From contig NC_052152.1 in the NCBI RefSeq assembly GCF_902713615.1, positions 41,453,810 to 41,517,809 on the forward strand: DNA of 64,000 nucleotides. The letters run 5' to 3'. Below the pieces are notes generated by a model. It worked only from the letters and a program-made list of their open reading frames with translations, searched no databases and was not told the origin of the DNA. A program made the position numbers and the translations under genes. This DNA is from Scyliorhinus canicula. Lineage: Eukaryota. Positions 1 through 64,000 of the stretch are shown in pieces (positions within the stretch are counted from its first letter, which is position 1; each line of letters starts with the position of its first letter).

Positions 1-387
1 ATTAATAACTCACTGGAGGAGGTGGCACCACCAATATCCCCAAGCTTAATGATGGAGGAGCCCAGCACATCTGTGCAAAGGATAAGGCTGAGGCATCTGT
101 AACAATCCTCAGCCAGCAGTACCAAGTGGATAATCCATCTCGGTCTCCTCCAGAGGCCCCCAGCGTCACAGAAGCCAGTCTTCAGCAAATACAATCCACA
201 TGATATCAAGAAATGGCTGAAGGCACTGGATACTGCAAAGGCCATGGGCGCTGACAATATTCCTGCAATAGTACCCAAGACTTGTGCTCCAGAACTTGCC
301 ACGCCCTGAACCAAGCTGTCCCGGTACAGCTACAACACTGACATCTACCCAACAATGTAGAAAGTTGACCAGGTGTGACCTGTACAC
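1..387 (+). mobile_element. Decayed CR1/L2-group LINE ORF2, 5' part (continues at 1386)
   Basis: Translates from ~203 as DIKKWLKALDTAKAMGADNIPAIVPKTCAPELATP*TKL...V*PVH. This is the typical LINE pre-RT 'KA.G.D.IP' region, with stops. Confidence 0.8.
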
Positions 388-1104
388 ACAATAATTTTGA
401 GTGGGAAACCACTTGCAATCCAGCTTGGTTGTTGCTCCAAGGAAGCAGCATATCCCACAATTCTACAGAAAATGTTAATTGGAAAATTAAATGATATAAC
501 TGGCTAACTTGCACTCGTGGACAGAGCTTTCATTAATGGTCATGATGGAATATTCTGGCCACATTTATTTCCCCCCTGCTCCCCCGCCACCGCACTCATC
601 CCATTGGATTCTCCACGTGGGGACAGGGATTGGAATTGAAGGGTTAATACGATCATCCCAGCAGCCAAGGGGTGGAAAGGACCATGTTCGAAGAATTTTA
701 GAATGGACTGAATTACCTTGGTATCCTTTTGAGCATGAGGGGATCAGAGATCCTCTGAATTCACCCTTATCAGTGTCCTTAATATAGCAGGCTGCATTTC
801 CTCCACCTCTCAGTGGTTCAAAATAGCAATCCGGTTCCCACAAGTACTTTTCCTGGTTTGCGGTGAACAATGTTTAAGCAACAATTCTTGTAGATCAAGT
901 TTAATTGAGAAGTTTCTTCCTTCAGTCCAATTTATCCAGAGTATTGTGTTCAGATTGGGTTGACCTAGCTATCAGTTTTTAAAGTTTCTTTGTGTGGTTG
1001 ATATTGGGGAAGGACTTGTTAAAGAGTGGAATGATGCGATGTAAGGAGTGCAGTTATTCAGGAGGAGCCCGTATATGTATCCCAAGTACATTCAGAGTAT
1101 GGCA

Positions 1105-1385
1105 GGGCGGCACGGTGGCAAGTGGTTGCCACTGCTGCTTCACAGTGCCAGGGTCGATTGTGACCCGCGTGGGTTTCCTCCGAGTGCTCTGGTTTCCTCC
1201 CACAGTCCAAAGATGTGCAGGTTAGGTGGACTGGCCAATCAAAATGGCCCGAGTCTCCAAAGGTTAGGTGGGGTTACAGGTTTAAGGGAGTAGGACTAGG
1301 GAGGGTGCTCTTTCAAGAGGGTCAGTGCAGACTTGAATGGCCGAATGGCCTCCTTCTGCACTGCAGTGATTCTATGATTCTATGA
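1105..1385 (+). mobile_element. V-SINE (HE1-like), internally deleted
   Basis: tRNA-like head GGGCGGCACGGTGG, V-core GGGTTTCCTCCG..GGTTTCCTCCCACAGTCCAAAGATGTGC and (TTCTATGA)n tail. Confidence 0.9.
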
Positions 1386-2680
1386 AAAGCAGGACCAATC
1401 CAATCCGGCCAATTATCACCCAATTTGTCAACTCTCGATCATCAGTATATTGTTGTTATATTATTTTCAAAAGTGCTATTTATCACGGGGAATTATTTAT
1501 CAATAGACTGCTCACTGATGCTCAGTTTGGGACCCGCCAGGCTCACTCAGCTCCTGACCTCATTTCAACCTTGGGTCAAGCATGGATAAAAGAGCTTAAA
1601 TCCAGAGGTGAGGTGAGAGTGACAAGGAGCCCGAGCAAAATTTGTGTCTGTGAGAATCAGGGCAAGACTCTCCACTGGTTGGAGTCATACCCGGCACAAA
1701 GGAAGATGGTTGTAGTGGTTGGAGGTCAATCATCTCAGCTCCAGGACATCACTGCAGGGGTTTCTCAGGGTAGTGTCCTTGGCCCAACCATCAGCTGCTT
1801 CATCAATGACCTTCCTTCCATCATAAGATAATGATGTTCACTGATTGTTCACTGCTGATGTTGGCACATTGTTCAGCACCATTCGCGACTCCTGAGACAC
1901 TGAAGCAGTCCACATGCAAATTCAACAAGACCTGGATAATACCCAGGCTGGGGCTGACAGGTGACAAGTTACATTTGTGCCACACAAGTGTCAGGCAATG
2001 ACCATCTCCAATAAGTGAGAATCAAACGATCACCCCTTAACATTCAATGGCATTAACGTCACTGAATCCCACAGTATCAACATCCTGTGGGTTACTATTG
2101 ATCAGAAACTGAACTAGACTAGCCATATAAATACTGTGTACAAGGCACAAGTCAGGAGTGTGATGGTATAACCCCCCCCCCCCCCCCCCCCCCCTCACTT
2201 GCCTGGATGAATGCAGCTCCAACAACACTCAAGAGGCTTGCCACCATCCAGGACAAAGCAGCCCACTTGATTGGCGCCCCTTCCACAAACATTCACTCCC
2301 TCCACCACTGACGCACCAGTAGCAGCAGTGTGTACCATCCATAGGATGGACTGTTGGAACTCACCAAGACTCCTTGGACAGCACCTTCCAAACCCTCGAC
2401 CACTGCCACCTAGAAGGACAGGGGTAGCAGATACCTGGGACTCCACCACATGGAGGTTCCCCTCCAAGTCACTCACCATCCTGACTTTGAAAATATATCT
2501 TGTTCCTTCACTGTCGGGGTCAAAATCCTGGAACTCCCTCATTAAAGGCACAGAGGGTGTGCCTACACTACATGGACTTCAACAGTTCAAGAAGACAGCT
2601 AACCACCACCTTCTTAAGAGCAATTAGAGCCATTAATGAATTGGGCCTAGCCTAGCAATGCCCACATCCCATAAAAATAA
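1386..2680 (+). mobile_element. CR1/L2-group LINE RT and 3' tail (continuation of 1-387)
   Basis: Resumes as KQDQSNPANYHPI and later includes VSQGSVLGPTISCFINDLPS (RT motif B). Ends in GCAATTAG...CCCACATCCCATAAAAATAAA. Confidence 0.85.
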
Positions 2681-2699
2681 ATTTTAAAAGGTAACCTAA

Positions 2700-3200
2700 A
2701 GCTTGGTTTAAGAGGTTGATTTTAAAGAATTTAAAGCAGGAAAGAGAGGCAGAGAGGTTTTGTTCTGGAATTCAAGCTGAATAAGATGAAGATACCAGTT
2801 TCCAATGGAGCAATGAAAATCAGGGATATTCAAGAGACCAGAATTGGAGTCTTGTACCTTGGCAGGTTGTAAGCCTGGAAGAATTTGTCACCATTGGGAG
2901 GGGTGAGGCCCTGGACGGATTTGGAAACAAGGGTGAGGATTTTAAAATGAAGACATTGCTCGTCTGGAAGTCAGTGTAAATCAAGGGGAACAGGTGTGTT
3001 TGAACACAGGCAGCAGAATATTGAATGACCTCATGTTTAAGGAGGATGTAAGGTGAGATGCTGGCTGAGAGAGCTTTGGAGGTAACAAAACATCATTGAA
3101 GGTTTCAGTACTGAACAAGCTAATGCAAGGTGGAGATGGGTGCTGTTATGAAGGAAGAATTAGGTCTTAGCTTAGGAGAAGCTATGTGGCCAGGAGTTCA
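2700..3200 (-). mobile_element. Old L2-like LINE 3' fragment
   Basis: Degenerate purine-rich sequence resembling a reverse-complemented L2 3' end. Confidence 0.4.
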
Positions 3201-3690
3201 GCTTAGCAGTGAGAGAGATAGGCCTAATGTCATTGGGTGCATGTAGGGTATCCCAGCACTGACAACACTGATTTAGAGTTTTCGAGTTTTCCGAGCGATC
3301 TTGGCAAATGTTAAATTTGATGATTTTTCTTTGTGCCTGAAGCTCCTGTGTGCCTCTATGGGCCAATTTACATATACACACACAGCCACTTATATCATTA
3401 AAAACAACTCATGTAGTTTTACCTAGAAGATGCTTTTGAAATGTGGCTTTTCTTCAAATAATTTTGAAAGAATAAACAACAAAATAGATTTAATTTAAAG
3501 ACTGAGAATCATTCTACTCTTTGACTCGCTAAATGCTGCTGATGCATCCCAGGAAATTACACTGTGCTGACTGACTGCTTGCAAAATATAACTACAGAGT
3601 CACACATCTGGGCAAAAGTCATCATGTATACAGCCAGATTTTAGGGAAAGGCCGAATCTTTCAAATAAAATCTGTCAGGGTGACATCAAA

Positions 3691-3868
3691 AGGGCTAAGT
3701 CGCTGGCTTTTAAAGCAGACCAAGGCAGGCCAGCAGCATAGGTTCAATTCCCGTACCAGCCTCCCCGAACAGGCGCTGGAATGTGGCGACTAGGGGCTTT
3801 TCACAGTAACTTCATTGAAGCCTACTTGTGACAGTAAGCGATTTTCATTTCATTTTCATTTCATTTTC
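3691..3868 (+). mobile_element. Short tRNA-derived SINE (GTGACAATAA-tail family)
   Basis: B box GGTTCAATTCCC, body GGAATGTGGCGACTAGGGGCTTTTCACAGTAACTTCATTGAAGCC and (TTTCA)n tail. Homologous copies at 25430, 42796 and 63243. Confidence 0.85.
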
Positions 3869-4188
3869 AAAAGTCAAAACGAATCTCAGTAGATATACGT
3901 AGTCATGTAATTGTAAAATATGTAATGTTTTTCAATGTTTCTTTAAATGTTCATTTTGGACGTAGAAATTTCAATTGGTGCAGAAAGACATTGCATGCCA
4001 GAAGTTTTTTGAATATTATTTTAGGTGATTTGAATGTTTATCAATAATCTGAGATCGTAACAATTGGTGCATATGGATTTTTGCATATTATTTGCCAGTA
4101 TAAATGGTTACATGCTGAGTTAGCTTTTGCTCGTTAAAAATGGTACGAGTTTCCTATTATAAATGTGAAGTTTCAATTCTAAATTTTG

Positions 4189-4906
4189 GGCGTGGGCCTT
4201 TGTACAGGTGGAGAAGCTGGACTCGAACTAGGGCCTGGGGACATACTTTGGCCGGCGTTGTTTCCGCTGTGGCTGTTTTGTTCCAACTGTTTCAACTTTT
4301 TCAACTTCGACATGTGTGTTATGTATGCTGGTTTTCTGTTTGCTCTGTTTACGGATGGGTTTGTTTGTTGGGCATGATTGTGGGTTAGGTGGGGAGTGTT
4401 GGGGGTTTGTGTTTTATATGTTCTCTTCTGTACGGGGCTGGGGATCGAGGGGAAACTGGATTTTGGGGAACTGCGTCAGAAGGGTGGGGTGTGGCAGTGT
4501 GAAAGCGCGGGCTTTCCTCTGGTTTCCCGCGCTGCGGGGCAGGGGGGGTGGAGCTTGCGGTGGGGGCGGGGCCTCTACAGGTCTTTTTTCCCGCGTTGCA
4601 GCAATGCCAAGGAGGTGTGGCAAGAGGGGGATGACCCCATGCCGGGAGGGGATAGGTTTTGGCGGGAGCTGCCGGGGTCAGCAGAAGTCAGCTGACTCAC
4701 GGAAGTACCATGGAGGGTGCGTCGCGGCTAGGAGGGGTCCTAGCCTGGGGGGGGGGGGGGGGGGGGATACCAGGTTGCTGCTGGAGCGACTAGGAAGGAG
4801 CCGATGGGGGCCGGGGGGGGAGAGGAGAGGCGCTATCGCCATGGGGAACGGGTCGAGCGGGGTGTGCTGGCCTGGGGCGAACATCTGCCAAGCTATGGCT
4901 AGTCGG

Positions 4907-4938
<32 letters not shown>

Positions 4939-6140
4939 CGGGTTGCCCTCTGATCCGGCTGATTACCTGGAACGTGAGGGGGCTGAACGGGCCGGTTAAG
5001 AGAACCAGGGTGTTCTCCCATCTAAGGGGGTTGAAGGCGGACGTGGCTATGCTCCAGGAGACCCACCTGAAGGTGGCAGACCAGGTCCATCTGAGGAAGG
5101 GGTGGGTGGGGCAGGTTTATCATTCAGGATTGGACGCGAAGAACCGGGGGGGTGGCGATTCTAGTGGGGAAGAGTGTGGCGTTTGAGGCGGCTGAGGTGG
5201 TGTCGGACAAGGAGGGCAGATATATCATGGTGAAGGGTAGGCTGCAGGGAGAGAAGGTGGTGCTGGTGAACGTATATGCCCCGAATTGGGATGATGCTGG
5301 CTTCATGAGGCGATTGTTGGGCTGCATCCCGGACCTGGAGGCAGGGGGCCTGATCATGGGGGGAGATTTTAACACAGTGCTGGATCCCACACTGGACCGG
5401 TCCAGTTCAAGGACGGGTAGGAGACCGGCGGCGGCCAAAGTGCTGAGGGGATACATGGACCAGATGGGAGGGGTGGATCCCTGGAGGTTTGGGAGACCGA
5501 GAGCGCGGGAGTATTCCTTTTTCTCTCCCGTCCATAGGGTTTATTCCCGGATAGACTTTTTTGTCCTGAGCAGGGGATTGATCCCGAGGATGCAGGATGC
5601 CGAGTATTCGGCCATAGCGATTTCGGACCATGCCCCGCACTGGGTTGATCTGGAGATGGGAGAGGCGCGGGACCAGCGCCCGCTATGGCGCCTGGATGTG
5701 GGGATGCTGGCAGAGGAGGAGGTGTGTAAGAGGGTTTGGAGAAGCATTGAGGGGTGTCTGGATACCAATGATACGGGGGAGGTCCAGGTGGGGATGGTCT
5801 GGGAGGCTCTGAAAGCAGTGATCCGGGGGGAGCTGATCTCCATCCGGGCCCACAGGGAAAGGAGGGAGAGGAAGGAGAGGGAGAGACTGGTGGGAGAGCT
5901 TCTGGAGGTGGACAGGAGATATGCGGAGGCACCGGAGGAAGGGTTGCTGGGAGAACGGCGCAGGTTGGGGTCTTTAGGGACTTTTACGAGGGATTGTACC
6001 GGTCGGAACCTCCGAGGGGAAGAGAGGGGTTGGAGAGCTTCATGAACAGGCTATGTTTCCCAAGGGTTCAAATATAACTTGTTGTTATATTTTTATATTT
6101 TCTGTAAAGAATTCCAATAAAAATTATTTAAAAAAAAAAA
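4189..6140 (+). mobile_element. L1-clade LINE, internally deleted (endonuclease retained, RT lost), with poly(A) and 14-bp TSD
   Basis: APE motifs RLITWNVRGLN, MLQETH, VNVYAPN, GGDFN, SRIDFF and SDHAP (4956-5640, frameshift near 5150). Poly(A) at 6131-6140. AATTCTAAATTTTG occurs at both 4175-4188 and 6141-6154. Confidence 0.92.
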
Positions 6141-7299
6141 AATTCTAAATTTTGACATAAAATGTGTACCCATAAAATCCTTCTCTACCTCTTGAATCAA
6201 GCAGTATTTTCCAAGCAGCCTTACGTTTTCAAACCGACATATTTCTGATGATTCATTCAACCTCAAATATTAATGGAAGTGGGTTGCAATTTCAGATTTC
6301 AACATTTGCAGTTTCTTTCTTTTAAATGATAATAGGATCCCAAGTTAAATTCAGAGGACACTCCTTTCTCAACATAAGCCCGATTAATTAATTAACAAAG
6401 AATTTACAAATTAATTTAGTACGTCCGTAAGGGAAAAACACCAGCAACAGAAGTTTATTGGTGTTTTCAAACAGGGAAAAGAGAAATGTAATGATGATCT
6501 TTACAGAATCGTGCAGGGAGGGGAGAGCATTCCAGTAAATAGTTCGCACATCAGTGGCAAAGCTTCAGCCATTGCCCACTCTATCTCTGAAACAGTTAAC
6601 CAGACAAAATTCTCATCTGGAGGTTTGTCCATTTCTTCCGAGATGTGTAAACACACTAAATTATGTTTCTGACTTGTAATGCTGTTTATTACCCAATAAA
6701 CCTTCCAAAAAAATACAATAAAATGAAGCACTTACGGTAAGGATGGTTTTATGTTGTGCTGCTGAGCTAGAGAGTAACTCTCAGCAACTCCTGCCAACAC
6801 TTCCTCTTTTGGAGATACACGATGTAACGAGATATGAAGTTTGCAACGAAAGAATGCGGTTAATGAAAAATCTTTGTCTTTAACGAGATAATTTCTGGCT
6901 AGTGCAAAGTTAAGTAGTAAATCTTATTTCAACAATAAAATTGATATTAAATTGAATGACAGGCCGCAGAAGGGTAACAAAATCATATTTAGCTCTAGCT
7001 TTGTGGCTTTGTTGAGCATTGAGGCCAAAGAGTATTTTACAGCACAGAAAGAGGCCATTTGGCGCATCGAGTTCATGCTGACTCCATGATTAAATTAATC
7101 GACGTGTAGCATTTATTTACAATCAGCTGATACATGTCTCACTTTGTTTTGGGTGATTGCATTATATTTGGCATATTTCAGGCATAATTGTGGTGGTTCT
7201 TAATCTTCTCACAACATTCCCCTTGCCTTACATGTTCCCTGTCTCGTTCCTCTGACGGTCTCACCTCCAATCAGGTGTCCTGAAGACATCCTTCTTCAT

Positions 7300-8392
7300 T
7301 CTAGGCTTTACTTAACTTCAACAGGGAGATTGAGAACCTAATGGAGTGGTGTAGCGACAACAATCTATCCCTCAATGCCATCAAAACTAAAGAGCTGGTC
7401 ATTGACTTCAGGAAGCAAAGTACTGTACACATCCCTGTCAGCATCAACGGGGATGAGGGGGAGATGGTTAGCAGTTTCAAATTCCTAGGGGTGCACATCT
7501 CCGCAAATATGTCCTGGTCCACCCACGCCGATGCTACCACCAAGAAAGCAGAAAAGTGCCTGTACTTCCTCAGGAAACTAAGGAAATTTGGCATGTCCAC
7601 ATTAACCCTTACCAACTTTTACAGATGCACCATAGAAAGCATTCTATATGCCTGCATCGCAGCCTGGTATGGCAACTGCTCGGCCCAAGAGCGCAAGAAA
7701 CTTCAGAGAGTCGTGAACACTGCCCAGTCCATAACACGATCTTGCCTCCCATCCATTGACTCCATCTACACATCCCGCTGCCTGGGGAAAGCGGGCAGCA
7801 TAATCAAAGACCCCTCCCACCCGGCTTTCTCACTCTTCCAACTGCTTCCATCGGGCAGGAGATACAGAAGTCTGAGAATACGGACAAACAGACCCCAAAA
7901 CAGCTTCTTCCCTGCTGTTAATCCTAAACGACCCTCTTATAGAACATAGAACAAAGAAAAATACAGCACAGAACAGGCCCTTCGGCCCACAATGTTGTGC
8001 CGAACTTTTGTCCTAGATTAAGAACAAATTAATCTACACCCCATCATTCTGCCGTAATCCATGTACCTATCCAAAAGTCGTTTGAAGTCCCTAATGTTTT
8101 CGACTCAACTACTTCCACAGGCAGTGCATTCCATGCCCCCACTACTCTCTGGGTAAAGAACCTACCTCTGACATCCCCCCTATATCTTCCACCATTCACC
8201 TTAAATTTATGTCCCCACCCCTGTATGCTTCACCCGATGCCGGTGTCTATGTACTTACATTGTGTACCCTGTGTTGCCCTATTATGTATTTTCTTTTCTT
8301 TTCATGTACTTAATGATCTGTTGAGCTGCTCGCGGAAAAATACTTTTCACTGCATCTCGGTACACGTGACAATAAACAAAATCCAATCCAAC
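7300..8392 (+). mobile_element. Rex1/Babar LINE 3' part (RT C-terminus, DUF1891-like region, 3' UTR)
   Basis: ORF 7341-7949: WCSDNNLSLNAIKTKELVIDFRK...LYFLRKLRKFG...LPSGRRYRS. Tail GTGACAATAAACAAAATCCAATCC. Confidence 0.88.
7940..8217 (-). mobile_element. CR1 LINE 3' end nested in the Rex-Babar 3' UTR
   Basis: TAGAACATAGAAC tail and ACAGGCCCTTCGGCCC, followed by reverse-strand CR1 ORF2 C-terminal sequence. Confidence 0.85.
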
Positions 8393-8964
8393 AAACTTTA
8401 CTTTCCTGACACAAATTTTACCTGGTTTTCATTGTTAAATAATTGATTCAACAGTCCAGATAGTTCTTGGTTCTCCACAATGTTTCTACAACATGGCTTT
8501 TGAAGGGTTAATTCATGGTTTAATATTCTGTTCACTTCTTGCACAGCTGAACGGTTCTTCCTTGGATCTTTCCTTTTGCTGTGTGCTGTTTGCCTTTTTC
8601 ATGTGTCTTCTAAAACTTTATTCAAACTGTTTCCTCATCCATGCAAACAAGCAATCTCTCACACAAAAATCTACCCACTTTGTTCAATGGTGGGATAATG
8701 CATTTGCATTTGGATTCACTGAGGTGTATGTCCTTAATGTAAGTATTGTGCATTGTCCAGCTGTACACCTTTTCTAAAAGCTTCTGCCATGTAAATGGTT
8801 ACCTATTAATACACCATAATATCCATCAAGGTGTATAGACCACAATTCCTATTATTATATTGTGAATTAGATAGTTATCTTTTGATGCTTATGCAAAAGC
8901 TATACATAGATAGCCCCCAAGGTTTATAGCAGTCATGTAGCACAATTGTAACACAATTTTAAAA

Positions 8965-9131
8965 AACTTTTTCTAATTAAGGGGCAATTTTAGTATGGTC
9001 AGTCCATCCACTCTGCACATCTTTGGGTTGTGGGGGTGAGGTCCACAGAGACACGGGGAGAATGTGCAAACCCCACACAGTGACCCGTGGCCAGGATTGA
9101 ACCCAAGTCCTCGGCGCCGTGAGGCGCTAAC
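8965..9131 (-). mobile_element. Short V-SINE variant
   Basis: Reverse complement of the head/V-core seen at 11217. Confidence 0.8.
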
Positions 9132-11216
9132 ACAATTTGTCCACGATATATATTGGGTGATACAATAGTATTTGTACAGGAATGTAGTAGTAGGTCATGT
9201 TGTTACTCAGCAATCTGTTTCATAGATCAGTATGCTTCATGCCTCATTTCATCCTCGTATTTATTAAAATGATCTCCACCTATCTTTTACTTGTTTTTTC
9301 TCTCAGATTACACAACCCGATATTACTAATGTGATGTGATGGTGGAGGAAAAGATAGATCGCATGTGTGTACAGATTTGAAGTGGACATGAAATGAGATT
9401 TTGTCAAAAATGGATTATTGGTTGCAGGTTATGACTACCATGTCCATTGCACTTCTCCAGGACCCTCTAAGACAGTAGCGTCCTCCTTCCCCCCAGATTT
9501 CCCCCACCCCCTCTTCCCTCACACGAGATCATTCTGACACCCGTTGCTGCTTGCTGATGATCCTTTGTTTGGTTTTGGCTGGTGACCTCCAAGTACTCAA
9601 ACGGTTGCCCTGGCTACTGGCCAGCTGACACTTTGCACTCATTTTGGTTGGCAGCTGACTGGCCTGCAGATAAGGCACAATGGTTAAAAAAATCCAAGCC
9701 TTAAATGTAGATTGATCTCCCAGGAACAGTGATGACATAGTGTGATTGACGTACATTGATTATTTTAAAGTTATGAATCTGTAAATGAAGAATAAATAAT
9801 GTTGTTGTCAGCACCATCTAAAGACATATCAAGTTACCAAACATTGCTTTCCACTTTCAGAATTAATGGGTTATAAAGAAGACCATGACCATCCAACTTA
9901 ATTTAACAGCTATTCAATACCATTTCCAGTAAAGGTTGTTGAAAACATCATTATTAACAAAGGCATGGTATGAAAGGTATCTATTTTAAACATAAAGGTT
10001 CGCCTTTTTGAGGTTGAGTCTAACATCCCCATTTTCTCTTACAATTGTTCATCTTGTAGCACTTAGAAATAATTGCTCCTGTTCACTGAATTGTCTCTAT
10101 TTACTGTTTTTACTCAAAATAATCAACAAAAAGCCAGATAATCGATTATACATTTTGATATTCACCTACAATTCCCAATTTTCACTCTGAACGCCTTGAC
10201 TCTGGATTGCCGCTCGTGCCCACATATTCTTGCTTCACCCTTGAGGATCAGTTTCAGCCACTGTTAGCCCCAAATCATATTGCTTTGCTGTCTCTCTCTC
10301 TCTTACTTCAAAACCCATTACTTCTTTGGAAAACCAATCTCTTTGACCGTTTAATTTCTCATTCCATGACTGCTGTCTTCCTCTTCCCTCTTGTAGATTG
10401 TTCTGAGATGCCAGATATGCTTTTGTCCAAAAATGGTGCAAAGTCCATCTCGCGCCAACCTGAAACCTGAGCCATTTTGAGAGCCAGGCCTCGTTAACAT
10501 GCCGCTGACAAGCAATAGATGCCAGGCTGGTTGTCTGGTTTGAGCTCGCCAAGAGAAAGGCCAACGATACTGAAGTGGAGTTGGGGCGGATGGTGACCTC
10601 AGCTGGGCAAAACAGGGGGTGAAGCTTTTTGGAGACCCAGGAGAAGAGCTATTTGGAGTGGCACCCCCTTTAAGGAGGTAAGCCACTCTTCACAGAATTC
10701 CCAGCTCCTGATGTGCTGTAGCAGCTGTAGCTTTTACGTGGCTGGTCTGGTGTGTAAACCATCAATTTTGTGTTGGCAAGTGCCAGGTAATGTTCGCATC
10801 ATGGAAATACCAGGAAGCGGCCATTCTGAACAAGAGAAAGTCGAACCACCTGCTCCTGTTTTCCAATGGTAGTACTATCGCCAAGCCCCCACCATTAACA
10901 TTTTTTGGGCCACAATTGATCCGAACTGTAAATGGGCCAGCCATATCAACACCGCAGTTATGTACTCTGACGTTAAGGAGATAAATGGATTACACAGATA
11001 GATTACAGAGTGAAGAAGGATAGATTCATTGAATTAGAATCCAGGGATGTAGAAGGACTCCACAGTTTGAGGTTTGGCTATCTGGTTGACTTCAGGATGA
11101 ATTCAGTGGTTCTGCTTTTTCACACAGGGGTGTGATATAAAGATGTCGCTGGCTGATTTGGCTGACCTTCCTGAGACAATAGTGTGGGGTTGATTTCCGT
11201 CAAGAAGTCTTTATCA

Positions 11217-11439
11217 GGGCGGCATGTGATGCAGTGGTTAGCACTGGCACTGCGGCGCTGAGGACCCGGGTTCGAATCCCGGCCCTGGGTCACTGTCCGT
11301 GTGGAGTTTGCACATTCTCCCCGTGTCTGCGTGGGTTTCGCCCCCACAACCCAAAGATGTTCAGGGTAAGTGGGTTGGCCACGCTTCCTTAATTGGAAAA
11401 AAAAATAATAATTGGGTACTCTAAGTTTATTTTAAAAAA
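11217..11439 (+). mobile_element. Short V-SINE variant
   Basis: A box GCAGTGGTTAGC, B box GGTTCGAATCCC and A-rich tail. AAGAAGTCT on both flanks is a possible TSD. Confidence 0.88.
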
Positions 11440-11759
11440 AGAAGTCTCTGTCTGCAGCAGGGGTGTCCCTGGGTAGTCACAGTCAGCCATCAGTGTTCAC
11501 AAGCTTGCAAAGTAGGCTGGAGAGATTGAGAGAGAGATTGAGAGAGAGAGAGAGGAAGGAAGGAGTGGCCCCATTCTAGTCTTTTGGCAGTGTCTCAGCT
11601 GCTTACCCAACTTCTACAGAGAAACCAGAAACTTAAACACACAAAGGATGGGCATGACCATCACCAAGTGGTTCAAACATGGTCATTATTAGAGTATTCC
11701 CCCTTGTGATCACTTCATCTCTGGGAATCCTCTCTTTCAGCCTGGGTACCAGTGTCTTA

Positions 11760-12050
11760 AATACAGAAAATTCTGGATAAACTCAACAGGTCTGGGAGCA
11801 TCTGTGGAGAGAGAAACAGGGTTAGTGTTTTGAGTCCATATGGTTAGAATTTTACATCATATGGGCGGGCGCACGGCCGAACCTGAGGCGCGTGAAATCG
11901 TGGGAAAAAAAATCAAGCCCTAATATGACTCATCCTCAGAGTGTTCTAAGGAGTCATATGGACCCAAAATGTTAATTCTGTTTCTCTCTCCACAGATGTT
12001 GGCAGAGCTGCGAAGGGTTTCCAGAATATTCAGTCTATATTTCAGCTTTC
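11760..12050. mobile_element. Penelope-derived inverted (foldback) repeat
   Basis: 11799-11842 and 11955-11998 are inverted copies (38/44 identical) of the Penelope terminal motif CATCTGTGGAGAGAGAAACAG. Confidence 0.75.
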
Positions 12051-12272
12051 CAGCATCTTCAGTATTTAGCTTTTACCCATTCTTCAAGTGGTTTGGTTGA
12101 AGGCATTACCATTGTAGCTTGATAGGTTCATGTCTGGGGACCCATCTCAGCTAAAATCCCATTGTCCAAGTAATTAGGTTTAATCTGTGCAGTTGAATAT
12201 CTCAGGTGGTGCCCTTAAATGGGGATACGATATATGGTTGACTCATATTTCCTAACAAGGGGTGGAACCCCT

Positions 12273-25159: not shown

Positions 25160-25429
25160 CTATAAGGAACAGTGCTGGTCCTCAGCCATTTAAAATCCAT
25201 ATTAATGACTTGGATGAATGGACCATGTGCAATGTGGCCAGATTTGCTGATGATACAAAGCTAGGTGGGAAACTAAGTGGCGTGGAGGATACAAGGGGCT
25301 ACTTTTTGACACGTTGATTGTGGTGGATCCGGTAGTCGTTAGGAAGCTGGAAGTTTTAGCCCGTTTGCCACTGGCCTTGTGACCCAGCTGCTGTCTTTTC
25401 ATCAGTCTTTGAGATTTCGCAGTAAATTA

Positions 25430-25613
25430 ATAATAATAATAATAATAATCACTTATTGTCACGAGTAGGCTTCAATGAAGTTCTGTGAAATGCCCCTAGT
25501 CGCCACATTCCAGCGCCTGTTCGGGGAGGCCGGTACGGGAATTGAACCCGCGCTGCTGGCCTTGTTCTGTATTACAAGACAGCTGTTTAGCCCACTGTGC
25601 TAAACCAGCCCCT
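25430..25613 (-). mobile_element. Short tRNA-derived SINE (GTGACAATAA-tail family)
   Basis: Reverse complement of the 63243-63435 family, with a (TAA)n tail. Confidence 0.88.
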
Positions 25614-25899
25614 AAATTAACGTGAATTGGTGTGATAGCAACCTACGTGAGCTCAATTCAATTGAAATACTTAAAGGAATCCTGATGGAACTTGAAAGAC
25701 TGGCCAAACGTTTCAAGGGAGCTAGAAAGTACAGCAATGGACTTGCGGGGTTGGCAAGCAACACCTCAATTCACTGGTACGTCCCTCGTGATGATACAAT
25801 AAGCTGAATGACTTTACAGAGAGTTTGCGTTCCCTGTTCATAAGAGGGAGAAGGCTGCCACAGAGAACTGAACATCTTGATATTATTATTTTATTATTG

Positions 25900-26430
25900 G
25901 CAGTAATTGTAATTAAATAGGCAAAATATACAGGTGGAGGCTGATTTCCAACCCCCCCCCATCCCCCTTTCTAACAACCCACACTCGCTATATACCACAC
26001 ACACACAGACAAACAACGCAGAGGGGAACTGGTGGTTGAAGGGTAAAGAATATATCACTAAAATAAAGGATGAAGGATCTTTGATTCAGATTGGCGTCTT
26101 CCAGTTAGTTTCTTTCTCAAGGTTAGGCCTTCAGTTGGGTACTTTCTTTTCCCTCAGCTTTCAATGATCTTGACTGCAGACTCACAGACACAACAGGAAA
26201 CCAGCAGCAGATGGAGGGAGAAAACACAGTGTCAAATGTCTAGAGGTTTCTGGCAGATTCTCTCTGGAGAAACCACCTTGCAGGAACCAATTGTAGACTG
26301 TTGTCAGGGAGATCAGTGTCCCTGACCAACCCTCCAATGGCCAGTTTTCTAATCAATCCGGCTTCCTCCAAAACCGGTTCCTAAGATTCACTCGGTGCTG
26401 ACAAGTCTGGTTTCTCCTCTCCAAAATTAA
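25900..26430 (-). mobile_element. Possible LTR fragment
   Basis: LTR-like composition only; termini and TSD not resolved. Confidence 0.25.
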
Positions 26431-26445
26431 AAAAAAACCAGGAAA

Positions 26446-26707
26446 GGGCGGCACGGTGGCAAAGTGGTTAGCTTTGCTGCCTCACAGTGCCAGGGACCCG
26501 GGTTCAATTCCAGCTTGGATGGCTGTGTAGAGTTTGCACATTCTCCCCATGTGTGCGTGGGTTTCCGCCGGATGCTCCGTTTCCTCCCACAGTCCAAAGA
26601 TGTGCAGGTTAAGTGGATTGGCAATGGTAAATTGCTCCTTACTACCCAAAGATGTGCATGTTAGGTGGGGTTACAGGTTTGTTGGGATAGGATGGGGAAT
26701 GGACTGA
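26446..26707 (+). mobile_element. V-SINE, 3'-truncated
   Basis: Head and V-core motifs. Confidence 0.85.
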
Positions 26708-26746
26708 CATAAAAGTCCACAAATTCTGCGTCAGCATCAATACATT

Positions 26747-27500
26747 GGGTGCGATTCTCCGGTCTCGTTACGCTCTCGCTCAAGCTTCTGTTGGGAGCCA
26801 AGGAGGTGAGTAGCCATCTTTGCTTACAGGCAAAGAGCCAGGGCGTGCTGGACGTCCCACCCCAGTGCTTGGCGCGAGGTGTGGGACCCTCGGCTGGGGG
26901 TGGGGGACCCTTGGCGGGCGGTGGGGGATCTTCTTCAGGGGTGGCCCCCCATGGGAACGTGGGGGAGAGGTGCTGGGAGAGTAACTGGGGGGCAACCACT
27001 CGTGGCACCACCATGCCAAACCCTGGATCGTGTTTACCCATTCTGGGGGCAACTCTTATCCCTGCCTGTCTGCCACAACAACCACCCATAACCCCCACCG
27101 ACTGCCGAGGCCTCTGCCCGTGTGGCTGAAGGCTATTGCTAATAGGGAATTGGCAATCATGGTTAAGTGAGCACTTCAACCATCCATTAATTGGATTCCT
27201 GTGGGTGGGCCAGCCATGTAGCCTGTGGGAGTCATTGCCTAGCATCCCAATCAAACCGCGATGCCTGGAATTTGTGCCTGAGCACTGCAGGAGGCAACAC
27301 CACACATGCAGCAGCCAACATCCAAACGCCCCGGGGATCGGACACAGTTCCTGGGACATGTCCATGGCTGGAGGGTGGGTGAGTGTTACGGGGAGGGGGA
27401 GATGCCTGCAGAGATGGGCCAAGGGTTCGGAGGTCAGCCCGCATTGCGGAAGAAAGTGACAGAGGCATCATACTGGCTGTGCACAAGTGTGTTTAACGTG
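26747..27500. mobile_element. GC-rich Harbinger-type MITE/relic (left TIR only)
   Basis: Starts GGGTGCGATTCTCC and has GC-rich internal sequence. Confidence 0.55.
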
Positions 27501-27519
27501 TAATACATGTCCCCACTCT

Positions 27520-29760
27520 CGTTGAGCTAAAGCTTTGTTGAACATAATTATCATTAATGGCACTAGCTGGTCTGAAATTTCTTTGTAAAACTCAACGGGA
27601 TACCCATCCGGGCCTGGAGCCTTGTTCGTCAACATCAACCCAGTCGCCCTAAGCACCTCATCTGAGCCGAGCGGGGCCTCTAGCTCCTACCCACTCTCAG
27701 GTAGGACAACCTGTCTAGAAACTCTGCCACATCTGACACCCCGTCCGGCAGCTCTGACCTATACAGATCCCTACAGAACGTCTCAAATGCCGCATTGACT
27801 TGCCTTGGTGCTGTCATTAAGCCATCCCTTGACTTCCTGACCTGCATAATCTCCAAGTCAAACTGCACCTGGAGCCACTTCCTGGTTGCAAACGCGTAGC
27901 GATGGTCTGTTTCCAGGATCTTTCCTACCAAACGCTGCCGGTCCTCCCTCACTGCCCTGTATAAGCCCGCTTTATATGAGATCTCCTCTCCTCTTATCAT
28001 GGGTGCCTTATTATCCTCTTATTCTGGGTGTCTCCCATAGTGTGGAGGGAGAGACCGACGCATTGCTATTGAACTTAATGTTCTCCTCAGTGGTTGCGGC
28101 CATGTGATTGCAGAACCCCTTCTCAGCCAATAGTGGCACATCTAATCTCCATGGAGCCCGCTGGATGGGATCTGTCCCCAGCTCTAGGTCTATCCCCGGT
28201 ATTCCCCCCTTCTGATCCCCAGGAGCAGAGACCTATCAAACAAAAAATAGCCTTTCGTTGAGTAGACCTTTATGTACATGTGAAATAAAACGAGAATTCT
28301 CGATCATGAAGATGCAGGATTTTCCATGGATCTGTTCCCCCCCATCTGATCCATGAAAGTTCGAAGCACTGTCACCATCACCGAGACAGCCCAGAGATTT
28401 AGGCCTTGATCGGTCCATTTTGGGTTCCAGCACACAGTTGTAGAATTGTAGGCCCCCCCCCCCCCCCCCCCCCCCCCACTAATAAAAAGACCAACCGATG
28501 TGTGTCCAAATCAGGGATGGCGGCTACAAAACCTTTGATAAATACAATATCATCCCAGTTAGGGGCATATATATTTACAATAACTACCAGAGTGCCTGCC
28601 AAGGACCCACTCATTATCACATACCCTTCGTTGGGGTCAACCACGAGCCTGGGCGTCGAAAAAGACACTCACTTATTAATCCAAATTGCTGGGCCTCGGG
28701 CTCGACCATTGAAACCCGAGTAGAATACGTGCCCTTCCCACCCCTTCTGGAGTCTGGTCTGATCCCTCATTCGCAAATTGGTCTCCTGCAGAAACACCAC
28801 ATCAGCTTTTAAGTTCTTTAGATGAGAAAAAACCCTTGATCTCTTCTCTGGGCCACCCAATCCCCTTACATTTCAGGTGACCAACCGAGTGTGGGGTTTC
28901 CCACACACCCCTTCCTTTCGGAATCAGCCATTTCCAGCATCAGGGACAAACAAGTAAACCTTTCAGAGGCATCGATCAAAGGTCCTCACAAGAAAACGGC
29001 CAATCCCACTTCCAGAAAAACACAAAGAATGTTTGAGATCAACCATCGGCTAGCTAGCCCCTTCATCTTCCCTCCTTAATCCTCCCTAAACCTTTGAACT
29101 GGAACCAAACCCAAAACTTCAACACCCTCTCTCCCCTCCCTAACCCCGACACTGAGCACGTCAAACCAAATCGAGCTAGTTTTACAGCTGCAGCTCCTCC
29201 CCCCCACCTAACTCCCATTCACCAGCATTATACACTGCTGGAGAGGTAGCTCCTACCAGGACAATGAAAGGGACAAGAGCATTGCCCAACATGAGGATAC
29301 AGTATTTCTCAGAAGAGAAGAGAAAGGGACCCATAGGCCCTACAACGTAGAAAATCCCCCCTTATCCCTACACTATAAAAATCAAACTTCAACAACCGAT
29401 TATCAACAACTGCATACAAGAGAAAACAGCCCACCGCTCCCTTCAGCCCGCACCTTTCACAAGAAACTACAAAAAAGATTCCCCAAACAGCGCCTTTGTT
29501 TAATTGGACCAGTTCACGTTAGTTAATAAAGTCCATTAGAGACCATTATCACCTGCCATCTTTCAGAACATCTGTGCTAGATACTCGGTGGGGTCCAGGC
29601 CCTCCACCCCCTCCGCCAATCCCACAACTCGGTGGTTTTGCTTCCTTGACCGATTTTCCAGGTTGTCAACCTTCGCCTTCAACCTTTTGTTTTCATCGGC
29701 CATCATTGCCACCTCGGCCTCCAGCGACGCAAGCTGGTTTTCCTGTCTAGCGAGCTCCCC
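27520..29760 (-). mobile_element. Old, multiply deleted L1-clade LINE (ORF1 and ORF2 relics)
   Basis: ORF1-like LKAKVDNLENRSRKQNHRVVG (~29600-29700). Endonuclease RVFSHLKNLKADVVFLQET and VNIYAPNWDD. Post-EN DLYRSELP and KAPGPDGYPVEFYK. Confidence 0.85.
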
Positions 29761-30099
29761 CTCAACACCTAATGTTTGGTTCCATGGAAAGAGTGGCCAC
29801 TAACATGAAACATTCAACATGGCTGTCAAATGAGTGCATGCCAGTCCTCACCAAAGGCCAGCTAACTCAAATTGCCAGTTTAGACAGGCATTATGGAAAC
29901 ATCACCTTTGTCCTTCAGAGCCACACAGAATTGCAGAAAACTTCTCTCCACCTTATTGGTAGCAGGGAGCTGTGTGTTGGTCATGAGAGGGAGGATGGAG
30001 AACGGGGAATGGAGGTGGGGATTCTGCTCAAAGCACTTCCAGTCTTTCCCCCTTACACCCCCCCCCCATCAGGGCCCAGATGCTGCCTCCCACTGGCCA

Positions 30100-30945
30100 A
30101 GCCTGCCTTTGCCTCTTCCAGAATTTGCAGTCACTCATGGGCTCCAAACCTTAGAGTATCTCAGCTGCCTCAGTGGGGATATGGACCACCTGCCTGTATT
30201 TCCAGGTTCCAGGCACCCCAAATCTGTCCAGACACCTGAAGCGCACCTTCAATATCCCAAATATTTGCTCAGTGACAAACCTGTTGGTCAGGTGGTTTCT
30301 ATTGCATCTCTCCTGGGAATCATTCTCCAGTTGCCACCACATGGATGTCACCAGCCCTGTCTTCAGTGGATGGCCCTTGTGTCCAAGAAGGCAGCCATGA
30401 ACTCTGCTTTTAGGTGTGACCATTCAGGGGAGCTTGAGCAGTGTAGGATGAAAGTATCATGACAGCTCCCTGTGAATCTTGGCTGATCTTTTTGTGATTG
30501 TATATAGAACATAGAACATAGAACAGTACAGCACAGAACAGGCCCTTCGGCCCTCGATGTTGTGCCGAACAATGATCACCCTACTTAAACCCACGTAACC
30601 CGTATCCCAACAATCCCCCCATTAACCTTACACTACGGGCAATTTAGCATGGCCAATCCACCTAACCCGCACATCTTTGGACTGTGGGAGGAAACCGGAG
30701 CACCCGGAGGAAACCCACGCACACACGGGGAGGACGTGCAGACTCCACACAGACAGTGACCCAGCCGGGAATCGAACCTGGGACCCTGGAGCTGTGAAGC
30801 ATTGATGCTAACCACCATGCTACCGTGAGGCCCCTGCTACCGTGAGGCTACCGAGATGCACATTGATGGAATGGAGGCCCTGTCAGTTGTGGAAGACTCT
30901 AGGGTGATCTGGGGGTGCCCAGATTGGCACATGTGCAGTCAATGA
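30100..30945 (-). pseudogene. PIF/Harbinger DDE transposase relic, split by a V-SINE
   Basis: DCT..LGTP...QGLHSINVHL (30850-30940) and LLGHKGHPLKT...TEQIFGILKVRFRCLDR (30200-30400) match HARBI1-type DDE motifs. Confidence 0.75.
30505..30834 (-). mobile_element. Full-length V-SINE with duplicated 5' end
   Basis: (TAGAACA)n tail, V-core and head. TGCTACCGTGAGGC repeated at 30818 and 30835. Confidence 0.92.
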
Positions 30946-31310
30946 CTCCCTTAACCTGTGGAAAGCCAGTCAGAACCTCAAAACCGAGCACCCCCTCATT
31001 CTGATTGGCCTCATAATTCTGTGCAAACTTGGTAAGGTCTCCTGTAATATGTGTTCATGCAAAGCAGAACACAGTGACTAAATTGTGTGATATAGAAACT
31101 ATCAAATGTCCCATTTTGCACATAGTTTTGGTATCATACAGTTTGTGATGTAAACCACTTGCTGCGACCATATCATTTGTAACCTTTTTATAGTCCTTAG
31201 AACCTGCACCTTACGGAAGCATGAACCTCTTTCTTTCTTCCACTTCCACAACCCTAGCCTTTCAGATATCCAACAACTGCAAACTGACCAAGCAGTGCTG
31301 GAGTTGGAAG

Positions 31311-31437
31311 AACAACAAAGAACAAAGAACAAAGAAAAGTACAGCACAGGAATGGCCCTTCGGCCCTCCAAGCCTGTGCCGACCATGCTGCCCGTCTAAA
31401 CTAAAATCCTTTGCACTTCCGGGGTCCGTATCTCTCT
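31311..31437 (-). mobile_element. Very short CR1 3' end
   Basis: (AACAAAG)n tail followed by GGCCCTTCGGCCC. Confidence 0.75.
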
Positions 31438-33260
31438 TAGAAACCACCTGACCGACAGAGTTGTCACTGAGCAAATATTTGGGATATTGAAGAAGTAAAC
31501 AGTGGTGAAGAAGAAACACTATCGCTCACTCCATAGTGGCCACCTTAGATTATGACACTGTGAGCCAGATGACCACCATTGAGGAGGGAAGCAACAGTTG
31601 ACAAAATTCCCAACTTTCCCCTTTCCTTCAAAAAGGCTGCCTTCCACCATATTTTCATTTTGGAAGGTGGTGGTATGGGGTTGGACCTCTGGAGGCAGTT
31701 CGGAGGTCATTTGGGATGTTGTCCATATTTTAAAAGTCTGTTGGACCCTCTACCACTCACACCTCCTCACCCAAATGCCCACTCCCTATTCCATTTCCAG
31801 GCCTACCATGCCACCTCTAAATCCAGATAGCGAGACATCTATTTCTCCACATGACCTTCTATGAATGTTTGGCTGAGCTCCAAACCCCACCAATGGATTA
31901 GTTTAACAGGAGGTCTGTTTTCTCAGGTGGAAGTGGAGAGTTTGCTTTGGTTGATTGACATCTTTCAGTCATCGTTTCTTTCAATGCCTATTTTTATTTG
32001 GACATGATTAAAAGGTGTGAAGCGAGGTTAAGCTTCCATTTTTGAAACTGTAATGGCCATTGAGTGACACATTTATAGCATTGTAAGAGCATCAATCTTT
32101 TTCAAACCCTATTTCTGAGTGATTTTTAAGTGGATTTCAAGACTTGCGATTGTTATTGTGTGGCGCACTGTTTCAACAGTGCATACCGCGTGGGTGCATA
32201 TGGAAAGTGCAGGAGATCCATGGAATGGGCAATAGAAAGGTACGGAGAGCATGGAAGGCATGAAGGGGGTATGGGAGACATGGTAGGGGCACGGTGGTCA
32301 TAGATAGGACCGTTTGAACATACCTTTCAATAGTTTCCTGAATAAAGACAATGGTTAATGAATTTGTGAAGGGATCATGAACTACATATCCTTCACAGGC
32401 TGGCCCCACACCACAAGACTTAAGGGGGCTGTGGGTATATGAGATGCAAACCCCATATAGGAGCTGGCCACCATGGAAGCCTGCACCCTTATTCCACAAC
32501 AGTGAAATTTCCATATCGAGAATGGGGGTGGGAATCCCAGAATCAAATTAATTTCACCAACCATATTTAAAGGCCTCCAAAGTCAGCCCAACTCTGTGAA
32601 AATATGACCCTGTGTGCACTTCAGAGGACAGCTTGGAGAGGTAGGAGACCGTGGGCATAAGTGACCTGCAGCCAGGGCAGGGTGCAAGGGTCACACAGTA
32701 TCCAGCTCTCCAGGGGGTGAGATCAGGCATGAGTTCTCCTGCAGATAACTTAGATGGGATGGCATACAGAAGAAGCCACATAATGAAGTCCACGTAATGA
32801 AATTCTTGGTGAGGGCAGACCTGTCAAAGCCTATGTCAAGGAGTCTGTAGGATTCAGGCATGAAGGATTCCAGCAGAGAGCTTTGTGCGGAGCTTCAAGG
32901 AGCTTGACTTCCCCAGATTCCCCCGACTCTAAAACCTTTGAAGAGCTAGTAAAAATAGTAAAGGGGCATTATCAACTGAATCCCTTGATAATCATGCAGA
33001 GATACAAGTTCAACTCAACTGCAAGAGCCCCTGGGGAAGTGATAGCAGCTTCCACGGTGAGATTGAGGCACACAGCTGAACATTGTAAATTTGAGCCTGC
33101 CCGTAATGATATGTTGGAAGACTGTCTAGTGTGTTGGATAAATAATGCCGTCATTCACAAAAAACTGCTAGCAGAGGCAGAAATAATCCTAAAGAAGGCA
33201 CTTGAAATTGCCCTTGCCATGGAAATTGCAGAAAAGACCGTGATGGAGCTTCAAGGCAAT

Positions 33261-33526
33261 GCATGTCAGCGAGATCCGCCAAGGCATGCATGTCAGCGAG
33301 ATCCGCCAAGGCATGCATGTCAGCGAGATCCGCCAAGGCATGCATGTCAGCGAGATCCGCCAAGGTATGCATGTCAGCGAGGTCCGCCAAGGCATGCATG
33401 TCAGCGAGATCCGACAAAGCATGCATGTCAGCGAGGTCCGCCAAGGTATGCATGTCAGCGAGATCCGCCAAGGCATGCATGTCAGCGAGGTCCGCCAAGG
33501 CATGCATGTCAGCGAGATCCGCCAAG
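33261..33526 (+). repeat. 27-bp in-frame tandem repeat inside gag, ~9.8 copies
   Basis: Unit GCATGTCAGCGAGATCCGCCAAGGCAT, encoding (ACQRDPPRH)n. Confidence 0.95.
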
Positions 33527-33590
33527 TTTGGAGAGAAGCTGCTAATGGCAGCAGTGCCAAGGGCACAGAGTTTGGTGAGGAAAAAAAATG

Positions 33591-33761
33591 CTGAGCCTGA
33601 GAGCCTGAGAGCCTGAGAGCCTGAGCCTGAGCCTGAGCCTGAGAGCCTGAGCCTGAGAGCCTGAGCCTGAGCCTGAGCCTGAGAGCCTGAGAGCCTGAGC
33701 CTGAGAGCCTGAGAGCCTGAGCCTGAGAGCCTGAGCCTGAGAGCCTGAGCCTGAGCCTGAA

Positions 33762-33853
<92 letters not shown>

Positions 33854-33894
33854 AGCCTGAGAGCCTGAGAGCCTGAGCCTGAGCCTGAGCGTGA

Positions 33895-33927
<33 letters not shown>

Positions 33928-33974
33928 AGCCTGAGCCTGAGAGCCTGAGCCTGAGAGCCTGAGCCTGAGTCTGA

Positions 33975-34007
<33 letters not shown>

Positions 34008-34418
34008 AGCCTGAGAGCCTGAGCCTGAGAGCCTGAGCCTGAGAGCCTGAGCCTGAGCCTGAGCCTGAGAGCCTGAGAGCCTGGGCTTGAGCCTGAGAGC
34101 CTGAGCCTGAGCCTGAGAGCCTGAGAGCCTGAGAGCCTGAGCTTGAGCCTGAGTCTGAGCCTGAGAGCCTGAGCCTGAGAGCCTGAGCCTGAGAGCCTGA
34201 GCCTGAGTCTGAGCCTGAGAGCCTGAGAGCCTGAGAGCCTGAGCCTGAGGGCCTGAGAGCCTGAGAGCCTGAGCCTGAGCCTGAGCCTGAGAGCCTGAGC
34301 CTGAGAGCCTGAGCCTGAGCCTGAGCATGAGAGCCTGAGCCTGAGAGCCTGAGCCTGAGCCTGAGAGCCTGAGCCTGAGCCTGAGAGCCTGAGCCTGAGA
34401 GCCTGAGCCTGAGCCTGA

Positions 34419-34451
<33 letters not shown>

Positions 34452-35212
34452 AGCCTGAGAGCCTGAGAGCCTGAGCCTGAGCCTGAGAGCCTGAGCCTGA
34501 GAACCTGAGAGCCTGAGAGCCTGAGCCTGAGAGCCTGAGCCTGAGAGCCTGAGCCTGAGCCTGAGAGCCTGAGAGCCTGAGAGCCTGAGCCTGAGAGCCT
34601 GAGAGCCTGAGCCTGAGAGCCTGAGAGCCCGAGCCTGAGCCTGAGAACCTGAGAACCTGAGAGCCTGAGAGCCTGAGCCTGAGCCTGAGAACCTGAGAGC
34701 CTGAGCCTGAGAGCCTGAGCCTGAGCCTAAGCCTGAGCCTGAGCCTGAGCCTGAGAACCTGAGAGCCTGAGCCTGAGAGCCTGAGCCTGAGAACCTGAGA
34801 GCCTGAGAGCCTGAGCCTGAGAACCTGAGCCTGAGAGCCTGAGCCTGAGAGCCTGAGAGCCTGAGAGCCTGAGCCTGAGCCTGAGCCTGAGAGCCTGAGA
34901 GCCTGAGCCTGAGCCTGAGAACCTGAGAGCCTGAGAGCCTGAGCCGGAGCCTGAGCCTGAGCCTGAGCCTGAGAACCTGAGAGCCTGAGAGCCTGAGAGC
35001 CTGAGCCTGAGCCTGAGCCTGAGAACCTGAGCCTGAGCCTGAGCCTGAGAGCCTGAGCCTGAGCCTGAGACCCTGTGCCTGAGCCTGAGAGGCTGAGCCT
35101 GAGAGCCTGAGCCTGAGAGCCTGAGCCTGAGCCTGAGAGCCTGAGCCTGAGCCTGAGCCTGAGAGGCTGAGCCTGAGAGCCTGAGCCTGAGAGCCTGAGC
35201 CTGAGAGCCTGA

Positions 35213-35244
<32 letters not shown>

Positions 35245-35364
35245 ACCTGAGAGCCTGAGCCTGAGCCTGAGAGCCTGAGCCTGAGCCTGAGAGCCTGAGC
35301 CTGAGCCTGAGCCTGAGAGCCTGAGCCTGAGGGCCTGAGCTTGAGGGCCTGAGCCTGAGCCTGA

Positions 35365-35397
<33 letters not shown>

Positions 35398-35458
35398 AGC
35401 CTGAGAGCCTGAGCCTGAGAGCCTGAGCCTGAGAGCCTGAGCCTGAGCCTGAGCCTGA

Positions 35459-35491
<33 letters not shown>

Positions 35492-35536
35492 AGCCTGAGC
35501 CTGAGCCTGAGCGTGAGAGCCTGAGCCTGAGCCTGA

Positions 35537-35569
<33 letters not shown>

Positions 35570-36036
35570 AGCCTGAGCCTGAGCCTGAGCCTGAGAGCCT
35601 GAGCCTGAGAGCCTGAGAGCCTGAGAGCCTGAGCCTGAGCCTGAGCCTGAGAGCCTGAGCCTGAGCCTGAGCCTGAGAGCCTGAGCCTGAGAGCCTGAGC
35701 CTGAGAGCCTGAGCCTGAGAGCCTGAGCCTGANNNNNNNNNNNNNNNNNNNNNNNNNNNNNNNNNNNNNNNNNNNNNNNNNNNNNNNNNNNNNNNNNNNN
35801 NNNNNNNNNNNNNNNNNNNNNNNNNNNNNNNNNNNNNNNNNNNNNNNNNNNNNNNNNNNNNNNNNNNNNNNNNNNNNNNNNNNNNNNNNNNNNNGAGCCT
35901 GAGCCTGAGCCTGAGAGCCTGAGCCTGAGAGCCTGAGCCTGAGCCTGAGAGCCTGAGCCTGAGCCTGGGCCTGAGAGCCTGAGCCTGAGCCTGAGAGCCT
36001 GAGCCTGAGCCTGAGAGCCTGAGCCTGAGAGCCTGA

Positions 36037-36087
<51 letters not shown>

Positions 36088-36508
36088 AGCCTGAGAGCCT
36101 GAGCCTGAGCCTGAGAGCCTGAGCCTGAGAGCCTGAGCCTGAGCCTGAGCCTGAGGGCCTGAGCCTGAGAGCCTGAGCCTGAGAGCCTGAGCCTGAGAGC
36201 CTGAGCCTGAGAGCCTGAGCCTGAGCCTGAGCCTGAGAGCCTGAGCCTGAGAGCCTGAGCCTGAGAGCCTGAGCCTGANNNNNNNNNNNNNNNNNNNNNN
36301 NNNNNNNNNNNNNNNNNNNNNNNNNNNNNNNNNNNNNNNNNNNNNNNNNNNNNNNNNNNNNNNNNNNNNNNNNNNNNNNNNNNNNNNNNNNNNNNNNNNN
36401 NNNNNNNNNNNNNNNNNNNNNNNNNNNNNNNNNNGAGCCTGAGCCTGAGCCTGAGAGCCTGAGCCTGAGAGCCTGAGCCTGAGCCTGAGAGCCTGAGCCT
36501 GAGCCTGA

Positions 36509-36541
<33 letters not shown>

Positions 36542-36587
36542 AGCCTGAGCCTGAGAGCCTGAGCCTGAGAGCCTGAGAGCCTGAGAG
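33591..36587 (+). repeat. Compound GAGCCT/GAGAGCCT satellite (at least 3 kb) with assembly gaps
   Basis: Directly visible. N runs at 35733-35894 and 36279-36433. Confidence 0.98.
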
Positions 36588-37167
36588 AGTGCAGAGGGAA
36601 AAGAGATTCAACCAACAAACTAAGATTTGTGAAGAGTGCTCTGGGAATGGGGGGAAACCACCGCCAGGAGGAGTATATGTTCAAGGAAGCTGTGTCTATT
36701 GCCTACAGCAGAAAAGAACATATAAGAAGAAAATGTGGGGTCAAGCAGGGCTAACCTGGTGCTGCAGGGTCAAGATTCTGGCTCCAGTGAACAGTAAGGA
36801 AAGTAGTTCTGGAGGGGACAAAATCTATATGAGTTGAATAATATTAAAGTGGGAAAATTAGCCCCTATCTCAATAATTAGCCCCTATCTCATCTTGGTTC
36901 AGTGAAGACATGCAACTGCATCTTTCAGAGGAGAAAATCTGCAATCTGCCATGGCTCTAAATGTTAGGTGGAACAGGCCTCAATGACCTGGATCGCGGAT
37001 GGAACTGACCTGTCTGACTGTTGAATGGACAACTATCCTTCTTTCCCAATGAGGGTGCTGGCGGTTATACTGTTCAATCTCCCCGTGGGTTTGGCTGTCT
37101 GTATCTCTTATATTCCTTGCCTTTGGAATTTTTCATTTGCATACCCCACTGATCTCTGGTAAACAAG

Positions 37168-37806
37168 GGGCTGGATTCGACCAAAGTGGGACTAAAACGC
37201 TGTGTTTCACTCCCACGATTCCAATAAAAAAGATCAGTCGATTCACTTACCTGCAGGGGGCTAGCAGGGACCTGGAGGGGTTCATGCAGCTTTAGTTGCA
37301 GAAATGGGCCCCGGCCCATCTGGTCTGGTGTCCACGCATGCGCACGCCGGCAGCCTCCAACGGCCAGGCCGAGCGCCATGGCGGACTCAGACCGCAGAGG
37401 CAGCTTTGCAATGTAGACCCCCCCCCCCCCCCCCCCCGATCGTCTGCACTCTCGCAGATCTGACCGGCCCGATCTGTCCCCCGTCCGCCCATAAGGCTCC
37501 CACCCGGTGCCCGATCCCCCCGCTCCCCCACCAGGGCGGCCGCAGACTGAGTCCACAGCCGCCATGCAAGCTTTCCGAACAGCAATAGGTGATTAGAACC
37601 ACGCCGTCGGGAACTCAGCCAGTTGGGAATGGAGGATTGCTGGGCGGGCCTATGGCAATGGCCCCTCAGCTGCACGGAATACTCCGCGAACACACTGATT
37701 TTCGGGTCCCGGAGAATCGCCAGATCGGCGCCGGTCCCAATTTCGGCGTGAAAGTTGATCCTCCGCCAAACGCGATTTTGGTGCGGGTCTGCAGAGAATC
37801 CAGCCC
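37168..37806. mobile_element. GC-rich Harbinger-type MITE
   Basis: TIRs GGGCTGGATTC / GAGAATCCAGCCC. Confidence 0.8.
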
Positions 37807-51246: not shown

Positions 51247-52083
51247 CATATATTTCAAGCTGTGACACAAATGATTGATAGTTAATTCTGTAGTGGTCCA
51301 TTTTGGATCTAAAAGGGATACATCTAAATATCCCTTAAATGGTGAAAAGCTAGGTTGCTGGAGTTCCAAAGTGATTTAAGGTTCATGCACACCAATCACT
51401 AAAATGGCGTGGTCAGGTGCAAAGATTAATCAAAAAGGTGAATGGAGTTTTGGCGTAGAGAGTTGAATATAAAAGAGGAGGACGATTAGCCACAGCAATA
51501 CAAAATCCTGGTTGGAGCACCAGATGTGGAATACAGTTGAGATGGAGAGGATGAGAAGTCACTCATTGTATTTTTAACAGATAGGTTTGCAGACCACAAA
51601 GGTACAAACAAACACAAGCTTTATTGGAAAGGTGATTTCTCACAGGCTGTTTAGGTTAGACTGCCCACGCAAACAGCCGATTAAGTCATCAACATGTCAC
51701 GTGATCCAACTTTTTAAAAGAATGATATTTACTGAGGTTTTATATTTTAACAGACAACGCAACAAAACCACAGGAATGTACAGCACCCCAAGAAAAAGTA
51801 AAGTCTCAATATGCATGATTACAGAGGGAACCAGAACAGCAGTACAATCATTAGACGTAACTTTATACCTCTAAAAGCCCCAGCAGAGAAGAAGGAAGAG
51901 ACAGGAAAAAGCCATGAATACATAGTAAAATGGTGCATGCCTTCCCATGTGACGATTGCTCGCAATTACCACACGAGTGCACAATACATTTTTCACATCA
52001 TGTTCAGGAGCGCACTAAGACACATCTCTCGTGACTACAGCAGCACCAGAGACACCAATGACACACCGTCACCTCCTTCCCTT

Positions 52084-52436
52084 ATAGATTATCATAGAAT
52101 TTACAGTGCAGAAGGAGGCCATTCGGCCCATCGAGTCTGCACCGGCTCCTGGAAAGAGCACCCTACCCAAGGTAAACACCTCCACCCTATCCCCATAACC
52201 CAGTAACTCCACCCAACACTAAGGGCAATTTTGGACACTAAGGGCAATTTATCATAGCCAATCCACCTAACCTGCACATCTTTGGACTGTGGGAGGAAAC
52301 CGGAGCACCCAGAGGAAACCCACACACACACGGGGAGGATGCGCAGACTCCGCACAGACAGTGACCCAAGCCGGAATCGAACCTGGGACCCTGGAGCTGT
52401 GAAGCAATTGTGCTTCCACAATGCTACAGTGCTGCC
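52084..52436 (-). mobile_element. Full-length V-SINE
   Basis: Nearly identical to 17996-18342. Confidence 0.92.
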
Positions 52437-52849
52437 TCAGATACCAAACCCGTCAGAATCCCTGAGGATCCAATCCTGGATTCATTATACCCACTCCGTT
52501 CTAAAGGGATGTTACATATACACCACACAGTGCAACATAACCCCAGACTCAGGCCCAGTACAGATCCAACATTATTCCATACAATTATAGAGAGAGGACC
52601 AGAAGCTACGTACTCAGATTATGATCAGTGCCGTCAACACCTCCCAGCAAAAGGGATGGGGACAACTGGGAGTGGATCACAGGATAAGAAAGGGTCAGGA
52701 CCCTACTGTAGGTTTGATTTCCCCTGGAGCACACCTGCCATCATTGCTGAGAAAGAGAAAAAATAATGCTTAATCAAATAACAAGTGTCCCAACCACAAG
52801 GGGGCAACAGGATATCAACCAAAGTACAGTACCCAGCTCAACCCCAGGG

Positions 52850-53910
52850 CCCTGTGATTGGACTGAACACACACTGGGTGCCCGCTCTGCACAACGCCTT
52901 AGGTCTGTCTGCAAGCAGGACCCAGACCCTCCAGTCAGTGCCATTTCAACTCACCGCCTGCTCTCATGTCCACATGTCCGTCCTCGGCCTGCTGCAATGT
53001 TCCAGTGAAGCCCAGCGCCATCTGGAGGAACAGCACCTCATCTTCCAATTGGGAACGTTACAGCGATCCAGACTTAACATTGAGTTCAACAACTTCAGAC
53101 TGCGAACTCTCTCCTCCACTTTCACCCCATTTTCATTCCTATCAATTTACTTTCAATGCTTTAGAACATAGAACATAGAACAGTACAGCACAGAACAGGC
53201 CCTTCAGCCCTCGATGTTGTGCCGAGCAATGATCGCCCTACTCAAACCCACGTATCCACCCTATACCCGTAATCCAAACAACCCCCCCTTAACCTTATTT
53301 TTTTAGGACACTACGGGCAATTTAGCATGGCCAATCCACCTAACCCGCACATCTTTGGACTGTGGGAGGAAACCGGAGCACCCGGAGGAAACCCACGCAC
53401 ACACGGGGAGGACGTGCAGACTCCGCACAGACAGTGACCCAGCCGGGAACCGAACCTGGAACCCTGGAGCTGTGAAGCATTTATGCTAACCACCATGCTA
53501 CCGTGCTGCCCCTGCTACCGTGCTGCCCCATCGATCGTTTTTTTCCCCATGCCATTTCCCCTCCCCCCCAACCCACTTGGGCCATTTGTTCCTAGTTGCC
53601 CTTTGACACACTGCTCAACTTTGTTCTGCCGTTCACACATTCTAATCTCTTTGTGTGCCATTATCAGCACCCTTCTTAGCCTTCATCACTCTACTTACAT
53701 TCCTTTTGTCTTTCTGTCCACGACATCTTTGTCAAACTCCCCTGATCACTGGCCCCCCCATCCAGCCCCACCTCTCCACATTTCTGACCCTATTTCCATT
53801 TCTCTCCAGCTGTGACAAAGAGACATCCAGACTCGGAACATTAGCTCCCTTTTCTCTCCACAGATGCTGTCAGACCTGCTGTGATTGTCCAGTATTTTCT
53901 GTTTTTGTCT
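52850..53910 (+). mobile_element. Penelope-like element 3' part (GIY-YIG C-terminus and terminal repeat), split by a V-SINE
   Basis: HMSVLGLLQCSSEAQRHLEEQHLIFQLGTLQRSRLNIEFNNFR. Terminal motif CTCTCCACAGATGCTGTCAGACCTGCTG. Confidence 0.85.
53161..53529 (-). mobile_element. Full-length V-SINE with perfect 17-bp 5' duplication
   Basis: TGCTACCGTGCTGCCCC at 53496-53512 and 53513-53529. Confidence 0.92.
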
Positions 53911-54336
53911 CTGTGATCAGACTCTTAAAGTGACCTTGTTCCAACTTGGAATAAACGTGAATACACAATATTTTCCTCCCCCTTTACATTAGAGGTCCCT
54001 GCAATGAAGCACAATATAATATTAACAACCAAAATTTACAATATTAACAATTAATAACAGTCAAAAAGCTAGACGTTTCGGGGATGTTGATTCCTGTGTG
54101 GTTGTCGGCGAACCTCAGCCGTTTGCTTTTTCATGTTGACTTCAACCCCTGATGTTTTTGGTGTAGTTTGGATGTCGTCCGTAGTTGTCTTAAGTGGAGT
54201 CGACGTGGTGTTCGGAGGTTTACTCTGTGTTGAAGTGTCTTCCACAGTCATTTCTGGTATTGTTAGGTTCTCAGGAATGTCTACGTCTTCACTTGACACA
54301 GTTTGTAGCAGACATTTGGTTGACTCTGGCAAACTA

Positions 54337-54636
54337 TGATGTGGAGATGCCGTCGTTGGACTGGGGTGAGCACAGTAAGAAGTCTTACAACACCAGGTTA
54401 TAGTCCAACAGGTTTGTTTCAAACACGAGCTTTCGGAGCGCAGCTCATTCCTCAGGTGAATGGCGAGGTATGTTCCAGAAACATTTATATAGACAAAGTC
54501 AGAGATGCTGGACAATGCTTGGAATGCGAGCATTTGCAGGTAATCAAATCATTACAGATCCAGGGAGAGGGATAATCCCAGGTTAAAGAGGTGTGAATTG
54601 TCTCAAGCCAGAACAGTTGGTAGGATTTTGCAAGTC
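54337..54636 (-). mobile_element. Penelope terminal repeat (pLTR) fragment
   Basis: Contains the same TGTGGAGATGCCG..GTAAGAAGTCTTACAACACCAGGTT..GTCCAACAGG segment as the 22631 hairpin. Confidence 0.75.
54424..54460 (-). ncRNA. Minimal type I hammerhead ribozyme-like motif (Penelope-associated)
   Basis: Reverse complement reads UUCAC-CUGAGGA-AU-GAGC-UGC-GCUC-C-GAAA-GC-UC-GUG. This gives the core boxes, helix II, a palindromic AGCU in place of helix III, and a CAC/GUG helix I. Confidence 0.55.
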
Positions 54637-55030
54637 CTGGGGGGGGGGGCGCTGGGCGATTGGACCCCGGGGAGTGCCCCCATGGTGGCCTGGCCCGCGA
54701 TCAGGGCCCTCCAATCGGCAGGCGGGCCAGTGCTGTGGGGGCACACTTTTTCTTCTGCCGCCGCCACAGCCTCCACCATGGCAGAGGCGGAAGGGACTCC
54801 CCCTACCGCGCAAGCGCCGGTGGTGACATCAGCGGCCGCTGACGCACCGGCGCATGCGCGGACTGGCGAAGGCCTTTCGGCCAGCCCTGACGCTGGGCGG
54901 CGTAGCGCCAAAGGCCGTTGGCGCTGGTTTTGGCACCATCGGCGTAGTGGAAACCACTCCGGGGCGGGCTTGGCGCCACTCCGCTATGCCGGGACCCCCC
55001 GCCCCGCTGGGTAGGGGAGAATCCAGGCCT
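54637..55030. mobile_element. GC-rich MITE, partial
   Basis: Right TIR GGAGAATCCAGGCC. Internal sequence matches the 43647/50605 family in reverse orientation. Confidence 0.75.
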
Positions 55031-55639
55031 CTATGTGTGACTGACATTTTACTATGAGTAGTGCCGGAGAAGTTTAGGTTGTCAAATGTGTTGTATTCTT
55101 GTATGTCATTAGGAATCGGCTTAGTTGTTTAGACAATGATCGTTGCTCATGAATTACCTTCAATGAATGCTTCATAATCAGAACAAAACTTCCAACCACC
55201 CCATTTGTGGCAGGATGATAGGAGCGGATTGAATGTGTTGGATTCCATTCTCCTTTAGATAATTTGTGATTTGTTAATTCTTGCAAAATGAGCTGTGACC
55301 CATTGTTGCTAACAAATTGATCACGGTAACAAAAATTAGCAAAAATCCTACCCAGTCTTCCTATTGTTCTCTCCAAGGACACAGTCTTCAGAACGGCGAC
55401 TTCAGACCATTTCAAGAGCACATCTACCACAATGAAAGACATTGGTCCTTCAAATGGTCCGGCATAATCTCCATGAACTCTTTGCCATGGCCCTTGTGGC
55501 CATTCCCTTGGGTGTAATGCCACTAGTGGCAGAAGATTTCAAATCTTTGCACAAGCAAAACATATGCCCACCTTCTTCTTGATATTGTAATCGAGCTCTG
55601 GCCATCAAAAATAACTCCTGCTATCTCCTTCATCCTTAC

Positions 55640-56394
55640 ATAAGAACATAAGAACTAGGAGCAGGAGTAGGCCATCTGGCCCCTTGAGCCTGCTCCGCCA
55701 TTCAATGAGATCATGGTTGATCTTTTATGGACTCAGCTCCACTTTCCGGCCCGAACAACATAACCCTTAATCCCTTTATTCTTCAAAAAACGATCTATCT
55801 TTACCTTAAAAACATTTAATGAAGGAGCCTCAACTGCTTCACTGGGCAAGGAATTCCATAGATTCACAACCCTTTGGGTGAAGAAGTTCCTCCTAAACTC
55901 AGTCCTAAATCTACTTCCCCTTATTTTGAGGCTATGTCCCCTAGTTCTGCTTTCACCCGCCAGTGGAAACAACCTGCCCGCATCTATCCTATCTATTCCC
56001 TTCATAATTTTAAATGTTTTTATAAGATCCCCCCTCATCCTTCTAAATTCCAATGAGTACAGTCCCAGTCTACTCAACCTCTCCTCGTAATCCAACCCCT
56101 TCAGCTCTGGGATTAACCTAGTGAATCTCCTCTGCACACCCTCCAGTGCCAGTATGTCCTTTCTCAAGTAAGGAGACCAAAACTGAACACAATACGCCAG
56201 GTGTGGCCTCACTAACACCTTATACAATTGCAAAATAATCTCCCTAGTCTTAAACTCCATCCCTCTAGCAATGAAGGACAAAATTCCATTTGCCTTCTTA
56301 ATCACCTTTTGCACCTGTAAACCAACTTTCTGTGACTCATGCACTAGCACACCCAGGTCTCTCTGCACAGCGGCATGCTTTAATATTTTATCAT
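55640..56394 (-). mobile_element. Young 5'-truncated CR1 LINE with 4-bp TSD
   Basis: Uninterrupted ORF2 C-terminus (QRDLGVLVH...RPHLAYCVQFWSP...WNSLP). (TAAGAACA)n tail. TTAC on both sides. Confidence 0.92.
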
Positions 56395-57061
56395 TTACTA
56401 TCCCACAATGACCTTCAAGAAGTTGGTTGACGACACATTTCCTTAACAATGGCAGAATGATGACCCTCATTCCCCAGAGGAGAATACCAGCCAGTACGGA
56501 TAGTTCAAGTCTTTGGTAAACACATGGCTTCAACTCCAGGTTTTCTCCCGCGGTCTTGCCATGAAGTACTACATCCATAATTTCCGACAGTAGTGGATTA
56601 TTTCTGATATACTTCTTAATTTGTCCTACGGTTATAGAAGGGTTATCGACCTCTTCAAAATAGAAAATATTACCAGGCTATTATTATTTTTTTTAAACCC
56701 TTTGGTTTATACCCACTCAAAGTGCTCATTTAGTTCCTCAACCCTGCCTTCTGACTTCACCAATATATTTTAATGATAGTTCCTAATCGGCCCAGCAATG
56801 ACAACCCTTTACTGGTAAAATGCCATAGGAACCGTTTGGACCTCTTTGCTAGTGACCAACCTATTTGCATCCATCTTTTTGCGCCTCTTATTTCCTTTTC
56901 ACTTCTCTGTTTAGTTTATCACATTCAGCCTGATTCTCCCTTGTATTATCATGCTGAAATCTATCATACGCTCACCTTTTCTGCTTTATCCGACTCTCCA
57001 ACGCCTTTGTCATCCAGGGAGCAATGGCTTTGTTTGCCCTCCCTTCCTCCATTGGGGGAAA

Positions 57062-57808
57062 CAATTTGATTTATTATTGTCACATGTATTGGTATACAGC
57101 GAAAAGTATTGTTTCTTGCATGCTGTACAAACAATGCATACCGTACATAGGGAAGGAAGGAGAGACTGCAGAATATAATACTACAGTTATAGCGGGGTGT
57201 AGAGAAAAGATCAACTTAATACGAGGTAGGTCCATTCAAAAGTCTGACGGTGGTAGGGAAGAAGCTGTTCTTGAGTCGGTTGGTACGTGACCTCAAACTT
57301 TGGTATCTTTTTCCTGACTGAAGAAGGTGGAAAAGAGTATGCTCGGAGTGCGTGAGTTCCTTAATTATGCTGGCTGCCTTTCTGAGGCAGCGGGAATTAT
57401 AGATAGAGTCAATGGATTGGAGGCTGGTTTGCGTGATGGACTGGGCTACATTCACAACCTTTTGTAGTTTCCTGCGGTCTTGGGCAGAGCAGGCTCCTTA
57501 CCAAGCTGTGATACTACCAGAAAGAATGCTTTCTATGATGCATCTGTAGAAGTTGGTGACATGCCAAATTTCCTTAGTCTTCTGAGAAAGTAGAGTTGTT
57601 GGTGGGCTTTCTTAACTATAGTGTCGGCATGGGTGGTACCAGGACAGGTTGTTGGTGATCTGTACACCTAAAACCTTGAGGCTCTCGACCCTTTCTACTT
57701 CGTTCCTATTGATGTAGACAGGGGCATGTTCTCCACCTTGTTTCCTGAAGTCGATGACAATCTCCTTTGTTTTGTTGACATTGAGGGAGAGATTATTGTC
57801 GTCGCACC
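57062..57808 (-). mobile_element. Rex1/Babar LINE 3' part
   Basis: WCDDNNLSLNVNKTKEIVIDFRK, and SGKRYQSLRSRTNRLKNSFFP. GTGACAATAA tail. Confidence 0.88.
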
Positions 57809-57817
57809 AGGCAGCAT

Positions 57818-58105
57818 GCAAGCATTATACTCCCTGCTCCCTTCCATCACTATGGCATTCAGACCAGCTGAGTGGCTGAGAATGTGCCAAGAATGTACTC
57901 AAACCACCTCCTCTTGAAACGCTGCCCAAGTGTTGCTGCAGCCAGAATTCACCTCCTCTTTCAGAGGTGCACACTGCATTTAAGTAGTGCAGGTTAAATA
58001 AGTGGTGCTAGCCTTATGCAAACTTGGGTTCCTGCTGTGGTGTACAGCCACTCAACTGGTCTGAATGCCATAGTCATGGAAGGGAGTAGGGAGCATAATG
58101 CTTGC
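57818..58105. repeat. Foldback element with 61-bp inverted arms
   Basis: 57818-57878 vs 58045-58105: 57/61 complementary. Confidence 0.85.
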
Positions 58106-58337
58106 GTTCTGCATGCATCTGCTTGAACTGACAGGACAAACGCATAAAACAATCCCAGGCCCTAATTTAGGCATATATTTAATTTGGCCCTCTGATTCAT
58201 TCATTAGGCTGATAAGTAGGCACGAAACAAAAAAAATTCGAATACAATTATAAGTTCATGGAAAGTGAATAAAAGAAAAGAATTAACATCCCCACGTCCA
58301 ATTATTCTGAAATAAAGACATTGAAATAAAGACATTT

Positions 58338-58694
58338 GGGGCAGCACGGTAGCATAGTGGTTAGCATCAATGCTTCACAGCTCCAGGGTCCCAGGTTCGG
58401 TTCCCGGCTGGGTCACTGTCTGTGCGGAGTCTGCACGTCCTCCCCGTGTGTGCGTGGGTTTCCTCCAGGTGCTCCGGTTTCCTCCCACAGTCCAAAGATG
58501 TGCGGGTTAGGTGGATTGGCCATGCTAAATTGCCCGTAGTGTCCAAAAAAAAAAAAAAGTAAGGTTAAGGGGGAGTTGTTGGGTTACGGGTATAGGGTGG
58601 ATACGTGAGTTTGAGTGGGGTGATCATTGCTCGGCACAACATCAAGGGCCGAAGGGCCTGTTCTGTGCTGTACTGTTCTAAATCTAAATCTAAA
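58338..58694 (+). mobile_element. Full-length V-SINE
   Basis: Head, V-core and (TCTAAA)n tail. Confidence 0.92.
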
Positions 58695-58852
58695 TGTTTT
58701 TGTTGTACAAATGATGTGCCAGAAAGGCTAATGAAAGACACACAAGGTGTGCTAGGCCGTGGCAATGAATTGTCACGCACAGGCATACTTTAAACTAATT
58801 ATTTTTGCTAAATTATTTCATTGTTGGCTATGTCTATAATGAAAATCTAAGC

Positions 58853-59155
58853 ATCTTTATTATTGTCACAAGTAGGCTTACATTAACAATGCAATGAAGT
58901 TACTGTGAAAATCCCCTAGTCGCCACACTCCGGCGCCTGTTTGGGTACACTGAGGGAGAATTCAGAATGTCCAATTCACCTAACAAACACGTCTTTCGGG
59001 ACTTGTGGGAGGAAACCGGAGCACCCGGAGGAAACCCACGCAGACACGGGGAGAATTTACAGACTCTGCACAGACAGTGATCCAAGCTGGGAATCAAACC
59101 TGGGACCCTAGCGCTGTGAAGCAACAACGCTAACCACTGTGGTACCGTGCCACCC
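58853..59155 (-). mobile_element. Hybrid V-SINE (V head/core with a GTGACAATAA-type tail)
   Basis: Head and core match the V-SINEs; 3' half matches the short-SINE body and tail. Confidence 0.85.
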
Positions 59156-59169
59156 GGCATCTTTATTTT

Positions 59170-59230
59170 AAGCACCACAAGTTCCTTTCAGACAGGAAGG
59201 CTGATGTCAAAGGAACCCACAGCACTCCGC
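59170..59230 (+). promoter_or_regulatory. Candidate proximal promoter motifs (RUNX ACCACA, ETS CAGGAAG)
   Basis: ACCACA at 59174-59179 and CAGGAAG at 59193-59199, about 150-170 bp upstream of the leader ATG. Short motifs only. Confidence 0.3.
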
Positions 59231-59345
59231 TTTACCTTTTTAAGATAACACAATTGCACGCCCTCCCCACCTACAACATCAGAGGTGTTGTATCCCTGTT
59301 CCAGAACTGAACTTGAATTTGGCAATTCAACTGATGCTGGGAAAA

Positions 59346-59400
59346 ATGTCTTCATTCATTCATTGTTTTACCAAGTGGATTCTCCTCATGGTTGCTCTAG
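59346..59400 (+). CDS. Exon 1 (signal peptide) of a V-C1-TM Ig-superfamily receptor
   Basis: ATG...MSSFIHCFTKWILLMVAL, then G|GTAAGG donor (phase 1). In-frame upstream ATG at 59334. Splices in frame to 60441. Confidence 0.75.
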
Positions 59401-60440
59401 GTAAGGATACGTTTTAGTGATAATGTTAGTGAAGTTGAGAGATGAGTCTTTGTAATATTGTTTGAAGTTCCTGCTGCATACTGATTGTTATCTTGTCATC
59501 ACTGAAGCTGCTAACTTGCAAGGTTTAGCTTTTGGTCAAGGACTCGGATAGCTTGAATATCGTATTCTTTTCATAGTTATCCAAATTGTTTGAAAAGTAA
59601 TTCTATCAATTTCACTTCCAACTATCTATGGTGTTTTCCCTGTCATTTTAACGAAAAGTCGATTAAAATTCAAAAAAATTTTATTTTAAACCCTGCCACT
59701 CTGTGGTATTGTGAACGTATCCTCAAAGTTAGCAAGGCAGTAAGTGCTTTTGATGCGGGTACTTCCATCCCTTTACGTGCATTTAAACTCTTCTGCGCAA
59801 CAATGCATCATTACAATTTTATTGTATTGGTGAGTAGGCTGTCGAGGACACTTAGAGACATATGCTGACCAATAGACGCATTGATATGAGTATTCGAGCA
59901 GGACCATGAAGGCATTTTGTACTGGTCGATGTTGGAATGTGAGAAATATCCTCATCTGTTGTTTTGCTGACAATGATCTCAATGGTGCACTCTCAAACTA
60001 TCTGATTTAATTGGAAAAACACGAAACTGTCATTGAATCAGACACGGATATTAGAAACCTCTTGTGACAAAGCATATTGATATTAAAAAGCTCTTGGTCT
60101 TTCAAGCAGATATTTTGAACCGCTCCCTGCAATTAACTTGTGTTATTAAAGTAAACAACGACATGTTTTTCCATGACAGACTTTTAATTGCACCGCTGAC
60201 CGGGGTTTCATACCACGATTGCATTCTTCCCTAGAATCAAATCTTGACTAAAAGCGAAAGAAAAGTGAAGACAACTTATGCTGATCTTCAGAATCCATGT
60301 CACGCCTTGTCCATTAAGGACTACCATTTCAATCTTAATTTTAAAGCCCTGGCTTTGAATAAATAAGCAGATTCACAGAGAGATGTTCAAAAGGTTTTTA
60401 ACTACCAATGCTAATTTATTTTGATTTTTCATGGGAACAG

Positions 60441-60812
60441 TTTTGACACATAGTGAAGACGAAGTTTTCCAAACTCCGGCTGTTCTCCGAGCATTCAAGG
60501 GAGAAAGCGCCACCTTCACTTCTCCCTACTGGTCCCATCACTCTCAGGTAGAATCGATGTTTGTGTCCTGGTGGCGAGATATGCGGAAAGAGCCTGTGTG
60601 TGGATTACATTATATGAACAAAACGTTTACACCAAGACCTGGGTGTGATGGCCGAATGACTGTTACTTTGCAGCTCAATTCTGTGGTTACTAACTTTACC
60701 ATTCAAGATCTCCAGCTGAACGACACAGATCATTATTACTATATCATTCAATTTTCTGTGCCACCACCGACCAAAAGCATACATGGAAACAAAACAAGCC
60801 TCATTGTAGAAG
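60441..60812 (+). CDS. Exon 2: VJ-type Ig V-set domain (CD28/NKp30/TMIGD2-like) lacking the canonical Cys pair
   Basis: Acceptor GGAACAG|TT, donor GAAG|GTATGA. Reads VLTHSEDEVFQTPAVLRAFKGESATFTSPY...VSWWRD...GRMTV...FTIQDLQLNDTDHYYYIIQFSVPPPTKSIHGNKTSLIVE. Confidence 0.92.
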
Positions 60813-61042
60813 GTATGATTTAATATCTTAAATATGCCTATAAAAATACAATAAATCAATATGCTGTTGCGTTGATCACGTAAATCTGTTGGATTTCACC
60901 TGGTCACAGATGTCTTTGTAAAGAAATTTCTTGAGGTTATTATCCACTTCAAAACCAACATCTACGTCTGTGTGTTACACAATCAACGTGGAGCATTAAG
61001 TTGGGAGAACAACATCACTATATGCACAATGTTTTTCTTTTT

Positions 61043-61271
61043 CTTTTTTTAATATAAATTTAGTGTACCCAATTAATTTTTTCCAATTAAGGGGCAATTT
61101 AGCGTGGCCAGTCCACCTATCCTGCACATCTTTGGGTTGTGGGGACAAAACCCACGCAAACACGGGGAGAGTGTGCAAACTCCACACGGATAGTGACCCA
61201 GAGTCGGGATCGAATCTGGGGTCTCAGCGCCGTGAGGCAGCAGTGCTAAACACTGCACCACCGTGCTGCCC
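61043..61271 (-). mobile_element. Short V-SINE variant in intron 2
   Basis: Reverse complement of the 11217 family. Confidence 0.88.
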
Positions 61272-61350
61272 TACGTTTTTATTTTTCAATGGAAAATTGT
61301 TTTATTTTTAAATCAAAATTTATAAAACTCGTCACATTTTGTTCCCCAAG

Positions 61351-61659
61351 CTCCTCCAGAAGTGGATGTTGAATTTCTTGCCTGGCCTGAAAATGGGTGC
61401 TGTATACAACTGGTCTGCAGAGCTGTGAACTTCTACCCTGCCAACGTCCAACTGAGGTGGAATAAGGAAGGAAAAGAAGGCTCAGTGTGGATTCAGTCCG
61501 CTATTACTATTACCTCAAACAACAGCAATCTCAGTACATGTTATGTTAATCTCTCTCAATGGGAGAACGGGGATGTATATGCATGTCATGTGAATCACTC
61601 GACGTTGCAAACCCCTCTCGTGAGGAATCTCACAATAGCATTTGATGAACCACATGAAG
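61351..61659 (+). CDS. Exon 3: Ig C1-set domain
   Basis: Acceptor TTCCCCAAG|CT, donor GAAG|GTATTT. C1 signatures LVCRAVNFYPANVQLRW and YACHVNHSTLQTPL. Confidence 0.93.
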
Positions 61660-61952
61660 GTATTTCAAATTCACAGCTTTCTTCCCCTACTTAACTTTTA
61701 AACCGTTCACCGTTTCCTTAACCAGAAAATGAAGGAGCCTCGGTACTTTTAGGTTTCATTCTGTATTCCCACTCTTTATCTGTATTTAGAAAAAAATTGC
61801 AGCTTCGATAAGTAGACCTGATAGCTCTTGAATTCAAAATTACTGTTTTAGTGGCCATACACATGGAAAGCACAGAATTAGCAGAAGTCCTTTTTAACAA
61901 CCTGCCCAGCATGAACTCATATTGCTTCTGATTGCCCTGGCTAAGATTACAA

Positions 61953-62175
61953 GTTTTTAAAAATAAATTTAGAGCATCCATTTTTTTTTCAATTAAGGAG
62001 CAATTTAGTGTGCCCAATCCACCTAACCTGCTCATCTTTGTGTTGTGGAGGTGAAACCCACGCAGACACGGGGAGAATGTGCAAACTCCACACAGACAGT
62101 GACCCGGGTCTGGGATCGAACCCGGGTCCTCAGTGCCGTAGTCCCAGTGCCAACCTCTGTGCCACGTGCCGCCCC
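61953..62175 (-). mobile_element. Short V-SINE variant in intron 3
   Basis: Reverse complement of the 11217 family. Confidence 0.85.
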
Positions 62176-62871
62176 CAAGTTGGGTTTATGTGTTGTTTAT
62201 TAAGTTGATCCACAACCACAAAAAAAATTAAGAAATTAATATGGGGATGTTAGCACCTCATGTCTACGAGACAATTAAATGGAGTGGGAGGAGCGAGTGA
62301 AGATCCATTTCACAAGTTGAGGTAAAAGTGCATTAATAGGACTCTTTCATCACCTTGGCCTGGAGGCCGGTGGGGAGCCTGCAGCACCTATCCCAAGAAC
62401 AAGAAACAAGCCTGAAGAGTGAAAAGGTTTTCCAGGTCCCACCACGTAAGTGTGTAGGCCTCACCAGCCTCGAGTCACACTCTTCACAAATCACAGCCTG
62501 CTTTCTTTCCTCCGCAAAAACTGGCATCTACCCTGGGCCTCGTCCTGTCTCACTCTCCACAAATTCCCACTGACTAAAGGGCAGTATTTCATCAACTATC
62601 CATTATGCTTATAAACCTCGGGCCTGTTCCAGGGGTTAATTAAAATTTAATTTGTTTGCTTGAGAGCATTCTAAAATCTTGCTTGATAGCTTCATGTTCA
62701 GTTACTGCTTCTCAAGCACAATTATTTTCATGTTCTTAACTGAAACAATATAAACAAGAACAGTAACATTTACTTGATTTCAGAAGAAATGTATTAGATT
62801 GGTTATCAGATGACCGGATGTTGTTGAAGCCATTAATTCAAAAACCTTCTTGTTATGTGTTTTTATTGCAG

Positions 62872-62961
62872 ATAGTGTATATATATGGGTGGTGGTCGCT
62901 TCTGTGTGTGTAATTCTAGTAACTGGGGTTGTCTATTTACTAATAAAGTGTTCAAGAAAAG
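62872..62961 (+). CDS. Exon 4: transmembrane segment and start of cytoplasmic tail
   Basis: Acceptor TTTTTATTGCAG|AT, donor AAAAG|GTAAGA. DSVYIWVVVASVCVILVTGVVYLLIKCSRK: hydrophobic stretch followed by a basic stop-transfer. Confidence 0.9.
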
Positions 62962-63242
62962 GTAAGATCCAGATTATTCAAATAATTAAAGTTTGGCATA
63001 TGTGGAAATTAAGTCAGTATTACTCTTTGCACAATTTAATCCAGGTTCCAGTAAGTGGATCTATGAAGGCATTGAATTGAATTAATGCACTTCCATAGTC
63101 AACCTTCAGTCTAACTGTGTTACTTGTACAACTGATAGGGTGTAGTGGGTACGAGCACTATCTTCTCATGTCCTAAACTAATATTCTCAACCCCGTTCCG
63201 ACTGGACATCATCCCACAGTATGAAGGTGGCCTTTATTCCCA

Positions 63243-63435
63243 GGGGCTGGTTTAGCTCACTCGGCTAAATCGCTGGCTTTTAAAACAGACCAAGACAGGC
63301 CAGCAGCACGGTTTGATTCCCGTACCAGCCTCCCCGGACAGGTGCTGGAATGTGGTGACTAGGGGCTTTTCACAGTAACTTAATTGAAGCCTACTCGTGA
63401 CAATAAGCAATTTTCATTTTCATTTCATTTCATTC
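63243..63435 (+). mobile_element. Full-length short tRNA-derived SINE (GTGACAATAA-tail family)
   Basis: GGGGCTGGTTTAGCTCA A box, GGTTTGATTCCC B box and (TTTCA)n tail. Confidence 0.9.
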
Positions 63436-63640
63436 AGTGAATGGCTGTCTGCTGTCGGAATTGGAAAATGTCACAATGCAGCAGTGGGAATACTCGTGTA
63501 GCATTGGATTAAAACACAAGCAGTGTAGAATTTATTCTGTATGTCCAATGTTATAATATAACAAAGGAGTACTTCGGACCAAAATTGGCTTCATCTTGAC
63601 GGACACATAATTCATAAAACTGATATTTTAAACAGCATAA

Positions 63641-63785
63641 GTGGCCGTACCTTCAGCTGTCTTGCTCCTGAGCTCTGGAGTTTCCTCTTTATCTTCCTTT
63701 CCTTCTTTAAGATGCTCCTTAAATTGACTTTTTTGATGAAGCTTTTTGACATTCTGCCCTAATATTGCCTTCTTGAGTCGCAAAT
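63641..63785 (+). mobile_element. L2 LINE 3' tail fragment
   Basis: GGCCGTACCTTCAGCTG...CTCTGGAGTTTCC...TTTAAGATGCTCCTTAAA is typical of L2 ends. Confidence 0.6.
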
Positions 63786-63794
63786 AGTTGGTTT

Positions 63795-64000
63795 ACAGGT
63801 GCAACAGATGATTAATAAAACGATTGCAGTTTTGTCCTTCATTGCGAGAGAGATGGAGTTTAAGACTAGGGAGGTTATGTTGCAACTGTATGCGGTGTTA
63901 GTAAGGTCACACCTGGAGTATTGTGTCCAGTTTTGGTCTCCTTACCTGAGAAAGGACGTACTGGTGCTGGAGGGTGTGCAGAGGAGATTCATTAGGTTAA
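63795..64000 (+). mobile_element. CR1 ORF2 fragment running off the window
   Basis: LQLYAVLVRSHLEYCVQFWSPYLRKDVLVLEGVQRRFIR. Confidence 0.9.

What the first reader, a model, noticed from the sequence alone, without database searches (positions are those of the whole stretch)
59346..62961. Intact non-rearranging leader-VJ-C1-TM receptor gene with antigen-receptor-like architecture
Seen in sequence: four exons (59346-59400, 60441-60812, 61351-61659, 62872-62961), all with GT-AG, phase-1 junctions, joining into one stop-free frame. The J-like G strand (HGNKTSLIV) is already part of the V exon, and I saw no heptamer/nonamer RSS or separate J segment. Established: V plus C1-set pairing is restricted to Ig/TCR and a few non-rearranging families (SIRP, tapasin, B7-H6, PRARP-type genes). 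A germline VJ-C1 gene is the proposed form of the pre-RAG antigen-receptor ancestor. Inference: this may belong to an uncharacterised cartilaginous-fish VJ-C1 receptor family.
Basis: partly seen in the sequence, partly recalled or inferred. Interest (0 to 1): 0.85.

Follow-up and report, generated by a model that had tools for sequence, protein, structure and literature searches.

The report
Shark CD28-like receptor with C1 domain
This is a real, expressed catshark gene for a membrane receptor that joins a CD28/CTLA-4-type binding domain to an antibody-type constant domain, a combination not reported for the CD28 family of immune co-receptors and found so far only in sharks, rays and chimaeras.

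Summary
The four exons have GT-AG borders and phase-1 junctions and join into a 275-residue leader-V-C1-TM frame. One RNA-run contig joins exons 1, 2 and 3 exactly at the predicted borders. No RSS flanks the V exon.

The window is Scyliorhinus canicula. The frame is 100% identical to residues 5-279 of an NCBI model of 405 residues, misnamed "class I histocompatibility antigen-like". The cytoplasmic exons lie beyond the window.

The gene belongs to an uncharacterised, cartilaginous-fish-only V-C1-TM family with two ancient paralogues, here called A and B. However, the V domain is of the CD28 type, not the Ig/TCR type. Foldseek ranks CTLA-4, TMIGD2 (CD28H), CD28 and PD-1 first. The V domain has the PPP loop with CTLA-4 spacing and the extra C'-D cysteine pair. 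The tail carries the YVNV motif of shark CD28H.

The 2024 survey of the CD28 family describes only single-V members. I therefore read this as a CD28H-like co-receptor on a C1 stalk: a new variant of a known kind, not an antigen-receptor ancestor.

The scan's notebook lists 31 unchecked notes of non-rearranging VJ-C1 genes elsewhere in this genome. I did not test whether they are related to this gene.

The parts
59334..59400 (+). Leader exon (first part of a split signal peptide). The transcript starts upstream of 59300.
   Evidence: The RNA contig covers 59300-59398 and extends 37 nt further 5'.
60441..60812 (+). V exon: end of the leader plus a V-set domain with a built-in J-like G strand. 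It has the CD28-type PPP FG loop and a C-x14-C C'-D cysteine pair. Both canonical B and F cysteines are absent.
   Evidence: Pfam V-set 26.5 bits. Best PDB sequence hit is CTLA-4, with the PPP motif and both extra cysteines aligned. Foldseek on the V-only model ranks CTLA-4 at 1-18, then PD-1 and CD28, and puts TMIGD2 first in Swiss-Prot. Motif table. The three transcript SNPs are all synonymous.
61351..61659 (+). C1-set exon (FYP, YACHVNH motifs) with a vicinal CC pair that is invariant in family A, plus a short stalk.
   Evidence: Pfam C1-set 40.6 bits. Best single-domain PDB match is UrIg2 C1 at 31.7 bits, followed by Ig constant domains at about 25 bits. Joined to the V exon in RNA.
62872..62961 (+). 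Transmembrane exon: uncharged TM helix and juxtamembrane KCSRK. It ends in phase 1 with a GT donor, and the gene continues beyond the window.
   Evidence: P0039 continues for 126 more residues. No tail exon was found in 62962-64000.

Best explanation
This is an expressed, germline-joined (non-rearranging) type I membrane receptor gene of the small-spotted catshark. Its ectodomain is a CD28-family V domain, closest to the CD28H/TMIGD2 and CTLA-4 type, carried on one C1-set domain. An uncharged transmembrane helix follows, then a tail encoded outside the window with tyrosine motifs IYVNV, YSFI and IYENT.

It is the catshark member of lineage A of a V-C1-TM family seen only in cartilaginous fish. 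A paralogous lineage B keeps the canonical V cysteines and the GxG bulge, and ends in an IYxxLGQ motif that is ITIM/ITSM-like in some members.

Likely mechanism (inferred, not shown): the invariant PPP FG loop binds a B7-family-like ligand, as in CD28, CTLA-4 and ICOS. The C1 domain acts as a stalk or pairing module. The phosphorylated YxN motifs recruit GRB2-type adaptors, which would make A a co-stimulatory-type partner of an inhibitory-type B.

Shown here: the exon structure, the splicing, the absence of RSS, the family and its distribution, the CD28-type V domain and the motifs. Inferred: the ligand, the signalling and the A/B pairing.
For: Structure and expression.

Identity: P0039 (S. 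canicula, 405 aa) is 100% identical over all 275 residues.

Family: orthologues occur in S. torazame, Carcharodon, Heterodontus, Rhincodon, Chiloscyllium, Stegostoma, Heptranchias and Callorhinchus. Lineage B occurs in sharks, rays, skates and Callorhinchus, where one member is a cDNA-derived RefSeq NP_ record. The A/B split has 100/100 support with the chimaera basal in each lineage. An exhaustive HMMER search of 1.84 billion representatives gave only 24 hits at E<=0.001. Every V-C1 hit whose source I looked up is chondrichthyan.

CD28-type V domain:
- phmmer against the PDB puts CTLA-4 first, with PPP and both extra cysteines aligned.
- Foldseek on the V-only model gives CTLA-4 at ranks 1-18 of 350,542 PDB chains, then PD-1 and CD28.
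- In Swiss-Prot, rank 1 is human TMIGD2, and 15 of the top 16 are CD28-family proteins.
- The Atlas structural neighbour of the white-shark orthologue is 'CTLA-4-like', TM 0.81.
- 10 of 13 family V domains hit Pfam ICOS V-set; three lineage-B members exceed the curated cut-off.
- The nearest non-family V domain is a sturgeon V-TM protein that is 67% identical to a paddlefish 'TMIGD2-like' protein.

Motifs: Quiniou et al. 2024 (PMC11599192, supplement 4) list EIPPPP..GNG and YVNV for skate and shark CD28H. Family A has IPPPT..GNKT and IYVNV.
Against: The catshark V domain itself barely reaches the Pfam V-set cut-off and does not hit ICOS V-set.

A family V profile against the PDB scores generic antibody and TCR V domains highly, and no CTLA-4 chain appears in the top 60 shown.

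The defining CD28-family feature, a single V ectodomain, is not met.

No proper V tree with bona fide CD28, CD28H, Ig/TCR, NKp30 and UrIg sequences could be built, because no tool supplied those sequences.

Synteny, tissue of expression, ligand and signalling are all untested.

The AF2 models have moderate confidence (pLDDT 75-76) and rest on 13 sequences.
Confidence: 0.7

Rival explanations
1. Relic of the pre-RAG antigen-receptor precursor: a germline VJ-C1 gene of the kind that the RAG transposon later split, comparable to UrIg/UrIg2.
For: It has the V(J-like)-C1-TM layout with a split leader and phase-1 exons and no RSS. The best single-domain PDB match of the C1 domain is elasmobranch UrIg2 C1, followed by Ig constant domains. 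Fab light chains and TCR beta are among the two-domain Foldseek hits. The CD28 survey itself links GxG-bearing CD28 V domains to the VJ group.
Against: The V domain's nearest relatives are CD28-family V domains, not Ig/TCR V domains. UrIg2 is not among the 60 PDB sequence hits shown for the V domain. The G strand lacks FGxG. The family was found only in Chondrichthyes. UrIg/UrIg2 have three or more C domains and a typical VJ.
Confidence: 0.12
2. A B7/butyrophilin-type ligand (V-C ectodomain) rather than a CD28-type receptor.
For: The two-domain model's best Foldseek hits are B7-H6, butyrophilins, SKINTs and PD-L1.
Against: Those hits reflect the generic V-C1 arrangement (TM 0.4-0.58, 13-23% identity). 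The V-only search shows no B7 or butyrophilin in the top 50 PDB hits or the top 30 Swiss-Prot hits. The J-like G strand, the PPP loop and the tyrosine-motif tail are receptor features.
Confidence: 0.06
3. A decaying gene in Scyliorhinus: loss of both canonical V cysteines marks relaxed constraint, so the transcript encodes a non-functional or misfolding V domain.
For: The B-strand cysteine is absent in all of lineage A, and the F-strand cysteine is additionally lost only in the two Scyliorhinus species. Pfam V-set is at or below the cut-off in these species (26.5 and 23.3 bits against 26).
Against: The frame is intact and the message is correctly spliced at word depth about 24. All three SNPs in the V exon are synonymous. 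S. torazame keeps the same frame with 88% (V) and 94% (C1) identity. The Scyliorhinus stem branch is no longer than the orectolobiform stem. The C'-D cysteine pair, the core Trp and the PPP motif are kept. AF2 still folds the sequence as a V domain. From general knowledge, V domains without the canonical disulfide exist, for example CD2 domain 1.
Confidence: 0.07

Closest known systems
CD28H / TMIGD2 and its paralogues CD28HL1-3 and CD28X (CD28 family as defined by Quiniou et al. 2024, PMC11599192)
   Same: The V domain fold and sequence are nearest to TMIGD2, CTLA-4, CD28 and PD-1. The FG loop follows Y-x-(C)-x6-PPP-x5-G-N, with the same spacing as the CTLA-4/CD28X signature. Shark and skate CD28H have EIPPPP..GNG. 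The membrane-proximal YVNV motif is identical to that of shark, skate and turtle CD28H, and a second YxN motif sits near the C-terminus, as in CD28HL2. It is a type I protein with an uncharged TM.
   Different: It has a C1-set domain between V and TM, whereas every described CD28-family member has a single V domain. In the catshark both canonical cysteines are lost and GxG has become GNK. The family was found only in cartilaginous fish. Synteny with the CD28H/HL blocks was not tested.
CTLA-4 / CD28
   Same: CTLA-4 is the best PDB hit by sequence and by structure. The PPP loop and the extra C'-D disulfide cysteines align. Family A has the YxN part of the CD28 YMNM motif.
   Different: Identity is only 24-30% in the Foldseek alignments to CTLA-4. 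There is no stalk cysteine and no YxxxxT TM dimer motif. A C1 domain is present. Sharks already have a separate three-gene CD28/CTLA4 cluster.
UrIg and UrIg2 (non-rearranging VJ-C1 genes of elasmobranchs; Flajnik et al. 2023 and 2025, PMC12227049)
   Same: Germline-joined V exon with a split leader, followed by a C1-type exon, and no RSS. Restricted to cartilaginous fish. UrIg2 C1 is the best single-domain PDB match of the C1 exon.
   Different: UrIg is reported as V plus three C domains (UrIg2's three N-terminal C domains are paralogues of UrIg's), and UrIg2 as V plus 9-11 C domains. Their V domains group with Ig/TCR. Here there is one C1 domain and a CD28-type V domain. UrIg2 is not among the 60 PDB hits shown for the V domain.
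B7-H6, butyrophilins, SIRP, tapasin-related protein (other V-C1 proteins)
   Same: The overall V-C1 ectodomain arrangement; these are the top Foldseek hits of the two-domain model.
   Different: There is no specific V-domain similarity: none of them appears in the listed V-only hits. Domain numbers and tails also differ.

Membership tests
CD28 family (Quiniou et al. 2024) | Single extracellular IgSF V domain | tested here: not met
   V-set plus C1-set exons are joined in one transcript. The same architecture is seen in the orthologue and paralogue models that cover both domains.
CD28 family (Quiniou et al. 2024) | V domain most similar to CD28-family V domains | tested here: met
   CTLA-4 is the top phmmer hit against the PDB. 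Foldseek PDB ranks 1-18 are CTLA-4, followed by PD-1 and CD28. In Swiss-Prot, TMIGD2 is first and 15 of the top 16 are CD28-family proteins. No formal tree was built.
CD28 family (Quiniou et al. 2024) | CDR3/FG-loop motif YxC-x(n)-(E)IP or PPP | tested here: met
   PPP is invariant across the 13 aligned family V domains, with CTLA-4 spacing. In the catshark the preceding Cys is replaced by Tyr.
CD28 family (Quiniou et al. 2024) | GxG bulge in the G strand (present in CTLA-4-like members, optional in the family) | tested here: not met
   The window gene and lineage A have GN(K/A/S)T. Lineage B keeps GxGT.
CD28 family (Quiniou et al. 2024) | Cytoplasmic tyrosine signalling motif (YxN[V/M] in CD28H) | tested here: met
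   IYVNV and IYENT are present in P0039 and its orthologues. They are encoded outside the window.
CD28 family (Quiniou et al. 2024) | Conserved synteny block of a named member | not testable with these tools
   No DNA or neighbouring genes were returned for the chromosome records. The rest of the window holds only repeats.
Rearranging antigen receptors (Ig/TCR) | RSS-flanked V and separate J segments | tested here: not met
   There is no RSS beside the V or C1 exon. The G strand is part of the V exon, which splices directly to C1.
Rearranging antigen receptors (Ig/TCR) | Canonical V disulfide and F/W-G-x-G J motif | tested here: not met
   The B and F cysteines are absent, and the G strand reads HGNKTSLIV.
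Rearranging antigen receptors (Ig/TCR) | V domain followed by a C1-set domain | tested here: met
UrIg / UrIg2 | VJ exon followed by three or more C1-type domains | tested here: not met
   There is one C1 exon, then the TM exon. UrIg architecture as described in PMC12227049.
UrIg / UrIg2 | V and C domains cluster with UrIg | tested here: inconclusive
   The best single-domain PDB hit of the C1 domain is UrIg2 C1, at 31.7 bits against about 25 for Ig C domains. The V domain shows no UrIg2 hit among the 60 shown. No tree was built.
B7 / butyrophilin family | B7-type V domain | tested here: not met
   The V-only Foldseek lists contain no B7 or butyrophilin. Only the two-domain arrangement matches.

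The most novel reading that the evidence does not exclude
The V-C1 form is the ancestral architecture of the CD28 family. On this reading, co-stimulatory receptors descend from the same germline VJ-C1 stock as antigen receptors and UrIg, cartilaginous fish keep this intermediate in two lineages more than 400 million years old, and all other CD28-family genes lost the C1 exon. The alternative is a chondrichthyan exon-shuffling event that inserted a phase-1 C1 exon into a CD28H-like gene.
Probability: 0.15. Interest if true: 0.85.

Novelty: new variant of a known kind. Interest (0 to 1): 0.62.

Why it matters
[quoted passage not shown] Quiniou et al. 2024 write that their work did not reveal it, and they note only the GxG link to VJ-type domains.

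A conserved CD28-type V domain on a C1-set domain gives a concrete object for testing whether co-stimulatory receptors and antigen receptors share a VJ-C1 ancestor. This family is present in chimaera and sharks (lineage A) and in chimaera, sharks and batoids (lineage B), and the two lineages carry different tyrosine tails.

It also adds candidate co-stimulatory and inhibitory receptors to shark immunology. In addition, it corrects misleading automatic names given to these proteins: 'class I histocompatibility antigen-like', 'HLA-DM beta-like', 'Ig kappa light chain-like' and 'SIRP-like'.

Tried and rejected
- No second copy of the V, C1 or TM exon exists in the window.
- A family V profile against the PDB is dominated by multi-domain antibody constructs and does not discriminate between V types.
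- The two-domain Foldseek searches return generic V-C1 proteins.
- The feature-based Atlas hits (CD22, nectin, MPZL1, PD-1) are unspecific.
- The look-up of encoding contigs returned no DNA and no neighbouring genes for the catshark, cloudy catshark and white-shark loci. Synteny and dN/dS could therefore not be computed.
- No Logan-derived protein of the family was found.
- The long ORFs elsewhere in the window are LINE fragments or translated minisatellites and give no synteny marker.
- Literature searches for PRARP, VJ-C1, CD28H, CD28HL, CD28X and non-rearranging shark receptors found no description of a CD28-type V-C1 gene. The 2023 UrIg paper (PMC10530332) is not held.
- hhalign of the family V profile against the chondrostean TMIGD2-like V profile gives 98.7% probability. 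I ran no control V family, so I give this little weight.
- A search of earlier findings by sequence returned nothing.
Full report
**1. The observation**

- Each is followed by GT, and exons 2-4 are preceded by AG.
- Their lengths are 55, 372, 309 and 90 nt, so every junction is in phase 1.
- The joined frame gives 275 residues with no stop: signal peptide, V domain, C1 domain, short stalk, and an uncharged transmembrane helix ending in KCSRK.
- Pfam assigns exon 2 to V-set (26.5 bits, just over the cut-off of 26) and exon 3 to C1-set (40.6 bits, cut-off 21).

Public RNA runs of the same species hold the exons but not the introns. Run X1 holds 0.56 of the sampled words of 60441-61659, which equals the exonic share of that stretch.

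When laid on 59300-61700, one 1207-nt contig of X1 (word depth 23.9) covers 59300-59398, 60439-60809 and 61348-61659. It has two GT..AG joints. After the tool's stated offsets these are 59400|60441 and 60812|61351. The contig continues 388 nt beyond exon 3. Run X2 shows the exon 1-2 joint as well.

The three differences between that transcript and the genome in the V exon are all synonymous.

A heptamer-spacer-nonamer scan of 56-64 kb found one weak site at 63371. It lies inside a SINE and is next to no V or J. The whole 64-kb window holds no other site. No further V, C1 or TM exon lies in the window.

**2. What the gene is**

The spliced frame is 100% identical over all 275 residues to residues 5-279 of P0039. 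P0039 is a 405-residue NCBI model from Scyliorhinus canicula named [quoted passage not shown]. So the window is small-spotted catshark.
- The gene is already predicted, under a misleading name.
- It spans 11.3 kb in the assembly.
- About 126 residues of cytoplasmic tail are encoded beyond base 64000. None of that tail maps inside the window.
- The model starts at an in-frame ATG 12 nt upstream, at 59334.

**3. The family**

I ran an exhaustive HMMER search with the V exon against 1.84 billion representative proteins. Only 24 hits reached E<=0.001. The meaningful ones, with follow-up searches, define two lineages.

Lineage A, which includes the window gene:
- Members: S. torazame (91% identity), Carcharodon, Heterodontus, Rhincodon, Chiloscyllium, Stegostoma, Heptranchias (55-65%) and Callorhinchus (34%).

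Lineage B, at 28-31% identity:
- Members: Hemitrygon, Pristis, Pristiophorus, Stegostoma, Carcharodon, Amblyraja and Callorhinchus.
- One Callorhinchus member is a cDNA-derived RefSeq NP_ record.

All models that cover both domains have the V-C1 architecture, and those that extend further add a TM and tail. Their automatic names conflict: uncharacterized, Ig kappa light chain-like, HLA-DM beta-like, SIRP-like.

A maximum-likelihood tree of the ectodomains separates A from B with 100/100 support and places the chimaera basal in each lineage. The tree was rooted at the midpoint. On that root, the duplication predates the split of Holocephali and Elasmobranchii.

A and B sit on the same chromosome-scale record in white shark (118.5 Mb) and in zebra shark (82.1 Mb). 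The distance between them is unknown. I found no bony-fish or tetrapod V-C1 member.

**4. The V domain is of the CD28 type**

Several lines of evidence agree.

(a) phmmer of the V exon against all PDB sequences puts CTLA-4 first (E 0.02). The alignment matches the PPP loop and both non-canonical cysteines (C' and D strands).

(b) AlphaFold2 on the V alignment gives a V fold with pLDDT 75.
- Foldseek against 350,542 PDB chains returns CTLA-4 at ranks 1-18, then PD-1 and CD28. This is despite the very large number of antibody and TCR V domains in that library.
- Against Swiss-Prot models, rank 1 is human TMIGD2 (CD28H). Fifteen of the top 16 are TMIGD2, CTLA-4, CD28 or PD-1.

(c) The Atlas structural neighbour of the white-shark orthologue's V domain is a "CTLA-4-like" cluster, TM 0.81.

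(d) Ten of 13 family V domains hit Pfam PF15910 (ICOS V-set). Three lineage-B members exceed its curated cut-off.

(e) The nearest V domain outside the family is a sturgeon V-TM protein. It is 67% identical to a paddlefish protein named TMIGD2-like.

(f) Motifs.
- The family consensus is Y-x-C-x6-PPP-x5-G-x-G/K-T-x-L-x-V, the spacing given for CTLA-4/CD28X.
- Quiniou et al. 2024 list EIPPPP..GNG and the cytoplasmic motif YVNV for skate and epaulette-shark CD28H (PMC11599192, supplement 4).
- Lineage A has IPPPT..GNKT, a membrane-proximal (I/L/T)YVN(V/F) and a C-terminal (I/V)Y(E/Q)N(T/A).

Against this, two results point the other way.
- The catshark V domain alone barely passes V-set and does not hit ICOS V-set.
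- A family profile scores generic antibody and TCR V domains highly.

I could not build a tree with authentic CD28-family, Ig/TCR and UrIg sequences, because no tool supplied them as usable records.

**5. Peculiarities**

- All lineage-A proteins that include the B strand lack its cysteine.
- The F-strand cysteine is kept in other sharks but replaced by tyrosine in both Scyliorhinus species. The catshark V domain therefore has neither canonical cysteine.
- The C-x14-C C'-D pair, the core tryptophan, the D-x-x-x-Y motif and the PPP loop are retained.
- Lineage A also has an invariant vicinal CC pair, five residues before the canonical B-strand cysteine of the C1 domain. Lineage B lacks it. Its partner is unknown.
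- The G strand of lineage A reads GN(K/A/S)T, which creates a glycosylation site instead of the GxG bulge. Lineage B keeps GxGT.
- The catshark tail contains a 17-residue repeat expansion that is absent from the other species.

**6. The C1 domain**

It has the classical FYP and Y-x-C-x-V-x-H motifs. Its best single-domain PDB match is the C1 domain of elasmobranch UrIg2 (31.7 bits), followed by Ig constant domains at about 25 bits.

The two-domain AF2 model (pLDDT 76) matches B7-H6, butyrophilins, Fab light chains, tapasin-related protein, SIRP and PD-L1 with TM 0.35-0.58. I take this to reflect the generic V-C1 layout only.

**7. Literature**

- UrIg and UrIg2 are the described non-rearranging VJ-C1 genes of elasmobranchs. 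UrIg is reported as V plus three C domains, and UrIg2 as V plus 9-11 C domains. Their V domains are affiliated with Ig/TCR (PMC12227049; PMC10751288).
- The CD28 family was surveyed across jawed vertebrates in 2024. [quoted passage not shown] The accession numbers of the present family do not occur in that paper's supplements.
- Further searches found no description of a CD28-type V-C1 gene.
- Subscription-only papers are not covered, so prior description cannot be excluded.

**8. Most likely function**

This section is inference from established knowledge of the CD28 family.
- The protein is a type I receptor whose invariant PPP FG loop binds a B7-family-like ligand.
- The C1 domain raises the V domain from the membrane or mediates pairing.
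- The uncharged TM argues against signalling through DAP12/FcR-gamma-type adaptors.
- The tail's pYxN motifs (YVNV, YENT) fit GRB2-family SH2 binding, as in CD28 and CD28H.
- Lineage B carries a conserved IYxxLGQ motif, which is TxYxxL in the skate. It may be the inhibitory counterpart.
- None of this was tested.

**9. Verdict**

The gene is a non-rearranging V-C1 receptor of an uncharacterised cartilaginous-fish family. Its V domain places it with the CD28/CD28H co-receptors rather than with antigen receptors. It fails the CD28-family criterion of a single V ectodomain. I therefore class it as a new variant of a known kind.

Whether the C1 domain is ancestral to the CD28 family or was added in the chondrichthyan stem is open. 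The first possibility is the most novel reading; I give it about 15%.

The scan's notebook lists 31 unchecked notes of non-rearranging VJ-C1 genes on other pieces of this genome. I did not test whether they belong to this family.

Noticed in passing
window 12273-14357: G-rich minisatellite: 19-nt unit TGGGCAGGAGGTTGCCGGA, about 111 copies, 92% matches. It accounts for the GC and GC-skew peak and for the long spurious ORFs there.
   Followed up: partly
window 33252-36278: Arrays of a 27-nt unit and of GAGCCT-based 6/14/20-nt units. They are interrupted by two N runs (35733-35894, 36279-36434) and give spurious ORFs of more than 1100 codons with no Pfam hit.
   Followed up: partly
window 61050-61290, 61960-62190 and 58850-59160: tRNA-related SINE copies lie in introns 2 and 3 and upstream of the gene. 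The intron-2 copy draws word depths of 10^4-10^5 in RNA runs from other copies across the genome. A 39-nt part of the upstream copy tripped the read laying filter.
   Followed up: no
window 63371-63408: The only RSS-like site in the window (CACAGTA, 22-nt spacer, ACAATAAGC). It lies inside another SINE type, a copy of which also occurs inverted near 58860-58920. I take it to be a chance match within a repeat.
   Followed up: partly
window 61390-61410 (C1 exon, residues ENGCCIQLVC): Vicinal cysteine pair that is invariant in all lineage-A proteins and absent from lineage B. Its disulfide partner or role (for example in dimerisation) is unknown.
   Followed up: no
outside the window (P0039 residues about 300-385): The catshark cytoplasmic tail carries several copies of a repeat of about 17 residues (NRNLGQNQG-ASTRQ-) between the YVNV and YSFI/YENT motifs. 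The repeat is not seen in other sharks.
   Followed up: no
window 5152-6045 and 7341-7949: LINE-type fragments: an Exo_endo_phos domain and an ALKBH8_N-like match. I recognised no host gene in the first 59 kb of the window.
   Followed up: partly
The NCBI model uses it (MLGKMSS...).
   Followed up: yes

Follow-up and report, generated by a model that had tools for sequence, protein, structure and literature searches.

Apparent Stepwise Loss of the Core Disulfide in a CD28-Type V Domain Joined to a C1 Domain in Catsharks

A receptor gene of the catshark Scyliorhinus canicula encodes a V-set domain from which both canonical cysteines, those of strands B and F, are missing; serine and tyrosine stand in their places. 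These cysteines are usual, but not obligatory, for the V-set fold, and the evidence taken as a whole is best explained by a functional, folded V domain, a reading that we regard as probable. Comparison of orthologs indicates that the core disulfide was lost stepwise, with tens to hundreds of millions of years between the two events. The gene lies in a stretch of 64,000 nucleotides, here called the window, whose initial annotation had drawn attention to the two missing cysteines and to two others in the same domain.

The exon translations match the S. canicula RefSeq protein XP_038657154.1 (P0039, 405 aa), in which a leader is followed by V, C1, transmembrane (TM), and tail segments. The RefSeq name of this entry, ‘class I histocompatibility antigen, Gogo-A*0201 alpha chain-like’, is an automatic misnomer; the receptor is best explained as a type I membrane protein encoded by a working gene. 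Its exons in the window are the following:

59334–59402, + strand: leader exon, split leader, phase 1, donor GT at 59403 (sequence reading; tblastn)
60441–60812, + strand: V (VJ-type) exon, CD28-type V-set domain, 372 bases, P0039 residues 23–147
61351–61659, + strand: C1-set exon, phase 1 at both ends (Pfam C1-set, 40.8 bits; matches P0039)
62872–62961, + strand: transmembrane exon (sequence reading; matches P0039 residues 249–279)

The start codon of the leader is at 59334, with a second in-frame ATG at 59346, and P0039 residues 1–22 agree with this exon at 100% identity (tblastn). By sequence reading, the V exon has canonical splice sites (AG acceptor at 60439–60440, GT donor at 60813–60814), and the acceptor of the C1 exon may alternatively lie at 61359/61360. 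The cytoplasmic exons fall beyond the end of the window, the record giving a gene span of 11.3 kb, which is more than the window holds. No paralogs of the receptor gene were found within the 64-kb window. The split leader, the single-exon V with its J-like end (G-N-K-T-S-L-I-V), and the C1 domain are layout features of nonrearranging VJ–C1 antigen-receptor-like genes. A search for a cysteine between the C1 domain and the TM segment and for a YxxxxT motif in the TM exon found neither. The tail, encoded outside the window, carries the YxNx-type tyrosine motifs I-Y-V-N-V and I-Y-E-N-T in P0039 and its orthologs, together with a third motif, S-N-Y-S-F-I in P0039, that is kept in both catsharks (S. 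canicula and S. torazame). At about residues 300–385, P0039 also contains about four tandem units of ~17 residues rich in Asn, Gln, and Arg; this array is reduced to one or two copies in S. torazame, and the three tyrosine motifs that flank it are kept.

The V exon matches the Pfam V-set family PF07686 over the whole profile (26.5 bits vs a cut-off of 26). The positions on which the following argument turns are:

60521–60523, + strand: TCT, Ser50, canonical B-strand Cys position, within A-T-F-T-S-P-Y (sequence reading and alignments)
60569–60571, + strand: TGG, Trp66, C-strand core tryptophan (invariant column in three alignments)
60599–60601, + strand: TGT, Cys76, strand C′, first half of the putative CD28-type second pair (CTLA-4 alignment and model)
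60644–60646, + strand: TGT, Cys91, C″–D loop directly before strand D, second half of the putative pair (CTLA-4 alignment)
60740–60742, + strand: TAT, Tyr123, canonical F-strand Cys position, last Y of D-T-D-H-Y-Y-Y (sequence reading and alignments)
60761–60769, + strand: Pro130-Pro131-Pro132, PPP motif of the FG loop (aligns with the CTLA-4 MYPPPY loop)

Sequence reading confirmed every codon listed in the initial annotation, i.e., Ser and Tyr at the B- and F-strand cysteine positions, the Trp, the D-x-x-x-Y, and the two extra cysteines, whose spacing is C-x14-C. Tyr123 occupies the cysteine position of the canonical D-x-x-x-Y-x-C motif, and TCT and TAT are each a single substitution away from TGT. 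Trp66, Asp117, and Tyr121, which represent the C-strand Trp and the D-x-x-x-Y, are invariant columns in the family alignments. Five residues after the PPP motif, G-N-K stands for the J-like GxG; the second G has been replaced, and an N-x-T sequon has been created.

To find relatives of the receptor, phmmer was run exhaustively against 1.8 billion representatives, and three word-seeded searches were added. Relatives with a V–C1–TM layout were found only in cartilaginous fish (sharks, rays, and chimaeras), and the sole relative outside this group is the sturgeon protein P0022, with one V domain and without C1. The maximum-likelihood (ML) tree is divided into two clades, A and B, each with 100/100 support and each with a member from the elephant shark Callorhinchus; the duplication is therefore older than the chimaera–elasmobranch split. 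Clade A, which includes the catshark gene, is ordered as Callorhinchus, Heptranchias, Heterodontus, and then Carcharodon and Scyliorhinus beside the carpet sharks. Members of clade B keep both canonical cysteines and carry the motif E-I-P-P-P, which has been reported for chondrichthyan CD28H (PMC11599192). The second G of GxG is Lys in most of clade A and is kept in clade B.

The 2024 survey of the CD28 family ascribes a single V domain to all its members (PMC11599192). The catshark gene and all its relatives have a C1-set exon after the V exon and are thus not single-V receptors as the CD28 family was defined there. The V–C1 family is missing from the supplements of that survey (PMC11599192), and a literature search with the accession numbers of its members found no mention. 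We conclude that receptors with a CD28-type V domain joined to C1 form an undescribed family, so far restricted to cartilaginous fish. The initial annotation had stated that no V–C1 receptor with this combination of features was known. The layout itself, a CD28-type V domain followed by C1 and TM, turned out to be family-wide in sharks, rays, and chimaeras, whereas the state without either canonical cysteine did prove specific to catsharks.

Automatic names of family members are wrong or uninformative (‘Ig kappa/lambda light chain-like’, ‘HLA-DM beta-like’, ‘SIRP-like’), and none reflects the CD28-type V domain. The C1 domain shows two cysteine features of its own. A vicinal Cys-Cys just before its strand B (61398–61403 of the window) is conserved in most of clade A, with the variants C-H-C in Stegostoma and C-C-C in Rhincodon, and is missing from clade B. 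The replacement S210C (TGT, 61539–61541) is found in S. canicula only, at a column that is Ser in the 19 other members; this extra cysteine leaves the ectodomain of S. canicula with an odd cysteine number.

The residues found in the alignments at the two canonical positions are given below as B strand / F strand.

Callorhinchus (clade A) and all of clade B: Cys / Cys
Heterodontus and Carcharodon (clade A): Tyr / Cys
Chiloscyllium, Rhincodon, and Stegostoma, carpet sharks (clade A): Phe / Cys
S. canicula and S. torazame (clade A): Ser / Tyr

The Cys/Cys pair in the Callorhinchus ortholog and the clade-B paralogs was read at the columns of Ser50 and Tyr123 in alignments of 16 and 20 members. In the latter, the F-strand column is Cys in all 18 members from outside Scyliorhinus and Tyr in both Scyliorhinus sequences. 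The B-strand series comes without a squalomorph state, the Heptranchias models lacking the N-terminus. The initial annotation had read the two replacements as a paired loss and had proposed aligning orthologs from other sharks to see whether the double loss is shared. The idea of a paired loss is not supported, as the orthologs show two separate events, with Tyr/Cys or Phe/Cys in other sharks and Ser/Tyr only in catsharks. The double loss is shared as far as S. torazame, which has the same Ser and Tyr, but the other sampled sharks keep the F-strand Cys.

The order of clade A is that of the species tree, so Fitch parsimony places the Tyr/Cys state at the galeomorph node. It follows that the Ser codon descends from Tyr and not from TGT. 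In the first step, the B-strand Cys would have been replaced by Tyr (Phe in carpet sharks) before the sampled galeomorph sharks split, which would have left a buried, unpaired F-strand Cys. In the second step, much later and in the Scyliorhinus lineage, this orphan cysteine would have become Tyr while the B-strand Tyr became Ser. The changes in both steps are all single-base. The passage from Tyr/Cys to Ser/Tyr would have moved a bulky aromatic residue from one sheet to the other; the B side of the core would have given up its aromatic side chain and the F side gained one, which suggests a packing swap.

The view of the initial annotation that the gene is functional rather than decaying is upheld by intact open reading frames, conserved tail motifs, and an ordinary branch length. 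Full-length open frames of 340–405 codons with canonical splice sites are found in two species and three assemblies. Both catsharks keep the three tail tyrosine motifs, the PPP loop, Trp66, D117, Y121, and Cys76/Cys91. Branch lengths in the ML tree are 0.31 for Scyliorhinus, 0.20 for Carcharodon, and 0.34 for the carpet sharks. In addition, the 31-mers of the V exon are present at shares of 0.89–0.94 in several small runs from four studies, the run type being guessed as RNA or unstated.

The strongest competitor of a functional, folded domain, although a rather unlikely one, is that the catshark copy is under relaxed constraint or in early decay, the cysteine loss, the strand-B changes, and the new C1 cysteine being drift. 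Consistent with this, the S. canicula and S. torazame proteins show 22 differences, without significant depletion at conserved columns (odds ratio 0.37, p = 0.14), and the V domain diverges about twofold faster between the two catsharks than C1 (13% vs 7%). Furthermore, S. canicula alone has I48F, S51P, and Y54S near Ser50, at otherwise conserved positions; these three and S210C fall at columns at least 83% conserved in all other members, S210 being invariant. For Mustelus, the other carcharhiniform of the protein collection, no clade-A ortholog was found, which would also fit relaxed constraint. However, neutral sequence at the observed divergence should, by a rough estimate, carry a few frameshifts or stops, and the frames and splice sites described above are intact, as are the tail motifs, the PPP loop, the core residues, and the Cys76/Cys91 pair. 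The polarized changes are split evenly between the two catsharks (8 vs 9), and the Scyliorhinus branch does not exceed the carpet shark branch in length. I48F, S51P, Y54S, and the new C1 cysteine could represent either compensation or drift.

A relationship of the V domain to the CD28 family is indicated first by sequence comparison. The best PDB sequence match of the V exon by phmmer is CTLA-4, in a full-length alignment whose E-value is weak (0.02). Both extra cysteines align with the CTLA-4 C′–D pair, annotated as the 85–103 disulfide in UniProt P16410, and the PPP motif aligns with the MYPPPY loop; identity to CTLA-4 is 28–30% in the phmmer and Foldseek matches. A second, C′–D disulfide is annotated in UniProt for CTLA-4, CD28, and ICOS, and the same region of human TMIGD2 contains an additional C-x13-C pair.

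Structure prediction led to the same neighborhood. The AlphaFold2 model of the V domain, built on 15 family sequences (pLDDT 85.5, pTM 0.77; the method is insensitive to single destabilizing changes), places the Ser in strand B, the Trp in C, Cys76 in C′ (within strand 47–54 of the model), Cys91 in the C″–D loop, and the Tyr in F. A V–C1 model (pLDDT 82.9) gives nearly identical strands. When Foldseek was run against Swiss-Prot models, human TMIGD2/CD28H came out on top (TM 0.85, rmsd 1.9 Å), followed by CTLA-4 of five species, CD28, and PD-1; against the PDB, CTLA-4 was ranked first. With a geometry-only aligner all V domains tie, the ESM Atlas feature search returned generic V-set clusters only, and the matches of the family profile in the PDB are mostly multidomain antibodies, which do not help in assigning the family. 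The fold is therefore that of a regular V-set, and the CD28-family assignment comes from sequence-aware methods and motifs, not from shape alone.

Among these motifs, the signature YxC-x6-PPP-x4/5-GxG was described for CTLA4/CD28X by Quiniou et al. in 2024 (PMC11599192). The catshark layout, Y-x-[C to Y]-x6-P-P-P-x5-G-N-K, fits this signature with the PPP intact. The initial annotation had likened the extra cysteine pair to that of CD28H, and the comparison bears this out, TMIGD2/CD28H being the top fold match and CTLA-4, with both cysteines aligned, the top match in sequence and in PDB fold searches. Judged from sequence, this supports the extra pair as the CD28-family second disulfide or, more generally, as the C′–D disulfide of the CD28/CTLA-4 group.

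Cys76 and Cys91 are both present in 19 of the 20 aligned members. The exception is the clade-B protein P0017 of Callorhinchus, in which both are missing and the rest of the domain is kept. Presence together and absence together is the pattern expected of a bonded pair. Since strand C′ belongs to the GFCC′C″ sheet and strand D to the ABED sheet, a Cys76–Cys91 bond would tie the two sheets like the canonical bond, but at the edge. Every lineage with canonical cysteine loss retains the pair. In the catshark domain, the fold would be held by the hydrophobic core (Trp66, Tyr121, and the new Tyr123) together with this second disulfide, which would be the only covalent cross-sheet tie left. A fold relying on the alternative disulfide, as the initial annotation had suggested, is plausible. 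Our reading is that a Cys76–Cys91 bond forms and makes up for the missing one; we likewise presume that the protein is produced and takes part in signaling.

A milder dissent, which we hold to be quite improbable, is that the V domain folds without help from Cys76–Cys91, in the manner of CD2 or CEACAM, and that the pair serves ligand binding, loop shaping, or interchain bonding. The CD2, CD58, and CEACAM N-terminal domains and the ABPC48 VH domain fold without a core disulfide, and the otherwise complete domain of Callorhinchus P0017 does without the pair. This is countered by the retention of the pair in every lineage that lost a canonical cysteine and by its correspondence to an intradomain bond in CTLA-4. 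Such a fold differs from the preferred reading only in the stability contributed by the bond.

An artefact, whether from sequencing or assembly or from a misalignment in which the observed cysteines are the true canonical pair, is highly improbable: the same Ser and Tyr are found in P0041 and P0045 of S. torazame, from two independent assemblies, which rules out a sequencing or assembly slip, the words of the V exon are present in runs of several studies, a 14-residue spacing is too short to reach from strand B to strand F, and the model and three alignments put the cysteines in C′ and before D.

If the receptor is functional and folded in the way proposed here, resemblance to its relatives suggests how it might work. 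If the CD28 family is taken as a guide, a B7-type ligand would be bound by the GFCC′ face of the V domain and its FG-loop prolines, with C1 as a stalk; signaling from the tail would use pYxN motifs of the Grb2/PI3K type and S-x-Y-x-x-I, a motif with the form of an ITIM.

The catshark receptor differs in definite respects from each system it resembles. With TMIGD2/CD28H it shares an FG-loop motif of the x-I-P-P-P kind and the tail motif Y-V-N-V, which skate and shark CD28H have in identical form. Unlike CD28H (human TMIGD2, fish and shark CD28H, and CD28HL1-3), which has a single V domain and keeps the canonical cysteines, it adds a C1 domain and has lost both. The second pair is spaced C-x17-C in CTLA-4, as counted in the alignment, and C-x14-C in the catshark. 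In contrast to CTLA-4, CD28, and ICOS, the catshark receptor has no membrane-proximal Cys for covalent dimers, no YxxxxT, and no canonical disulfide, and it has a C1 domain.

The N-terminal V domains of CD2, CD58, the SLAM family, and CEACAM adopt a V-set fold without the B–F disulfide. They are, like the catshark domain, V-sets of cell-surface immune receptors, but they have no intradomain disulfide and are followed by a C2-type domain, whereas the catshark V domain keeps two cysteines and is followed by C1. Furthermore, the catshark loss can be traced step by step among orthologs. The ABPC48 VH domain, in which the F-strand Cys is replaced by Tyr, was reportedly found to be folded and functional by Proba, Honegger, and Plueckthun in 1997. 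The replacement is the same as that at the F-strand position of the catshark domain. However, ABPC48 is a single antibody, an oddity of somatic or germline origin with its B-strand Cys free, whereas the catshark state is fixed in the genus. The catshark domain is thus new with respect to the known V domains without a core bond in keeping a second cross-sheet pair, in joining a CD28-type V to C1, and in having its intermediates preserved in orthologs.

Two other identities were considered and rejected. PRARP genes are reported by Fu et al. in 2019 to have a single V and no C1, and this identity was dismissed on that account. UrIg and UrIg2 resemble the catshark gene in that the leader is split, the VJ-type V is encoded in one exon, and the constant domain is of the C1 type. 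When the C1 exon was compared with the PDB, the UrIg2 chain was one of its best matches; the 60 PDB matches listed for the V exon do not include UrIg2. UrIg and UrIg2 each contain several C domains, and their V domains are antigen-receptor-like (PMC12227049). The catshark gene has one C1 and a CD28-type V, and an identity with UrIg or UrIg2 was rejected on account of their multiple C domains and different V.

A broader reading can be offered tentatively, with the odds rather against it: cartilaginous fish would possess an ancient, undescribed family that has kept a CD28H-type V domain linked to C1, and lineage A would be a stepwise record of a domain becoming independent of its core disulfide. 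If so, two paralog lineages predate the chimaera–shark split, and lineage B includes paired activating-like and ITIM-bearing forms. As the family lies outside the single-V description of the 2024 survey, it bears on the relation between costimulatory receptors and VJ–C1 antigen-receptor-like genes, which it would link if the CD28 family arose from a VJ–C1 ancestor by loss of C1. The series Cys/Cys, Tyr/Cys, Ser/Tyr would then show a V domain leaning on a peripheral cross-sheet bond.

Ig domains without a core disulfide are known usually as isolated end states. Here, the orthologs hold three stages (both cysteines, one, and none) against a constant, putative second disulfide, so that the series can be used to test how far a peripheral C′–D bond and an aromatic swap replace the canonical bond, which has practical relevance for disulfide-free binders. 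The catshark case is made more interesting by the undescribed family to which the gene belongs.

Clade B offers further observations. Two S. canicula paralogs of this clade, P0047 and P0052, are on the same chromosome record as the receptor gene, outside the window, and share the same C1 sequence but have different V domains and tails. One member of the pair has an Arg in the TM helix and no tyrosine motif, its model running on into apparently unrelated sequence; in the other, an ITIM-form motif, V-I-Y-S-L-L, is present. Mustelus and Carcharodon show this pairing as well. The pair looks like a paired activating/inhibitory receptor set, or like alternative V exons on one C1.

Within the window itself, a ~157-base interspersed repeat occurs as two direct copies, 83% identical, at 61077–61233 in the V–C1 intron and at 61983–62139 in the C1–TM intron. 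Runs of N are found at 35733–35894 (162 bases) and 36279–36434 (156 bases). The N-terminal 290 residues of P0045, a RefSeq model of S. torazame, match the window at 32913–33257, 33496–33609, 36577–36639, 51820–51930, and 59167–59283; this portion looks like a fused upstream retroelement ORF plus translated 5′ leader and not like part of the receptor.
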